Shown here: positions 1 to 64,000 of the stretch, piece after piece
Position numbering within the stretch: the first letter of the stretch is position 1
Layout: each line of letters opens with the position of its first letter
IMG/VR virus record: IMGVR_UViG_3300009345_000003
Span: 1-64,000 of that record
Strand: one strand, 5' to 3'
Length of the DNA stretch: 64,000 bases
Source: a virus
The notes under the pieces: model-generated
What the model was told of the DNA's origin: nothing
What the model saw: only the letters and a program-made list of their open reading frames with translations
Database searches by the model: none
Translations under genes and position numbers: made by a program

Positions 1-716
1 GGATGCACTCCCCCCCCCTATGTAAAATCAACCATGCTCCATATAAATCTCCTACCTAACCGGAGTACATTGTACAGTATGAAAGTACGATCTCATACCT
101 AGGAAGAAGGATATGCACCAATGCCCCACAATAAATATGTCAATCAAACATATCATTATATTGGTTGGCGTGCTGATCGTGTCACATAATATCCCTCCAA
201 TTGGGCGGTATTTGCTCCCTGCTAAAACTTAATTAAAAAAATGATATCTAGTAAGGATGGGCGGTTACGCAATAACCTGGATTAAATATGAAATAAATAT
301 GCATATTTGAGCGTATGCATCTCATACCGCAATGATGGGTATTGCATGCCGTATAGTATTGATATCATTGTAGAAGCTTTTTTTCGGCCTTAATTCCTAC
401 CTTTTTAGTATGCAATAAAATATGCCGTAAGCACCTTGAATCGTTGAGAATAAAAAACTTCTTGCAATCTGTGCGATGGTATGAGAGAGTGCAATTGACG
501 GCGGGGAAGAGCGAACAGTGGGGGGGCGCAGCACCCAAAGGAGTCTTAGCATGATTAAAAAATTAACTTTCTTATTTAGAATAAAATTACCAAAGAGCTT
601 GGCTAACCGCTCTGGTAAAAAATCCAGTTTTGAACTACTAGATAATACTCTAGTAATATCCACTAAGTCCACAAAAACTTATGTTTTTAATTGTAAGTAT
701 TAAAAGGAGCACAGAA

Positions 717-959
717 ATGCAATTACATAATTATTACACACCCGAGTCTATGGCTGCAACATTATATGAGTATGCTACAGAAAACAATAGTTCGGTAAAT
801 GTTGTGGTCAGTGATGATCATAGCGTTCACCTTGTTGAACACGCTACAACGGGAGCTAATTTTTTCACTATGTTCTTTGCAAGTACTTACGCCGAATGTT
901 TAGAAGTAGTATTAGCTGACTGGTCAGACTTCGAAAACTACATGAGTGAGGTACTATAA
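717..959 (+). CDS. hypothetical early protein, paralog of 3259..3606
   Basis: AAGGAG RBS before ATG 717; shares YATENN..VNVVV..DHSVHLVE.ATTGANFFT...VLADWSDF with 3259..3606. Confidence 0.85.
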   Translation: MQLHNYYTPESMAATLYEYATENNSSVNVVVSDDHSVHLVEHATTGANFFTMFFASTYAECLEVVLADWSDFENYMSEVL

Positions 960-1660
960 TGGCTAAAAATTATGAAAGTATAATGCGCGACTATGAAAAA
1001 CAGCGCAATGAAATAAGAGGGAAAATTGCTTATGGTACATACACCATAAGCGATGTCTCCAGATTAGCAGAAATTGACAAGCTACAAAGACAGCTTGTCG
1101 CAAAAATGCACCAGGATGTTGAAACACAGGAAGAAAGAATGCTTAGAACAAACAATTTAACCAAAGGGGAAAAAACCATGACTATCGAAACAAAGACAAT
1201 TACTTGCAAGGTAACAGACACGTTATCTAAGTCCGGTTTGATGCGAAAGGTGGAAATTGAAGGCGCAAAAAAGGGGTGTGGATTTTTCATACCCAACTTT
1301 TTCGTTGACGTTGCCATTGCACCGGGAACTGAATTTTCGATCAACATGCCGGTTGCGCCTACACCGGAACCAGTTCCAGAACCTGAAAAGCCTGTAAAGC
1401 GTAAGGCTGCAAAGGCCGAAACAAGTGACTTGGACGATTTGCTTGAACCTGAAAAGACTAAGGCAACGGCCTACACCACCAATCAGGTCAAGCTTTTGAA
1501 GGCTTTGGAATTGACTGATATTCCAGTCACAAAAAATGGCGGATTGTACTCTTGTGGTGCGGCAAAAATCAGGCATGCAGCAACAAGACTTGCCGATAAG
1601 CTTGGTAAGCCGCTCGACGTTATTTATTCGGCTCTTAGGTCAAACTCTATAGCAAAATAG
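959..1660 (+). CDS. hypothetical protein (possible internal start at 1178)
   Basis: 233-aa ORF coupled to the upstream stop; Pro/Glu linker; second RBS AAGGGGG before in-frame ATG 1178. Confidence 0.8.
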   Translation: MAKNYESIMRDYEKQRNEIRGKIAYGTYTISDVSRLAEIDKLQRQLVAKMHQDVETQEERMLRTNNLTKGEKTMTIETKTITCKVTDTLSKSGLMRKVEIEGAKKGCGFFIPNFFVDVAIAPGTEFSINMPVAPTPEPVPEPEKPVKRKAAKAETSDLDDLLEPEKTKATAYTTNQVKLLKALELTDIPVTKNGGLYSCGAAKIRHAATRLADKLGKPLDVIYSALRSNSIAK

Positions 1661-1681
1661 CCCATAGGGTTAATCTTGTAA

Positions 1682-1708
1682 AAGCCTCCTTTAATAGGGG
1701 GCTTTTTT
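1682..1708 (+). terminator. rho-independent terminator
   Basis: AAGCCTCCT-ttaat-AGGGGGCTT stem followed by a T tract, just after the 1660 stop. Confidence 0.85.
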
Positions 1709-2261
1709 ATATCCTTCCTCTTTTACCTACTTAGTAAGTAGGTGTTTCTAGTTTTTATGGATACAACATTGTTATCATGCCTTTTGTGCCTACTTTGTTC
1801 CACAAGCAAATTAATATTTTTCTTTCGTTTTACCACTTGGTACGTTTACTGACATGCTTACATGCTGTAATCAGCACATATTACAATGCGGAGTACAGAT
1901 TGATTCACACCTGTATTTCACATTATGCTGTGTGTTGTCATGCTACTAGATATACATTGTGTAGTACACCTGCATTACCAGATGTACTCACTGAGTCATA
2001 CATATGTATATCAACACGTATCACGTTTTTTAGTGTGTGACTTATATGTTGTTATGTGCTAAAAAGACTAATGTGTGCTGAATATGCTGCACTCAGTATG
2101 TGGAGTATTACCTTATATGTGGGTACGCGCTAGGGAAACTTCCACAGGTAAAAGGAAATTTAAAATGACAGTTTTCAAGTCATTTAAATAATTGATGTTT
2201 TTATATAGTTTAGTAGGTACTTTAAATTAATTTTTAAACAAATGTCAACAAGGAGTTTTAA

Positions 2262-2750
2262 ATGAAAGCTGTACGCAATTTCAGACCCGGTGATTATGGT
2301 GATTTCAATAACAAGGTTATTTTAGAAACACGCCTAACTAACATAGACTTCAGCTACACGTCTATGTGCAAAATGGCGTTTATTAATGTTGTATTTAACA
2401 AGGTTAACTTCACAAAAGCTATCCTCGTTGGTGCTTGTTTTGAAAAGTGCTCTTTCATTAACTGCACCTTTAAAGGTGCGTGCTTAGTAGACGCAGATTT
2501 TTCTGATAATAACCTAGATGCAACGAACTTTTCAAAAGCGAAGATGAATGAAGCACTCCTGTACAGATGCAGTTTAAAAAATTGTGACTTTATAGAAACT
2601 GTATTGCGTGGAGCACATCTGCGGGGAGCATTGCTGGAAGGAGCAAACTTTACAAAGGCTGTCCTTGATGAAGCTGATTTAGTCAATGCTAATATAGCTG
2701 GCGTAAATATGTTGTACGCCAGTACAGTAGACACAAAATTCACAGCATAA
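2262..2750 (+). CDS. pentapeptide repeat protein
   Basis: Continuous (A/C/V)-(D/N)-(F/L)-x-x repeats; AGGAG RBS. Confidence 0.92.
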   Translation: MKAVRNFRPGDYGDFNNKVILETRLTNIDFSYTSMCKMAFINVVFNKVNFTKAILVGACFEKCSFINCTFKGACLVDADFSDNNLDATNFSKAKMNEALLYRCSLKNCDFIETVLRGAHLRGALLEGANFTKAVLDEADLVNANIAGVNMLYASTVDTKFTA

Positions 2751-2763
2751 ACGGAGTTTTTAA

Positions 2764-3258
2764 ATGAAGGTTGCACACAATTTCAGACCGGGTGTTCTTG
2801 GTTCTTTAGTAAGAACTATATTTGTGGACACACTGATTTCTAGCGTTGACTTCAGTGAAGAAAAGATGTGTACGTCCACATTCATAGGAGTAATTTTCGT
2901 TAATGTTAACTTCACAAAAACAAACCTTAGTGACAGTGCTTTCAAAGATTGCACGTTTATTAACTGCACCTTTGAAAATGCGGTGCTAACAGGCTGTGAT
3001 ATGACAGGCAACTGCTTGGCACATATTAACTTCGCCCATGCTAGAATGGGTAAGGCTAACTTGAACAATTGTGATTGCACAGGCACTAATTTTAAAGGTG
3101 CTGATTTAGTATCAGCAACTATGAAAAATGCGATACTTGACGGTGCTAACATGGACGGCGCATCACTTCACTGCGCCTACTTGATTGGCGTGAATATATC
3201 TGACGTGGACTTGTCAAAGGCACATATTTCCAGTGCAACGTTTGAGGAGGAGAAGTAA
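2764..3258 (+). CDS. pentapeptide repeat protein, tandem paralog
   Basis: Pentapeptide repeats; MK...NFRPG N-terminus and C.FINCTF shared with 2262..2750. Confidence 0.92.
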   Translation: MKVAHNFRPGVLGSLVRTIFVDTLISSVDFSEEKMCTSTFIGVIFVNVNFTKTNLSDSAFKDCTFINCTFENAVLTGCDMTGNCLAHINFAHARMGKANLNNCDCTGTNFKGADLVSATMKNAILDGANMDGASLHCAYLIGVNISDVDLSKAHISSATFEEEK

Positions 3259-3606
3259 ATGGAACTGCAATCTTTTTCAACACCCGAATCTGTAGCGTAT
3301 GAATTGTACTTATATGCTACAGAAAACAACTGTCCCGTGAACGTCGTAGTTAACGAAGACCATAGTGTTCACCTTGTTGAACGCGCCACAACAGGCGCAA
3401 ATTTCTTCACAGTATTCCACGTGGGGAGTACTTATGAAGAATACCTGGAAGCGGTCCTGGCCGACTGGTCAGACTTCCAAGACTATCTGGAGCAGAGTTT
3501 GGAAGCTTGGGAACAAGCTGAATGGCTTGAAGTAGAAGTGTTGCACACTCCGGTATATCTCCAGGAATACTTGGAAGAAGAATCACAACGTTTAAGGAGT
3601 AATTAA
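3259..3606 (+). CDS. hypothetical protein with acidic tail, paralog of 717..959
   Basis: GAGGAG RBS; clear sequence similarity to 717..959. Confidence 0.85.
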   Translation: MELQSFSTPESVAYELYLYATENNCPVNVVVNEDHSVHLVERATTGANFFTVFHVGSTYEEYLEAVLADWSDFQDYLEQSLEAWEQAEWLEVEVLHTPVYLQEYLEEESQRLRSN

Positions 3607-4374
3607 ATGGATAACTATATGAAAAAAGAAATAGAAAGAGCAACTAAAGACTGTAATTACATTTTACCAACTTCTTATCAAGAGGAATTGGTAAAGAATG
3701 GTTGGCAAACATACGAATGGTGGAAGCCCTATCACTCACCAGAACGTAATAAGTTTGGATTTTTCGGGAGAAATCCTCCCGGTAATTACGGCTGGAAGGT
3801 CGTATTCATTGAAAACAATTCTGAAAATCCTTTGTTATTGTGGAAGCAAATTGGCTTTTACGAAAATTTCAGAATCATAAGAAAAATGAGGGGGATTGCA
3901 AGAATATTTGAAAATGGCTTGAAAGGCTTAAAGAAATTTGATCGGGTGTCAATAGAAACCGATACAGAAGAAATAAAAGTAACCCTAAAAGCGTTAAATA
4001 CTTTCAACAGCTATGTGCCTGAAATATACACTATTTTTAAGGAGGAGCAACGGGTAGCGCATAAAAAAGAACAAATTGCGGTGCATGGGTTTAATCCGTA
4101 CACCGCTGATATATATGATCGTGACCCTATGACAAGCAAGTTAAACAGTCTAGCTCAAAGTGAAAGCTTTAAGGCTTGGGAAAGCATTTTAAGAAAACAG
4201 CACTATCGGGTGTGCATAGAACTAACGGCTGATAAAGATGAATCAAATATATTGGTTAAACAGCTCTTTTTATACAAAGGCACTACTATATGTGCCAAGG
4301 AAGAACTGTTTACAGAAAAAGAGTTCTTAAAGTTGCCTGTTAAAGCTTTTGTAAAAGACTTGCTTAAATTTTAA
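3607..4374 (+). CDS. hypothetical protein
   Basis: 255-aa ORF, AAGGAG RBS, abuts previous gene. Confidence 0.8.
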   Translation: MDNYMKKEIERATKDCNYILPTSYQEELVKNGWQTYEWWKPYHSPERNKFGFFGRNPPGNYGWKVVFIENNSENPLLLWKQIGFYENFRIIRKMRGIARIFENGLKGLKKFDRVSIETDTEEIKVTLKALNTFNSYVPEIYTIFKEEQRVAHKKEQIAVHGFNPYTADIYDRDPMTSKLNSLAQSESFKAWESILRKQHYRVCIELTADKDESNILVKQLFLYKGTTICAKEELFTEKEFLKLPVKAFVKDLLKF

Positions 4375-4428
4375 CAAGATGTTTGCACTTGACCATTTTC
4401 ATTAACTTATAATGTAAGAGTAATTAAA

Positions 4429-4866
4429 ATGAAAAATTTAACAATAGCATACATGCTGTTTATAACAGCCATGGGTATACTCTTCGTGGGTACTTATGTC
4501 ATGGAATACACAGAAGAAAGTGAAACAATGTATCGTACACAAAGCTACAAAATAATTGAAGAGATAGGTAAAAAGTGGCCTAATGTATTTGATTGGATGC
4601 ATACGCAACTTAATATACACAACAAGCAAGTTACCAATAACTTGGAATACACTAAAAGCGTGTTCCGAAAGGCAGGCGCGATGGCGATCAGAGAAGAACT
4701 AGGTATGTCAGTAGACATATCTGAACTAAACTGGTTTGAACCTTTCGGATTAGCCATATGGCTGAATGACCGGAAAGCATTAAAACCATTGTACGATGAC
4801 TGTATAGCTGACGGAAAAATAACCCGTAGCGAATACAAGCACATAAAGAAAGAAGCAGGTATGTAG
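4429..4866 (+). CDS. membrane-anchored hypothetical protein
   Basis: N-terminal hydrophobic segment; C-terminal DGKITRSEY motif. Confidence 0.75.
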   Translation: MKNLTIAYMLFITAMGILFVGTYVMEYTEESETMYRTQSYKIIEEIGKKWPNVFDWMHTQLNIHNKQVTNNLEYTKSVFRKAGAMAIREELGMSVDISELNWFEPFGLAIWLNDRKALKPLYDDCIADGKITRSEYKHIKKEAGM

Positions 4867-4890
4867 ATATCTAACTAAAAGGGGGAAACC

Positions 4891-5568
4891 ATGCCATATT
4901 TAGAATATAATAAAAATAATAAAAAGTATGAACTGAACTATTTTGCCACTACAACAGACCTTACAAGGACTATTGAATTACCTGAAGTAACGAATAGAGT
5001 AGGCTTGACGCGCTTAATGAACTCTGTCGGATCACTCTATGTAGGTGCTTACGAAGGATTATTTGTGGGTATTTTCAATGACCATGAAGGTTTCGAATCT
5101 ATAATAGTTACTGATAACACTAAAGTAGTTAGTGACTTTCTAGCGCATACCCGCAAGGGTTACTTGTATGTAACAGACGCATCTATGTGTGCTAAATTAA
5201 TGGACAAAAAAAGGACTGTGTTTTACAATGATAGCAAACAGTGGGTGCACTTTGTAAACACAGAAGGTTTGACAGAGTACGTCCAGCCCGAAGCAACCTA
5301 CTGCCTTACACAAGATAATATTACCTTGGGATTTAACACTTCCCAAGAAGGTATTAAAAGTTTCATTAAAATCGGAGAACACTGGTACAAAGGAGTAACT
5401 CCGCTAGATTTGCACCATGTAGAAGGGTACGAATGGATAGGTCATCGTGTACAGTGTTACATGATGCCTGATGGCTCAAAAGAGCTAATTATGCAAAAAA
5501 TGATTATAAACGAATCTGAAATAAAAGTCACCCGTATACCTGCAATTAACGCGATGGAAAGAGAATAG
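4891..5568 (+). CDS. hypothetical protein
   Basis: 225-aa ORF with AAGGGGG RBS. Confidence 0.8.
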   Translation: MPYLEYNKNNKKYELNYFATTTDLTRTIELPEVTNRVGLTRLMNSVGSLYVGAYEGLFVGIFNDHEGFESIIVTDNTKVVSDFLAHTRKGYLYVTDASMCAKLMDKKRTVFYNDSKQWVHFVNTEGLTEYVQPEATYCLTQDNITLGFNTSQEGIKSFIKIGEHWYKGVTPLDLHHVEGYEWIGHRVQCYMMPDGSKELIMQKMIINESEIKVTRIPAINAMERE

Positions 5569-5580
5569 CGATTTACATAA

Positions 5581-5600
5581 AGCATGGTTTTCATGTTATA
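5581..5600. promoter_or_regulatory. dyad motif AGCATG-N5-CATGTTA, overlapping a TG-n-TA extended -10-like element
   Basis: ATGGTTTTCATGTTATA is identical at 5584-5600 and 6044-6060; related copies at 12522, 14713, 21287, all intergenic. Confidence 0.55.
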
Positions 5601-5622
5601 AGCATACAAATTTGAGGTTAAT

Positions 5623-5982
5623 ATGGAAGTATCAATAGCGGTGATTAAAATTATGGCTTTAACAATGCTTGATAAAATAAACCGAACAATCAAAGCTGTA
5701 CATAATTGCGAATACTTACTTGAGCCAGACGTAGTTAACTATCTGCTAAACACACTGGTCTTAGAGGCTGAAGTATGCCAAGATGTAGCGCACGAAGTAT
5801 ACACTTTCCAGGATTATTGGAGGCATAGTGTGCGTGCTTTGCACAAGTATGCATATAATGAAGAATTGAAGCCGGAATTTAACATTCACGATGAAAAGCG
5901 AGTGCTAAAAGGAGCTATTGGGTTTATCCAGGCAGATGTAAAAGACACTTTAAATTTTTTAATCGAACTAGACAACACATAA
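5623..5982 (+). CDS. hypothetical protein
   Basis: GAGGT RBS, 119 aa. Confidence 0.75.
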   Translation: MEVSIAVIKIMALTMLDKINRTIKAVHNCEYLLEPDVVNYLLNTLVLEAEVCQDVAHEVYTFQDYWRHSVRALHKYAYNEELKPEFNIHDEKRVLKGAIGFIQADVKDTLNFLIELDNT

Positions 5983-5995
5983 AGATAACTTCAAA

Positions 5996-6027
5996 TACCC
6001 TGCCTAAATATACATTAGGCAGGGTAG
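5996..6027 (+). other. intergenic hairpin without T tract (processing site or weak terminator)
   Basis: TACCCTGCCTAA / TTAGGCAGGGTA perfect stem. Confidence 0.6.
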
Positions 6028-6075
6028 AATGAATCTATTTTTTATGGTTTTCATGTTATATTTTTAAAAGGAGGT

Positions 6076-6423
6076 GTGCAAATGAGCACAAAAAAGTTCC
6101 CTATAATTAAGGGCAAAGTGTCTTCGCAATTCTTATTTGCGATTTTAGAAGATTTTATAGAACACCAAAAAAAGTACACCGTTGTTAAAGGCCACTATGG
6201 TCTACGACAGTGGACTGCGGGTGCTAGCTTCACGCTTAGGTGTGAACCCGATGAATACTCTATAGACGACCCTTGGGTAGGGTATGATACAAGCTATTGC
6301 ACTGACGGCACTATTGATCGCCGATACTATAGCTTAAGGGCAAGCATCGAACCAGAAGCATTCAAGGCTAGGCTTTTGTACTTTTTAAAAATAAACAAAG
6401 TAGAGGTATTAAATGACCACTGA
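6076..6423 (+). CDS. hypothetical protein
   Basis: AGGAGGT RBS (likely start ATG 6082). Confidence 0.75.
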   Translation: MQMSTKKFPIIKGKVSSQFLFAILEDFIEHQKKYTVVKGHYGLRQWTAGASFTLRCEPDEYSIDDPWVGYDTSYCTDGTIDRRYYSLRASIEPEAFKARLLYFLKINKVEVLNDH

Positions 6424-6589
6424 ATTTAACGGATTTATCCGTAGCGAATTAACTGAATACACATATATCAACCACGAGGTTAGGTAAACTTGTGACTAAT
6501 GAGTACTTGGATTCTACTGAATGGGTAACAGCCTTGAAAACGTAGCTGAAGAGTTACTAGAACTATACTATGAAAACTAGGAGGAAAAC

Positions 6590-6772
6590 ATGCAAGATTA
6601 TACAATTATACTACGCCTTGAAGTTGCTGTTGGGCTAACGGCCACAAATGAAGAAGAAGCTATAGAATTGGCTTTAACAGATGCAGAATTACATGGTGAA
6701 ATATTCAGACATGGTTCTTTTGAAGTTGTAAAAGTATTCGATAACAATAAAGAGAATTGCGATGGTAACTAA
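6590..6772 (+). CDS. small hypothetical protein
   Basis: GGAGG RBS; V.L.A.NEEEAIE.A pattern typical of small phage proteins. Confidence 0.75.
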   Translation: MQDYTIILRLEVAVGLTATNEEEAIELALTDAELHGEIFRHGSFEVVKVFDNNKENCDGN

Positions 6773-7082
6773 GTACAAAAAAGCGATTAAATGCCGTTAT
6801 TTTGGTGTTAAGATAGTGCTTATGCCGTACATAGGCAACTTAACACTTGCAAAGAAAGTAGCAATGGCTGAATTATTAATAGATCACCTGTGTAATGCTG
6901 GTGCAATGTTAGAAAGAGTACCTCTTAAAACAATGGTTAACTTAATCGGCGATGGAAATTACACCGCCAGAGAAGAAAACGTGATCATAACTGACAGAGA
7001 CGGCGGTTACAGGGTAGAAAGCAACGATTGGTGTTCTACATTCATACCAACTGACAACCTTATAATACTGAGGAAAGAATGA
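6762..7082 (+). CDS. hypothetical protein
   Basis: Tiles with neighbours. Confidence 0.7.
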   Translation: MVTKYKKAIKCRYFGVKIVLMPYIGNLTLAKKVAMAELLIDHLCNAGAMLERVPLKTMVNLIGDGNYTAREENVIITDRDGGYRVESNDWCSTFIPTDNLIILRKE

Positions 7083-7417
7083 TTATACTAAAAATAAATG
7101 CGATACAGTATTTAGAAAGTGATGAGTACACAATAAAGTATGACAAGGCTGTACGTCGTACTTTAAATATCCCTGATTTATGCAATACAATTAGACCTGA
7201 CATATATGAATGGGGTATTTTTGTGGGTGAAACATTCGAAGCTGCGTTAAGCGCAGTTAGAAAAAGTATACAGGATAGGTTAGCTATATCTGACGTACAG
7301 ATTGATCCAAAACACTTTTTATTCATGGTTGTTGAGTTAGAAATACAACCTCCAGGCAGAGCATACTTAAACGATGGAGTTTTTAATTCAACTCAATACT
7401 CCGTAAGAGAAGGATAG
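7079..7417 (+). CDS. hypothetical protein
   Basis: ATGA overlap, GAGG RBS. Confidence 0.75.
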   Translation: MIILKINAIQYLESDEYTIKYDKAVRRTLNIPDLCNTIRPDIYEWGIFVGETFEAALSAVRKSIQDRLAISDVQIDPKHFLFMVVELEIQPPGRAYLNDGVFNSTQYSVREG

Positions 7418-7422
7418 CAATA

Positions 7423-7746
7423 ATGACTAATACAAATGAATTTAGAGTCAAAGGTGCATCTAACTTAGTGACGCAATGCACAAATCACTATATCAGCTAT
7501 AATAATAGTGACACATATAATTATGGTTGTGACACTACGGCTCTGGTTCCGAATAACCAGACTACGTTCTTGATTTTAAATGGGGATCATCGTGAAGCAT
7601 ATAGAGCTATAGGCGATGACTATGATGCATGCATAGATTATTTCTATGCTCATGCTAACGAACGAAACAAACTCAGCGGAATGCCTTGGTTCAGGTTTTA
7701 CGATTATTTTAAATATGTAAAATCAAAGAAGGTTAACCATGGTTGA
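7423..7746 (+). CDS. hypothetical protein
   Basis: RBS; YG.DTTALV...FLILNGDHR..Y motif. Confidence 0.75.
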   Translation: MTNTNEFRVKGASNLVTQCTNHYISYNNSDTYNYGCDTTALVPNNQTTFLILNGDHREAYRAIGDDYDACIDYFYAHANERNKLSGMPWFRFYDYFKYVKSKKVNHG

Positions 7747-8089
7747 ATATACTGATTTTACAGAACACATGTTCCACGACTGTGTAGTTACACGGTTTGG
7801 CAGAATAATCTATTGTCAGGTTAAAAGCATATACCCAAAAACAGGTGTAGAGCTATACATATATGAGCATGAACGCACGGCCTTTGTACCGTTTGATGCT
7901 ATCCAAAGCGTGCGGTTTGGATTCAACGATGCCGATAAAGAACAAGCCTTTAAAAACACATGGTTGTTCAAAGACTTTTGGGACAGATTAACGGCAGTAC
8001 CTATGACTGATTGTGAGCGGTGTGCTTTATATAAAGGCAGAGGCAACATACGCGCTGCATGGTTCAGGTTTAAAGAGAACGAAGAATGA
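7739..8089 (+). CDS. hypothetical protein
   Basis: Overlapping start/stop coupling. Confidence 0.7.
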   Translation: MVEYTDFTEHMFHDCVVTRFGRIIYCQVKSIYPKTGVELYIYEHERTAFVPFDAIQSVRFGFNDADKEQAFKNTWLFKDFWDRLTAVPMTDCERCALYKGRGNIRAAWFRFKENEE

Positions 8090-8313
8090 GTATAAAAAAC
8101 ACAGACATGAAACGTATCTTGGTATATTCTAAGCTAGACCACAAACAAGTGTACGCTCTTGTGCAAAGTACAAATACTTTGCTTGTACCAAGAAAAAGGC
8201 TGCTAATTAATAGCGATGTAGCTTCTGTGATCGACAAACACGGTTACAAGTATGCTAGAGATAGACGCATAGACCGTTATGATAGCAACTATATGCACTT
8301 CAAATTAATTTAG
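8086..8313 (+). CDS. hypothetical protein
   Basis: ATGA overlap. Confidence 0.65.
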   Translation: MSIKNTDMKRILVYSKLDHKQVYALVQSTNTLLVPRKRLLINSDVASVIDKHGYKYARDRRIDRYDSNYMHFKLI

Positions 8314-8429
8314 GAGGTACTTAGCGTGGATAATTTTCTTCAACTTATAGTAGATTGCTTCTATTAACTAAAAGAAAACGGGTATACTGTAGATACTTTT
8401 AACAAACATTACAACAAAGGATAAAGTAT

Positions 8430-8864
8430 ATGTCGATGTACTGCACACAAACGGCTTTTATAACCAAATGCACCCTTACTGAATGCACTTTTTTAGAAGA
8501 CGTAAACAACGCGCTACAAGAAAAAAGACCTGACAAAGCTACCTACGATTCAATTGTTTTGAAAGTAGTAAAAAATATAAAAGAAAAACTCAATGAAGAA
8601 GAAGTATTCACCGGACTTCATGTTGAGGCAGTAAGTTCAGGTGCGTATATTTATTCTGATGAGAATATGTACGTATACGCAGTACAGCTACTATTTGAAG
8701 AATGGGTTAAATTATTCCCTCACTTAATCATAAATTACACCTACGCTTATTACTCAACATATCCTGAAGTAGATGCGTTTGGTGGTGTTGCTGTACGAAT
8801 AAATAAGCAAGGCACATTTACTTTTGAAACAGATGACTTTTTTCAGCAACCTTCTAACAAATAA
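8430..8864 (+). CDS. hypothetical protein
   Basis: AAGGA RBS; YA...S.P..DAFGG.AV.I motif seen in phage proteins. Confidence 0.75.
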   Translation: MSMYCTQTAFITKCTLTECTFLEDVNNALQEKRPDKATYDSIVLKVVKNIKEKLNEEEVFTGLHVEAVSSGAYIYSDENMYVYAVQLLFEEWVKLFPHLIINYTYAYYSTYPEVDAFGGVAVRINKQGTFTFETDDFFQQPSNK

Positions 8865-8876
8865 GGAGTTTTAACA

Positions 8877-9128
8877 ATGACTACTATCAACGCAAGAATT
8901 ATTGGCCGTGGCGCAACCGTTACTGAATTGGCTGAAAAGCTCACACCTACATTACTGCCCAGGATTCAAAAGTTGGATAATGTTGGTAGTGTTATCGAAC
9001 TTCTGAACAGGGTTGAGGACAGACCTGAAATGTATGCTCCCTGGTGGGGTAAGGGCATGACTGAAAACGTCACAAGGCTGAAGATGATTCTTATATCTCA
9101 GTATATACCAAGCATGGAGGTGAAGTAA
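8877..9128 (+). CDS. hypothetical protein
   Basis: AAGGAG RBS. Confidence 0.75.
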   Translation: MTTINARIIGRGATVTELAEKLTPTLLPRIQKLDNVGSVIELLNRVEDRPEMYAPWWGKGMTENVTRLKMILISQYIPSMEVK

Positions 9129-9667
9129 TGAATAGAATCAATTTTTACACCAACAACAAAGGCGAAGTTGAGTTTTGTGACGTGTTACGCATAGGTATAG
9201 ATTTTACCGTCGGTTCGGTAAAATGGACATTACATGATGACTGTGGTTGGATAGCTCGTTGTAATAACGTTCCGCTGTACATGACAAAAAACAATACACT
9301 ACCAAACGCAGAAGAACACGCTGCTTGTTTACGTAAGAGTATGTTCATACACAAACACGTACATGACCCAACGGCACTATTTGTTAATAACGTCCACAAG
9401 GCACATTTCGCGAACTCTGACCTTGACATACTTAGCACAGGAGAAAGTTACCCTGTACATAACCTAGGTGGTGGTGCGATGCTTTTGTATATAAAGCATA
9501 CCACTAATAAAAACGATGAGCATATCAAGGACTTACTTACTGAAACGCACGCATCACAAGCATGCGTAAACATCATAACACACTCTGTACTATGCAATTA
9601 TGATGCACTCCTCATAGATAAGAATTCCCCTGTACAACGTCTTTACCTAGAGGAAATATTTAAATGA
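9128..9667 (+). CDS. hypothetical protein, N-terminus paralogous to 10268..10831
   Basis: F..NNK..V.FCD.L...VKW.L...W.A shared; GGAGG RBS. Confidence 0.8.
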   Translation: MNRINFYTNNKGEVEFCDVLRIGIDFTVGSVKWTLHDDCGWIARCNNVPLYMTKNNTLPNAEEHAACLRKSMFIHKHVHDPTALFVNNVHKAHFANSDLDILSTGESYPVHNLGGGAMLLYIKHTTNKNDEHIKDLLTETHASQACVNIITHSVLCNYDALLIDKNSPVQRLYLEEIFK

Positions 9668-10071
9668 AATCTAAACACTGTCTTATTAAAGGCTGTCCAA
9701 ATAAATCAGATGGTGGTCTGTTCGTAGGTGACTTATGTAAGCCTTGCTACGAAGCATTGTGCGCAGGTAAAATACCTAAAAGTGAAGGCAACTACTTGAG
9801 AGTAGAGATTGAAGAATTGAATAAAAAAATAAATAAATTAACGGCTGCTCAAAAGACAAATGCAAATGATCATTTAGAGTATGCTGACATAGTGCTAGAA
9901 AGTACGCAAAGAAGCTTAACATCTCTAAGTGTTGCTACAAAAGAACTTGAATCGCCACTGATACAATCAATGCCTAAAATACTACTAATGGAATTTCTAC
10001 AAACACATGCAGCGCAAATATTTAAAGCACGAAAAGCTATGTATAAAACGGAGGATAAAAAAAATGAGTAA
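9664..10071 (+). CDS. hypothetical protein with Cys-rich N-terminus and coiled coil
   Basis: CLIKGCPN...FVGDLCKPCY. Confidence 0.75.
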   Translation: MKSKHCLIKGCPNKSDGGLFVGDLCKPCYEALCAGKIPKSEGNYLRVEIEELNKKINKLTAAQKTNANDHLEYADIVLESTQRSLTSLSVATKELESPLIQSMPKILLMEFLQTHAAQIFKARKAMYKTEDKKNE

Positions 10072-10264
10072 AACAAGAAAAGTAGAATTTTACTTGGGTA
10101 TGGTTGACTACACATGGAAAGTAGTAACCATGGACATTCCTGCTAAGTACTCTATGAATTACGTCGAAAAAAATGCCTACGATGTATGGGCTGAGTGCGG
10201 CGGTGATACATTGTGTGAAGACTATGCATTTGTTGGCTTGTACTATTACCCTAGTGGATGGTGA
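10064..10264 (+). CDS. hypothetical protein
   Basis: GGAGG RBS before ATG 10064 (track start 10007 too long). Confidence 0.7.
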   Translation: MSKTRKVEFYLGMVDYTWKVVTMDIPAKYSMNYVEKNAYDVWAECGGDTLCEDYAFVGLYYYPSGW

Positions 10265-10267
10265 GTT

Positions 10268-10831
10268 ATGATACTAACTAAACCGGAATTTACCGTTAAT
10301 AATAAGGATCAAGTGGTATTCTGCGATATACTTGAATTAGCAACACCGCTTGAACCGAACAGCATAATCACTGTAAAATGGGTACTCAAGTATGGTAAAT
10401 GGGTGGCTACACTAGAAAGTAAGGACATCATAACTGCTGTGTCTCTTGCAGAAACAACAGATTCAAAAGTACCTAGTGATATATGGCGTATTCATGCCGT
10501 TCAAGTAGCTGTACGTGTAATAAAAAGGTATGGTATACTGAACACGCGTAAATCAGAATCAGTTGCTATTATTAGTTATGACTACATAACTGATGGTGAC
10601 GAATCTTTACTGGACACCGACTTTGCTATCGACGTGCTTAATGTCGGTGAGCGAAACCACTTGTTCAGTATAAAAGACGTATATGATGAAGATGTACGTA
10701 AAAAACTCTATGACTCTGGTATTAGTGGTAATTTCATGCACATTATCGATATATGTGCTGATCGAGGCTATGAGTTCATCATGTTTGATACAGACGATGG
10801 CGTCGATGGTACATTTACCACAGTTCGATAA
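10268..10831 (+). CDS. hypothetical protein, paralog of 9128..9667
   Basis: Shared N-terminal motif. Confidence 0.8.
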   Translation: MILTKPEFTVNNKDQVVFCDILELATPLEPNSIITVKWVLKYGKWVATLESKDIITAVSLAETTDSKVPSDIWRIHAVQVAVRVIKRYGILNTRKSESVAIISYDYITDGDESLLDTDFAIDVLNVGERNHLFSIKDVYDEDVRKKLYDSGISGNFMHIIDICADRGYEFIMFDTDDGVDGTFTTVR

Positions 10832-10843
10832 AAAAGGAAATGA

Positions 10844-11065
10844 ATGATGAGCAAAAACAGGCCTGATATAGAGAAGATGCACACATTAACAGTATGGATA
10901 AGGGAAGATATAGAAGTTGAAAAAAAACGTGTAAAGTACATCCTTGAACAGTTTATAGAATATCCTGGATTACGAACTGAACTAGAAGATGTTTTCCAAG
11001 ATTTGCATCGTGTAGACATGGGTGTGCAATATGTACAAAAAACATTAAAAGAAGGAGATTTTTAA
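10844..11065 (+). CDS. hypothetical protein
   Basis: AAGGA RBS. Confidence 0.7.
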   Translation: MMSKNRPDIEKMHTLTVWIREDIEVEKKRVKYILEQFIEYPGLRTELEDVFQDLHRVDMGVQYVQKTLKEGDF

Positions 11066-11289
11066 TGAACAACAGCCTGCCCAGCTATAATCAGAGAGTT
11101 ATGTGCTTTAAGGATGTGTGTACTGATCTTAAAAACGCATCTTTTAAACTAAGTTATCTTATCAAAGACATTGAAAAAAACAGCAATGGCAGTATGGTCG
11201 TGGAGTCACTACATGAAACTAAGCAAGCTTTGACTACGACACGAGCAATGCTGGTTAACGCAATCAATGCATTCAGCACATTTAAGTAA
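11065..11289 (+). CDS. hypothetical protein
   Basis: AAGGAG RBS; AAGGAGATTTTTAATGA is identical at 11052 and 11302. Confidence 0.7.
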   Translation: MNNSLPSYNQRVMCFKDVCTDLKNASFKLSYLIKDIEKNSNGSMVVESLHETKQALTTTRAMLVNAINAFSTFK

Positions 11290-11314
11290 CAAACAATAAA
11301 AAAGGAGATTTTTA

Positions 11315-12301
11315 ATGAGTCATTTTTCAGTATTGGTTATTGGTCCTAACCCGGAAGAGCAATTGGCACCTTACCAGGAAAACAACATGGAGGATTGCCC
11401 CAAAAAGTACTTGTCATTTTATGACGTGGAAGACGAGTACGCAGACCAATACAACAATGGGGTAGTCGAAATATACGTACTTCCCACCGGGAAGTGGGAA
11501 TTTAGTTACAGTGCTAGTGAAGTAATGAAAAAAGCAGGTAACTTAGTCAAGCGTAAGTACTCCCTGCTATACGAAACTTTTGAAGTATTTATGTGTGAAT
11601 ATGCTGGATACGAAAAGAACGAAGATGGTCGCTACGGGTATTATGAAAATCCCAATGCAAAATGGGATTGGTATCAGCTTGGAGGACGCTGGGCTGGTTC
11701 TTTTAAACTTAAAGATAACGCAAAACCATTGCGCGCAACTGAATTATCTTGGGCTTCTGGACCTACGAAAAATGGTTGGTGTGATGCGGCTCTCGTCAAA
11801 GATATTGATTTTAAAGGAATGCTAAAAGATGCTGAATGTGAAGCAGGTAAAAAATACGACCAAGTACAACGCGAATTTGGCGGTGTAATACCTACGCTCG
11901 ATCATACCTGGACAGATGTTTTGGGTACGGATGAAATAGGAGATATTAACGCTAAACGAACTTTCTACCAAAAGCAACCGGCCAAAATGCGGCAGCAAGC
12001 TATAATTGAAGCCGCATCCAAGGAAGGTCGCGCCGATGAACTAATCATCGCATGGCCACTAAGCTTTAGATTAGAGGACTACCAGTGCACCAGGGAAGAA
12101 TATATCGCCAAAGCAGGTGGAGAAGTACTCATGTCCTTTGCCATAGTAAAAGACGGCGAATGGCACGAACGTGGCAGTATGCACTGGTGGGGATGCGTGG
12201 CCGATGAAAAGGATCATGATGTATGGGGAGAAGAGTTCTTTGATCTTATTGTGGGACTACCTGAAGACACAGAGCTGTACATGTTTGATTGTCATATCTA
12301 G
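11315..12301 (+). CDS. conserved phage hypothetical protein
   Basis: MSHFSVLVIG...EEQLAPY.E...NPNAKWDWYQLGGRW...DCHI pattern recognisable from other phages; function unknown. Confidence 0.85.
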   Translation: MSHFSVLVIGPNPEEQLAPYQENNMEDCPKKYLSFYDVEDEYADQYNNGVVEIYVLPTGKWEFSYSASEVMKKAGNLVKRKYSLLYETFEVFMCEYAGYEKNEDGRYGYYENPNAKWDWYQLGGRWAGSFKLKDNAKPLRATELSWASGPTKNGWCDAALVKDIDFKGMLKDAECEAGKKYDQVQREFGGVIPTLDHTWTDVLGTDEIGDINAKRTFYQKQPAKMRQQAIIEAASKEGRADELIIAWPLSFRLEDYQCTREEYIAKAGGEVLMSFAIVKDGEWHERGSMHWWGCVADEKDHDVWGEEFFDLIVGLPEDTELYMFDCHI

Positions 12302-12560
12302 TTAACCCATTTAAAGCCCTGCTTTCTTTTGAATGTAGGGCTAACTAATGAGTCAACTTTAATCGGAGGAGTTAGCATGGAGCGAATAGCGGCTGATGGC
12401 CAACGATCAATATCCTTATAATCGGCAGTAATTGCCGCAAGTGACTGAAATTGCGAACAAATAAAAAACTATTGACGATTCTGCTGGATTGTGGGACGAT
12501 TTGGATCGGATTAAATGCGTGTAACATGAATCATGCTACATACTTAAAAAAGGAGCTATT

Positions 12561-13067
12561 ATGCAAATAAATAGTGTAATTACCGATTATGATTTTACTA
12601 AAATCATAAAAACTGCTGATGAACATATGGTCTTTGATTGGCCTGATAAAAAAGAATATAATGATCCTAAATTACTCATTCGTGAAATGCTAGTGCAATT
12701 ACTTAGCGCGTGTGGCGTCCACTTGAATTGCACAGAGACATATGAGTACGCCGATGTACTTAATATGTCTTTCAAGTTTGATACATTTGCTAAAGCGCAA
12801 ACATTTGATGCAGAATTTAAAAAAATAAATAATATCTGGGAAGCATTAGCATTCATGCTTAACGAAGAATTCAAGTTTGATGTACGCGCAATTGATCCTG
12901 GAACAGCAGATGACTATAAAGCACTGTTGGACCACGTTGAAAAGCATATGCTCAAGCGCGGTTACATATTTGAATATACTATGCAGCGATGGTTTGATGA
13001 AACTGCATACACGCACACAGACACTTACCAGATATACTTCAACAAGGAAGGAGTTAACAATGGCTGA
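12561..13067 (+). CDS. hypothetical protein (possible member of the 22895-24719 paralog family)
   Basis: AAGGAG RBS; weak pattern similarity. Confidence 0.75.
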   Translation: MQINSVITDYDFTKIIKTADEHMVFDWPDKKEYNDPKLLIREMLVQLLSACGVHLNCTETYEYADVLNMSFKFDTFAKAQTFDAEFKKINNIWEALAFMLNEEFKFDVRAIDPGTADDYKALLDHVEKHMLKRGYIFEYTMQRWFDETAYTHTDTYQIYFNKEGVNNG

Positions 13068-13665
13068 TAGATTAGATGTATATGAAGTAATAGCCAAGTT
13101 AGCAGAAAAGAAAGGTTATGTAGACTTCCTGGATGGTGAGTTCTGTGATGCTGATGGTGGTGAACAGCTGATTGTTGCCGATTGGCATGATCCACGAACT
13201 AAGGAATTCGCCAGCTACTTGGCTAAAAACAGTATAAATATGCATTTTTATGACGAGGTAACTACCTGCTCAGAGTGTGGCAAGTATGTTTGTACTCAAC
13301 CGACATCATACTCATGGATACCTAACTATATCATCATTAATGGTAGCTTGTACTGTCGTGATTGTGTTGAGCAAAATTTAGACTTTGTTGTTGAAAAAAT
13401 AATTGAAGAATTTAAGAATTCATCAAGTCATGCTGTATATGCTTGGTGCCTACCTTTACTTAACCGGCGCGGATGGCTGACTCGATTGGGTGATAACTAT
13501 GAAACAGGCTGGCATCCAGGTCAAACCGATGATCCGGTAGAGATACTAACCAAAGTATTTGACCTGGGTTACGATGTAATATTTTACATAGACCGTGTAG
13601 GCCAATTTGATACTTATTGGAATATATTGATTAAAAAACGTGAAGACGAAGAACACGCACTTTGA
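13060..13665 (+). CDS. hypothetical protein with Zn-finger (CSECG...CRDC)
   Basis: AAGGAG RBS before ATG 13060; YETGWHPGQTDDP motif. Confidence 0.8.
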   Translation: MADRLDVYEVIAKLAEKKGYVDFLDGEFCDADGGEQLIVADWHDPRTKEFASYLAKNSINMHFYDEVTTCSECGKYVCTQPTSYSWIPNYIIINGSLYCRDCVEQNLDFVVEKIIEEFKNSSSHAVYAWCLPLLNRRGWLTRLGDNYETGWHPGQTDDPVEILTKVFDLGYDVIFYIDRVGQFDTYWNILIKKREDEEHAL

Positions 13666-13704
13666 TTTCTAGTTATGTAATAAGATAAAAAAAGGAGAAA
13701 CAAA

Positions 13705-14313
13705 GTGATTAGATGTAAAGTATGTGGTTTGCGGTATGATTCTGCCGAATTCAGGGATTACCCACTTGGCGGTTATTGCTGCCGCAACTGTTTGGATTTG
13801 TATGAAAGTGAAAGACTGCCTGTCGTATACGAAGGCTTTGACTTCATACTACTCGCTAATGGATGTGATGTTGGGAAGCTATCAATAAAATATGACGGTA
13901 CGGTTAATATCAAAGCACCTGGAAGTATAAGGGACTGGTTCTGGTTGTTAGATAAGGTGTTCCATTACCTTAAAACAAGAAATACAAGGCATTTTATAGG
14001 ATTTGATAGCCTAACTAACGGTAAATATGGGGCAGATATATTATTTACATTTGATGAAGATTACGACGGACCATTCTTCATTAATCACTACTTAGCCGAC
14101 CAAATATATGGCGGTCCTGAACAAGGTGGCTGGTACTATGGTTTTTATTTATTTGTTACTCAAGTATTTACAGGAACGCATGATGAAGTACTTGCTGAAT
14201 GGGACTTACTGAATAACGAACGTAAAACTTGGGATCACACAAAACCAAACCATAACTTGTACATCATTGAAAGGCATTCCGGCTATAATCGGTCTGTATT
14301 CAAACCCATATAA
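13705..14313 (+). CDS. hypothetical protein, N-terminal Zn-finger, C-terminal YGGPEQGGWYY domain
   Basis: CKVC...CRNC; AAGGAG RBS with GTG start. Confidence 0.75.
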   Translation: MIRCKVCGLRYDSAEFRDYPLGGYCCRNCLDLYESERLPVVYEGFDFILLANGCDVGKLSIKYDGTVNIKAPGSIRDWFWLLDKVFHYLKTRNTRHFIGFDSLTNGKYGADILFTFDEDYDGPFFINHYLADQIYGGPEQGGWYYGFYLFVTQVFTGTHDEVLAEWDLLNNERKTWDHTKPNHNLYIIERHSGYNRSVFKPI

Positions 14314-14322
14314 GGAGATACT

Positions 14323-14715
14323 GTGCAGCCAGTATATATTGAGTACGCATTTAACGTACAGACATTAATTGATGAAATGTTTTTTGATATTGAAACCGAC
14401 AACTTTGACTTTATAGCTGATGTTTTTATCCAGATGTGTGCTTGTACAGAGCACATTGAAAATCCCCATGGTATTATGGTTGTGTATAAAGTTCATGAAA
14501 CTACCATGAACATAACTTTCATGAGAATGATCACAAACATAACAATGTTCATGGAAGTAATGTACAATCATACTAGCGTCAAATCTATCGTTCTTGAAGG
14601 ACTTGAGTTTGAACAAAAAGATTTAAACGCTCTACTCAAATGGTTTGAAGGATATGACTACCAACCAGTAGTCATTATTGGCCAGGAAGGAAAGCCTACA
14701 TATATTTATATGTAA
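14323..14715 (+). CDS. hypothetical protein
   Basis: AAGGAG RBS with GTG start. Confidence 0.75.
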   Translation: MQPVYIEYAFNVQTLIDEMFFDIETDNFDFIADVFIQMCACTEHIENPHGIMVVYKVHETTMNITFMRMITNITMFMEVMYNHTSVKSIVLEGLEFEQKDLNALLKWFEGYDYQPVVIIGQEGKPTYIYM

Positions 14716-14766
14716 CATGAAACATGCTCTAAACTAATAACTACAAAATTTTAAAAGGGGTTAATA

Positions 14767-15864
14767 ATGGCTAAGTTTACAAATTCTGGTGTATGTCATG
14801 AATTCGTACACACTGACAATGAAGCTTTTGCTGAAAATCTGTACACCCACGGTGATGGAATCTTATATTCATATGGTACACACTGGCCTTTAGGCATCAA
14901 ATTAACTGATAACGTATTTGCAATCAATAACAGTTACGCCTCTGTCACTACATCGCAACACGCTTCTAAATATGCAGGTGCTATACCTTCCGTGGTTGAT
15001 GAATATTATAATATTTACCTTGATATTGATGATATGCTGAGTATTGTCCAGGCTCGAAGGCTTAAGAATAACACTATTATTCGGGACATCGTTATTAATT
15101 ATATCGATGAACAATTGTGGGGCGTAGCCAAGCTATCGTGTAAGTACAAAGATTATACAAAATGGACTCATTACTCTGATTATACAGGGCTGCACATTAG
15201 AGGTTTGCTTGATTATTTAGCTGAACATCATGAAAAAACAAGCAAAAGTGTTGAACTAAATCATTTATTTTTTGACCCTACTTTTTGGAGTGAATACAAT
15301 AAATACAGCAGATTACATGAAGAACAGCTTGCTGCTAAAAAAACTAAGTTGAAGGAAGGGCGCGAACAAAAAGTAGCAAAGAGATTGCAAGCAATAGCGG
15401 AAGGTAACTATAAAAAATACGCCTCAGTAAAGGTTACAATGGACAATCTAAACAATCTGCCTGATTGTCCTTTTAAAAATAAATGTTTCAGTGCAAAAAC
15501 GTTTAGTGATGTCAATGATATCGCAATAATGCTAAGTTTATCTCCTGAATCACTATTAGGTAACACACAAATAATAACAGAAATTAAAGAATATAAAAAT
15601 AATGTATCGTTACGCACTAGCAGTGATTATAAACTAAACATCACACTTGATAAATTTAAGCTATTATACATCCTGAGTCGTATTTACGAAAAAAAGGGCA
15701 CCGACGGACTTTTGGATAACGCAGCTAAATTACAAGATGTGACAGGATTTAAACCTCACTTTAAATATGAACAGATTATGCTCGGATGTCACACATTTGT
15801 ACTTAAGTACTTAGCAAATACAATTATACAAACGTATAAACAAATGAAGATGCAGCATGATTAA
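14767..15864 (+). CDS. conserved phage hypothetical protein
   Basis: LYSYG.H.P....N..YS.TTS.H N-terminal motif and C-terminal GCH. Confidence 0.85.
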   Translation: MAKFTNSGVCHEFVHTDNEAFAENLYTHGDGILYSYGTHWPLGIKLTDNVFAINNSYASVTTSQHASKYAGAIPSVVDEYYNIYLDIDDMLSIVQARRLKNNTIIRDIVINYIDEQLWGVAKLSCKYKDYTKWTHYSDYTGLHIRGLLDYLAEHHEKTSKSVELNHLFFDPTFWSEYNKYSRLHEEQLAAKKTKLKEGREQKVAKRLQAIAEGNYKKYASVKVTMDNLNNLPDCPFKNKCFSAKTFSDVNDIAIMLSLSPESLLGNTQIITEIKEYKNNVSLRTSSDYKLNITLDKFKLLYILSRIYEKKGTDGLLDNAAKLQDVTGFKPHFKYEQIMLGCHTFVLKYLANTIIQTYKQMKMQHD

Positions 15865-15937
15865 AGCGGCAAAGAAACGTGCGGCTATTTAATAAAACAT
15901 GCTAACGCAATCGTTAAATATTTAAACTATAAGGAGT

Positions 15938-16318
15938 TTGAACAAAATGACTAAAGAGCACAATGACACAACTACTGTACGCTTGTATGTTGAATACCAT
16001 TATTACGTAGACAGTTTTAATGCACCTATAGATGGATTTGTTACTCAACAGCACGTTGATTATGATTGGTCAACTAAACATTTGATATTTGATTGTAAAC
16101 AAACAGCAATTGAGTGGCTAAAAAAGTGTAAACTAAAAAAGTTCACAGACAGTAAAGGTAAAATCATATACCATAACCCGCGTGCAAATATATGTGATGA
16201 TAATCAGTACTCTACACCAGCAATAACCATAGTAAAAAATACTGATTCTACTTCAGGGGAGGTGTTTACTATTAACACAATAAACAAATTGAAAAACCAT
16301 ATTGCAGGAGTGTGCTAA
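15938..16318 (+). CDS. hypothetical protein
   Basis: AAGGAG RBS (likely start 15947). Confidence 0.7.
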   Translation: MNKMTKEHNDTTTVRLYVEYHYYVDSFNAPIDGFVTQQHVDYDWSTKHLIFDCKQTAIEWLKKCKLKKFTDSKGKIIYHNPRANICDDNQYSTPAITIVKNTDSTSGEVFTINTINKLKNHIAGVC

Positions 16319-16611
16319 TGACTACTATCGATGAACTAATTATTTGGGGGTTAATTAACGAATATGTATTAGTAGTTAATGGGGTGCATCAGTCAATACA
16401 ACGAGTAGAAATAGCTGCACATAATAACTACCGCATAACATATGGTTATAAATGTAATGCTCAAATATGCGTACCTATGGAAAGCGTATGTAATATGTTG
16501 TTAAATAACAAAATAAGAATAAAAACACTTAGCCGAACAGTAAACTTAATTAAATTGGGGGATGTGTGGGAAAAAGTTGTATTAAGCAAATTAAACAAAA
16601 TAAAGAAATAA
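16312..16611 (+). CDS. hypothetical protein
   Basis: AGGAG RBS. Confidence 0.65.
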   Translation: MLMTTIDELIIWGLINEYVLVVNGVHQSIQRVEIAAHNNYRITYGYKCNAQICVPMESVCNMLLNNKIRIKTLSRTVNLIKLGDVWEKVVLSKLNKIKK

Positions 16612-16943
16612 CCTTTATAGTAGTTACTAACTTTAGCGTGTTGTTACTAACGTACACTAATTATAGTGAATACGCTAACGCTACTATGCAAATGATTATG
16701 ACGTTTTTTTACGGTTTCATGATTTGGAAACTGTATAAAAAATGTCTATTTTGGGACTTCCATATGCCTCAAACAATTAAAGATTATTTTCTATCAACCT
16801 TAATAGGTGGCACAGGTTTATATGCACTACCAAACGGTTACTTTTGGTTTTGTTTAATTTCAGTTTTATTTTCAATAATATTTTTTTATTGGGCTGATTT
16901 GGAAAAAACAATTAAATACTATAAAGAAATGGGGGTTATGTAA
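16566..16943 (+). CDS. membrane protein
   Basis: About four hydrophobic segments. Confidence 0.7.
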   Translation: MGKSCIKQIKQNKEITFIVVTNFSVLLLTYTNYSEYANATMQMIMTFFYGFMIWKLYKKCLFWDFHMPQTIKDYFLSTLIGGTGLYALPNGYFWFCLISVLFSIIFFYWADLEKTIKYYKEMGVM

Positions 16944-17146
16944 TGGCTGATTTTGTGTTTAATTTTGCAATAGATACAGGTAACGCTGCTTTTGCAGATG
17001 ATTACACCTTGCCATACGATATGGCAATTGAGGCTTTAAGGAAAGCGCGTGCCGGTAATCGTGGCGGTATTGTGCGCGATTTCAATGGAAATCATGTTGG
17101 AGATTGGTACGTTGAAACTAAAGAGGATGATGATGAAAATGAATAA
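16943..17146 (+). CDS. small conserved phage protein
   Basis: I.TGNAAF...RD.NGN.VG.W motif. Confidence 0.8.
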   Translation: MADFVFNFAIDTGNAAFADDYTLPYDMAIEALRKARAGNRGGIVRDFNGNHVGDWYVETKEDDDENE

Positions 17147-17414
17147 TGCAAAACTTAATAAAAACCCGGACATTGTAATGGTTGAATGTGCTTTCGGAGA
17201 TAGTCCCGCACGATACGATTTTATGTGCCACAGAAAATTAGCTGAAAATCTGGATGAAGGAGACATTGTAATCGTAGATACTTGTCGAGGTATTGCTACT
17301 GCCACAGTAACTATGATCATAGACCCTTCCCAATTTCAGCCAGGGATAAAGTACAAGTGGTTGTTCCAACGTGTTAACACTGGGTATTTAGCCAAACTAA
17401 GGTCACTTGTATGA
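17133..17414 (+). CDS. hypothetical protein (SH3/PSP1-N-like GD.VIV.T..G pattern)
   Basis: GAGG RBS before 17133. Confidence 0.7.
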   Translation: MKMNNAKLNKNPDIVMVECAFGDSPARYDFMCHRKLAENLDEGDIVIVDTCRGIATATVTMIIDPSQFQPGIKYKWLFQRVNTGYLAKLRSLV

Positions 17415-17671
17415 CATACAACGAAATACGCACACTCGCGTCAAAAAAAAGCACAAACCTGAAAACAAGCATAGCTGTTTACGGTGCAATAATATACAGA
17501 TGGCGCAGTAATACAGCGGGGATGTTTACTACGCATTTGATGAATGCGATAGCTGCCGCTGATTCTGTAAACACTGCGCTGCTTTATAAAGCATACCCTG
17601 ATGAAGTACTAGCGTACACAATGTACACTAACGTACATGGTTGGTGGGAAGCTGTAAAAGAATACTTATGA
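17411..17671 (+). CDS. hypothetical protein
   Basis: F...L..AI..AD..N...L..AYP..V motif typical of small phage proteins. Confidence 0.75.
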   Translation: MTYNEIRTLASKKSTNLKTSIAVYGAIIYRWRSNTAGMFTTHLMNAIAAADSVNTALLYKAYPDEVLAYTMYTNVHGWWEAVKEYL

Positions 17672-17715
17672 TTAACTAAACCATTAGCCCCTGGTTAACG
17701 CCAGGGGCATTAAAC

Positions 17716-17741
17716 ACACAAATTTATACAAGGAGCTAACA
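17716..17741 (+). repeat. 26-bp direct repeat of a leader/RBS (copy 2 at 20295-20320)
   Basis: ACACAAATTTATACAAGGAGCTAACA is identical at both sites, ahead of unrelated genes. Confidence 0.9.
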
Positions 17742-18562
17742 TGAACACGCAAGAAAAACACAATGATGATGGTTCAATAACAGTTACTACCCAGGATTTT
17801 AGGGTAGAAATTGAGCGCGATTACTATGGCATAAACCCTATCGAAGATTATTACGACGCTACCTTATACTGTGTACACCGCAGGTATAATTTGGGACATA
17901 ATAACTATACAAGTCGCGCAGATATGTTTGAAGAAATGCATACGGATTTAAAATTGGACTTACCTGAAAACGCATTTGATGATGACGGTTACATCCAAGA
18001 CGACTACTATGAACTTTTGGATGTGGCTGATTTTGAAGAAATACTCCAAAACAACAATGTGTTTTACGAAAAGCTATACCTGATGAATCATGGTGTCGCA
18101 TTAATATTAACAACTAGCATCGATTGCCGTGGAGGTTCTGCTTTCATCGGTTTCGGAGTCTTAGCCGAAGAAAGCAGAAAAACAATTACTAAAGAACAAG
18201 AAGCCCTTATGTACATCAACAGTTTTGTTTCAATATATGATAAATATTTACAAGGAGAAGTCTATGCGCTTACATTATACAATAATGAAAATGAAATAAA
18301 AGACGCTTGCGGGGGCTTTTATGGTGCAGAACACGCCATTGAAGGTGCAAATGAAATCATAGAGCAGGCCCAACGAGAATTTGAAAAAAACGTAATTAAC
18401 TTAAGCATTGAACAGCTTACTAAAATGACAGCAGCATTCTTAACCACCGAACGTCTAAGTGAAGCTACTAAACGCGTAGTCAACAAAAAGCGGTTCACAA
18501 CAAATTATAAGTACATCCAGGCTGTACTTATTGAATTAGCTGAATCTATAGATCAGGAGTAA
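17741..18562 (+). CDS. conserved hypothetical protein
   Basis: HRRYNLG...YL.GEVY...D.CGGFYG motifs; GGAGCTAACATG start. Confidence 0.85.
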   Translation: MNTQEKHNDDGSITVTTQDFRVEIERDYYGINPIEDYYDATLYCVHRRYNLGHNNYTSRADMFEEMHTDLKLDLPENAFDDDGYIQDDYYELLDVADFEEILQNNNVFYEKLYLMNHGVALILTTSIDCRGGSAFIGFGVLAEESRKTITKEQEALMYINSFVSIYDKYLQGEVYALTLYNNENEIKDACGGFYGAEHAIEGANEIIEQAQREFEKNVINLSIEQLTKMTAAFLTTERLSEATKRVVNKKRFTTNYKYIQAVLIELAESIDQE

Positions 18563-18567
18563 TCAGC

Positions 18568-19059
18568 ATGTTTATGGACTACATAATTACAGATACTAAA
18601 GACGCTGATTTCATGGAAATATATAACGAAAAACAATTTGTTGATTGGATTACTGCTGCTTTCGATGAAGGCATAATATTGCACCATGAATTGCGGCCTA
18701 TTTTATTTAAAGACCAGTCAACCGTGTTTGTTTGGCACACAGGTGAACCTAAAGTTTACCCTATTCGCAATCCTGTAAGGTGGATGCCTAAAAAACTTTA
18801 CTACACGGGTAAAATAAATTTTAACAGGCCTGTATTTAAATCAGGCAGTGACTACTATACATTCAACAATGTGCTTGTATCTTCAGCAGCTACACCAGCA
18901 GAAGTTGAGCTTAAAGCACAAGACTTCATTGATTGCAGGCCTACCTACTTAGGTAGACATTGGGCTGATGAGCCGCAGCACTATACTCCGATTAACCCAT
19001 TCGTGCTAGAATTCAAAAAAAACAATTACTACTCTTGGGGAGGTTCTTGTGCTATATAA
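18568..19059 (+). CDS. hypothetical protein
   Basis: AGGAG RBS. Confidence 0.75.
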   Translation: MFMDYIITDTKDADFMEIYNEKQFVDWITAAFDEGIILHHELRPILFKDQSTVFVWHTGEPKVYPIRNPVRWMPKKLYYTGKINFNRPVFKSGSDYYTFNNVLVSSAATPAEVELKAQDFIDCRPTYLGRHWADEPQHYTPINPFVLEFKKNNYYSWGGSCAI

Positions 19060-19648
19060 ATTCCACATATGCAGAAGGGCGTATGATTTAGCAAAAGCTT
19101 TCGCCTATAACAAGCGAGGCGAACTAAAAGGCAGTATTGCTATTGCCGGTAATCCAGTAGATAGCTGCGTAGTAATACTATCCGCAAACAAACGATGTGC
19201 ATTTTTTATCGATCAACATAGTATTGGGTACTTGTTTAAGCGTCCACTACTTATTGAAAGCCTTGAATACAACGATGCATCATATGTTCGCGCAAATGGT
19301 ATGTCACTGGAATATATGAAAGCAGAAAGCGTACTGCCTGAAGTAAAGTGTACTACGGAACTTAAAGTAAAAAAGCTGACATATGATGATATGTTCAAAA
19401 TAAAAGAAGTCACTTCACCAACAGCAGCCACTAGTTTTGGTTTTCATAAAGATGTGCTGCATATTTTGGCTAGCTTTAAGGAAGACGTGTACATAACATC
19501 TAAATATTACGCTGCTTTAGGGCATATGTTTGTAGGTTTCGGGTATGCTAATGATAGTACTATATGTGGGTTATTGCAGGTGCATGAAGTTAACACACCT
19601 TTTACATCATTAGCTATGTGTCGAAAGACAGTTGAAGACAGTAAATGA
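19049..19648 (+). CDS. hypothetical protein (very weak resemblance to phage beta-clamp-like proteins)
   Basis: GGAGG RBS with GTG start; fold guess only. Confidence 0.65.
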   Translation: MLYKFHICRRAYDLAKAFAYNKRGELKGSIAIAGNPVDSCVVILSANKRCAFFIDQHSIGYLFKRPLLIESLEYNDASYVRANGMSLEYMKAESVLPEVKCTTELKVKKLTYDDMFKIKEVTSPTAATSFGFHKDVLHILASFKEDVYITSKYYAALGHMFVGFGYANDSTICGLLQVHEVNTPFTSLAMCRKTVEDSK

Positions 19649-19914
19649 TTGAATACACATTGTACAACGCGATGCCCTTTGTTATACTCATCGGCTTTAT
19701 AATAGGCTGGAGAATAAGTAAAACTAATCAAGTAAAATATAAAAAGCGTGTAATTAAAGGAAAGTATAAAATAATACACGGTAACGGTTTAGGTAAACAT
19801 ACATATTTAGGTAAAAACATAATAACAAACAAATACGAACTTATTGAATGTAGTGAAGATGTGACTAGTGGGGATATTATTGAAATAGATGAAACCCGCA
19901 GGGAGGTGATTTAA
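19645..19914 (+). CDS. membrane-anchored hypothetical protein
   Basis: N-terminal hydrophobic helix. Confidence 0.7.
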   Translation: MIEYTLYNAMPFVILIGFIIGWRISKTNQVKYKKRVIKGKYKIIHGNGLGKHTYLGKNIITNKYELIECSEDVTSGDIIEIDETRREVI

Positions 19915-20291
19915 TGTACCCTAACGAAATCATAGCTGTATACTCTTTTCAAAAATTTATAAACGAGCTTATTAATAATGTGGGTATCTCCTGGCAACTT
20001 GCATCCACGTTAGTTACAAATACAAAAGTGTTTGAAACTGAGCAAGATACATATAACAAATGTTTGCAGATTATACGCTATGACAACATAAACACCTGTT
20101 TTAACATAACTGAGGAACTGCGTAGCATACATGATGCAGCAGACCTGCTTAGATTCATACTTAAACATATCTCTGAAGTATCAGGTGAATGTATGTCTGA
20201 ACAAGAAAAAGATATTATACAAGCGTGGGCAGAATGTAACAAATTCAATGTATTCTTTACTAATAACTATGTTGTTCACATAACCCTATAA
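19914..20291 (+). CDS. hypothetical protein
   Basis: GGAGGTGA RBS. Confidence 0.75.
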   Translation: MYPNEIIAVYSFQKFINELINNVGISWQLASTLVTNTKVFETEQDTYNKCLQIIRYDNINTCFNITEELRSIHDAADLLRFILKHISEVSGECMSEQEKDIIQAWAECNKFNVFFTNNYVVHITL

Positions 20292-20320
20292 CAAACACAA
20301 ATTTATACAAGGAGCTAACA

Positions 20321-20737
20321 ATGGGTGGAGTAATTACAAGACAAACATTAGCTAGTGCTGATGACATCAAACGCCGCAATCTTAAACTATCTAACTGCTA
20401 TCGTGTATTCCAGATGTTGGCTATAGAACACGACGTTCCTGTCGTAGCGTGCACGCTTTATGTATACGAAAGCGGCTCAGGATACACAACTGAAGTAGAC
20501 CTACATTTAAGGGCACCGTTAAATAGAGACTGGTTCAGAATGTCTGGTCGTGCCACTGGATCAGGTTATCACAAGGCTTCTGCTGCTTTAGAAGATGCTT
20601 ATGTGTACTCTGAAAGCATGATACTACAAGGTAAGCTCGGTGCTGCTGGTGATACAGCGATAAAAGAAGCACTACGCACTCACGTCGAGAGCTTAGGTTA
20701 TACAGGCGTAATTACTGAGAATGTAATTAATGTTTAA
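20321..20737 (+). CDS. conserved phage hypothetical protein
   Basis: SG.A.G.GYHK.SAAL..A motif; GGAGCTAAC RBS. Confidence 0.8.
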   Translation: MGGVITRQTLASADDIKRRNLKLSNCYRVFQMLAIEHDVPVVACTLYVYESGSGYTTEVDLHLRAPLNRDWFRMSGRATGSGYHKASAALEDAYVYSESMILQGKLGAAGDTAIKEALRTHVESLGYTGVITENVINV

Positions 20738-20890
20738 TTTTAATGATGATCCAATTGTCAAGGCTTGGTTAGAGTTTGTACAAACTAAAGACATACTTAA
20801 ATTAATCAAGTTTATGCTTCTTATCAGTGCTGTTACCAGTCTGTTTTATGTAATAACATATTTAATATTAATAAAATAAGGATATTTACT

Positions 20891-21289
20891 ATGAATGAAA
20901 AAAAATATAAGTACAATGGAAAGGAATACACGAAAAAAGAACTCATGACTGAAGCAGGCAAATGGAAGTACAGTGCTGACTACTATACAAAATTGTATGA
21001 AGGAGCTATTGAAGCCATTGGGAAGAAAAATGTTACCGATGGCTTTGAATGCAAACATGGTACATACCGCGTTGGTAAAGACACTGATTTTGTTGTCAAT
21101 AAAAAGGCTGTACGGCCTTATATCGATCTTGAAAAATTGTATAAAGAAGTCAAGTTCAGTAAAAAATTACTGACTACCTTGGTTAATAAGCAAGACTTAA
21201 TTGCACTAGAGGCTAAAAAAGCTTTTGGAAGTACAATCAAAGGTCCACAAATATCGTTCGTATTAAAGAAAACGAAAAAAAAGAAATAA
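20891..21289 (+). CDS. basic hypothetical protein
   Basis: AAGGA RBS; Lys-rich. Confidence 0.75.
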   Translation: MNEKKYKYNGKEYTKKELMTEAGKWKYSADYYTKLYEGAIEAIGKKNVTDGFECKHGTYRVGKDTDFVVNKKAVRPYIDLEKLYKEVKFSKKLLTTLVNKQDLIALEAKKAFGSTIKGPQISFVLKKTKKKK

Positions 21290-21314
21290 CATGAATAATG
21301 TTATAAAATAAAAA

Positions 21315-22898
21315 TTGTATAAAGGTGCTTTTATGTTTTATGAACCTACTGTTAAAGGGACTTTCCTATCAGAAGCTGAAATAGAAGACATAGCCTACAT
21401 ACGTGACATGCGTAATTGGGCTAAAAACTACACGCTACTTTGCAGCGAGTATAATAAAAAAGGTAATATTGATGCTTTTCGGGATAAGCTGCCTAAACAG
21501 TTAGTTTCAAACTATCTGAAACGAGGTATAAAACCTAGAAAGCATCAGATAGACCCTCTACTCATAGCTATCAATACTGGCAGACTAGCTTTGTTTGCCG
21601 GTATGGGTAGAGGTAAAACATTCATGGGCGGATACTATGCCGCTTATGTTCAACAATTTACGGACGCTGTTCACAAGTACCCCCACAACCAAGTACTGAT
21701 CGTGTGTCCAAAATCAGCCATACCTGTATGGACTGAAGAGTTGCCTAAGTTCTTCAACAGAACAGTATCTGTCTATAATAGGCAGAACCCTGATCTAGAT
21801 GGTGACATAGTAATCACTAACTTTGCTCAATTGGGTAACATTATGCCTTATAAAAATAACTTCTGTTGTGTGGTTATTGACGAGTCTGACAATGCTAAAA
21901 ATCCTGAAGCTGCTACCGTTCAAAATTTATATGAACTTTGTTCTGGTATCACGTACAGAATGGTCATGACTGGAACACCGGTTGTCAATGATCCCAGAGA
22001 CGCTTTTACTCAGCTTACTCTGATTAATCCTTATGCTTTCGGTTATTCGTACGAATACATGGTTAGTAAGTATTTTACCAATCGTTTTATTCGTAAAGCT
22101 GGGAAAACAAAGAAAGTATTCAAAGCTCAGTATGCAGGCCACTTCAATAAAGTCATGCAGCAAAATACGATCATCCAACCATCAACCAGTAAAGACGTTA
22201 ATGTTGAGCCGTACGTATACAGATGCAAACAGACGGCGAATCAAAAACGTTTGACAAAGAGTGTAGCAAACGGCTATATTGATGTTATACACAAAAAAGC
22301 AAAAAAAGATATTAAACGAAAATTACTAAAGGCTGAACTTCAAAAAAGCCTGCAAGTATCTTCTGGATTTTTAATGGCCGAAGATCAGATTATTGAAGTC
22401 GAATCAAATAAAATAAACGCAGCTTTAGCTAAGGTTAAGGAGCTTAACGCACAAGGCGAAAAAGTTATTATCTGGACAGTGTTCCAGCATACAACTAAAC
22501 AGCTTTTGCGAAAGCTACATAGCTCTAAAGCCATTTATGGTGCATCAACAAATAAACAGCGCGCTACCGCTATCAAAGAGTTTAAAGAAGGCGACTTGAA
22601 GAACCTTATTCTCCAAGTAAAGTCTGGTAGCGCGGCTTTAAATCTACAGGTATGTTGTAAAAATGTGTACGTCGAATACCCTTGGACAGCAGCAATGATG
22701 CAGCAATCTATTTCTAGAACAGCTAGAAGTGGGCAGACTAGGGATGTAGAGTTACACATTTTTTATACAGAAAATACATCTGATGAACTTGCATTGCAAG
22801 TTATCAAAAAGAAAGAAAAATTAACGTCCGTAATTATGCAAAACTATTTAGCTAAACAATTTAAATCGTTATTTCAAAGCAACAGGAGAAAAAAATGA
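21315..22898 (+). CDS. SNF2-like SF2 helicase
   Basis: MGRGKT (I), IVCPKS (Ia), IDESD (II), MTGTPV.N (III), LNLQ (V), QSISRTARSGQ (VI). Confidence 0.92.
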   Translation: MYKGAFMFYEPTVKGTFLSEAEIEDIAYIRDMRNWAKNYTLLCSEYNKKGNIDAFRDKLPKQLVSNYLKRGIKPRKHQIDPLLIAINTGRLALFAGMGRGKTFMGGYYAAYVQQFTDAVHKYPHNQVLIVCPKSAIPVWTEELPKFFNRTVSVYNRQNPDLDGDIVITNFAQLGNIMPYKNNFCCVVIDESDNAKNPEAATVQNLYELCSGITYRMVMTGTPVVNDPRDAFTQLTLINPYAFGYSYEYMVSKYFTNRFIRKAGKTKKVFKAQYAGHFNKVMQQNTIIQPSTSKDVNVEPYVYRCKQTANQKRLTKSVANGYIDVIHKKAKKDIKRKLLKAELQKSLQVSSGFLMAEDQIIEVESNKINAALAKVKELNAQGEKVIIWTVFQHTTKQLLRKLHSSKAIYGASTNKQRATAIKEFKEGDLKNLILQVKSGSAALNLQVCCKNVYVEYPWTAAMMQQSISRTARSGQTRDVELHIFYTENTSDELALQVIKKKEKLTSVIMQNYLAKQFKSLFQSNRRKK

Positions 22899-23329
22899 AC
22901 GTAGACAAAGAGTACACCGGTTTGTATTCTTTTGTAAACATGTCGGGTATAACCCTCGCCATAAGTGAAAAATTCGGAGACAACACCAAAAGCATCGTCC
23001 AAATAGGTCGGTCAATAGTTTCAAGCATCATGCGAGGTGCAGGTTATAAGCATATATACAAAACTAACAACTATATGCGCGAAATAAACACTGTTGACGA
23101 GGCTGAAGAAGCTTTAAACAACGTTACTAGTTCTACTAGCATATATGATTTAATAATATACGCTGTACGTAAATTACACGAACGCGGCGAACACTTACGC
23201 ATTTATTGTACCCCTGCATACACATATAACGAATTACAGGATTTTGTAACATGGGTTCATACTAACTGTGAAGGGGTGAAAGCAAACGTTGGCATAAACT
23301 CTATAATCCACATTAAATTGCATATATAA
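22895..23329 (+). CDS. hypothetical protein, tandem paralog family member 1
   Basis: About 145 aa; similar to the next three ORFs. Confidence 0.8.
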   Translation: MNVDKEYTGLYSFVNMSGITLAISEKFGDNTKSIVQIGRSIVSSIMRGAGYKHIYKTNNYMREINTVDEAEEALNNVTSSTSIYDLIIYAVRKLHERGEHLRIYCTPAYTYNELQDFVTWVHTNCEGVKANVGINSIIHIKLHI

Positions 23330-23344
23330 AGACAAGGAGCTAAC

Positions 23345-23800
23345 ATGAGTATTGCACCAGACTGTGAGCTTGGCTACATAGTCAGCGCTAATTTGTACAG
23401 TTTTGCTAAATCATTAACTGAATTCCCGCACTTTAAAGAATGTTCTTTACACATTGATGATGCTGGGAAACTCATTCAAGGCCTTATGGAGACGCTAGGT
23501 TACAGAACATTGTATGGCACGTATAACTACATGTATACTACTACTGTGAAAGCGCACGCTAAACGGGCCAAATTTATACTGAGTGAATCATGCTATTTGG
23601 CTGATTTGATTAATTCCTTAATGCTCGATCCTATCATTCCTGCCATTGATAGCCATCATCAATGGATATATTTTCCAGACAACACACCTGTTTTATGTAT
23701 CGTGTGCTTTAGCGACTACATAAACCGGTATTGCTACGACGAGATATACGCATCTTTTGACGCAACTTATACTATTGAAATTGAATATAAGGGAAAATAA
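23345..23800 (+). CDS. hypothetical protein, tandem paralog family member 2
   Basis: LM..LGY...Y.T.NYM similar to 22895; GGAGCTAACATG start. Confidence 0.8.
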   Translation: MSIAPDCELGYIVSANLYSFAKSLTEFPHFKECSLHIDDAGKLIQGLMETLGYRTLYGTYNYMYTTTVKAHAKRAKFILSESCYLADLINSLMLDPIIPAIDSHHQWIYFPDNTPVLCIVCFSDYINRYCYDEIYASFDATYTIEIEYKGK

Positions 23801-23802
23801 AA

Positions 23803-24243
23803 ATGCATATTACGTATCGTTTCATTACATACTCGCACGTCGGCATAAATATTAAAGAAATAGCTGAAATGTTTGCATTACAGCTAGGTATTTGCAGCAA
23901 TAAAATAACTACAGCTATCCAGTACGCTACTAACGTATGTACAGCTCTAGGATTTACATTCGATGAGCACTCTTTTTATGGTTTGTACGCTACAGATAGC
24001 AAAGAAAAAGCACGACGAATGTGTGTTATTTTAAGTAGCGCGCAACAGATTGTAACTTTATACGATGCTGTTCCTGAACTTGCCCCATCATACTTTGGCA
24101 AGTGGTTTATTCCGATAAACGTCACAAAAACATATAGCTACCGACCAGAATTGATAAATTACTTAAGGAAAACATCTACTCGGTACGACTATTCAACTAC
24201 ACCCGAAGGTCATCTGTGTATATCAAAACTAGAAGACGTGTAA
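23803..24243 (+). CDS. hypothetical protein, tandem paralog family member 3
   Basis: C.ALG..(F/Y)D pattern shared with 24279. Confidence 0.8.
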   Translation: MHITYRFITYSHVGINIKEIAEMFALQLGICSNKITTAIQYATNVCTALGFTFDEHSFYGLYATDSKEKARRMCVILSSAQQIVTLYDAVPELAPSYFGKWFIPINVTKTYSYRPELINYLRKTSTRYDYSTTPEGHLCISKLEDV

Positions 24244-24278
24244 CAATTTATTTTAAACAAGTATAAAGGAGTAATAAG

Positions 24279-24719
24279 ATGATAAATTTAACAGTATATA
24301 AAGTAGACATTTTCTACAAAGTTGAAGCGGAGTCAATCATTGATGCTTTCATCAAGGACATACCTAAGTTAACCAGAGAGGTCGCTACAAACTTTGTTTT
24401 AATGTTGTGCGCAGCTTTAGGTTTACCTTATGATTCGGAAATTGGTTCCCTCTTAGGCTATGCAGACAACCTTGAAAAATATCATGAGCAAAAGGAGATG
24501 TTAGTATCCATTTGGTTTCCGGTCAATTTATGCGAATACGCTGTGTATAATAATAGTATCTTTGATAAACACTTTATGTATACGCTAAATACTGATGAAG
24601 AAATTGAGCAATCAACATATTTAGCTAAATATATAAATGAAACAGCAACACACATCAAAGCGTACATAAAAGAAAACAAACTCGTAATGAAGGCAACAGA
24701 ACATGAAATTGACAGTTAA
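24279..24719 (+). CDS. hypothetical protein, tandem paralog family member 4
   Basis: AAGGAG RBS; similarity to 23803. Confidence 0.8.
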   Translation: MINLTVYKVDIFYKVEAESIIDAFIKDIPKLTREVATNFVLMLCAALGLPYDSEIGSLLGYADNLEKYHEQKEMLVSIWFPVNLCEYAVYNNSIFDKHFMYTLNTDEEIEQSTYLAKYINETATHIKAYIKENKLVMKATEHEIDS

Positions 24720-25059
24720 AGAACAATTAGTAAACATAACTTTAGCTTTAGCGCTACTTGCACCAGTAGCTTGGCTAACACAGCACGTTGAATACTTAGC
24801 TATAGTTATATTTAGTATAGTTGCATCTTTTGTAATTCAAACAGTAGTATACATGCTATATCACGAATCTATAAAGTACGCTAAAAAAGTTGCTATATGT
24901 TTAGTAGCAAGTGCTGTGATGATCCTTGGCTTAGTTATTTCTTTATTGCGCCTTACGTTTATTTCTGATGATTCTAGTTATGAAATATTAGATTCAATAA
25001 AAGTAACTATGGATAATATTCTTAAAGATTATCCAGATATGAGGAATTCTAAAAAATGA
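24703..25059 (+). CDS. membrane protein
   Basis: Three hydrophobic segments. Confidence 0.75.
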   Translation: MKLTVKEQLVNITLALALLAPVAWLTQHVEYLAIVIFSIVASFVIQTVVYMLYHESIKYAKKVAICLVASAVMILGLVISLLRLTFISDDSSYEILDSIKVTMDNILKDYPDMRNSKK

Positions 25060-25514
25060 CCAGACCGACATGGATTGAATACTTCATGCAGTTCGCTGTT
25101 CAGGCTGCTACAAGATCAACCTGCTTGAGGCAAAAAGTAGGTGCTGTAATCGTTAAAGACAAACGTATCCTGGCCACAGGCTATAACGGGGCGGCTAACG
25201 GCACAAAACACTGTCTAGATCGTGGTGGCTGTTATAGAGCTACAAATAATGTCCCTTCAGGGCACGAGCAGCAAATGTGCTATGCAGTACACGCAGAACA
25301 GAACGCCATATGCCAAGCTGCGAGGTTCGGCGTACCTATTGAAGGTAGTGATTTATTTTGCACACACAAACCGTGTTCAATTTGCGCAAAATTAATTGTG
25401 CAAACGGGCATCAAATCTGTAAACTATTTGAAAGAATATCCTGATGAACTGACAAATATAATCTTACATGAAGGTTGTGTAGCACAGAAACATATAATCT
25501 TAATTAATGACTAA
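25056..25514 (+). CDS. dCMP deaminase
   Basis: RSTCLR.KVGAVIV, HAEQNAI and PCSIC zinc motifs. Confidence 0.95.
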   Translation: MTRPTWIEYFMQFAVQAATRSTCLRQKVGAVIVKDKRILATGYNGAANGTKHCLDRGGCYRATNNVPSGHEQQMCYAVHAEQNAICQAARFGVPIEGSDLFCTHKPCSICAKLIVQTGIKSVNYLKEYPDELTNIILHEGCVAQKHIILIND

Positions 25515-25587
25515 AGGAATTTTTAATTATGAGTGACACATACCATGTTAAAAAACTTGCACACTTTCAAAAAAGGAGCATAAAATA

Positions 25588-26106
25588 ATGCACGATTATA
25601 AGCAAGGTGAGACAGTTATTGTTCTTAAAAATGGACACAAATGTGTAGGTGTAGTTACAAAAATAACAAAGATGAACGTAATAGCTCCAGGTAAAGTAGG
25701 CGTAGAAACAATCAGTACAATAGTTAATGTTTGGGTAATCTGGGATAACTATACAGAAGAAGAACACCCGTATATCGACTATGTAGATTACTACAACAAG
25801 TATGGTAAAGATTATTTCGACTTCATTACAGATACAGAAACTAATAAGTACTGTCGAAACATGGATTCTTGCTACTCCATCGACGATGTTATGAAAAAAA
25901 CTAATAAACTCTATGACAAAATCATCACTGACCATTTGATTGATTTTATCAAAAACGAATTATTAAAAAAGGATGACTACAACTATACTGACCGTGATAT
26001 GCTTGAAGATACAATTGATGTCCTTGGATACGATATTCCCAATGATCAATATTTGCTACAACTGCCTGACGATATATACAAATTAACAAAAGGAGTATAC
26101 TCATAA
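25588..26106 (+). CDS. hypothetical protein
   Basis: AAGGAG RBS; SH3-like N-terminus. Confidence 0.75.
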   Translation: MHDYKQGETVIVLKNGHKCVGVVTKITKMNVIAPGKVGVETISTIVNVWVIWDNYTEEEHPYIDYVDYYNKYGKDYFDFITDTETNKYCRNMDSCYSIDDVMKKTNKLYDKIITDHLIDFIKNELLKKDDYNYTDRDMLEDTIDVLGYDIPNDQYLLQLPDDIYKLTKGVYS

Positions 26107-27233
26107 TGATCTGTGCTAAAAACATGGCTTTCACAATCGTAAAGTACAATAAAGGTGACTGTACCTTGAACCCGTATGAAATACGGGATGCTCTAATTAG
26201 AAAAGAATTTATTCCTATTGATGACTCACCCTCGACAGCTAAAAGCGCAGGTTTTATAGGCTGGAATGACGAAACACCTATAATGGAATATGATTGTGTT
26301 ATTGCCGCTCAATACAGGATAGATGAACGTAAAGTTAATAGTAAAAAACTGCGATTGGAAACAGATGCCAAAGAAGCAGTTCTGCTTAAAGAACTTCAAG
26401 AAGCCAACCCAGACCAGGAGAAAGTATTCGTTTCAAGAGCACGTAAAAAAGAAATCAAAGAACAGTGTCACCTTACGTTATTAACAAAAACAGTACCTAC
26501 GCCTAACTTTTGCGATGTATTCATTGACACGAATGAAGAACACATCCTTATTGGCAGTACTTCTGAAAAAATAATCGACGAAATTACTGTTACACTAGTT
26601 TATTTACTCGGTATTGATTGTTTTAGAGATTCTACAGATATCTATTATGATATAAGGGACACATTCCCTACACCTGAAGTTGGCGATAAAATTATTGCTA
26701 AACAATTCAATAACAATATCATCCCGGAGATCATTTGGGGTCAATATTTATTACTCTTGTGGTACATGATTGAAAACACTAATGCAGAATTTAACATAAA
26801 GTATGATCTGAAACCTAGTAGCAATATTAAACTAATGACAGGTGTAGCTAAATTATCAAAAAATAGTGAAGACAGTGCTCATGAAGATATCAAGTACATA
26901 CTTCATCAAGATAACATACTAAAAAATAACGGTAATACCACAGTGGTTACATTTGGTTTTGATATCAGGGAAATACTTCACGGCTATATGGAGTTAACCA
27001 ACTACAAGCAAATCAAGTTCAAACATGACTATGATGTGCCCAAAACAATCAAGGAAGAAAATGATGTCATCGAATACATTGAATATACAAAGCACATCGT
27101 AAAATTTTACGAAAAGCTACTTATTCAATTAAGGCTGCTAAGATTTAGCCCAGGCTGGAAAGAAACAGTAAAAGACCTATTTGAATGGCTTGTAATGGCT
27201 GCTCCTGAATGTGAGCGCAATGAGGTAAAATAA
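26106..27233 (+). CDS. RdgC-like recombination-associated protein
   Basis: F.PID...SAGF.GW...YRIDERKV...VSRARKKEIKEQ..L.LL....P.P...DV resembles RdgC N-terminal half. Confidence 0.7.
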   Translation: MICAKNMAFTIVKYNKGDCTLNPYEIRDALIRKEFIPIDDSPSTAKSAGFIGWNDETPIMEYDCVIAAQYRIDERKVNSKKLRLETDAKEAVLLKELQEANPDQEKVFVSRARKKEIKEQCHLTLLTKTVPTPNFCDVFIDTNEEHILIGSTSEKIIDEITVTLVYLLGIDCFRDSTDIYYDIRDTFPTPEVGDKIIAKQFNNNIIPEIIWGQYLLLLWYMIENTNAEFNIKYDLKPSSNIKLMTGVAKLSKNSEDSAHEDIKYILHQDNILKNNGNTTVVTFGFDIREILHGYMELTNYKQIKFKHDYDVPKTIKEENDVIEYIEYTKHIVKFYEKLLIQLRLLRFSPGWKETVKDLFEWLVMAAPECERNEVK

Positions 27234-27490
27234 TGACAGGCAACACAATCGAAAAATTCTATGTAGATGCTGTTGAAAAAATCGGACACTTTGAAAAAGC
27301 GTACAGATACAAATCTGCATGTTTATGCCTTGTTAAGGCTTTGGAAAGAGCGGTTACTTTAACTGAATATGCGCAAATTAAACGTAAAATAGTTGAGTAC
27401 AACATAAAAGCAGAAACTGAACGTAAAATGGTTGAATACATTATAAAATCAGAAACTGAGTTTATGCGTGCACGCAACATAAAACTGTAA
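27233..27490 (+). CDS. hypothetical helical protein (MIT-like pattern)
   Basis: GAGGT RBS. Confidence 0.65.
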   Translation: MTGNTIEKFYVDAVEKIGHFEKAYRYKSACLCLVKALERAVTLTEYAQIKRKIVEYNIKAETERKMVEYIIKSETEFMRARNIKL

Positions 27491-27586
27491 ACAAACGGAG
27501 ATAAAAGTACAAATAAAATCATTTACATTAGTTGCTACAAAATACTTCATACTAAATCAAACAAAACAATATCAGAAGGTAACAAC

Positions 27587-27811
27587 ATGAAAAAACAATA
27601 CACTCAAAGAGGCTTTGGTTTGATCACTATGCTGTCGTATCCTGACGGTGTAGAAGAACGAGTTATTCAGGTATCCAGTGCAGCGTCAGCACCTCATTTG
27701 TGGGTAGGTGAAAACCACCACTTGAATAGAGCTGAGGTCATCGATTTAATTAAATACCTAAACATATGGTTAGCTACAGAGACATTTGATGAGGTATACC
27801 TAAATGACTAA
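27587..27811 (+). CDS. small conserved phage protein
   Basis: T.RGF...Q.SSAA..PHLWVG...HLNR.EV..LI..L..WL motif. Confidence 0.8.
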   Translation: MKKQYTQRGFGLITMLSYPDGVEERVIQVSSAASAPHLWVGENHHLNRAEVIDLIKYLNIWLATETFDEVYLND

Positions 27812-28040
27812 AATAATAACTTTCCTAAACTATACAGCTTACGTACTCATCATATATAGCTCTATCATGCTTATTAAAGCACTGTGTACACACTGTTACT
27901 ACAGGTGTACTGAACACGGTAGAAAACTACACGCGTTAGTCAAACTATGTAATAAGGTTGGCACAGATGAAATAAAAATTGATTGGGGTGTTAAACCCTT
28001 AATCATAATGATCGTATCTATAATATGGTTAAACATGTGA
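27804..28040 (+). CDS. small membrane protein
   Basis: Two hydrophobic segments; GAGGT RBS. Confidence 0.7.
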   Translation: MTKIITFLNYTAYVLIIYSSIMLIKALCTHCYYRCTEHGRKLHALVKLCNKVGTDEIKIDWGVKPLIIMIVSIIWLNM

Positions 28041-28552
28041 TCATTTTAGTTAAACGACTTCTACTAGCTGGAGCGGTGTTACTTAGTTTGACACCGCTCC
28101 AGCTACAGATTTTAAACATAGGGAAAAAACCGACTCAAGCTGCTACCGTTTATCAAGATGGTAACTTAAAAAAACTACAGCTTAAAATAGCGGCTCTTGA
28201 AGGAAAAGTTAAAGGTTTAGAAATTGTAATCAATAGACTAAAGAAACGTGGAGAGTTAAAAGTAACAGCTACAGCGTACAGTCCTACTGTCGAAGAATGT
28301 GACGCTGACCCCTGGAACACAGCTTTGATGACTAGACCAACGGAAGGCAGGACACTAGCTGTTTCTCAAGATTTGAGACATCTGCTTGGTAAATACGTCT
28401 ATATCCCTGGCTACGGTAAGTATTTAGTGGAAGACTTGATGAACAAACGCTTTAAAAAGAGGATAGATTTCTTCTACGAAAATACATACAGGGCCAAAAA
28501 ATTTGGTAAAAAGAAATTAAAAATGGTGGTTTTAGACAATATAGGAGGATAA
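28025..28552 (+). CDS. 3D-domain (lytic transglycosylase-like) protein with signal/anchor and coiled coil
   Basis: VTATAYS...AVSQDL...VED.M...RIDFF. Confidence 0.88.
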   Translation: MVKHVIILVKRLLLAGAVLLSLTPLQLQILNIGKKPTQAATVYQDGNLKKLQLKIAALEGKVKGLEIVINRLKKRGELKVTATAYSPTVEECDADPWNTALMTRPTEGRTLAVSQDLRHLLGKYVYIPGYGKYLVEDLMNKRFKKRIDFFYENTYRAKKFGKKKLKMVVLDNIGG

Positions 28553-28554
28553 AA

Positions 28555-29118
28555 ATGAATGAAAAGCTACTCTGCCCAGAATGTGGTGGCCAAGCACGCT
28601 TTGGTATAGACAAAATATACGACCCTAAAAGTAAAAGTGATATATACCGCTCGTGGATTTGTTGTACTGATTGTGGGCATGCACTAGGCCGATATGGAGC
28701 TAATTTAGAGGGTTTAAAACAAATATGGATAGAAATGGGAACCAAAGAAATTTGGAAGCAAAAAGAAACAACAAAAACAGTATTAATTAAATCTCCAAAA
28801 GATTTAATAACTTACAGATTTAGAGAACTTATAGTTAAAACATTAACAAAGCAAGACATTGAAAAATACATTACAGCAGAAGTACCCTATGAACCTGAAA
28901 TCCCGGAAGAGATTAAAGGGATAGCTATGGGGCACGGTGGTTTTCGTCTAACCATTGAATTCCCTTTATTTGAAATGATGTTTCAAATCGAATACTACAT
29001 TGACTTGTGGTATAACGAAATTTTAGAATTTAGACTATACTCAGATAACCCAGCATTTAAAGATATAACATACAAAGATTTTTATGCTATGGTTATGAAC
29101 TTCATTAGCACCCTGTAA
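28555..29118 (+). CDS. hypothetical protein with Lar-like N-terminal Zn ribbon
   Basis: LLCPECGGQA...CTDCG. Confidence 0.7.
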   Translation: MNEKLLCPECGGQARFGIDKIYDPKSKSDIYRSWICCTDCGHALGRYGANLEGLKQIWIEMGTKEIWKQKETTKTVLIKSPKDLITYRFRELIVKTLTKQDIEKYITAEVPYEPEIPEEIKGIAMGHGGFRLTIEFPLFEMMFQIEYYIDLWYNEILEFRLYSDNPAFKDITYKDFYAMVMNFISTL

Positions 29119-29136
29119 AAAGCAAGGAGCAAAAAC

Positions 29137-29460
29137 ATGATCTTAGTACTCATAGCGCTCATAATTATTTTATGCATGCTAGCAATAGTTCAACGTGTAG
29201 CATACACAAAAATTAAATACGAACTTTACGACTGTGACAATGAACGAAATAAACTAGACTGCGATTATAGAACACTGAGAGAGGCTGTTCACCGAGAAGC
29301 CGCGCATAAAATAGACTTAAGAGGTAACTACTTACATTTACAGTCTGAATATTATAAAGTTGAAAACCAACTTAAAGAAGCAACTAAACTCTTGGAAGAA
29401 TTTAAAGATGTACGTATATGTGAATTACTAAGTAAAATTAAAAAGGATAGACAACAATGA
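29137..29460 (+). CDS. membrane-anchored coiled-coil protein
   Basis: N-terminal TM then heptad pattern. Confidence 0.7.
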   Translation: MILVLIALIIILCMLAIVQRVAYTKIKYELYDCDNERNKLDCDYRTLREAVHREAAHKIDLRGNYLHLQSEYYKVENQLKEATKLLEEFKDVRICELLSKIKKDRQQ

Positions 29461-29909
29461 TATTATGTTTTTGCTTACTTATTATTTTACTGGGCGCATT
29501 AACAGCTACTACGTTTGAATTTTACAAAGATAAAGTTGAATTCGGTGCAATGCTTTTGGGTATTATTTCTGGTGTGCTGTTTGTAATTTTATTCAGCATG
29601 TATTGCATCTTATTAGCACCTGCAACAGTAGCTACTTTTAAGATAGTAACACCGTTATTATTAGTAATCTACTTTTCAAGTACTATATTTTTTTCAATAC
29701 TGTTTAGTAGTACTAATGGCAGCGATTTAGATGCTATTATGTTTATATGCGCGATAATTTTTTTAATCAGTGCGAGTATTGTTAAAATTAACATGGAGGA
29801 TTATTCGTGGAGTTTGTATATAAAGGAGACAAATGGAACAGAATTTACGAATACAACGGAATTAAAAAAAGTCTTCGAGAATGGCACACATATTTTAATT
29901 CAAAAGTGA
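29457..29909 (+). CDS. multi-pass membrane protein
   Basis: Four hydrophobic segments. Confidence 0.7.
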   Translation: MILCFCLLIILLGALTATTFEFYKDKVEFGAMLLGIISGVLFVILFSMYCILLAPATVATFKIVTPLLLVIYFSSTIFFSILFSSTNGSDLDAIMFICAIIFLISASIVKINMEDYSWSLYIKETNGTEFTNTTELKKVFENGTHILIQK

Positions 29910-30457
29910 TTTATGAAACACTGATCCATAGGATCATAAACAACTATCCATTTGAACAATGTTTTGATGCTGACCAGAAATGCAACTTACTAGACAAGGT
30001 TAAGTACAAAGGTTTCGGCGTAGAAAAAACCATCTCTGAGTGGTTAAAAGATAGTCGCTGTCCATATAAAGACAGGTATTTATTTAGTGAAAAATTGCGT
30101 GCATCAGGTGATGTAGAAACTGTATTTGCTAATTATAAAAAACCACGAAGTACTACACGTAAAAATGAAATAAAGTATAAAGCTTTTGGTGTTTATAAGA
30201 CTGCTAAACAATGGGTGGAAGACCCAAGATGTAATTTATCTCTCAGAGGTCTACGAAGCAGATTACAAAATAGCGCATATGCATTTGTTCCTAACCAAAT
30301 AAAAATCACTACCGATGAAGCAGCTTACAGGCTGTATTGTAAAAAGCACAGACCTAAACCTAAAGAAAAACATGAAATGTATGTATACTACGACTATGAA
30401 TGTATTCCGATAGCAGGACAAAGTGATTTTACGATACCTATAAGTAGTGAATGGTAA
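29807..30457 (+). CDS. putative DNA-binding repeat protein
   Basis: Three copies of Y..(F/N)G..K(T/S)..(E/Q)W, like C-terminal DNA-binding modules of phage HNH endonucleases; no HNH core. Confidence 0.65.
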   Translation: MEFVYKGDKWNRIYEYNGIKKSLREWHTYFNSKVIYETLIHRIINNYPFEQCFDADQKCNLLDKVKYKGFGVEKTISEWLKDSRCPYKDRYLFSEKLRASGDVETVFANYKKPRSTTRKNEIKYKAFGVYKTAKQWVEDPRCNLSLRGLRSRLQNSAYAFVPNQIKITTDEAAYRLYCKKHRPKPKEKHEMYVYYDYECIPIAGQSDFTIPISSEW

Positions 30458-30529
30458 AAAGACATTTCAAGTAATTACTGAATGTAAATAATAATAATTA
30501 TTTATACAAACTACATAGGAGAATTTTTA

Positions 30530-31000
30530 ATGAGAAACTATCAGAGCACTATGCGTGAATTCTACACAGGCTACGGAGAAACTAAAAGCTTGTATGACTG
30601 GTACAAAGATAAACGCAATCCATACAAAAGTATGTATTATTTGCGAACAATGATCCTAAAAAAAGGTGTCGAAAAAGCGTTCGATACATATAGAGCAAAT
30701 CAAGGAGGTAGAACACCTAAATTGTATGAAGCATTTGGTGAAAAAAAGACAATTAAAGATTGGATTAAAGACCCTCGTTGTAAAATGGATAAACTAGGAT
30801 CACTCAGAAACAGAGTATACAAATACGCTAGTTTAAAATTACCTTTTGAAGTAATGCTGCTTAATCACGAGGACTTTAAAGTCTTTTTAAACAGACATAA
30901 AGTAACATCAAATTTAATAAAAAAAGCAGTTAAAATTATAAAAAACTACAATGATACGCAATGGAAAGGTATTTTAACCGATACAGAAGAACAAAAATAA
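30530..31000 (+). CDS. putative DNA-binding repeat protein, paralog of 29807
   Basis: Two copies of Y..(Y/F)GE.K(S/T)..DW.KD.R. Confidence 0.7.
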   Translation: MRNYQSTMREFYTGYGETKSLYDWYKDKRNPYKSMYYLRTMILKKGVEKAFDTYRANQGGRTPKLYEAFGEKKTIKDWIKDPRCKMDKLGSLRNRVYKYASLKLPFEVMLLNHEDFKVFLNRHKVTSNLIKKAVKIIKNYNDTQWKGILTDTEEQK

Positions 31001-31044
31001 AAGGTCAACCTGAAAAAACCTAGCAACCACAAACTGAAGTAAAT

Positions 31045-31446
31045 ATGGATAAACCAAACCAGATTATAATGTGCCCCTATTGTTCTAAACCTGCTAAATT
31101 AGTAGATGGAAGTGTAGTTTATAAACACAGAGCCGATTTAAAGCATAAACTTTTTTGGCTCTGTGCACCTTGTAGAGCTTGGGTTGGTTGTCATCCTAAC
31201 AGCAAAGACGCCAAACCTTTAGGGACACTGGCCAACTACCAATTAAGGCAAAAGCGTAGTAAAATACATAGAATATTTGATCCTATTTGGCAAAGTGGTA
31301 TGCTGAATCGCACAGAGGCGTATACCCAATTAGCATACTACATGGGTATAGAACTTAAAAATTGTCATATAGGTCATTTCCGAGAAGATGAATGCGACTG
31401 TGCTATTGCTTGTGTTTGGAAAATAATAGATAACCTTCATCAATGA
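31045..31446 (+). CDS. zinc-finger protein (DUF3268-like)
   Basis: CPYC...C..C.AWVGCH...PLGTLA...H..FDP.W...CHIG.F. Confidence 0.85.
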   Translation: MDKPNQIIMCPYCSKPAKLVDGSVVYKHRADLKHKLFWLCAPCRAWVGCHPNSKDAKPLGTLANYQLRQKRSKIHRIFDPIWQSGMLNRTEAYTQLAYYMGIELKNCHIGHFREDECDCAIACVWKIIDNLHQ

Positions 31447-31513
31447 ACTAATACATTCGTGCGCCACAACAATAATGTTTGACTTTACTGATAGTTGTAT
31501 TAAAATGTAAGGT

Positions 31514-31741
31514 ATGAAAAAAGAAAAAGCACTAACATTTAAAATGCCTTCTGGTAAACACGCTGGTCTGGCAATGAAAAGTATTCTGGAAGGTGATCCG
31601 GCGTACATTGTTTGGCTGTATGAAAATACACCTAACGATATGTACACATTCAAAGTGGCTGAGGCACTAATCACAGACGCAATTAGTAAAACTGAACCAA
31701 ACAGAAAAAAGAAACTAGATTTAAACTATCTGAGTATTTAA
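31514..31741 (+). CDS. small protein, DUF3820/ExoX C-terminal-like
   Basis: MP.GKH.G...I...DP.YI.WL. Confidence 0.7.
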   Translation: MKKEKALTFKMPSGKHAGLAMKSILEGDPAYIVWLYENTPNDMYTFKVAEALITDAISKTEPNRKKKLDLNYLSI

Positions 31742-31781
31742 AAATAAGCCTCCTCAGTTTATACCAAGGAGGCTTATTTTT
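31741..31781. terminator. bidirectional terminator where the two arms converge
   Basis: AAAATAAGCCTCCT / AGGAGGCTTATTTT stem with A/T tracts. Confidence 0.9.
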
Positions 31782-32735
31782 TTATTTCTGATCCATAACA
31801 CCTTGTATTAGTGTCTTAATATCTAATGACGCAGGTTTAATGGCACCTTGCTTGGTCTTTTCATGCAGCGTATCGATCCACCCTTTTTGATGCTGTACAT
31901 AGTCTTCAGGTGTCAGACCTTTTAACTCAGCCATACGACGATCCTGGTCAGTGATAATCGTACCATCTTCAGATTGACTGCTCCCGTCAGGCTGCGTTTT
32001 ATCGCTGCGCGGAGGTTTCTTTGTACTGAACAAATTAGCATTACTTTCTTCTTTTACAAAATCAGCCATATACTCGCTAAGCGGTACTTCAACCTCATTA
32101 CCGCGCTTATCAGTAGTAACTTTAACCAAGTCGCCATCTTCATTGTAGTTGAACTCGCCGCCAACTAACTTACTGATCTGATCAGGATTAACAGCATTGT
32201 GCTCCATAGCCACTGACCGTAAAGTGTGTTCTTTCAGCTTGGTCTGCAAACCTGTGTACTTCTGCTCCAAGGCTTCGTACTTTTCAGTTACTTCAGTACT
32301 GAACGCTGTCTTATCTGCTTCATGCTTATCTACAGTATCACTCAACTGCTTACGAAGATCAGCGATAGTTGTATTAGCTTTTTCCAGCTCAGTCATGTCA
32401 GCCTCTTCCTGAGCCTTCTTGGCACTCTTGAGCTGATCAAACTCTTTCTTCATTTCATCAAAGCCTGCAATCTTATCTTCAACGCCTTCAAATTCAGCCA
32501 TCTTATCACGCAGCTCTTTGATTTCTTTTGTAAGAGCGTTATTCTTTTTCTTAGCCTTATCCCTAGTGATTACAGCATCAGCAAACAAAGCTTTGTAATC
32601 TTTATCTTCTGCTGCTGCTTTACTTTCACCAGAACCGCCTGAAGGTCCATAATCAGTTCCATCAGCTTCATCAACATCAGCTGGTGTAAAACAACGTGTC
32701 GTGCTATTACTAAATTTAATCCAAAATTTACGCAT
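31782..32735 (-). CDS. capsid scaffolding protein (probable)
   Basis: Long acidic coiled coil, A...NAVNPDQ...NLF pattern, directly after the portal gene. Confidence 0.7.
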   Translation of the reverse strand: MRKFWIKFSNSTTRCFTPADVDEADGTDYGPSGGSGESKAAAEDKDYKALFADAVITRDKAKKKNNALTKEIKELRDKMAEFEGVEDKIAGFDEMKKEFDQLKSAKKAQEEADMTELEKANTTIADLRKQLSDTVDKHEADKTAFSTEVTEKYEALEQKYTGLQTKLKEHTLRSVAMEHNAVNPDQISKLVGGEFNYNEDGDLVKVTTDKRGNEVEVPLSEYMADFVKEESNANLFSTKKPPRSDKTQPDGSSQSEDGTIITDQDRRMAELKGLTPEDYVQHQKGWIDTLHEKTKQGAIKPASLDIKTLIQGVMDQK

Positions 32736-34161
32736 TTTCTGTTACCTCAATGTTTTCTGTTGTTTCTTTTTCTTTGCCTGGGGTAGTAAACTCTGTTTTG
32801 TCTAACGCAGAGTATAATAACGCTTTATCTGCCACATCCAATTGAATGGGTAGTTTCAAGGATACTGCTGTAAGCAACACCCTTTTAGCCTCATCACTCA
32901 ATACCGATGAAGATATAGCGTTTATCTTTGCAAGCCAATCATCCAAATTTTCTAACGGGTACGAATCAGGGTAACGAATCTTGATCTTTTCATCCATTTG
33001 TGACCCTAAATAAGCGTAGTACGTTTTAAAAATATTTCTTTCAAGTGTTTCCATATTATAAGCAAGTGATCCGAATAACAGACTTATTATCTGTTCATCC
33101 CATACACCCAGCATATCTGCTAAGCCCGTAGTGAACAATGTTAACTTAAGAACATCTTTATAAATATTCCAAAGTTCAGCTATCTGCGAACAATCAGCAC
33201 TAATGAACTGAGGCGGTTGACCTGTATTAGCCGGGAAAGCTAATACTTGAGAAGAACCTATAGCTACCAGAGCACGTTGTTTTGCCACTGTTTCTGTAAT
33301 GGTTGTAGTTCCGTCACCCTCTAACGTATTTATATCTTCCTGCTCTCGATACGCGGCTTCATCTAAACTACCATCATCAGGTACTGTAAGCTGCGAAAAT
33401 GTGTGCTTTACAGCTACTGTGTCTACATCAGAGTATAGCTGTAAAGCGGATGCAGCTGCTTCGGATAATTCTTGGCCAAAACCGTCCTTGTATGATGGTG
33501 TAAGCGTGACTTCAAAGAAAGGTGTGTAGCCAAGGCCGTGATCATATACGGGAGAAATGTCGTTACCAGATGAATCTACTTGGGCTATCTGTTCATAATC
33601 TATCTTATAGTAGACTTCTTTTTCTTGCTCATCCACTATCTTTTTCTTCATCCCAATAACCCACTCAAAACCCTTACGCTTGATCTTCTTCCAATTACGT
33701 AATTCAAGTGGGGTAAATATCTCAATAGTAGGTAAAGGGTCTTCCTCAAGCTTTATTTCCGACGTGTCATCTTCTGATACAGAGTAGTCCACAAATACAT
33801 AGCACTTACCAAAAAGTAAAATCGTGGATACTATTGATGTAATACAAGCATTTAAGCTAGTGCCGTAACCATCGGCATCACCTTCAAATGTACCTACTTC
33901 TTCTGAAAAGCCTAACCTGCTGACACCGGAAGCTAAAAAAATGGCTGTGAGCCGGTAGATGACCGTACGTACCACATTTACATATAGCGCACGATCTTTA
34001 CGCTTTTCAAAATCCTGAGAGTCTTCATGCTTATGCTGCACCATTGTTTTTAATATAATGTCTGAATCGTCAGTATAAAATCCTGTGATAGATTCCCAAG
34101 ATTTCTTTTTATCTTCATAGTCTTTATGTGTAGACGTTATATTTGGGTACTCAGCAGCCAT
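32728..34161 (-). CDS. portal protein
   Basis: 477 aa; R..RA.Y.N, DADG.GTSL, FGK.YVFVD, NW, HGLGYTPF motifs of phage portals. Confidence 0.82.
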   Translation of the reverse strand: MAAEYPNITSTHKDYEDKKKSWESITGFYTDDSDIILKTMVQHKHEDSQDFEKRKDRALYVNVVRTVIYRLTAIFLASGVSRLGFSEEVGTFEGDADGYGTSLNACITSIVSTILLFGKCYVFVDYSVSEDDTSEIKLEEDPLPTIEIFTPLELRNWKKIKRKGFEWVIGMKKKIVDEQEKEVYYKIDYEQIAQVDSSGNDISPVYDHGLGYTPFFEVTLTPSYKDGFGQELSEAAASALQLYSDVDTVAVKHTFSQLTVPDDGSLDEAAYREQEDINTLEGDGTTTITETVAKQRALVAIGSSQVLAFPANTGQPPQFISADCSQIAELWNIYKDVLKLTLFTTGLADMLGVWDEQIISLLFGSLAYNMETLERNIFKTYYAYLGSQMDEKIKIRYPDSYPLENLDDWLAKINAISSSVLSDEAKRVLLTAVSLKLPIQLDVADKALLYSALDKTEFTTPGKEKETTENIEVTENA

Positions 34162-34509
34162 CTATTCAGCCTCCTCAAACTTCTCTTTCTTTATTTTCCA
34201 GCTCCTGAATCGCCACCTGGAAATAGGTATGTACTCTATTCGTGTATCGTATTCAACTACGATATTACTTAAAGTTACATTTTTTATGATTGCTTTTTTA
34301 TCATCCACAAATAATGATCTGTGTTTATCAGAAAAAGGAGACTTTTTAAACATAATAAAAGCTACCACCTGATCGATGATAGCCTTTACATAAACCACTA
34401 TGAAGGGAGCAATGAGTAAGAACACAACAAATTCCCACACATGTGCCATAACCCTTTTGGTTGTTAATAACTCTATTATCTCCTGTGTCATATACAGGAA
34501 ATAAAACAA
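34162..34509 (-). CDS. membrane protein with MscS beta-domain-like C-terminus
   Basis: TM helix then VDDKKAII.......YIP. Confidence 0.55.
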   Translation of the reverse strand: MFYFLYMTQEIIELLTTKRVMAHVWEFVVFLLIAPFIVVYVKAIIDQVVAFIMFKKSPFSDKHRSLFVDDKKAIIKNVTLSNIVVEYDTRIEYIPISRWRFRSWKIKKEKFEEAE

Positions 34510-34523
34510 ATTTGTTCAGAAGT

Positions 34524-35213
34524 CTAGTTCTGCACACCTAAACTGCCGTTTAAACCAAAATTCAGCCTTGCCACAACATTCTCATCACTTGTTACGTACA
34601 CTGTAGCAACTGTAGCGTTGTCTGCTATCTTCATGGCATTCACACGATATACGCCTTTAGGCGGTATGGTTACAATACCCTGCGTTACAAAAACTGCTTG
34701 AGACATATCTGAAACATCAGATACCAAATACGTGACTTGAGCTGCTTCTGAATCCATATTCAAAACCACCATACCCGCCCACCAACCATTACTCAAATCA
34801 CAATCAAACATATTTTCATATACTGACGGCTGCTCTTTGAGCTGTTGGATAACCGCAGTAGCGATTGATTCAGGCGTTAAATCATGCGTATAGTACGTTT
34901 CAGCCTCACCTCGACAAACTTCTACACCCATGGATGAGCCTTTAACAACTATATTATACAAAACATTTTCAGCAGGTGGTATTACTACCACGGTATTACT
35001 GAACGTCTGCACTGGCGGTTGTATAATCTGCTTACCTTGATAAAGCTCTACAACATAATACTCAACATCTACATTCGTAGGCTCTACCCAAGATACTGAA
35101 ATGCCGTTGTGAACTGTTGTTAACGTTATAGGTAGCTGTGTCGCTGCCCTAAGCGGCAGGACATACATAAATACACAAATAACAACCAGTATAAATATTC
35201 TGTAAAAACGCAT
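34524..35213 (-). CDS. secreted protein with fibronectin type III-like domain
   Basis: Signal peptide; ISVSW.EP...YYVV...YNIVV. Confidence 0.65.
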   Translation of the reverse strand: MRFYRIFILVVICVFMYVLPLRAATQLPITLTTVHNGISVSWVEPTNVDVEYYVVELYQGKQIIQPPVQTFSNTVVVIPPAENVLYNIVVKGSSMGVEVCRGEAETYYTHDLTPESIATAVIQQLKEQPSVYENMFDCDLSNGWWAGMVVLNMDSEAAQVTYLVSDVSDMSQAVFVTQGIVTIPPKGVYRVNAMKIADNATVATVYVTSDENVVARLNFGLNGSLGVQN

Positions 35214-35229
35214 TTTTTACACTCCTTAT

Positions 35230-35276
35230 AAAAAAAATCTCCAAAAGTTCATTAAGAACTAATGGAGATTTTTTTT
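35230..35276. terminator. bidirectional terminator-like hairpin
   Basis: AAAAAAATCTCCA...TGGAGATTTTTTT. Confidence 0.75.
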
Positions 35277-35288
35277 ATTGTCTAGTGT

Positions 35289-35861
35289 TTAATTTTTAGG
35301 TATGACGAATGAAATGGTTGATTTACCTGCACGCAGCACCCTGTTATTTTTGTAGTCTACCTCAACCGGGTAGGGATATACAGTCACCTTGGATTCAACA
35401 TAAATAGGTTCAATACCACCTGTTTCAGGATCGATAGACAGCACCCACGTCGCTGAAGTTGTTTTCGATGTGAATATACCATTAGGCTCCTGCTGTTCGA
35501 CAACACCTGTTACAGCAGTCTTACCAAAATTATCTTCAATATATCTCCGCTGTATCTGCAACGGGTTAGTCAAACTCACGTCATATGGTATTCCGTAGCC
35601 CAGCGACTTACAGTCACCTTCAATCATACCATAATCCGAACGCCATACTGTGTGCGTGACTGCCACTTTATTACGTGCTTTGAACAGCTCTATTACTAAT
35701 TCGCGCTCAAAAGACCATAAAAATGAGGGCGTAGGTTGTGCAGTAGTATACATAGCCAGCTGCTTTTCTACCGCCTCTGCCTCTTTGTCCGTAACTGTTG
35801 AGTTATAGCAGCCAGTAACCGTGAAGATACAAAACAGCGTGAATAAAAATACTTTCTTCAT
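35289..35861 (-). CDS. conserved phage lipoprotein
   Basis: Lipobox VTGC; S.ERE...GYGIPY..SLTNP...Q.EPNG.F. Confidence 0.8.
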   Translation of the reverse strand: MKKVFLFTLFCIFTVTGCYNSTVTDKEAEAVEKQLAMYTTAQPTPSFLWSFERELVIELFKARNKVAVTHTVWRSDYGMIEGDCKSLGYGIPYDVSLTNPLQIQRRYIEDNFGKTAVTGVVEQQEPNGIFTSKTTSATWVLSIDPETGGIEPIYVESKVTVYPYPVEVDYKNNRVLRAGKSTISFVIPKN

Positions 35862-35864
35862 TTC

Positions 35865-36167
35865 TTAATCCTTCTTAGATGCTTTTAAAACGTTAATAGC
35901 GTCTATATGCGCCTGGATATCTGCCTTTTCCTCTTTGGTAGCTGCACTACTTAAACGCCTATGCAGAATTTTAAGCTCTGCATCATATGTAGCTATAGCA
36001 GCTTTATCACTAGCTTTTTTCTGATAGCTATTTTCAAATATTATATTTTTTGCCGCAGTGTCAGTAAATACACCTACAGCTTTCAACGTAAAAAATAACC
36101 CAATTAAAAGCACAATTGCTATTAACGCGCCTGCCACCAAACCAGTTACTTTAAGCTTAACGCCCAT
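35865..36167 (-). CDS. membrane-anchored protein, partner of the lipoprotein
   Basis: AAGGAG RBS before ATG 36167; TM then FENSYQ and helix. Confidence 0.75.
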   Translation of the reverse strand: MGVKLKVTGLVAGALIAIVLLIGLFFTLKAVGVFTDTAAKNIIFENSYQKKASDKAAIATYDAELKILHRRLSSAATKEEKADIQAHIDAINVLKASKKD

Positions 36168-36171
36168 TTTT

Positions 36172-36783
36172 TTACTCCTTATCTTCTTGATGATGAAACC
36201 AATTGCACGCATGCATATTTATTATACGCGCTTGAATGGATATATTTTTTTCATCTACATCACCTGCTTCTGTTAGCAAGCTAATTGCTAAATATAGCGC
36301 ACCAAGCGCTCTTTCCAAATCATCCCTATTATCTGTTGAACCGCTGACTTCGTAGCCATGACGCAGTATTTTTTGCAAAACTTTTATTACACCAGCACAC
36401 TTTTCAGATGTATATGCTACACGTTCAGATTGAGCGTATGTAAGCTTGCTAAAAGGCCCGTTTGTTAAAGGACCATGCTCAGGTATAATTTTTTTAGTAA
36501 AGCTACCTGCGTTAAATTCTTGAGCTAACCATTCAACCCAATTAGACACAAACCTATCAGTAGGTATTACAATTGTTTCTTGCACATGAGTGTTAGGATT
36601 AATGTACAATATACTAACAAAAGTACTATTTTTTTGTGTATGCTGTATCACTAGAGAGGGTAAACCAAGTGTGTCAGCATACGCTTTAACTATCTCTTCG
36701 CAACGAGTAGTAAATCCCTCCATTGAGTGGTAGTATTCATTATATAACTTAGCAGCCGACTCTATTGTTAAATCGTTACTCAT
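36172..36783 (-). CDS. fusion: 41155-like N-terminus plus degenerate MazG-like C-terminus
   Basis: EKCAGVI...KILRHGY...NR.DLERALGAL resembles the phage MazG pattern EECxE...KILRHG...LExELGD. Confidence 0.65.
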   Translation of the reverse strand: MSNDLTIESAAKLYNEYYHSMEGFTTRCEEIVKAYADTLGLPSLVIQHTQKNSTFVSILYINPNTHVQETIVIPTDRFVSNWVEWLAQEFNAGSFTKKIIPEHGPLTNGPFSKLTYAQSERVAYTSEKCAGVIKVLQKILRHGYEVSGSTDNRDDLERALGALYLAISLLTEAGDVDEKNISIQARIINMHACNWFHHQEDKE

Positions 36784-37453
36784 TGTTACCTCGTAAGTTA
36801 ATCAATTCCTCACCAATGTCTTCTTGAACCATGCCTATGAGTTCCCCACAATCAGCGTCATGTACAAGTGCATATTTGATTGTGCCTGTAGCAGGATACG
36901 CTAAAGTACTTTCATACAAATTAGTAAGTACAAGCTGAAATACTTGCGGATGTATCACTTCTTCATTAAGAGTATCTACTGCCGCTTGTACTTTGGCTAA
37001 TGCTTCAATCTCGCTATTAACTGTATAATAATCATCATTAGGCAATTCTTTGGCTTTATAGCTAGTTACAGCTTTAACCAAATCACTACCGTAACAGCGC
37101 ATTGTGACGCAACCTAAAATAAACTGCCCACTAAACGCATTTCTGCGTTCAATCAAAGCATACAAATTACCGCAAAGCAAACCTACAGCTTCGTATAAAT
37201 TACTCACATCGACTTCTTCAAGCGTATAATTGTATACAGGCTGGCGCACCGCACTACGATATGCTGCCTTAAACGAATTACTATCACGCATAGTCTTATA
37301 AAAAGTGGAAAGCTTTCTAGCTAGACATCCGGCAGCTACACCAATATCTATCGTCGAGGCCTCTTCACTATTATACGTTGTACCCTGATGTGCTATAATG
37401 GTTTGCGCCGCTGCATACAATTCAGCTACTGCTTCCTTTCTTTTATTATCCAT
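36776..37453 (-). CDS. hypothetical protein
   Basis: 225 aa, GGAG RBS. Confidence 0.75.
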   Translation of the reverse strand: MDNKRKEAVAELYAAAQTIIAHQGTTYNSEEASTIDIGVAAGCLARKLSTFYKTMRDSNSFKAAYRSAVRQPVYNYTLEEVDVSNLYEAVGLLCGNLYALIERRNAFSGQFILGCVTMRCYGSDLVKAVTSYKAKELPNDDYYTVNSEIEALAKVQAAVDTLNEEVIHPQVFQLVLTNLYESTLAYPATGTIKYALVHDADCGELIGMVQEDIGEELINLRGNNE

Positions 37454-37691
37454 GACTGTTCTCCAAATAAGTGCAAAATTGCTGCACCTCCTGATTATTC
37501 AACATACTATCAGCATGATCACAAGTACGCGAATCACCAAGAAGAATATCTTCTAACTCACGTAAGTGATAATGTAATTCATCCAGAACGTCAGATGGCA
37601 TTCCTTTAAAGTCAATCATAGACAACCACTTAGCCTTTTTAAAAACAGCAAACTCAGTGTCTGTTAATTTAGAATTCATCAGCATAACCAT
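37446..37691 (-). CDS. hypothetical protein
   Basis: GAGG RBS, tiling. Confidence 0.7.
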   Translation of the reverse strand: MVMLMNSKLTDTEFAVFKKAKWLSMIDFKGMPSDVLDELHYHLRELEDILLGDSRTCDHADSMLNNQEVQQFCTYLENSHG

Positions 37692-37917
37692 CCTCTACGG
37701 CTTCATCGTAATCATCCTTTGTAACCGGTTTCCAATAATATTCACCACACCGCTCATACCACAATTCGCGTGTTAATATTTCAATCTCTCTTTCTGTAGC
37801 ACCTGCTTCACTATAAAAAACAATCTCTTCTTCTGTACCAACGAAACCACAATAAACGTTGACCTTGAAATAATGATGAACTTTCTTATCCTCAGGCATA
37901 GTAGACTCCGTAGACAT
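37669..37917 (-). CDS. acidic hypothetical protein
   Basis: AAGGAG RBS. Confidence 0.75.
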   Translation of the reverse strand: MSTESTMPEDKKVHHYFKVNVYCGFVGTEEEIVFYSEAGATEREIEILTRELWYERCGEYYWKPVTKDDYDEAVEDGYADEF

Positions 37918-37939
37918 AGTAAACTCCTTTATTTAAAGT

Positions 37940-38120
37940 GGGCGTTAATTAGAAGCCAACGCCCTAAAGCTGGTATAAGGAATTTGTGCAACGCTAGCCG
38001 CCCAAATATGAGATGGGACAGGAGCGCCCTGGATTACTCTATTGAATCAGCTACTTACATTCGCTGAAACTTACATCCAGCAGTAACGGAATATAAACCA
38101 CATGAATAGGCTGTGTATCT
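37940..38120 (-). ncRNA. candidate structured RNA or leader
   Basis: Nested stems CUGGAU/AUCCAG, UCAGC/GCUGA, GGCGCU/AGCGUU, CUGUCC/GGGCGG, GGGCGUU/AACGCCC; G-U pairs favour the minus strand. Confidence 0.4.
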
Positions 38121-38124
38121 ATGA

Positions 38125-38688
38125 TCACCCTAAAATACTTTCAGGTACGCGTCCTGCTTCAGAACACGCTGTTATATTTAAAGCATCCTCAACAAAAGAT
38201 GTCAATTTTGGATAAACATCAAGAAATTGTTTTACTGTGTTAACATTATCCAGCGTACACTTGATATCGTTTACATATGCTTGAATAATCGCAACATGTT
38301 TAAAAATAATATTGAGTGAAGCATTATTAGCAGCACCGCACGAAACAAGCGACTCTTCAATATATTTATCACGTACAGAGGACGATGTAAAACAGGGTAT
38401 TAGTAAAGGTGTTTGAAGCACAAACTTAAAAATAGCACATTTAGGAAACCTGCCCCGTGTAAATGTGTACTCTTTAAGCTCATAAATCATATCAAAATCT
38501 TCAAGAACTGGTACAGCAGCAGGAAGGCCATTAATCTTATAATTACATATCATATCCGCACGTAAATCTTCAATAGCTTCACACATCTCTTCACCGTACT
38601 CAGAAGTAAGGTAATTGTTGTATATATGTTCATACAACTCACGTGTAATTCGTTCACGCTTTTCGTTTGTCAGTTTTATCCTAGCCAT
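38125..38688 (-). CDS. Nmad5-like protein (nucleotide-modification-associated domain 5)
   Basis: (K/R)LT...RE.I N-terminus and L..V.TVKQ.L.V.P.L C-terminus. Confidence 0.65.
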   Translation of the reverse strand: MARIKLTNEKRERITRELYEHIYNNYLTSEYGEEMCEAIEDLRADMICNYKINGLPAAVPVLEDFDMIYELKEYTFTRGRFPKCAIFKFVLQTPLLIPCFTSSSVRDKYIEESLVSCGAANNASLNIIFKHVAIIQAYVNDIKCTLDNVNTVKQFLDVYPKLTSFVEDALNITACSEAGRVPESILG

Positions 38689-38804
38689 TGCGTATGCTCC
38701 ATGTAAAAAATATTTTTTAGATATATGTACATCACCAATAAACGTTTTTTAACAGCTCTTTTTTTAGTACGTAACAACATACATGTCACAAACTTAAAAA
38801 AGTG

Positions 38805-39614
38805 TCAAGAGTTTTCTTCCTGTTTATCAAGCCAGTCATTAATTATTTTTACTTGACCAGTAATACTGGAAAAGAAGGCCACAGCATGGGCGTATACCAA
38901 TTTCTTCCAATCCTCACTAGTAGGGATTACGTATGTATACATGTATTCAAAATCTTCCACATTACGGTCAGAATCGTTACTGATTGGAGTGTCGTTATCT
39001 TCGCGACGCAATAAGACTGAACACTTATGTGATGTTGTCACTAATTCATTAGACATGAATCTGGCCAACTCTTCTGGCTCCCTACAATGAACAAACATGA
39101 TTCCCGGCTCTGCACGGCGATCAAAAATCTCAACATTTTCTTGGATGTCCTTGAACGGGCCGTCATTGTATTCAACCCACAGCTGCTTAATTCCAGCTAA
39201 CAGCTTTCGTGCTTTCGGTCCTTTAACATAATTCCAGCCTAAGAGTACGGCAGCATCTTTAACAAGGTCTACAGTCGAAATGTTTGCATTATAGACCTCG
39301 CATGTGTAAACGATATCCTGGTGGAACAAGTTCATTACCATTGAAGCAAACGTGTCCTTACCAGAATGGGGTGCACCGTTAATAAAGACAATAAATTTAG
39401 ACATAAAATTACCCTTATATCTTTCCATAAAATTTAATACTTGGTTCTGATTGTATATCAACTGTTTAGCCAACCCAGACGTTCGTGTACCGTATGCTTC
39501 ACCAAACCCTAAAAGTTTGTAACCTAGTCTACGATCTGCGAAATCATCTGATTCAACAAGCGCTTTTATTCTTAACGCCTCTTCAATCAACTTAACTGCT
39601 GGGACACCACTCAT
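38805..39614 (-). CDS. dNMP-kinase-like P-loop protein (possible internal start 39405)
   Basis: INGAPHSGKDTFA Walker A; HCREPEE; N.SD..V..F.Y. Confidence 0.8.
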   Translation of the reverse strand: MSGVPAVKLIEEALRIKALVESDDFADRRLGYKLLGFGEAYGTRTSGLAKQLIYNQNQVLNFMERYKGNFMSKFIVFINGAPHSGKDTFASMVMNLFHQDIVYTCEVYNANISTVDLVKDAAVLLGWNYVKGPKARKLLAGIKQLWVEYNDGPFKDIQENVEIFDRRAEPGIMFVHCREPEELARFMSNELVTTSHKCSVLLRREDNDTPISNDSDRNVEDFEYMYTYVIPTSEDWKKLVYAHAVAFFSSITGQVKIINDWLDKQEENS

Positions 39615-39994
39615 TAGTCTTCCTGCTTAAGGTTAATGCTAATATCCAACTCCATATCTTTGAGCTTATCCTTAATAATGTTTTTAAACACTGCGTTAAC
39701 AACGAATTCAGCCTGATCCTGGACATATGTACCAGCGCGTTCAGTAACAGCTTTATATGCTGCTTCATCAATACATTTGCGCAAAGATATATAATTTAGT
39801 TCATACTTAATCCTCTCGTGTGCACATTCCGAAGCTACAGTATTAAGGGGCATGTATGCGACTTTACGGCCAACTTCATTCTGAATCATAGTTGATAACT
39901 CTTCACGTACGATAGCCTTTACCTGCCCTTCGATTAAATCGCGCACATATTTACGAAATTCACTATCTTGTTCCAAAGGAATACTAATCTTCAT
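39614..39994 (-). CDS. hypothetical helical protein
   Basis: AAAGGAGTTAACATG start at 39994. Confidence 0.75.
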   Translation of the reverse strand: MKISIPLEQDSEFRKYVRDLIEGQVKAIVREELSTMIQNEVGRKVAYMPLNTVASECAHERIKYELNYISLRKCIDEAAYKAVTERAGTYVQDQAEFVVNAVFKNIIKDKLKDMELDISINLKQED

Positions 39995-39995
39995 G

Positions 39996-40466
39996 TTAAC
40001 TCCTTTCAGCTTTTGAATCACATGTGCCGTTAGCCACCTGCCACCAGGATGCTTTACGCATCACACATTTACTACCATGCAACGTAAAATTATTAGTCCC
40101 GTAATCATGACACACAACTCTACCTTGATATGTGCCATAATTAGTAATTTTAAAATCACAGAAAAACCGAGGCATCTTTTTAGGTCTTTCTTCCCAGCCT
40201 AAAGGCTCAGTGCGAGTCTGCATAAGAATATGCCCGTTATCACTAATCCATTGGCACGGAGCTAACCACTTACCTGCCGGAGTTTTCATCAATTTTTTAT
40301 ATGCCATAAACTCAGTAATGTTTTGATAATACCCTGGCTGCTCAAATTTAATGACATATTTAGGGTCTAACCTATACACAAAGACATCCCTGGAAAGACC
40401 TTTACCTAAATGATCTGCTGCAATAAGGTCTACCAACTCATCATATATTAGTTGCGAATATTCCAT
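39996..40466 (-). CDS. minimal protein-kinase-like protein
   Basis: LGKGLSR.VF Gly loop, VIK, N..E, DFK..NYG catalytic loop, DYG. Confidence 0.75.
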   Translation of the reverse strand: MEYSQLIYDELVDLIAADHLGKGLSRDVFVYRLDPKYVIKFEQPGYYQNITEFMAYKKLMKTPAGKWLAPCQWISDNGHILMQTRTEPLGWEERPKKMPRFFCDFKITNYGTYQGRVVCHDYGTNNFTLHGSKCVMRKASWWQVANGTCDSKAERS

Positions 40467-41158
40467 TAGCTTTTCAATCTTGCTAGCTCACGAGCCATTT
40501 CCTCATGAGACATTTCACGCATAAGTTTTGCAGCTTTTTCTTTGTACTCTTTGCTCTCTGTACAACTTTCATGGTCATCATCTGATTCCAGAGATATACC
40601 TGCCGCCCGTGCAGCATCTTCAAAAGATGAGCAAAAATGATATTTTGAAAAATCCACTTCTTGCACATCGTACTTACTACCTGGATTACCCCAAACACCA
40701 TATTTACGTGCATAATACTCTGTTTCCACAAACTTTTCGGCGTCTTCACGCTTACGAAAATAAAAAGGTGTACGTAACGTTACCCCTCTACCTTCAGTAC
40801 TGTCGCTATTGTATATAGCAACATAATACTTACCTGTTGGCGCTTCTGCGGTGGCTATATTATCTGCGGTATCCTTAGTAACTTCTGTAATGATGTCTAA
40901 AAGACTGCAATTAACAGAGCTGCCCTCAATAATACGATGATTATTATTATTTTGCATATTGAAATAGTCTACATTTACAAGCTTACCCCATATAGAACCT
41001 ACAGGTACTGTTGGATAACCATAAGTCAGAAGTACATCAGCAACCCACTGAGCTATATAATCCCTGGAAACCCTCCTGTTACCTAAAACACAGTGCAATT
41101 CAATCGCAGTATAAAAGCAAACATTTACTAATTCTTGTAATTTATCTTTATTATTCAT
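40466..41158 (-). CDS. hypothetical protein
   Basis: GGAGCTAACATG start; G..T.P.G..WG.L and N.D.TEGRG modules. Confidence 0.8.
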   Translation of the reverse strand: MNNKDKLQELVNVCFYTAIELHCVLGNRRVSRDYIAQWVADVLLTYGYPTVPVGSIWGKLVNVDYFNMQNNNNHRIIEGSSVNCSLLDIITEVTKDTADNIATAEAPTGKYYVAIYNSDSTEGRGVTLRTPFYFRKREDAEKFVETEYYARKYGVWGNPGSKYDVQEVDFSKYHFCSSFEDAARAAGISLESDDDHESCTESKEYKEKAAKLMREMSHEEMARELARLKS

Positions 41159-41475
41159 GTTAGCTCCTTGAATACATTAGTATACTCAATATATGCGTCA
41201 GCCTCTTTCTGTACCATCTCTTTCAACCAACGCCTCCAGTCACCTTTGAAAGCATCTACTGGAACAAGTATAATACCGTCTTCATAATCGACATCATCAC
41301 GGTCTAAACGATTATCCCAGCCGATAGCAATTTCGCCTGATGGACATAACGTAAAGTTCACATACTGAACCTGCTGCACCATGAAGTATTCGGCGTATGC
41401 ATGCAGTATCTCGTGTGCACGGACAGCTAACTTCACTTTACATTGCACGTAAATATTAAACGTAACGTCGAGCAT
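41155..41475 (-). CDS. hypothetical protein, paralog of 36172 N-terminus
   Basis: R..EI..AYA...I..P.D.F...W..WL shared. Confidence 0.75.
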   Translation of the reverse strand: MLDVTFNIYVQCKVKLAVRAHEILHAYAEYFMVQQVQYVNFTLCPSGEIAIGWDNRLDRDDVDYEDGIILVPVDAFKGDWRRWLKEMVQKEADAYIEYTNVFKELT

Positions 41476-41489
41476 GGCGGTAACTCCTT

Positions 41490-41732
41490 TTAGCGCGGGT
41501 CTTCTTCTTCAGCGTAAACTTTTTCCACAACTGCTCTAATAACTATATCGAGTGTACGTTTAGCAATTTCAACCTGCTCATACGCAGCCATCAATTCAGG
41601 GAAACGCTCATTAAGATCATCTATGAAATCAGACAAATTGCACAAACGTTCTATGTCACCTTTTTCGTGGAAGTACAGCAGTGATGATGCATCATCCGCT
41701 GTCATTTTACGTTTTTCATGCTTTTTATTCAT
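41490..41732 (-). CDS. hypothetical protein
   Basis: AAGGAG RBS. Confidence 0.75.
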   Translation of the reverse strand: MNKKHEKRKMTADDASSLLYFHEKGDIERLCNLSDFIDDLNERFPELMAAYEQVEIAKRTLDIVIRAVVEKVYAEEEDPR

Positions 41733-42015
41733 GATCGCTCCTTAATGAATCAGATGCACAGGTATAACCGGCTTTAAAGGCTTCTTCACTTATAGGATAA
41801 ACTTCACCTACAAGGCCTACAATTAAGTAATTTCCAACTGTGCATATCATATCACCTTCAGACGTAGGCACAATTAAATCACCTGTATAACGATTAAAAA
41901 ATACTCCAGCGCATCCTTCTAAAGCACGTATAGTATTAAAAGTACTTTTTTTACCATCCCACTTAATCACATTTACTTCCAGCGGTTTTTTCGTAGCTTT
42001 AAACCATGCACACAT
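41725..42015 (-). CDS. PGDYG-like small phage protein
   Basis: KKP..V....W.G...T.EG.M....G.Y.I.G..GEVYP.....F...Y. Confidence 0.8.
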   Translation of the reverse strand: MCAWFKATKKPLEVNVIKWDGKKSTFNTIRALEGCAGVFFNRYTGDLIVPTSEGDMICTVGNYLIVGLVGEVYPISEEAFKAGYTCASDSLRSDHE

Positions 42016-42045
42016 GATCTCTCCTTTAAATAAAAAAGTACTTTA

Positions 42046-42774
42046 TCATGACTTTATCGTTGGGTACTTCCCACAAGAAAACTTCTCAGATTCAGGACAA
42101 ACACCAGTAGCTTCACAAGGTGCTCCAGCACACCTGAACACTTCTGGAAGTTCTTGCTTACATAACATAAGCATTTGCTCAGCCACAGCACGTATTTCCC
42201 ATTGGGCACGCCTGCAACACCGCAATTTAAAAAAGTTCAACAATGCACGACAATTCATAGTAACTACAATCATCGTTTCACATGCATTAGGCAGCACAAA
42301 ACGAGCATCTTCGTTTGCTGTTTTTTCATACCCATTAGCCACCAACTCTGCTTGTAGGTATTCATACGCTTCTGATACGGTAGCCATGAACTGCTTAAAG
42401 TATTCCGCAGCATTGGGAATCTTTTTAATATTAAGAGGCATAATATAATCAATGTCCTTAGAATCAGTATACCTCTGACTCTGCTGTGAATAGGAAGCAA
42501 TCCTATGACGCACAAGTTGATGTGATGCTGCTCGTGAAATGCCTGCTACAGAAAATGTAAAGCTAACGTGCTCAACGGTGCTATCGTGACCCGTTGCAAC
42601 AACTTTCTTTACCAATTTACCTTGTTCTTCCCTGCTAATAGTCCCAGCCCTTAACTTAGGCCAAATTTCAGCAACGTATTCTTTAGAATAGCATTGCTTG
42701 CATGCTGAATAAATCACAGCCAAAGGATTCTGTGTGTGCGCAATAAGATTAACTTTTGATTCTACTCTAGCCAT
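42046..42774 (-). CDS. thyX: FAD-dependent thymidylate synthase
   Basis: GH.S..EH, HQLVRHRIASYSQQSQRY, EDARFVLPNA, AQWEIR. Confidence 0.97.
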   Translation of the reverse strand: MARVESKVNLIAHTQNPLAVIYSACKQCYSKEYVAEIWPKLRAGTISREEQGKLVKKVVATGHDSTVEHVSFTFSVAGISRAASHQLVRHRIASYSQQSQRYTDSKDIDYIMPLNIKKIPNAAEYFKQFMATVSEAYEYLQAELVANGYEKTANEDARFVLPNACETMIVVTMNCRALLNFFKLRCCRRAQWEIRAVAEQMLMLCKQELPEVFRCAGAPCEATGVCPESEKFSCGKYPTIKS

Positions 42775-43279
42775 TTCTTAAATTCCTTTGTGCTTTCGAC
42801 CAGTCCCAATTAGGCCGTACGTTCACGTCAATATATGCGTTTCCAGCAGCATCATATGATGATGCTACGTACTCAATGAAATGCTTCTGGCGCATGTCTG
42901 AAATCTCTATAATTGTATCTAACACAGATAGCACGTTTTTTTTATTTACCGCTGTACTATCAGCTTCCACATAGTATCTAACCTCTTTATTTAAAGCACG
43001 CAAAAGCGCACCATAAAGATCAATGATATCCTTAGCTTCAGCAACATCGTTTGCATATTGTGTATATGTTTTGTGATCTACGTGATTTACAGATACATAA
43101 CAAATATCTTCTGCCGAATCAGTAGCTATATGCATGCCGAAATAGTCTGTTATAAGAAAACGCAGTATACGTTCAAAATCATCTTGGTATACCAAGCATG
43201 AAGAAAGCAGCTCATCCAAGCAAAAATCTTTACTTGTAAGATCATAATAGCAAATTATACGCATGTTATCCAAATCCAT
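42767..43279 (-). CDS. hypothetical protein (possible member of the 22895 family)
   Basis: GGAGCTAACATG start; weak pattern similarity. Confidence 0.75.
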   Translation of the reverse strand: MDLDNMRIICYYDLTSKDFCLDELLSSCLVYQDDFERILRFLITDYFGMHIATDSAEDICYVSVNHVDHKTYTQYANDVAEAKDIIDLYGALLRALNKEVRYYVEADSTAVNKKNVLSVLDTIIEISDMRQKHFIEYVASSYDAAGNAYIDVNVRPNWDWSKAQRNLRNG

Positions 43280-43353
43280 GTTAGCTCCTTATAGTGTTTA
43301 TACGTTTTTTAGTTATACTTACTAACTCTTTATTAATATCTGTGCCTATTATA

Positions 43354-43596
43354 TTAAACACCGGCACCACCATCAAAACATAATTCTGGCGAACCAACTT
43401 CTACGCCAACTTCACAATGCCACTCATAAAACCGCTCATTACCCACTACACCAGGATCAGGCATATTACGAGCTTCGTGGTAAGGTACAACAAAAACACC
43501 CACATCAGACCAAGCAAAAAGTACTAAATTAGCATTTGCACATTTCTTTAATGCTCTTTTTAAGCTTTTAGCCGCCTTTACTTGCTCATCATTCAC
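43354..43596 (-). CDS. hypothetical protein
   Basis: GGAG RBS, overlap coupling. Confidence 0.7.
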   Translation of the reverse strand: MNDEQVKAAKSLKRALKKCANANLVLFAWSDVGVFVVPYHEARNMPDPGVVGNERFYEWHCEVGVEVGSPELCFDGGAGV

Positions 43597-43846
43597 GACC
43601 CAGCTCCCTTATTACCCGTTCAGCAGTGCCCCACAACTTATCTCGATTCTGCATATAAGTTGCGTTTTCACCAAACTCTTTTTTGTAAGCATTAAGATAA
43701 ACAAGTGAACGCAGCGTCTCTATGACACGTTCCATATCATCCGCTGCATCTGTAACGAGCGTACTGATTGCACTAGCTACCTCTTCAGGTGCTACTAAAT
43801 AAATAGTTTGAGATAAATTCCTAAGATCATTAATTGATTGTAACAC
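43589..43846 (-). CDS. hypothetical protein
   Basis: AAGGAGCTAAC RBS with GTG start. Confidence 0.7.
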   Translation of the reverse strand: MLQSINDLRNLSQTIYLVAPEEVASAISTLVTDAADDMERVIETLRSLVYLNAYKKEFGENATYMQNRDKLWGTAERVIRELGRE

Positions 43847-43863
43847 TTTGTTAGCTCCTTTAA

Positions 43864-43996
43864 GTGTATATATGACTTCCTACACACCGACTTATATTGT
43901 TGTTACTTATACTGCATGAAGAGTGCGAACTCATAAGTCGCTGCCTCGGTCAGTCGAAGACAGTAAAGCTATTTATAGTCTAGCTCCTAAAGACTA
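43864..43996 (-). ncRNA. candidate structured RNA downstream of tRNA-Leu
   Basis: Four consecutive stems, two with minus-strand G-U pairs. Confidence 0.35.
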
Positions 43997-44009
43997 AAAA
44001 AATATTATT

Positions 44010-44086
44010 TGGTATCCGTGGTGGGATTCGAACCCACACTGCGAAGATTTTAGGTCTTCTGCCTCTGCCTGTTGGGCTACACGGAC
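44010..44086 (-). tRNA. tRNA-Leu(TAA), short variable loop, C at position 33
   Basis: GTCCGTG acceptor, GAAGA-CCTAAAA-TCTTC anticodon arm, GTGGG-TTCGAAT-CCCAC T arm, encoded ACCA. Confidence 0.9.
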
Positions 44087-44149
44087 ATTTACTAATTAGG
44101 GTAACACTAAATTACAATTTGATATTAAACGTATACATTTTTTACTTAT

Positions 44150-44467
44150 TTAAAAAATGTATATATCTCGCACAATTATTAAATCCAGTGCTATATAAAA
44201 AACACCGTATGTGGCAAGCTTATCCAAAAAAGCAGCTACGTTTTGTTTAACTTCTACAAACGTCTTACCGGGAACCAACCCGTAATAACTAACATCTGTA
44301 TCAACACCACCTTTAGCAGCGCTAATACCTAGCACATTTAAACAATATACAGGATCATCCGCCCAAAGCTCTTCTGAAAATTTATCATCATTTTTAGCAA
44401 AATTTTTTAAATCATATGATGTAAACTTTATACCAACACCACCTATAGCTACATACTCGATACTCAT
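44150..44467 (-). CDS. hypothetical protein
   Basis: GGAG RBS; MS..Y..IGGVGI N-terminus repeated at 47680. Confidence 0.75.
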   Translation of the reverse strand: MSIEYVAIGGVGIKFTSYDLKNFAKNDDKFSEELWADDPVYCLNVLGISAAKGGVDTDVSYYGLVPGKTFVEVKQNVAAFLDKLATYGVFYIALDLIIVRDIYIF

Positions 44468-44490
44468 ATAACAACTCCATTCATATTAAC

Positions 44491-44593
44491 TGCTGGTGCC
44501 GAGATTTGAACCCGGTGTGGTAGTGTCCTTATATTGGCTCATTGTTACTACCGTGGGAGGCACCCAGCGTGTTCCCACCACGCCGCACCAGCA
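44491..44593 (-). ncRNA. tRNA-like RNA without a normal anticodon arm
   Basis: GCTGGTG/CACCAGC acceptor, GCGTG/CACGC D arm, CCGGG-TTCAAAT-CTCGG T arm; two non-standard middle hairpins; no CCA. Confidence 0.7.
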
Positions 44594-44610
44594 TAAAAGA
44601 ATTTATATAA

Positions 44611-44874
44611 CTACGTAGCGGATTCCCATTTGTCAGCCTCAGCCATCGCCTCTTCCTGTGAAGCAAACTGCTCAAATGCGTAACATCCATCAGAGTCTCG
44701 ATAAACAGACCAACGCTCAGTACCATTAAAAAATTCAGGCCAAATTAAATAATTTCCGCGTTGCCCTACAGCTTCTAGTCTCAAATAGTCTAAACCAAAA
44801 AAATTATAGCCCTTACTAAATACCACAGTAGAGTCAAATTCCACATTATTTGTATCGTTCCATGCAAGTTTCAC
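44611..44874 (-). CDS. hypothetical protein
   Basis: GAGGT RBS with GTG start. Confidence 0.7.
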   Translation of the reverse strand: MKLAWNDTNNVEFDSTVVFSKGYNFFGLDYLRLEAVGQRGNYLIWPEFFNGTERWSVYRDSDGCYAFEQFASQEEAMAEADKWESAT

Positions 44875-44888
44875 AATACACCTCTCCT

Positions 44889-45101
44889 CTACCTGTCATC
44901 ACCTAGCGTACTTCTAATATTGGCCATTTCTCTCTTGCTGTCCCAAGGCTCATTTTGATTTTCCAACCAAGCACAAAATGCTTTCCCGTACGCACATCTG
45001 ATCTCTCTTTCCTCCTTATCAATTCTACGTTCCCAAGCAATGTCAGCCCAAACAACCCACACAGAAATGACGATCGCTATAATTGCAATTGCGGCACCCA
45101 T
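44889..45101 (-). CDS. small membrane protein
   Basis: AAGGAGTTAA RBS; N-terminal TM. Confidence 0.7.
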   Translation of the reverse strand: MGAAIAIIAIVISVWVVWADIAWERRIDKEEREIRCAYGKAFCAWLENQNEPWDSKREMANIRSTLGDDR

Positions 45102-45111
45102 ACTTAACTCC

Positions 45112-45633
45112 TTATTTTAATTCTTTTTCCAACAATCGTTTTACTTTTGAAATTTCTTCTTCAGAGTGCACAGTACCACCTGTATTCATCTCCAAATACC
45201 ATTGTAAAATTTCAGCCCGATTTTCCAAATCGTTGACGTGGAATGTCAGGCGGCAAATTACCCTAGGCCGATCTTCAAAATCACGAAAGTAATAACCACC
45301 CAAAATAGGAAACTTGTTATCCAGGAAGTCCAGGCAAGCCGTGATCCGCTGTTTACCATCCACAATAACCATCGGTTCAGTACTGGCTGCATTACGTCCA
45401 TATGAAGGGCAGTTGAAATATATATCACGACCTGACGTACCACCTCGGAGGATATGGACCACAAACGCCTGCTGCTGGTCCACAGTCCATACATGCCCTC
45501 GCTGAAAATCCGGGTTCATATCTAAAGCTGAGTTTTCTTTGAAGTCCCTTATTGTTTCAGGGACACTTCTTAGCTGAACGTCGATACGATAGGCCCCGCA
45601 TATAGTGTATGCGGGGATGTCAATAAATTTCAT
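45112..45633 (-). CDS. stand-alone DUF262 (ParB/Srx-like, GmrS-type) domain protein
   Basis: PDFQRGHVW, IVDGKQR.TA, N.GG motifs. Confidence 0.88.
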   Translation of the reverse strand: MKFIDIPAYTICGAYRIDVQLRSVPETIRDFKENSALDMNPDFQRGHVWTVDQQQAFVVHILRGGTSGRDIYFNCPSYGRNAASTEPMVIVDGKQRITACLDFLDNKFPILGGYYFRDFEDRPRVICRLTFHVNDLENRAEILQWYLEMNTGGTVHSEEEISKVKRLLEKELK

Positions 45634-46034
45634 TTCGTATCCTCATCAGCGTTTACAAACTCACTATATTGTTCGGTGCAAGGTACATTGCAGTTGACCC
45701 TAACCTTATCTATAAGCAACTGCATCTCTAGTAAGGGTAAATCAGATATAGGAGCTAAGTGTAATAAACCTAACAATTCTTTGCGCAATTTAACTTTGTG
45801 CAACTCACCAAGCGTTTCACTAGCTAGAGCTTTTATACAAATGTCCACATATTTTGGTTCAGGTATACCCTCCCCTGTAATACAATCATAAATCTCGTCT
45901 CCTACGTAATAGTAACCGCCATACACACCTGTAATAGTAGCTATACTGATAGGCTCTCTATTTTCAAGATCATACTCAATAACTGCATCACCAACATTTA
46001 AATCTTCGATAGCATCATACGTATAAGCACTCAT
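45630..46034 (-). CDS. hypothetical protein (SH3-like, distantly related to 46358/46788)
   Basis: L.VGD.VI N-terminus; AGGGGG RBS. Confidence 0.7.
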   Translation of the reverse strand: MSAYTYDAIEDLNVGDAVIEYDLENREPISIATITGVYGGYYYVGDEIYDCITGEGIPEPKYVDICIKALASETLGELHKVKLRKELLGLLHLAPISDLPLLEMQLLIDKVRVNCNVPCTEQYSEFVNADEDTK

Positions 46035-46085
46035 AGCTAAACCCCCTTATCTAGACTTCGTTAAATACTCGCAGCAATCTCTTTT

Positions 46086-46358
46086 TTATTTTACTGTAAC
46101 ATTTTTTTGAAACTGTGTAATGTTAACACCTGTATTAAGTGCATCACATATATCCTGCGCCTTCATAAATACCGCACTTCTGTTTTCGCGTGTGCCGTAA
46201 ACACGTATCTGAACTTTACCTCTTTTTAGCCGCTCCCCTTTAGATTTTTTTTCAACCTGAAAAATTCCGAGAGATAACGTCCTATATTCACCTGTTGCCA
46301 TGGAACCAGCATAGTCCCACGCTCCTACCTGCTTATTACCTGTATAGGGTTCTGCCAT
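46086..46358 (-). CDS. hypothetical protein
   Basis: AAGGAG RBS. Confidence 0.75.
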   Translation of the reverse strand: MAEPYTGNKQVGAWDYAGSMATGEYRTLSLGIFQVEKKSKGERLKRGKVQIRVYGTRENRSAVFMKAQDICDALNTGVNITQFQKNVTVK

Positions 46359-46795
46359 TACTTATCTCCTTTCACCCCAAACATTGCCAGGAGCCAACAT
46401 TTCTTGATCTCAGCTTCATCATTCTTGACAGGGCAGTTTTTGGGGTCAGATATGTCCCGCGCACAGGCGTAACCTTCGTTGACTGGACAACCACAGTCCC
46501 ACAGCAGCCTTGTTAAAACGAAATCTGTTACTTCACCTTCCAATCCCTCCGCCAGCTCCAAAGCTATTTTAGTAAGTCTTTCTTTTGTGGGCCGACACAG
46601 ATAAAAACCGTAAAAATAATTTCCAGGAACATAACCATTTTGTTTTCGGTATTTATCCCCGTTCTTAAGAACAACCAATGTTTTGGTTGTCCGTTCAACG
46701 GTTTTGATGCTGTCCCTGTATAAAGGATGCGACACTACCACCTGATCCCCAGGTTTGAGATTTGCCAACCAGTTTTCGCGGGTTTGGCTACTCAT
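46358..46795 (-). CDS. hypothetical protein, paralog of 46788..47375
   Basis: MS.QT.E.WLA.LKPGDQV.VS...TKTL.VL..G...RK..G..PG shared; GGAGG RBS. Confidence 0.8.
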   Translation of the reverse strand: MSSQTRENWLANLKPGDQVVVSHPLYRDSIKTVERTTKTLVVLKNGDKYRKQNGYVPGNYFYGFYLCRPTKERLTKIALELAEGLEGEVTDFVLTRLLWDCGCPVNEGYACARDISDPKNCPVKNDEAEIKKCWLLAMFGVKGDK

Positions 46796-47375
46796 CCCCA
46801 CCTCCCCCCTCGGCAATGTGGAGGACTTCGTTGTCCCCAAAAATATCAAACCACTCCTTTCTGGGCCAGATTTCACGACAATCCTTACCTCCAATAGTGT
46901 CGCTTGGAGATGCTAAATTTGTATACACATAATCATCTCCCACGTACGACACCACATGAACGATGTGAGTGTTCGGTTCCATGAGAACATCACCCGGTCT
47001 AGGAGTAATAAGTGGATTACGAATAGAATTAGTTGCTTCCAACTCCTCAACCATAGCTTGTAACCGCTGTAGAGATATCTTGGCAAATGCCTCCCACCCC
47101 AGCTTGTCAAATCTGCGGTATAAAGCTCTTTTTTTCACATCAGTTATTCTCTTTGGCGTAGGGTACAACAGTTGTGTACAATGATAACTTACATCTCCAG
47201 GTGCAAACCCGTCACTTTTGCGAAACCGTTCTCCAGAACTCAACACTAGCAACGTTTTTGTCACCCTAGAAACAATGCCTATACTATCAGGAGTAAACGC
47301 TGAATTTGTTGATACAATTACTTGATCCCCTGGTTTAAGACTTGCTAACCATTCCTCATTAGTTTGGTCACTCAC
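46788..47375 (-). CDS. hypothetical protein, paralog of 46358..46795 with a different C-terminus
   Basis: AAGGAGG RBS, GTG start; RNP...PRPGDVL C-terminal module. Confidence 0.8.
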   Translation of the reverse strand: MSDQTNEEWLASLKPGDQVIVSTNSAFTPDSIGIVSRVTKTLLVLSSGERFRKSDGFAPGDVSYHCTQLLYPTPKRITDVKKRALYRRFDKLGWEAFAKISLQRLQAMVEELEATNSIRNPLITPRPGDVLMEPNTHIVHVVSYVGDDYVYTNLASPSDTIGGKDCREIWPRKEWFDIFGDNEVLHIAEGGGGDE

Positions 47376-47554
47376 TTCAGCCTCCTTCTTTCATTAACAC
47401 TTATCTAAAAATGTGGAACCTCACACCACACTCGCCGGAACGTCTATAACCTCATATCAATCATAACATTCGATCATTCAACGCAGGGCATAATAACATT
47501 TCTTTGATTACGGCTTCCAGCCGATGAAGCGTAACCTTGCTAATTGTCGTCCAC

Positions 47555-47680
47555 CTACTTTATCGAGCCTATAGGGCAAGACCTTTCTATTAATTTTTCT
47601 TCACTTTCTGTGGAGACAGGCATATCCTGCTGTGTAAGCTCTATGCCTACACCACCTATACCCTGGTAATTAACACTCAT
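47555..47680 (-). pseudogene. 41-codon truncated paralog of 44150..44467
   Basis: GAGG RBS; MSVNYQGIGGVGIELTQQDM vs MSIEYVAIGGVGIKFTSYDL, then diverges and stops at TAG. Confidence 0.6.
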
Positions 47681-47706
47681 ATATTTAGTCCTCGCTTTAT
47701 TTTCGG

Positions 47707-47918
47707 TGACTACGCAACCTTTACAGGTATAAACTTTTGGTATCAGTTTACAGCTCTCAAGCAGTACAGAGTTATTTAGAAATCCTTAATAACTGGTAAG
47801 CACCACCAAACCAATTATCAGGTAAACAACCCATCAGTATTAACAAACTGTCAGTATAAGTCATCTCCCGGCCTTTTTAAGGAGTTCACTTACAAAGTCT
47901 TTCGAGCATACGTAGCCA
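47707..47918 (-). ncRNA. candidate ~212-nt structured ncRNA
   Basis: Closing stem UGGCUACGUA/UGCGUAGUCA plus several nested 7-10-bp helices, many with G-U pairs that form only on the minus strand. Confidence 0.6.
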
Positions 47919-47929
47919 TATTAGGTGTA

Positions 47930-48079
47930 TATGTCAGGCTTTCCACCTGACTGCCGGGTTTGCCCACACTTAGCAGTGGTCTTCTTCTTTAAGCGGATTT
48001 TGCCGCACCATTACTGGCTTATGGTTGCCACCGGACTATTGGTCGGTGGGCATGACTAAGAGGATATAGCCCACCGACC
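47930..48079 (-). ncRNA. candidate multi-hairpin ncRNA
   Basis: GGUCGGUGGGC/GCCCACCGACC hairpin, CCGG-closed three-hairpin junction, GUCAGG-UGGAAAG-CCUGAC. Confidence 0.5.
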
Positions 48080-48081
48080 TC

Positions 48082-48112
48082 AAAAAGCGCTCATATGCAT
48101 CATTGTGCGCTT
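48082..48112 (-). terminator. probable terminator of the polymerase operon
   Basis: AAGCGC...GCGCTT stem followed by a T tract on the minus strand. Confidence 0.6.
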
Positions 48113-48138
48113 GGAATAACTCATTTATAAGCGAAGCG

Positions 48139-48543
48139 TCACAAATTGTCAATAGCTTTTTCGTATAATTTGATCACAAAATCTCTGTCTAAGTATGAAG
48201 GATCAAACAAATCCTCCTGAAACAGGGGGCATTGCGTAAAGCAACCAACATGGTCTATTTCATCATCACCTATAATCTGAAATGGGCACACCTGTGAAGG
48301 TCTACGTATTTTAGTGATTAGCTCACCGCGCTCAGCATATGCCACGGGATCATGTAACATCTTATTACTCCACACCGATTTTTCCACAGTGCATAAACCC
48401 CAGGTGCAATATGGTGCTCCATCTTCGGTAAACCCTTTTTCAAAAGGCTGTTTAGCCTTTATCATTCTGTATAACTTAGTCAATAAAGCTACATATTGAG
48501 GTTGACCTAAAAAGATACTGTTTTTCTTAGCCACTATACCCAA
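48139..48543 (-). CDS. Cys-rich hypothetical protein
   Basis: CTWGLC...CPF...GCFTQC; GGAGG RBS. Confidence 0.75.
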   Translation of the reverse strand: MGIVAKKNSIFLGQPQYVALLTKLYRMIKAKQPFEKGFTEDGAPYCTWGLCTVEKSVWSNKMLHDPVAYAERGELITKIRRPSQVCPFQIIGDDEIDHVGCFTQCPLFQEDLFDPSYLDRDFVIKLYEKAIDNL

Positions 48544-51251
48544 ACCTCCGTTGTTTTAAAATCAACGTGCAATGTAATATCACCCAAAAAGTAATCAACT
48601 TTAGGATAATCAGTACGCACTTGCTCAAGCATTCCTTTTTTCATTAATGCTTCTGCTTCCTCTTTTGGCACTGAATTATGCACTTCCCATGTCATAGAGT
48701 CGTGGACTTCTGCCCACGGAAACACTTTAGTACCATACAAACCAGCTGCGGATAAAAGCTTATGTTGAGATACTAATGACAAAAGAAATATATCTGATGC
48801 TGTAGCCTGAACATAAGTGTTTACACCCTGGCGCAAAGCCTGTTCGTCCACATAAGGAAACTTTCTTTCGCGTCCAAAGACAGTACGTGCTTTCTTATGT
48901 TCTATAATATAATCACGTGTATTATTAATCCAGGTTTTCACTGAGGGCATACCTTCAAAAAAACGCTGCGTAAAAGCAGCAGCTGTTTCTATGTCCCAGG
49001 AGCCGTCTTCCAACTTCCAACCTAATGTGCTAGCAATACCTTCAGGTGTCATACCATAAAGTGTTCCAAATGATATAACCTTTGATGCCTGCCTAAACGA
49101 ATCGCCAAACTTTTCACGCTCTTTAGCATTCTTAATAATCATGTCATAAGGTATTTGAAATGCACGCGAAGCAATCATACTATGAAAATCAGCATCTTTA
49201 TCATGACATACAGCAGCAATTTCAGGTGACTTGCCATATGCGCCAGCAACACGAACTTCAATCTGTGAATAATCAGCATATGCCAGATAATAGCCGGGCC
49301 GCGCCTTAAAAATCTGCCGAGTATCCGCACCACGAGGCTGATTTTGAATATTAATCTGATTTGTTTTTCCAAGTCCTACCGAATCAGTTCCACCTGATGA
49401 AGTTCTACCAGAAGCGGTTGAGTTAGTCTTAAATGACGCATATACAAATTCACCCTCTCGTTTTTTAGCCAATCCAGTAACATATGTAGACATCTTTTTT
49501 GACGCTACTCGATAATCTAATAAAACCTTTAACAGTTCGTTGTCAGTCTCAGCATATTTATCTTTCAAAGTACCTTTTGTAGTGTTTTTTAAATTCCAAT
49601 CAGGGTGTGAATGTTTTATACATGCTAAAACAATATCATTTGATCTAGGATTAAAAAGCTTCACCCCCTTGGGCTTGTACGTCTTCATACGCTTACGCCC
49701 TTTCTTTTCACCAGTTTGTTTCAAAAACTCATTATGCTTACGTGCTTCTGCATTAGATACTCGAATGTCTTTTTCACGCTTAGCTTCTGCATAAGCATGC
49801 TCAGTTTTTACTTTATCATTATATGCAGCAACTTCAGGTGTATCTAAAAAACGCCTACATAACTGACGTAATTCGTCCATATATTCGTCAGCTTTCTTAT
49901 TTAATAGCGTATCATTAAGCATGATACCTCTAGCTTCCATGTCACGCAAAATAGGCTTTACACCACAGATTATCTTGTCATACAAAAACGACATATCCTG
50001 TTTATCTACATAGTATCTTAACTTAAAAAAGAGTATAGCTGCTGCCAGGACATCACCGGCGCAGTAATCATGAAGAGTCTTTGTGTCTATTTCCCTATAA
50101 TATTTACCAGCAGTAGCTTTACCTTTTTGTTTAATGTCACCTGCCCATGCTGCTAACTCAGGGGCGTATTCAAATATTAATGATTCAAGGTTAAACTTTT
50201 TCCTGGATTGGTTGACAACATAAGCCTCATCCATGGGATCGTTATTATTCCACACAAACACATCAGAGTGTCTCGCAAGTACACCTGAATCGTAATTACT
50301 ATTAAAAGCTACAGATTTAGTTTTAGCAATGGCTTTAGCTAACGTTGTGGTTACAGGACCAGTGTATATGACTAATTTTTTAGGATCATACGAAAAACTA
50401 TGACATCCAGGTGTATACGTAGTTTCCTCTAAATTTCTAAAAAACCCAAAACCTGTACATCGCGTCTGGCAGTATTCTTTACCGTACTGCCAGTCTAATG
50501 CAGATCGTTCAGATACAAGCGACATCCCTTTATATTTTATTTCTTTTTTTTCAAGTTTTTCCGGGCATATAGTTTCAAAGTCATATTGCAGAAATTCGCC
50601 CTTCCATCCTTGAATAAGCGCAACCATTTCCGTAACACGTTTAACAACGGTATATTCAAGCTTAATTTTTTCATTAAGATTAATATCACAATCACCACCT
50701 AGCGCTTTATCAAAAAGATTGCGTAAATCTGTTTTATATATTTCAAAAGCTTTGCGTTCAGATTCTTTAGTATATTTATAACCATCACGCTCACCATGTT
50801 TACGTAAATAGTATGATGGCGAATGCATACATATATAAATGCGCTCACCTTTGCGCACAATCTTATTACAAATCTCTACAATGTTACGACCTAATAACAT
50901 CTGCGGAGGATAATTACCTGCTAATAATATTATGTTGCCTTTAAACTGCTCTAGTTCATCTTCTAAAGTACTTTTAAAACAAGTCTTAGCTTCAGGCTTA
51001 TTTACACGCTCCTTACCCGGATAACATTTAACTGCATTAGTCACATAAACATAATCTCTATGGATTATATCCTCCAAGCCATTAAGTAAAAATTGAAACT
51101 CACTTTTACCCCAGCACTTACCATTAAATGTGGCTGATTTATTAGGATAGTCACCAATAACAAATAAAGTCTTCCCAGCTGGGGTATCTACTGGCCAGTA
51201 AGCTGTATTAGCAAAAAATTTACACTTATCGCACTTATCACTCTTGTACAT
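48534..51251 (-). CDS. family A DNA polymerase with N-terminal UDG-like domain and 3'-5' exonuclease
   Basis: Exo DFET, FNSNYD, YCAGD; pol SGRTSS, DYSQIEVR, RQASKVISFGTLYG, VHDS; UDG-like TNAVKC.P and H.PSY.LR. Confidence 0.97.
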   Translation of the reverse strand: MYKSDKCDKCKFFANTAYWPVDTPAGKTLFVIGDYPNKSATFNGKCWGKSEFQFLLNGLEDIIHRDYVYVTNAVKCYPGKERVNKPEAKTCFKSTLEDELEQFKGNIILLAGNYPPQMLLGRNIVEICNKIVRKGERIYICMHSPSYYLRKHGERDGYKYTKESERKAFEIYKTDLRNLFDKALGGDCDINLNEKIKLEYTVVKRVTEMVALIQGWKGEFLQYDFETICPEKLEKKEIKYKGMSLVSERSALDWQYGKEYCQTRCTGFGFFRNLEETTYTPGCHSFSYDPKKLVIYTGPVTTTLAKAIAKTKSVAFNSNYDSGVLARHSDVFVWNNNDPMDEAYVVNQSRKKFNLESLIFEYAPELAAWAGDIKQKGKATAGKYYREIDTKTLHDYCAGDVLAAAILFFKLRYYVDKQDMSFLYDKIICGVKPILRDMEARGIMLNDTLLNKKADEYMDELRQLCRRFLDTPEVAAYNDKVKTEHAYAEAKREKDIRVSNAEARKHNEFLKQTGEKKGRKRMKTYKPKGVKLFNPRSNDIVLACIKHSHPDWNLKNTTKGTLKDKYAETDNELLKVLLDYRVASKKMSTYVTGLAKKREGEFVYASFKTNSTASGRTSSGGTDSVGLGKTNQINIQNQPRGADTRQIFKARPGYYLAYADYSQIEVRVAGAYGKSPEIAAVCHDKDADFHSMIASRAFQIPYDMIIKNAKEREKFGDSFRQASKVISFGTLYGMTPEGIASTLGWKLEDGSWDIETAAAFTQRFFEGMPSVKTWINNTRDYIIEHKKARTVFGRERKFPYVDEQALRQGVNTYVQATASDIFLLSLVSQHKLLSAAGLYGTKVFPWAEVHDSMTWEVHNSVPKEEAEALMKKGMLEQVRTDYPKVDYFLGDITLHVDFKTTEVWV

Positions 51252-51263
51252 GCAAAACCCCTT

Positions 51264-53015
51264 TTAAATCTTAAATCCTGCACGCTTATTAAATTCTCCA
51301 CCTGCATCACGTGAAGTTTCCCTAAAACATACTTGATCAGTACGATACTCTAACCATTTACGACCACCACACGAATGTCGCCCTGCATCATTACGAATAG
51401 ACATTTTTTGTTTAAAGCTTGAGTCGTCCGTATCATTTTTATCTCTATGTAAAATTAATAACGCATCGGAATCAGATACAGCAGCACCAGACCAAGCCAC
51501 ATCATTGCTAGACATCTCCTTATGTGATGACTGTTTCCTTGGCTGCGCAATACAAATAATAGGTATATTTAGTTCTAAAGTAATATCCTTGAATGCTTTG
51601 TACGCATTCTCCATGGCCACAGCTTTACCTGTAGAATCCGTAACATTGCGCACCATGTAATGTATATTGTCAAATACAATAAGATCAACACCATATCGAG
51701 CATAAGCATCCCTAAATGTTTGCATTAAAACATCTTGCTTTACATTAGAATCGTAACCAATAAAAAGAGGTAACTTATCACGATATGTTTCCATAAATAC
51801 ATATCTATCTGCACCAGTCACTTCACGCCCGACACCTAAGAGCATTCCAATAGATATGTCTAACAAATCACGCCCGGACATCTCCATACAATAAAATAAG
51901 CAGCGTTTGTTTTGAAGACATGCATCTAAACACAAAGACATGGCAAATGTAGTTTTACCAATTTTAGGCGGAGCAGTCAGTGTAATTAAATGACCAGCAG
52001 TCAAACCACCGCCAAGTAGCTCATTCACTCCAGGTAAATAAGTATAAATGTGATTTTCATCACCTGTTACAATGGCATCAGTAAGAATGGTATCTATATT
52101 TTGTATGGCGGGTAAATCTATTAGTTCTGCTTGCTTAATTAAACTTTTAAATCGTTCGTCACCGTTAGGCCCATTTAAAACATCTGCAACGTCCATGCCC
52201 TCTGGTAATTCTGCAATCTTGGTCCTATACGTACCAAGACGTTGCGCAATCTTCCTGGCACCCTCCTGGCCTGCATCATCACCATCATATGCGATGATAA
52301 TCTCCTTGGCCTTAGATATAAGATCAAACCAGCGAGGTTCCATATTGCCTGCGCCGGAGGTTGTACCCACAGCATTTTTAAACCCGTGTTCCCAAGCCAC
52401 GATAAGGTCTTTTTCACCTTCGCAAACAAGTACAGTTTCTGGCTCTTCTACCTTGGCTAGCACATCCTCATTAATCATTATCTTTGAGGCATCTTTAATT
52501 TTTATGAAAGCTTTAGGATAATTAAACCATGTTTTAAACTTTACATCATATAAAGCACCATTTTTTATAAGGGGGGTTACTAATGCAGGATAACTATCAT
52601 CCAAGCTAGGAAAAAAATAATTATCTGTGTAGCCTAATTTAAAATGTTTTACTGTTTCTTCAGTGATACCCCAATTAACGCATAGTTCAGATAATAACTC
52701 AGAATCATCAATGAGAACAGCATGTGCATTCTCAACATCAATCATATTATCTTCTGATAATGCTTTTAATTTTGATGATGATGGTGCAGCTATACTAGAT
52801 GTTAAACCTAGTAAACGGTTCAAAGTAAACAAGTTACCTGACGTAGGCTTACCATTCTTTTCATGTCTGTTTAAATTAAAACATTTGAACAAACCAGAAA
52901 AAGCATTGATACTAAACCCATCGCCATCACATAAGGGACATCTACGTAATTTTATTTCGTCATTATCTTCACGAAATTCATAGCCCTGCTGTTTAACCCA
53001 ATCAATAGGCTTCAT
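51264..53015 (-). CDS. primase-helicase (T7 gp4/Twinkle-like)
   Basis: N-terminal CPLC Zn finger, TOPRIM CEGEKD and YDGDDAG, DnaB-like APPKIGKT, MEM, FDNIH. Confidence 0.95.
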   Translation of the reverse strand: MKPIDWVKQQGYEFREDNDEIKLRRCPLCDGDGFSINAFSGLFKCFNLNRHEKNGKPTSGNLFTLNRLLGLTSSIAAPSSSKLKALSEDNMIDVENAHAVLIDDSELLSELCVNWGITEETVKHFKLGYTDNYFFPSLDDSYPALVTPLIKNGALYDVKFKTWFNYPKAFIKIKDASKIMINEDVLAKVEEPETVLVCEGEKDLIVAWEHGFKNAVGTTSGAGNMEPRWFDLISKAKEIIIAYDGDDAGQEGARKIAQRLGTYRTKIAELPEGMDVADVLNGPNGDERFKSLIKQAELIDLPAIQNIDTILTDAIVTGDENHIYTYLPGVNELLGGGLTAGHLITLTAPPKIGKTTFAMSLCLDACLQNKRCLFYCMEMSGRDLLDISIGMLLGVGREVTGADRYVFMETYRDKLPLFIGYDSNVKQDVLMQTFRDAYARYGVDLIVFDNIHYMVRNVTDSTGKAVAMENAYKAFKDITLELNIPIICIAQPRKQSSHKEMSSNDVAWSGAAVSDSDALLILHRDKNDTDDSSFKQKMSIRNDAGRHSCGGRKWLEYRTDQVCFRETSRDAGGEFNKRAGFKI

Positions 53016-53035
53016 ATAGTGTTAGCTCCAATCAG

Positions 53036-53905
53036 TTATACAGGTGTCTTTGTGTACGAACGTGCGTATTCGCTCCAATCCATAAGTTCAGTTCCATGCA
53101 ACTTATACTCAGGTCGAGTTTGAGTCAAAAACTTTAAACAAGATCGGTGGCGTTTTCCAAAATCGTTAATATAATTAGCTAACTTAATTCTATCTTTTAA
53201 TGGAATTATTGATCCTTTAACATGCTGCTGCATAGCTTTAGACACTACTAGCTTAGGTAATTCCCAAAAATACAAACCGTAGCCATAACAATTATGCATC
53301 TGTTTAGGTACTACAGGCTTAGACCAATGAACACTATACCATGTCTTTGTCAGCCTTTTATATACAGACTGCTTCTTATAAAAGTTGTGTGCTTCACCAA
53401 ATAGATCAGTGTATTCATCATTTAAGTTATGATAAGCAGCTGAAAAAAAAGCTTTTTCTATCATGTATAATGATGTGGGTACACAAATAGGGTCTTTTTT
53501 AGTCAATAAAATACTAGCAAAAGCACGAATAGTATCTATCTGATCAATAGATAAAAATTCTATTTTACGTGAATCTACAGAAAAATAGTTATCCCTGACT
53601 TTGTATAGTACAGGCACAAAATTTGGATGTTGGCTTAATACCAATTCAAAAGAAAGTATTTCTACATTCTTAATATGTTCTGAAATTAGGTGTTTAAAGG
53701 AAGGTATGAATTTGTACGTATCTTTATAATACGCAATTACATTTGAAAAATATGCAGCCCCTTTCTCTAACGAATCAATATGTCTTAGTTTTAAGAACTT
53801 TGACAGAGCTGTGCGGTCAATAACTAAGTCTCTTCCGTATGTCTTTGTAAAGCTGCTCTGAATCCGGTGAATCAACGAATTCAAGAAAGTTTGCCGCAAA
53901 AGCAT
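53036..53905 (-). CDS. hypothetical protein in the replication cluster
   Basis: 289-aa ORF; start uncertain. Confidence 0.7.
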   Translation of the reverse strand: MLLRQTFLNSLIHRIQSSFTKTYGRDLVIDRTALSKFLKLRHIDSLEKGAAYFSNVIAYYKDTYKFIPSFKHLISEHIKNVEILSFELVLSQHPNFVPVLYKVRDNYFSVDSRKIEFLSIDQIDTIRAFASILLTKKDPICVPTSLYMIEKAFFSAAYHNLNDEYTDLFGEAHNFYKKQSVYKRLTKTWYSVHWSKPVVPKQMHNCYGYGLYFWELPKLVVSKAMQQHVKGSIIPLKDRIKLANYINDFGKRHRSCLKFLTQTRPEYKLHGTELMDWSEYARSYTKTPV

Positions 53906-54104
53906 TGAGCATGAACCTCGCTACATCTTGGGGAGTTAGATTATACGCCAGGGCTACTTTCTCTAGCATATACAGAGTTTCACCATCTAAACTTATAGTG
54001 AATTGCTCTGTTTCAAAGCCATCCACAGGTAATTCAACAATCTCAGGTGGTTTTTTCTGCGCTAATATCAGTTGCATTAACACTTCTTGAAAAAATCTAT
54101 CCAT
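53817..54104 (-). CDS. ribbon-helix-helix-like protein
   Basis: FTISLD.ET...LEKVA...NLT..DVARFML. Confidence 0.55.
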   Translation of the reverse strand: MDRFFQEVLMQLILAQKKPPEIVELPVDGFETEQFTISLDGETLYMLEKVALAYNLTPQDVARFMLNAFAANFLEFVDSPDSEQLYKDIRKRLSY

Positions 54105-54114
54105 ATTTTTTTAT

Positions 54115-54161
54115 AAAGGCTGGTAGCACTAGGCAAAGGATAAGTACTACCAGCCTTTTTT
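54115..54161 (-). terminator. strong hairpin / terminator with UAUCCUUUGCCU loop
   Basis: 16-bp stem AAAGGCUGGUAGUACU/AGUGCUACCAGCCUUU. Confidence 0.75.
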
Positions 54162-54187
54162 ATGATTTAGCGTGGTGAAACACTAAA

Positions 54188-54982
54188 TTAGTTATCGTCC
54201 ACATACTTTTTTAAGTCCGCGACAACATTTGCGAGATTACTAACAATATGTTTGAATTCTTCATCTACAGCACCAGCAGCGGCATCAGAAGGTTGTACAT
54301 TACCTACAGCTTCGATGATTTCTTTCTTAATACGGTTCAACTTAAGGTCCATCTTTTGTAGCTTATCATCAATAGCATCAAAACGAGAAGTCACCAACTC
54401 AACAATGGACACACCAGGAGCAGCGACTGCTTCAGTAGATTCATCTTCTGCATCAACTTCAGAATCAACTTCCGGCTTCGGATCAGCTACTTTTTTACGC
54501 TTAGTAGTTATAGGCGCTTCCGGCTCAAGCTCGGGTTCAGGTTCAGGTACAATCATATCATCGTCATCTTCTTCTATGATATCATCAACAGGATCATCAA
54601 TAGGATCATCAAGGGGGTCGTCAATAAGATCATCCGTAGGCTCTTCAATGGAATCAGCCATAGATTCCACATCAAGATCATCAACGTCTGGCTCTGGCTC
54701 AATAAGTTGTTCCGGCTCCGGCTTAGCCGTACGCTGAGCAGTAGGTTTATCTAACTTTTTTTCAGACTTTTTAGCTGTTGCTTTACCACCACTTTTTTTC
54801 TTGATTTGTGCCCTGATTTCTTCTTCATACTCCTGTGCAACTTCAAAACGAGCCGGTGGGCAGTTCATTGTCTCCGGCGTCGAACCTTCAGGCATCAACT
54901 CCTCTCCATTGATAGAGTAGCAATCATCATACTGTGTACAGTATTTACATACTCGACAAGGATGACCTTCTTGTAATTGCAT
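54188..54982 (-). CDS. highly acidic protein with Cys-rich N-terminus and C-terminal coiled coil
   Basis: CRVCKYC...C; long D/E/P-rich tract. Confidence 0.8.
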   Translation of the reverse strand: MQLQEGHPCRVCKYCTQYDDCYSINGEELMPEGSTPETMNCPPARFEVAQEYEEEIRAQIKKKSGGKATAKKSEKKLDKPTAQRTAKPEPEQLIEPEPDVDDLDVESMADSIEEPTDDLIDDPLDDPIDDPVDDIIEEDDDDMIVPEPEPELEPEAPITTKRKKVADPKPEVDSEVDAEDESTEAVAAPGVSIVELVTSRFDAIDDKLQKMDLKLNRIKKEIIEAVGNVQPSDAAAGAVDEEFKHIVSNLANVVADLKKYVDDN

Positions 54983-55026
54983 AATATAATCTCCTGTATA
55001 TCTATAGTACTTGTTTAGTTAAATTA

Positions 55027-55998
55027 TTAAAACGGAACGTCATCCATTCCACTGGCTTCCGAGGGAAAGGCAGGACCAAGAACATCATCATCATCATCTT
55101 TAGCAGATGGTTGCCCCGGTGCACTCATATTACCAATGTCCAAATCATCATCCATATCATCAGGTGCTGGCTCATCATCATATGCATTAGCATTAACATC
55201 ACCATAAACAGACTTTTTGTACTCTTTCCAAGCCTGCTGAACAACTGGTCCCTTAGCAGGATCATAATTATGTTCTGCCCACAGTTTATCCCATTGAGTC
55301 GGGGCTATTTGATTACCCCCGTACATATTCACAGTATGTGCATATATAGTATAGAATGGTAATGCATTAGGCGTTGTAGTTACTGCTGGTAGCAACTTAA
55401 AAGATACCACCTCATCGAGCTTCAAATCTGTACGATAACTGTAATAGCGATCGTACTTAGCTAGTGCAAAAAAAGCACGAATACGGTGAATAGGATTAGT
55501 AATATCAAATGAAGATACACCAATAACCTCACCTATCTTAGCAGCTACCTGCTCAACATACTTCTGTGTAACCGGATGAGTCTTACGGCTCTGTTGCACT
55601 GTATATTTAGGATAGTTACCATCCTTCTTCTTCGATATAGCTAAAACAAAGCCTTTATTAATATCATCAGGATAAGTCCAACGTAAATCAGGATTCTTTT
55701 CAGTTACACCATCTATGATGGTGCCAGCTACTTTTTTAGGTAGCCGCATCATAGCAAATTTATTTTTTTTAGGCCCTGAAAGAATCTTAGTGATTCCTAC
55801 AATGACCTCGATTGCCTTGTGATTTTTAGCTTCATCAAAACCCTGTTCCTCATTAATCTTATTGAATTCATCACAATGAGGACAGCCAATAATACCCCCA
55901 TTATAGGGATTACTCATGCACGGCATAACCATGCTTTGATCGTCCATGACTCCGCCAGATTTCATTCTCTTTGCTTCTGGTGAATTAGCCCAACCCAT
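55027..55998 (-). CDS. single-stranded DNA-binding protein (probable)
   Basis: C...CPHC Zn motif, D...GF.L.I.K......KY.V pattern of gp32-like SSBs, acidic tail ending DDVPF. Confidence 0.7.
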   Translation of the reverse strand: MGWANSPEAKRMKSGGVMDDQSMVMPCMSNPYNGGIIGCPHCDEFNKINEEQGFDEAKNHKAIEVIVGITKILSGPKKNKFAMMRLPKKVAGTIIDGVTEKNPDLRWTYPDDINKGFVLAISKKKDGNYPKYTVQQSRKTHPVTQKYVEQVAAKIGEVIGVSSFDITNPIHRIRAFFALAKYDRYYSYRTDLKLDEVVSFKLLPAVTTTPNALPFYTIYAHTVNMYGGNQIAPTQWDKLWAEHNYDPAKGPVVQQAWKEYKKSVYGDVNANAYDDEPAPDDMDDDLDIGNMSAPGQPSAKDDDDDVLGPAFPSEASGMDDVPF

Positions 55999-56088
55999 AA
56001 TAATTTCTCCTCGTTAAATTAATTCTTGTTTCGACTTTTTGACATAACGTCTTTTTTGTCTTTTCCTTAATTATTGTTGAAAGTACTT

Positions 56089-56796
56089 CTACATCTTTTC
56101 ATGAAAATAAGTCAACACTTTTTTCGAAAAAGTATCATACTCCGTACCTTTCTGTTTTTTAAACACTCTAAAAGCATACCCAGCAGTACCATTCGCATAA
56201 ATTGTCCAAGATAAACTTTTATTCAACTTATTAAGATCAATAAGTTTAAGTTTTCTAGACGCAAAATCAGCTGACAGAAATACATTCTTTCGTATTGCTA
56301 TCATAGTATGTGGTAATATCCGTTCACCTTGTACAGCAAATGTGTGTGGTACGGCAAATGAATCCAACGGGTAGAAAAAAGCAGGGTTTTTTAAAGGTGC
56401 TATTTCATACTCGTCATGCGCCTTGAACATAACATACTTGAGTAAAAAACGTTGAAGACGCATGTTTAAAGTTTTTTTATCTTCTAACTCATTTTTACGC
56501 TCATTAACTAACTTGCGTAAATCTTTTATAGGCTTTGTAACACCAGTTGCAGAAAGCACTGTAGTTACTGAACCTACGCAATCAAGTGACGCTCCTGGAG
56601 AATAGACACCCCAATTAGATGAAGTATTTACTAATCGATTACCAATATCATTAGCGTGTACTGCCAATGTAAAATCATCATTAACCGCTATTGTACTATC
56701 GGGATAAAAAGCGGCAGCTTCTGCATACTCATCCAATATTTTAATGAATTCAGGGTCTGTTTCATTCTCCAGGAGTTTAATATCAAGATTCTTCAT
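56089..56796 (-). CDS. hypothetical protein
   Basis: 235-aa ORF in operon. Confidence 0.75.
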   Translation of the reverse strand: MKNLDIKLLENETDPEFIKILDEYAEAAAFYPDSTIAVNDDFTLAVHANDIGNRLVNTSSNWGVYSPGASLDCVGSVTTVLSATGVTKPIKDLRKLVNERKNELEDKKTLNMRLQRFLLKYVMFKAHDEYEIAPLKNPAFFYPLDSFAVPHTFAVQGERILPHTMIAIRKNVFLSADFASRKLKLIDLNKLNKSLSWTIYANGTAGYAFRVFKKQKGTEYDTFSKKVLTYFHEKM

Positions 56797-57091
56797 ACAA
56801 CTTACTCACAGCACTATCAAGAGCAGGGATAAGTTTGTGCATTTGTGATCTTGCTTCTTTGTCTTTACCTTTGGTACGACCACTAACAATAGGTGATACT
56901 CCGTTAGGATTTAACTTAATTACACCATCTGTAATAATTGTTGTCATACCCCTGCCACGCTTATAGCTGGCTTCTGCCCCCACAGGAAAAAGCTGTCTAG
57001 CAATGACAGTTAATTTTTCCTCCAAAAGCTTCTTTTCTTTTACAATGTCTAAGTACGAACGTAAAAGTTTTGCGCGTTCCTTGGGGTCCAT
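56783..57091 (-). CDS. hypothetical protein
   Basis: AAGGAG RBS. Confidence 0.75.
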   Translation of the reverse strand: MDPKERAKLLRSYLDIVKEKKLLEEKLTVIARQLFPVGAEASYKRGRGMTTIITDGVIKLNPNGVSPIVSGRTKGKDKEARSQMHKLIPALDSAVSKLYEES

Positions 57092-57105
57092 AAGTAATCT
57101 CCTTT

Positions 57106-58260
57106 TTAAAGTATTGAATCAAAATCAAACACTTTTTTCTCGTGTTCATTTATTTTTTTAATTAAATCATGCTCCTGACAAAAAGTAGAAAAGTTGTTAA
57201 AATCCAACTCAGTTAAACGATGACCATCATAATTATAATAAGGCAGCACGTACTTTTTACCCCGGTAATCCTTCCAATCGCCCTTATTACTCAGTTCGCA
57301 TAAACCTAAACTCGCAGCATAGGGTAATAATCCTGTGTAGGGTTCTACCACATTTGTGCGCTGCGAAAAAACGGGAATATACGTTTTTTTATATGCAGCG
57401 CCGGTTCTGGTTTTTTCAACACATGCTTCCAACCATTGACCGACTACAACGCCACCTTTATTAAATATTTTACCTGCCTGTGTAAGCTTCATACCTGAGT
57501 CACGATAGTAATCAGGAGCAGTACCACCAGCTTTTGTTTCACCTGAACCATAAGATGAAGGTTTAAATGTTACATGATTAGCAAACATAAAAAGAACTTT
57601 TGAATCTATCAGAGATGTCATAAGCCTCATTGTTTGATGAATTGCTTTTGCACGCTTACCCATATCTTCTGCCAACGATTCAGAACTAGAAAAGGCAGCG
57701 AGAGAATCAAGTATAACAATAACAGGCACACTAGAAGCAAGGAGCTTGCGACCAAGCTTACCAGCATCAGCACCATTTTTAGGATCAAATTTAACTTTTG
57801 CAAGTTCGGCCTCCACCTGTTTTGCTGACTTCTTCTCTTTTTTTAACTTAGCTGCTAACGCTTTCACTTGCCGCTGATGAAAACTCTCTGCTTCCAATGT
57901 CTGCAATATCGTTTGCAAATGGACGTATACATCACCAATATAAGGGATATCTTCTGGTGGTACAATCAATGTACGTTCAGGATCAATACCCAAGCGCAAA
58001 GTTCTATCAGTATCATATCCGCGCTCTTTATCAAAAATAACTAAAAAAGCATCAGGATTTAATTTTAAAGCATTAGCTGCAATCAGTGACATCACTAACG
58101 ATTTGCCTGACTTAGAAGGTCCATACAGCTCGACCATGTTACCATAATTGACGCCGGAATTTAGGATTATATCTAGTCCATATACACCAGTACCAATCTT
58201 TATACCCCTGTCATATTTTTTAAGAGCATTATATTGAGGTAGTCTATCAAAGTAACCCAT
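57106..58260 (-). CDS. RecA/UvsX-like recombinase
   Basis: TG...LD..L..G, ELYGPSKSGKS, ILDSLAA, ANHV, GG.A. Confidence 0.93.
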   Translation of the reverse strand: MGYFDRLPQYNALKKYDRGIKIGTGVYGLDIILNSGVNYGNMVELYGPSKSGKSLVMSLIAANALKLNPDAFLVIFDKERGYDTDRTLRLGIDPERTLIVPPEDIPYIGDVYVHLQTILQTLEAESFHQRQVKALAAKLKKEKKSAKQVEAELAKVKFDPKNGADAGKLGRKLLASSVPVIVILDSLAAFSSSESLAEDMGKRAKAIHQTMRLMTSLIDSKVLFMFANHVTFKPSSYGSGETKAGGTAPDYYRDSGMKLTQAGKIFNKGGVVVGQWLEACVEKTRTGAAYKKTYIPVFSQRTNVVEPYTGLLPYAASLGLCELSNKGDWKDYRGKKYVLPYYNYDGHRLTELDFNNFSTFCQEHDLIKKINEHEKKVFDFDSIL

Positions 58261-58275
58261 TTAAAAGCCTCGCAA

Positions 58276-58752
58276 TTAGTAGTTTCTGACACCGTAACCA
58301 CAGATGTGCAAAGCATCTGCTAGACCATCTTTCCTACCCACATTAATACCTGGGTAGTGCTTCTCAGCCAAGGCTATTGAATTATCCTTAATAATCTTTC
58401 GTTTCATACCTTTAGCCATCTTTTTAGCTGGTACAAGCCCTGGTAACTGTTTCTGCCAATGATTCGGCCTGATTTCATATGTTGTAAACTTCAAAGCTAT
58501 ACAAAAAGCCTCAATATTACCGTAGTGTTGGAGATATGTTCCAGCTGATTTTATTCCTTGATTAGGCAGCGTCTGTGCTTTTTCAAGGATAGCAATCTTA
58601 CGACCTGAAAGTTTATAATATTTATAGAAAACATGTAAAATACCTAAAGGAGTAGGCGGCATTAAAGTCACCTCGTATCTACCATCAATACACGCGGCAA
58701 TAGCCCCTTGTTTACCAGGGTCTATGCCGAGATAAATCTTCCGCATAAGCAA
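58276..58752 (-). CDS. RuvC-like Holliday junction resolvase
   Basis: YLGIDPGKQGAIA, ILEK, P..WQK, DGLADAL. Confidence 0.88.
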   Translation of the reverse strand: MLMRKIYLGIDPGKQGAIAACIDGRYEVTLMPPTPLGILHVFYKYYKLSGRKIAILEKAQTLPNQGIKSAGTYLQHYGNIEAFCIALKFTTYEIRPNHWQKQLPGLVPAKKMAKGMKRKIIKDNSIALAEKHYPGINVGRKDGLADALHICGYGVRNY

Positions 58753-58776
58753 TCCTTATTTTTTTGTATATGTCTA

Positions 58777-58805
58777 CTATTATGTTACGTACTAAAAGAT
58801 GTCAA
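58777..58805 (-). promoter_or_regulatory. sigma70-type promoter of the recombination/replication operon
   Basis: TTGACA-N17-TAATAG. Confidence 0.65.
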
Positions 58806-58806
58806 T

Positions 58807-58886
58807 AAAAAAAAGCCGCGATGGTAGTAGATGAGAACCACAGCAGCTTTTTTTATACACCCATACATGGAGCTAACATGCGGGTA
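58807..58886 (-). ncRNA. candidate sRNA C (anti-GGAGCTAACATG hairpin plus terminator)
   Basis: Promoter TTGACT-N17-TATACA (58920-58892); hairpin carrying CAUGUUAGCUCC; terminator ending in U8. Confidence 0.65.
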
Positions 58887-58924
58887 AGATATGTATATAA
58901 TCCATTACCTTGTTAGTCAAGATA

Positions 58925-59014
58925 ATAGTTGATTCCAGGCACATCGAAAGAGGAAATCTAAAAAGGAGTTAAAAATAAACCCCTCTCGATGCGCCACAAC
59001 TTAACAGTATCAAC
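58925..59014 (-). ncRNA. candidate sRNA B (long hairpin with UUUUUAACUCCUUUU loop)
   Basis: Promoter TTGACA-N17-TATACA (59047-59019); stem GGCGCAUCGAGAG/CUUUCGAUGUGCC with G-U pairs. Confidence 0.65.
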
Positions 59015-59053
59015 TATGTGTATAGGTACGCATGACTTATTTGTCAAGATTTT

Positions 59054-59158
59054 AAAAGAATAAATCCTGGATACCGAAGCAGCCAGGATTTAAACTGAAA
59101 AATAAACACACATTTTGCAAAAAAGGATTTAGCTAATAAACACTAAATGTGCCTACAA
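59054..59158 (-). ncRNA. candidate sRNA A
   Basis: Promoter TTGCTT-N17-TACTAT with TG (59192-59164); 5' hairpin, single-stranded linker, UUCG terminator hairpin 59061-59092. Confidence 0.6.
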
Positions 59159-59205
59159 AACATATAGTACACAGTAGTAATTAAAAAAGCAAGCAAAAAA
59201 ATCCA

Positions 59206-59234
59206 TTGACAGCTAATTAAATTAAGTATACTTC
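59206..59234 (+). promoter_or_regulatory. promoter for the 957-aa gene
   Basis: TTGACA followed by TATACT/TACTTC at 15/17 nt. Confidence 0.55.
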
Positions 59235-59276
59235 TAGAGGCGAAAAATCATTAATATAATGCACATTTATTAAAAA

Positions 59277-62150
59277 ATGTTTGTTAAAAGGAACCACGCT
59301 ATGAACAACTTAATGCCGTACGAACTAAATGCAATAATTAATAATAACTGTTTCAGAACTTTTAGAGCTGCACTGTACGCTTCATACAACCCGGCCAATT
59401 CCATAGCGCGTGACAAGAACACAACTCACAGCCAGCATATAGTTAAAAAAATGTATAGTTTAAGCAAGATGGCCAAAGTCCATTTGGCTATACTTGACAT
59501 GCCTATGCCTCTTCAAGCCTGTTTATCCTTGATAGGGATCATTAATTATATAAATCCAAAGTCCGAAACCAAAGAACGTGGAAACTGCTATGCTAAACGT
59601 CAAACTCTCATTGATGACTACCTACATTGCACAGCAGCCATCAGCCGCAGAGCTACTAACTACCTAAAGGATAATGGCTACGTAAAGTCCTACAAAGTAT
59701 ACATGTCTACAGACAGGTACACACCCTTATGGACAAATAATTACCTTCACAGTGATCACTTACGTCACAAGCAGCCTATCCCTAAAGTAGGTGCTAGAGT
59801 CGTTAATCTAGACACTCATTTGAAATACATGACCCTGCCCAAACTATTTTTTAAATCCAAAGTCATATCTAATAATGCCAAGTATTGGTTCATGCAATTA
59901 CTTAAAAAGCAGATGCATGAGTCTGTCAGGTTCATTAACCCTAAAGAAGGGAAAGGATATGTTACAAAAAAAGGCGAGTATAAAGAAGCGCGTCTTGAAA
60001 ACGTAATTAAAGAACTTGAACGTTTAGACTTAGTTGAATTTAAAGTATTCACGTCTCATAAAATGAAGTTCAAAGTAAGAACGTTCGCAGGTGTTTATCT
60101 TAGGCTCAAATTAGCAGAAGCAGGTAGGCTAAATAGCGACACCATTAAGAAGCTTAGATCAATGGAACCTACCTGGGATATGTTGGCAGAATCAGAATTA
60201 CTAGCTGGTTTCACAGCCGGTGGGTTAAACATTGCGTACGCGCCAGTCATGGATAAATTAAATGAGCAAGACCCTAAAAGCTCTTACCTCAAGCCGCATT
60301 TTGAATACTTGGAAGTTCCATATAATGTACCTGATGTCATCGACACTAGGGTAAATGAAGTCACACAAAGAATTTGTATGGGTTACCTGATCTCTGAGCA
60401 GTTGAAGCAGCAAGCAGGCAACCCGGAAGGTTACTTTGTAATTAATCAGACAGATATGCGTAAAGCCCTTGGTTATGGCCAGAACACAGTTACTGAATTC
60501 ATTAATGATTATGTACGCCACGACTTATTGGAAAAACTACATACTTCCACTAAATATGGGACAGTTTTGCGCTTCAAATACAATGAAAAAATACAGCGTA
60601 CTAGTAAGGGCACCATGCACCGCTTAAATGATGGTAAGTTCAAAGAACCTGAACATGGCGCGCCATATCAATATTCAGACGTTTACAGAACCGTTAGGTT
60701 GCCAAAAATTCTACTCATCAACGGCGTACTCAATGTGAAGGCGATTATTAGTGGCTGGATGGCAGCATACATGCAAGAATTCACTACCAGGAGTAAGAAG
60801 CTGACGATCACTGAGGTGTCTAGACGCATAGGTATCAAAAAAGAAAACATAATCAAAGCAATCAATGAATTACATAAGTTTGGTTTCGTCAGAAAAAAAA
60901 TAGTTAGTAAGGATCAATATAAGTTTCTCCACATGAATAATTACCAAATGCACCGATTGATCTGCCAAAAGGTTAAATCGTATAAACTATTGTCGCCGTT
61001 TACATTTTTTTTAGGAAACGTTGATGGTGTGACAAAAAAAGACTTAAATTTCAAACTAGACATAAACGGTATGAACCCGGAAGCGGCAAATACAGTACAA
61101 CAATTTTTTATTTCTTACGAAATAAATAAACTATATAAACACTCCCCCGTAAAGGAGGAGGGGTCTTCGCCCAGAGAGGTTAGTACTCTCTGGAAATCCT
61201 CAGTCCAGACTTGCTTTGCTTCGCAGCAATCTCCTACCAACTTCGTTGGATCAGATAGGATAGACATCCAATCTTTAGAAGATAGCCAGCAAATCTTTAA
61301 CGTAGTTCAGTCTATTCAGACTAGTCACAACCTTTGTAAATCACAGGATACATCTATTCCTTTAGTAGATATGTCAAAGACAGAGATGGAGCAGTCCACA
61401 GCTGACAAAAAGCAAAAAAATGAAAAACAACTCACGAGTTCTGACGATACCCTTAGTAGGACATCAGAAAAGAGTAAAAAGAAAAGCAGGCGTAAAAATA
61501 GGGCTAAGAAACATGGTTCTAGCAGCATAATACAACTAGACAAACTGGTTTGTTTAATGTCTGATCCTAAATATTCTACTGCCGACTTTGGAAGTATGGG
61601 TAAAAAGAAAATTTGTGGTACTTTGAGTGAAGCTTATTCAGTTTTTGGTGCTGCTGTTTCTCACCTGCTTGTGAGTGGCACTAAGAATATTAAGAAGAGA
61701 GAAAAGGCTAAAGCTTTGGCTAAGAAACTTACAAATAAGCAGCTTCTTACTATGTTGCGTAATTACATGGGTAAGTGCCGTAACGGCTATAAAGCCCTTA
61801 TGCGCTATATTTTGTGTATGGCCTCCAACTATTGTGGTCGTGATGATTTCACGTTTGATTTTATACAAGCTACTACTATGTGCCTCAAAGGTATTTTACA
61901 AACTGGCGGTGCTACTGATTTTCAGGTGTTACGTGATAAGCTAACCGAAGTTGGTGGTGATGTTGTAGCTGGTGATGTGAAGTTTACAAAAACTGATTTG
62001 TTTAAAACAATTAAAGAATTAGATAAGTTGGAATACTATGGTGATGACAATGTATCTGACGCTCTCCTAGATCAATTGGATTTATATAAAAATTCTCTTG
62101 TAATAGTTCGTAAAGAGCATTTGTACTATAACATGCAGGGTGTTTGCTAA
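59277..62150 (+). CDS. large multi-winged-helix protein, probable replication initiator
   Basis: Several HTH-like segments (e.g. ITEVSRRIGIKKENIIKAINELHKFGFV; QTDMRKALGYGQNTV), duplicated LPK motif, Ser/Lys-rich linker. Confidence 0.6.
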   Translation: MFVKRNHAMNNLMPYELNAIINNNCFRTFRAALYASYNPANSIARDKNTTHSQHIVKKMYSLSKMAKVHLAILDMPMPLQACLSLIGIINYINPKSETKERGNCYAKRQTLIDDYLHCTAAISRRATNYLKDNGYVKSYKVYMSTDRYTPLWTNNYLHSDHLRHKQPIPKVGARVVNLDTHLKYMTLPKLFFKSKVISNNAKYWFMQLLKKQMHESVRFINPKEGKGYVTKKGEYKEARLENVIKELERLDLVEFKVFTSHKMKFKVRTFAGVYLRLKLAEAGRLNSDTIKKLRSMEPTWDMLAESELLAGFTAGGLNIAYAPVMDKLNEQDPKSSYLKPHFEYLEVPYNVPDVIDTRVNEVTQRICMGYLISEQLKQQAGNPEGYFVINQTDMRKALGYGQNTVTEFINDYVRHDLLEKLHTSTKYGTVLRFKYNEKIQRTSKGTMHRLNDGKFKEPEHGAPYQYSDVYRTVRLPKILLINGVLNVKAIISGWMAAYMQEFTTRSKKLTITEVSRRIGIKKENIIKAINELHKFGFVRKKIVSKDQYKFLHMNNYQMHRLICQKVKSYKLLSPFTFFLGNVDGVTKKDLNFKLDINGMNPEAANTVQQFFISYEINKLYKHSPVKEEGSSPREVSTLWKSSVQTCFASQQSPTNFVGSDRIDIQSLEDSQQIFNVVQSIQTSHNLCKSQDTSIPLVDMSKTEMEQSTADKKQKNEKQLTSSDDTLSRTSEKSKKKSRRKNRAKKHGSSSIIQLDKLVCLMSDPKYSTADFGSMGKKKICGTLSEAYSVFGAAVSHLLVSGTKNIKKREKAKALAKKLTNKQLLTMLRNYMGKCRNGYKALMRYILCMASNYCGRDDFTFDFIQATTMCLKGILQTGGATDFQVLRDKLTEVGGDVVAGDVKFTKTDLFKTIKELDKLEYYGDDNVSDALLDQLDLYKNSLVIVRKEHLYYNMQGVC

Positions 62151-62166
62151 CGTACTAACTTAAAAA

Positions 62167-62526
62167 ATGGAGCTAATAATGGTTGTAGATAATCCTAGCG
62201 AAATGCTGGAACGATGCCTTACCAATTTGGAAGTAGGTGTTTTGCATAAAGTCACACCTGATTTAAAGGCTTACATTCGTAAAGCTATTATACAAAAAAA
62301 ATTTTACTTAACTGAAAACAATCAGACAATACGTGCCGATTTATACGCCATAGGGGTAGGTGCAACATTTACTTTGGAAGATTTTATAATCTTATTAACT
62401 GATAACGCACATGTATTTTACGACGATGCACGAATTAGCAATGATAAAGTTATGCGTAGCACTGTAAATGATATCTTTACGTATCTCTTTGGCATCACAT
62501 ATGATGAAATACTGGAAGGAGCATAA
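62167..62526 (+). CDS. hypothetical protein
   Basis: 119-aa ORF; start may be 62179 after GGAG. Confidence 0.7.
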   Translation: MELIMVVDNPSEMLERCLTNLEVGVLHKVTPDLKAYIRKAIIQKKFYLTENNQTIRADLYAIGVGATFTLEDFIILLTDNAHVFYDDARISNDKVMRSTVNDIFTYLFGITYDEILEGA

Positions 62527-62550
62527 AAAAAGGGCGGCTTTTAAACCGCC
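62525..62550 (-). terminator. terminator between convergent genes
   Basis: GGGCGG/CCGCCC stem with T tract on the minus strand. Confidence 0.75.
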
Positions 62551-62580
62551 CAATACACTTATACGTACGGATGACAGGCC

Positions 62581-62928
62581 TTAGCTATCTTCCTGGTATC
62601 GCGTAGAGTCTTTCAGTTCATCGTTGAACTTTTTGCAGAACTTCAGGCTGTAACGCTTTTTTGGCTGAGTCATGATCTTCCCGCCATTAAACGGATTGCG
62701 CCTTTCACCACCAGATGTAAGTCCAGGCTTTAGCGTACAGAAATCGCCAAGCTTAATCTCAGCATGGTTAGTCACTGCTTCGTGTTTAATTACATCTATA
62801 GCAGCTTTGATAACCTTTTCAGCAGTATTTACAGGTACATTCACTTCTTCTGCTGCGACCTTAGCCAAGTCTTTTACATACACTTTCTTACCAGAAGGCG
62901 GGTATGCTGTTTTAACAGTTTCACTCAT
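62581..62928 (-). CDS. HU/IHF-like DNA-binding protein
   Basis: EIKLGDF.TL......R.NPFNG..I...PK....K. Confidence 0.88.
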   Translation of the reverse strand: MSETVKTAYPPSGKKVYVKDLAKVAAEEVNVPVNTAEKVIKAAIDVIKHEAVTNHAEIKLGDFCTLKPGLTSGGERRNPFNGGKIMTQPKKRYSLKFCKKFNDELKDSTRYQEDS

Positions 62929-62939
62929 TACTTGTCTCC

Positions 62940-63257
62940 TTAATCGACGATAGCGCCGAAGTTTTTATATGTTTCCAGCATTGCTGGGACATTAGCGTTG
63001 TAGATGTCCAGGGCCTTATCCAGTAAATCATATTCTTGCATAATCATTTTGTTGCTAACTTCTACCGCAGGGTAAAAGAAAATAGGCGGATGATAAGGGA
63101 CAGCCATAAACGTAAGATGTGCTTGTCCGTTTTCATCTTCTTGTTTAAAAGGTGTGAAAATTAGTACTTCTGTAAAACCTCCTGGTACTTTACGTCCAGC
63201 AGCAACTTCACCACTCAGTAAGCGGATACCTTTGATGATAGGCTTATCATCACTCAT
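62940..63257 (-). CDS. hypothetical protein, possibly Sm-like fold
   Basis: AGGAG RBS; IRLLSGE...PY.P......V....I......Y pattern like phage Sm-like proteins. Confidence 0.55.
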   Translation of the reverse strand: MSDDKPIIKGIRLLSGEVAAGRKVPGGFTEVLIFTPFKQEDENGQAHLTFMAVPYHPPIFFYPAVEVSNKMIMQEYDLLDKALDIYNANVPAMLETYKNFGAIVD

Positions 63258-63607
63258 TACTTTTTTCTCCTTGTCGGTTTGAACACCCACCGTTTCCCAG
63301 CAGGTATTTCTATATGCTTTTTTAATTTAGGGTTCCACATAATTCTAGAGTTTACTTCAACTTTGTGAAGTACTCCTAAATTTGGAACTCTAATGCATTC
63401 TCCTGTACTACATATTTCATCACAAAAAGACGCAAATAATTTATACATAGTATCATAGCGATCATTACCAGCGTCAATTGTACTTACATCTAAAAATTGA
63501 AATAATTGCACCCAATCATCTTTGCATTTTAAATTTGCAGGTACTTTAACATCGGTGGAGCGTAGAATTTTCTGCAATGTTTTTGTGATATCTAATGTTT
63601 TCGTCAT
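63257..63607 (-). CDS. divergent HU/IHF-like protein
   Basis: GE.IRVPNLG.......R...NPK....IEIPA.....FKP. Confidence 0.8.
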   Translation of the reverse strand: MTKTLDITKTLQKILRSTDVKVPANLKCKDDWVQLFQFLDVSTIDAGNDRYDTMYKLFASFCDEICSTGECIRVPNLGVLHKVEVNSRIMWNPKLKKHIEIPAGKRWVFKPTRRKK

Positions 63608-63639
63608 AATCTGAACTCCGTTTACGACCTAATGTACGG

Positions 63640-63706
63640 TTACACTGCCTAAATCAACTAAACTTGTCAACCTATTTATTGACATACGCTTCGTAAGATA
63701 ATACTA
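63640..63706. promoter_or_regulatory. back-to-back divergent promoters
   Basis: TTGACA on minus (63669-63664) and on plus (63678-63683, N17 TACTAC). Confidence 0.55.
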
Positions 63707-63741
63707 CTGTACTTCCAGTTATTACATATAAAGGAGAAGAC

Positions 63742-64000
63742 ATGTTACCCACGCTATATACTGCTGATTTGCACGTGCACACGAGAAAGAAAGAGCCTTC
63801 TCGTATAGATGAATTAACGGCGTTAATTAAAAAACTGAATACACTTAGGATAAACTTCGGGTATAAACAGCTTGTGATTGCTGGCGACTTATCTGATGGG
63901 GGTTCATCTTTATCCATAGCATCCGTACTACTTTTAGGTAAATTGTTTAAGAAATTTGATAAAGTGTACTTACTTGAAGGTAATCACGATACACCAGTGA
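63742..64000 (+). CDS. metallophosphoesterase (Mre11/SbcD-like nuclease), truncated by window end
   Basis: Not in the ORF track; AAGGAG RBS, MLPTLYTADLHVH...IAGDLSD...LLEGNHD. Confidence 0.88.
   Translation, partial: MLPTLYTADLHVHTRKKEPSRIDELTALIKKLNTLRINFGYKQLVIAGDLSDGGSSLSIASVLLLGKLFKKFDKVYLLEGNHDTPV

Follow-up and report, generated by a model that had tools for sequence, protein, structure and literature searches.

The 524-nt divergent spacer (58753-59276) between the minus-strand replication block of this phage and a rightward 957-aa ORF contains, arranged edge to edge on the minus strand, four promoter-like sites, three hairpin units devoid of ORFs and two intrinsic terminators. Two of the units, RNAs B and C, both carry in their apical loops words whose complementarity to the start regions of the phage's own genes is above chance. 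From the sequence of this one genome we tentatively favor the reading, which we place just short of probable, that RNAs B and C are trans-acting antisense RNAs that would cover the start sites of a particular, privately tagged set of phage genes. The sequences, the strand-specific folds, the promoter and terminator signals and the non-random complementarity are observations; production of the RNAs, their pairing with start regions, a repressive effect and its timing during infection are steps that we infer from them.

Organization of the divergent spacer

The virus record comprises 135,961 bp and is rated complete by CheckV; the window analyzed here, 64,000 nucleotides in length, is its first 64 kb. 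By appearance it is a large phage of the lytic type, not one resembling P1. In the window, the plus strand carries the genes up to ~31.4 kb and the minus strand those between 31782 and 58752, and the spacer heads a minus-strand operon of ~27 kb that opens with genes for a Holliday-junction resolvase and a RecA-like ATPase, with a primase-helicase and a family-A polymerase carrying an N-terminal UDG domain farther along the block. The spacer and its flanking genes contain the following features, given from right to left.

59277-62150, plus strand: 957-aa ORF; winged-helix matches all sub-threshold
59206-59232, plus strand: TTGACA-15-TATACT, promoter-like site of the 957-aa gene, divergent from P1 and back to back with it
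59164-59192, minus strand: promoter-like site P1, TTGCTT (59192-59187), 17 nt, TACTAT (59169-59164); 8/12 consensus matches, the weakest of the four and missed by the generic scan
59054-59156, minus strand: RNA A, ~103 nt, from P1 to T1
59092-59061, minus strand: T1, terminator of RNA A, with a cUUCGg tetraloop and the tail UUCUUUU at 59060-54
59019-59047, minus strand: promoter-like site P2, TTGACA (59047-59042), 17 nt, TATACA (59024-59019); 7 nt past the T1 tail
58927-59001, minus strand: RNA B hairpin, with a 16-bp stem (58995-58980 with 58953-58938) and a 26-nt A/U-rich loop (58979-58954)
58892-58920, minus strand: promoter-like site P3, TTGACT (58920-58915), 17 nt, TATACA (58897-58892); directly adjoins hairpin B
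58858-58886, minus strand: RNA C 5' hairpin, with the 7-nt loop UUAGCUC (58876-58870) flanked by CAUG/CAUG
58807-58854, minus strand: T3, terminator of RNA C, with an A-run, a 17-bp interrupted stem, an 11-nt loop and 8 U (inverted repeat I3)
58776-58805, minus strand: promoter-like site P4, TTGACA, 17/18 nt, TAATAG/AATAGT; 10/12 matches, 2 nt past the T3 tail
58276-58746/52, minus strand: RuvC-type Holliday-junction resolvase (phrog_1770, E 3.8e-21), first gene of the minus block
After the resolvase in the minus block, minus strand: RecA-like ATPase (Pfam RecA, E 1.4e-16)

No minus-strand ORF of at least 30 aa was present within 58753-59269. A search of the spacer against Rfam returned three weak matches (E 0.49-9.5), all far under gathering: mir-2767 at 21.2 bits against 69, CRISPR-DR5 at 20.5 against 40 and CRISPR-DR60 at 17 against 45; in the whole window, tRNA alone passed gathering. 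RNA anti-CRISPRs mimic CRISPR repeats, and a CRISPR-repeat mimic was rejected here, the two CRISPR-DR matches having E values of 4.2 and 9.5. The GC skew turns at ~59 kb, the same place as the switch in gene strand. Iterons or an origin within the spacer were also considered and set aside, the repeats found being short and in two copies only.

Promoter-like sites

The original prediction had described four minus-strand sigma70-like promoters with 17-nt spacing, and all four sequences are present, with the qualification that the −10 hexamers of P2 and P3 (TATACA) are imperfect, without the usual final T. In its TTGACA-17-TAATAG form, P4 spans 58805-58777. P2 and P3 have in common ATCTTGAC..AA.AAG..TATACA.AT (direct repeat D4); TATACA by itself is frequent genome-wide and was dismissed as a special promoter word. 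A generic promoter scan showed no enrichment around the spacer, with 6 sites against 9.6 expected in 3 kb and 55 against 64.6 in 20 kb, and listed P4 alone on the minus strand of the spacer. The stricter pattern TTGAC[AT]-N17-TA had ten matches in the genome, seven of them intergenic (0.6 expected) and three on the minus strand of the spacer. We consider P2, P3 and P4 probable promoters and P1 a weak one, and P4 is predicted to drive the operon that holds the resolvase, RecA-like and replication genes.

Hairpin units

The three units differ in their anatomy. RNA A begins with a 10-bp hairpin (59156-59147 with 59111-59102) that includes four G-U pairs and closes a 35-nt apical region carrying UAAAUCCUUUUUU at 59131-59118; the UUCG tetraloop of its terminator T1 exists on the minus strand only. 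The segment UGUGUGUUUA, taken in the original prediction for a linker, is in fact the 3' arm of the RNA A hairpin and thus paired stem. RNA B carries UUUUUAACUCCUUUUUA at 58975-58959 in its loop and has neither a terminator nor a U-tail, so that its transcript should read on into unit C. The 5' hairpin of RNA C begins approximately at the predicted first base of the transcript, 58885, and is joined by an A-rich linker to T3, which is bidirectional in appearance and stronger on the minus strand.

All three units gain 6-10 kcal/mol in folding when read from the minus rather than the plus strand, with minimum free energies (minus/plus) of −28.7/−18.1 kcal/mol for RNA A, −29.2/−19.6 for RNA B and −29.3/−23.6 for RNA C. 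The minus strand is G+T-rich here, which favors G-U pairs; z-scores against shuffles of the same strand were still larger on the minus strand (−4.5 to −4.75) than on the plus strand (−3.05 to −3.6). Together with the ORF scan, these values bear out the description of the units as ORF-free hairpins with a minus-strand bias.

The placement of these elements also suits a cis control region of the recombination and replication operon, in which tandem early promoters, attenuating terminators and processing hairpins would be combined with antitermination or RNase III read-through, and the likeness of the loops to start regions would be incidental; we consider this explanation unlikely. Every unit faces the operon, with gaps of 7, 0 and 2 nt from terminator or hairpin to the next promoter; RNA B, without a terminator, has a 16-bp stem of the kind that RNase III cuts; and the array stands at the head of the 27-kb operon, a position resembling that of early promoter clusters (A1-A3 of T7, for example) and of leader RNAs like put of HK022. 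However, T1 and T3, each with a U-tail, have the appearance of full terminators, at which most transcripts would stop as short RNAs, and such a control region would leave unexplained both the top start-region 12-mer that lies inverted in a loop here and its sister word in RNA B.

Two other kinds of hairpin element were considered and rejected. CsrB/RsmZ protein sponge RNAs display GGA motifs in their transcribed hairpin loops; in the spacer the minus-strand loops show UCC, and GGA occurs only on the worse-folding plus strand, which has no upstream promoter pattern. The PeSL cassettes of T4-type phages repeat the same promoter and stem-loop sequence at many gene boundaries; a blastn-short search of the spacer against the whole genome found no such repeat, the strong matches being start-region tags only.

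Complementarity of RNA C to a start-region tag

The segment CAUGUUAGCUCCAUGUA in the 5' hairpin of RNA C is the complement of a start-region tag, with the center of the tag in the loop, such that the 7-nt loop plus stem form the exact complement of GGAGCTAAC(ATG). The genome contains 11 copies of GGAGCTAAC in 2 x 135,961 nt, compared to ~0.6 expected from base composition. Nine are at gene starts, 0-5 nt before the start codon and in the coding direction, one is in the RNA C hairpin and one lies inside a gene on the other strand. For the start-region comparisons, 185 genes were called crudely and their starts refined by SD presence, after which 136 of the 185 had an SD-like word. Among these start regions, GGAGCTAACA was the top 10-mer (9/185; the next commonest occurred in 3/185), and the class consensus ATACATGGAGCTAACATG is complementary to RNA C.

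The best non-self match of the spacer to the genome was 17/17 to 132767-132783, in the start region of gene 132781 (E 0.005), followed by 17/18 matches to 17726-17743 (gene 17741) and to 129920-129937 (gene 129935). The 17-of-18 complement at 17726-17743, the leading case of the original prediction, is thus confirmed, and the better match was found beyond the window. The candidate targets of RNA C, together with those of RNA B, are as follows.

17726-17743, plus strand: example RNA C target of the GGAGCTAAC class, 17/18 complement
20311 and 23336, plus strand: other GGAGCTAAC-class starts in the window
41167, 43288, 43858 and 53029, minus strand: other GGAGCTAAC-class starts in the window
70013 and 132772, beyond the window: GGAGCTAAC-class starts, with 129935 carrying one change
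41481-41491, minus strand: example RNA B target, AAAAGGAGTTA, 11 nt
39994, 45101, 13061 and 57091, in the window: other RNA B targets
113077 and 130760, beyond the window: other RNA B targets

Complements of RNA C of at least 9, 10, 11 and 12 nt were found at 18, 14, 7 and 5 starts, respectively. The numbers expected were 1.7, 0.46, 0.11 and 0.03 from 2000 dinucleotide shuffles of the RNA and 2.5, 0.53, 0.11 and 0.04 from 1000 shuffles of the start flanks in which the SD was kept. No shuffle of either kind reached the observed values, the maximum for complements of at least 10 nt being four starts in the SD-kept set. When 8357 ninety-nt windows of the genome, none antisense to a called start, were scored and ranked, the three best all covered RNA C. 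RNA B was the fourth distinct locus in this ranking; among the loci that precede it, one at 12.5 kb lies antisense to a genuine start whose position the start refinement had shifted.

Cofolding of RNA C with eight class starts gave net energies of −15.7 to −22.0 kcal/mol; the best value is only marginally beyond that of the best of 13 shuffles (−21.6), a control that is confounded since shuffles lose structure. RNAduplex returned long gapped duplexes and was of little use. The RNA C loop contains UUAG, which we take to fit the YUNR motif of antisense recognition loops, and the targets 129935 and 132781 can form a 4-5-bp hairpin that presents GAGC(U/A)AA in its loop, so that a loop-loop kiss with RNA C would be allowed.

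A sigma70-like site with at least 9/12 matches within 100 nt upstream was absent for nine of ten tagged starts, the remaining one having a 10/12 site at −97. The genes of the tagged class are mostly without known function and not visibly promoter-proximal, and no regulatory logic can therefore be named for them. A protein reading the tag is conceivable for the tag itself; the inverted copy in the spacer would be left without an explanation. RegB of T4, for example, is reported to cleave within GGAG (PMC1702504). Searches with the Pfam models RegB (PF10715) and RegA (PF01818) were silent for this genome, but the control genomes were silent too.

RNA B and RNA A

The loop of RNA B is complementary to a related class of starts containing GGAGTTAA. 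The 10-11-nt matches predicted at starts 41475, 39994, 45101 and 13061 were all recovered. In total, complements of at least 9, 10, 11 and 12 nt occurred at 13, 6, 3 and 0 starts. The six starts with at least 10 nt are a moderate excess and compare to 0.65 expected from shuffled RNAs (P 0.003) and 1.46 from SD-kept start shuffles (P 0.001); for the 13 starts with at least 9 nt, P was 0.0015 and 0.001, respectively. Overall, P ranged from 0.0015 to 0.004 with RNA shuffles and from 0.001 to 0.011 with SD-kept start shuffles. In contrast, RNA A had complements at 10, 2, 0 and 0 starts for the same lengths, which is the level expected by chance (P 0.08-0.5). The predicted 10-nt match of RNA A to 17711-17720 does exist; with its matches at chance level and the supposed linker paired, a specific anti-RBS role for RNA A is unsupported. 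The net cofold energies of RNAs A and B were no better than those of 13 shuffles each, a control again confounded by the loss of structure in the shuffles.

GGAG alone was not enriched in the spacer (2 occurrences against 0.78 expected), indicating that the complementarity signal resides in the flanks rather than in generic anti-SD content. Against SD-kept shuffled controls, the complementarity to RBS classes put forward in the original prediction was upheld for RNAs C and B, whose matches go beyond generic GGAG, and failed for RNA A.

These observations bear on a second alternative, in which the RNAs are real but serve as a broad anti-SD brake on host mRNAs or on all mRNAs rather than on a class, a view that we regard as quite unlikely. 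A pyrimidine anti-SD core is present in all three apical regions (AUCCUUUUUU, ACUCCUUUUU and GCUCC), and an SD-like word stands at 136 of the 185 phage starts. Yet a generic anti-SD RNA would strike the phage's own genes too, and the matches of RNAs C and B run well past GGAG into phage-specific flanks.

The loops of RNAs B and C, UUAACUCC and UUAGCUCC, differ by a single base (UUA-A-CUCC and UUA-G-CUCC), and the start regions vary in the corresponding place. GGAG is followed by CTAA in 10 starts, TTTT in 4, TTAA in 4 (plus start 13061), ATAA in 1 and GTAA in none, such that GGAGCTAA occurs in 10 starts and GGAGTTAA in 4-5, compared to 1 for GGAGATAA and 0 for GGAGGTAA. The apical word of RNA A, UAAAUCCUUUUU, is 11/12 identical to the RNA B loop word (direct repeat D5) and 10/11 complementary to the RBS of the resolvase gene (inverted repeat I7). 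The loop and tag variants, the likeness of the RNA A word and the shared flanks of P2 and P3 suggest, short of proof, that the array may have expanded through duplications accompanied by divergence of the loops.

The plus-strand copy of the tag

Read on the plus strand, the tag copy at 58869-58880 has an ATG in place and opens a 12-codon frame, raising the question whether it is itself a start site. The copy lies in a hairpin of −8.6 kcal/mol, whereas the 185 real starts average −2.5 kcal/mol (sd 2.2), with only three as stable, and the ten starts of the class members fold at 0 to −4.0 kcal/mol. The word in RNA B has no start codon within reach. These findings speak against the plus-strand copy being a normal start site.

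A related explanation, that the tag copy is the real RBS and ATG of a 12-codon mini-gene or the remnant of a deleted gene, with the hairpins as old terminators, appears improbable to us. The copy does carry the full class consensus with its ATG, and ATGAGA-17-TATACA may be read as a weak promoter-like site on the plus strand. Against this, a plus-strand transcript would meet a bidirectional terminator just ahead of the copy, 182 of the 185 real starts are not enclosed in such a stable hairpin, the frame amounts to 12 codons only, the sister word in RNA B has no start codon to serve, and an identity of 17/17 would not be kept in a relic.

More improbable still is a role for RNAs A and B as countertranscripts that, in the manner of plasmid copy-number control, would act in cis on a long plus-strand leader of the 957-aa gene, which may encode a DNA-binding or initiator protein. 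The generic scan does list a plus-strand site, CTAACA-17-TATAAT (58873-58901, 10/12), whose transcript would run antisense through B and A and meet no plus-strand terminator, and the neighboring 957-aa protein has weak winged-helix matches. However, whereas this site would give a plasmid-type overlap of RNA and sense leader, the stronger site, whose TTGACA is at 59206, is located rightward of the RNA A start and would not, so that the leader need not overlap, and countertranscripts of this kind would leave RNA C and its tag match unexplained.

Search for relatives

The spacer DNA had no match among 50,697 phage records, and IMG/VR scans with the resolvase and the polymerase found no relatives. 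Word-based protein searches, covering 5.8 billion proteins for the 957-aa protein, returned only this phage's own proteins both for the 957-aa protein and for the resolvase. In tblastn searches of phage records with the RecA-like protein and the resolvase, only distant matches were obtained: three records reached no more than 40% identity, over no more than 26% of the query, and 26 records stayed under 32%. Exhaustive HMMER searching with the RecA-like protein gave a best match of 42% identity, and a nine-sequence RecA-like profile led to ten IMG/VR loci, of which L002, L005 and L006 were analyzed and L003, L004 and L007-L011 left out.

The best family-level relative, L002 (146 kb, GC-rich), has a RecA-like protein 41% identical and a resolvase 31% identical to those of the present phage, and keeps the order of divergent gene, spacer, resolvase and RecA-like gene. 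Its 277-nt, GC-rich spacer contained no array, with one or two promoters and hairpins that favor the other strand. In L005 and L006, the divergent spacer was absent or the locus cut.

Proposed mechanism and its implications

In the antisense reading that we favor for RNAs B and C, the spacer would encode small non-coding RNAs transcribed from the minus strand by host RNA polymerase. RNA C would be a transcript of ~80 nt from P3 to T3; transcription of RNA B from P2, without a terminator of its own, would probably yield a B-C transcript of ~210 nt; and RNA A, possibly real, would extend ~103 nt from P1 to T1. The UUAGCUC of the 7-nt loop at the 5' end of RNA C would be exposed and would nucleate pairing with GGAGCUAAC(AUG) on approximately ten phage mRNAs, and the duplex would then extend over the Shine-Dalgarno sequence and the start codon, keeping 30S subunits off. 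RNA B would act likewise on the GGAGUUAA class, comprising approximately five to six mRNAs. The predicted outcome is an RNA-programmed, class-specific translational control of the phage's own genes.

A more far-reaching version of this idea, to which we assign a lower likelihood and which we regard as speculative, is that a lytic-type phage carries a paralogous array of sRNAs with their own host-type promoters, whose loops have diverged by single bases such that each addresses one private RBS tag: UUAGCUCC for GGAGCUAA, UUAACUCC for GGAGUUAA and perhaps AAUCCUU for AAGGAUU, including the neighboring resolvase gene. Such an array would let each class of genes be translated on its own schedule, whatever the transcription units involved. 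The timing of gene expression in large phages is mostly ascribed to promoters, sigma factors and a few RNA-binding proteins; RNAs pairing with private RBS tags would add a programmable post-transcriptional layer reaching genes scattered over all transcription units, and would account for the identical spacers between SD and start codon that are kept in unrelated genes. Being short and orthogonal, the loops and their tags could also be used as parts for synthetic translational control.

Comparison with known systems

For the c4 RNA the target is a single operon, ant, and the RNA is processed out of that same transcript. Among described systems the nearest is this c4 antisense RNA of P1/P7 (Rfam C4, RF01695), with which the present array would have loop pairing at the RBS in common; complementary segments of this small phage RNA, thought to lie in loops, pair around the RBS and block translation (PMC12197685). 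The original prediction that no phage system of this layout has been described thus holds in part: the principle is known from c4, and the literature searched yielded no paper on phage sRNA arrays in which separately promoted units target private tags in ribosome-binding sites. Unlike c4, the present array does not match the Rfam C4 model, has up to three units with their own predicted promoters and terminators, and would address ~15 dispersed genes with private tags.

Other short phage RNAs also block expression by pairing, among them OOP RNA of lambda. The same is described for sar RNA of P22 (PMC12197685). Both sar and OOP overlap a single target on the opposite strand, whereas RNAs C and B lie 5-74 kb from their candidate targets. 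In the virulent Pseudomonas phage PAK_P3, two abundant intergenic RNAs of ~100 nt, sRNA1 and sRNA2, have been proposed to act in trans, with proposed matches to an 11-nt stretch of host tRNA T-loops and to single sites inside two phage genes (PMC4933390). On that account the PAK_P3 sRNAs are not RBS-directed, in contrast to what we propose for RNAs B and C.

The pairing proposed here also differs in reach from that of bacterial anti-SD sRNAs, which rely on the generic SD core: the matches of the present RNAs extend over 9-17 nt into a phage tag specific to a subset of genes. Among such host-encoded RNAs, the hairpins of Staphylococcus aureus RNAIII and RsaE use C/U-rich loops with a UCC(C) core to pair with the SD regions of several mRNAs.

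Surroundings of the hairpin array

Two plus-strand features adjoin or overlap the array of minus-strand promoter/hairpin units (RNAs A, B and C) in the divergent spacer.

58873-58901, plus: promoter-like site CTAACA-17-TATAAT, overlapping the plus-strand tag copy in the RNA C hairpin
59277-62150, plus: 957-aa ORF adjoining the array

If the promoter-like site is active, transcription from it would yield an RNA antisense to both RNA B and RNA A. For the 957-aa ORF, no relative was found among 5.8 billion proteins, and its only matches, all to winged-helix domains, were sub-threshold. Its start is ambiguous among three candidates: 59277, which lacks an SD; 59301, which has the SD AAAGGAA; and 59469 (893 aa), the start called in the data from which the protein collection derives.

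Tagged gene starts

Two unrelated genes carry an identical leader of ~26 nt (17716-17741 and 20295-20320), AACACAAATTTATACAAGGAGCTAAC, the 3' end of which is the GGAGCTAAC tag, the start-region word complementary to RNA C. The same tag is found at start 43846, the first minus-strand gene downstream of the single tRNA-Leu.

44010-44086, minus: tRNA-Leu, anticodon UAA, within a 303-nt gap

Other features of the window

47376-48138, minus: ORF-free gap of 763 nt, directly downstream of the following site
48152-48124, minus: sigma70-like site TTGACA-17-TATAAA, the best such site in the genome
48534-51251, minus: family-A DNA polymerase

The ORF-free gap, which may be a large structured RNA of unassigned class, contains numerous G+C-rich hairpins and had no Rfam match at E values up to 1. 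In the polymerase, the exonuclease and polymerase domains are preceded at the N-terminus by a fused domain of the uracil-DNA-glycosylase superfamily (residues 24-156, E 1e-12).

Comparison with the nearest related virus

The nearest related virus record, L002, shows 41% identity in the RecA-like protein and 31% in the resolvase, and retains the divergent layout (8725-9001), with a TTGACA-17-TAAATA site preceding its resolvase. This spacer also holds two hairpins in which G-U pairing favours the strand that encodes the divergent 439-aa gene.
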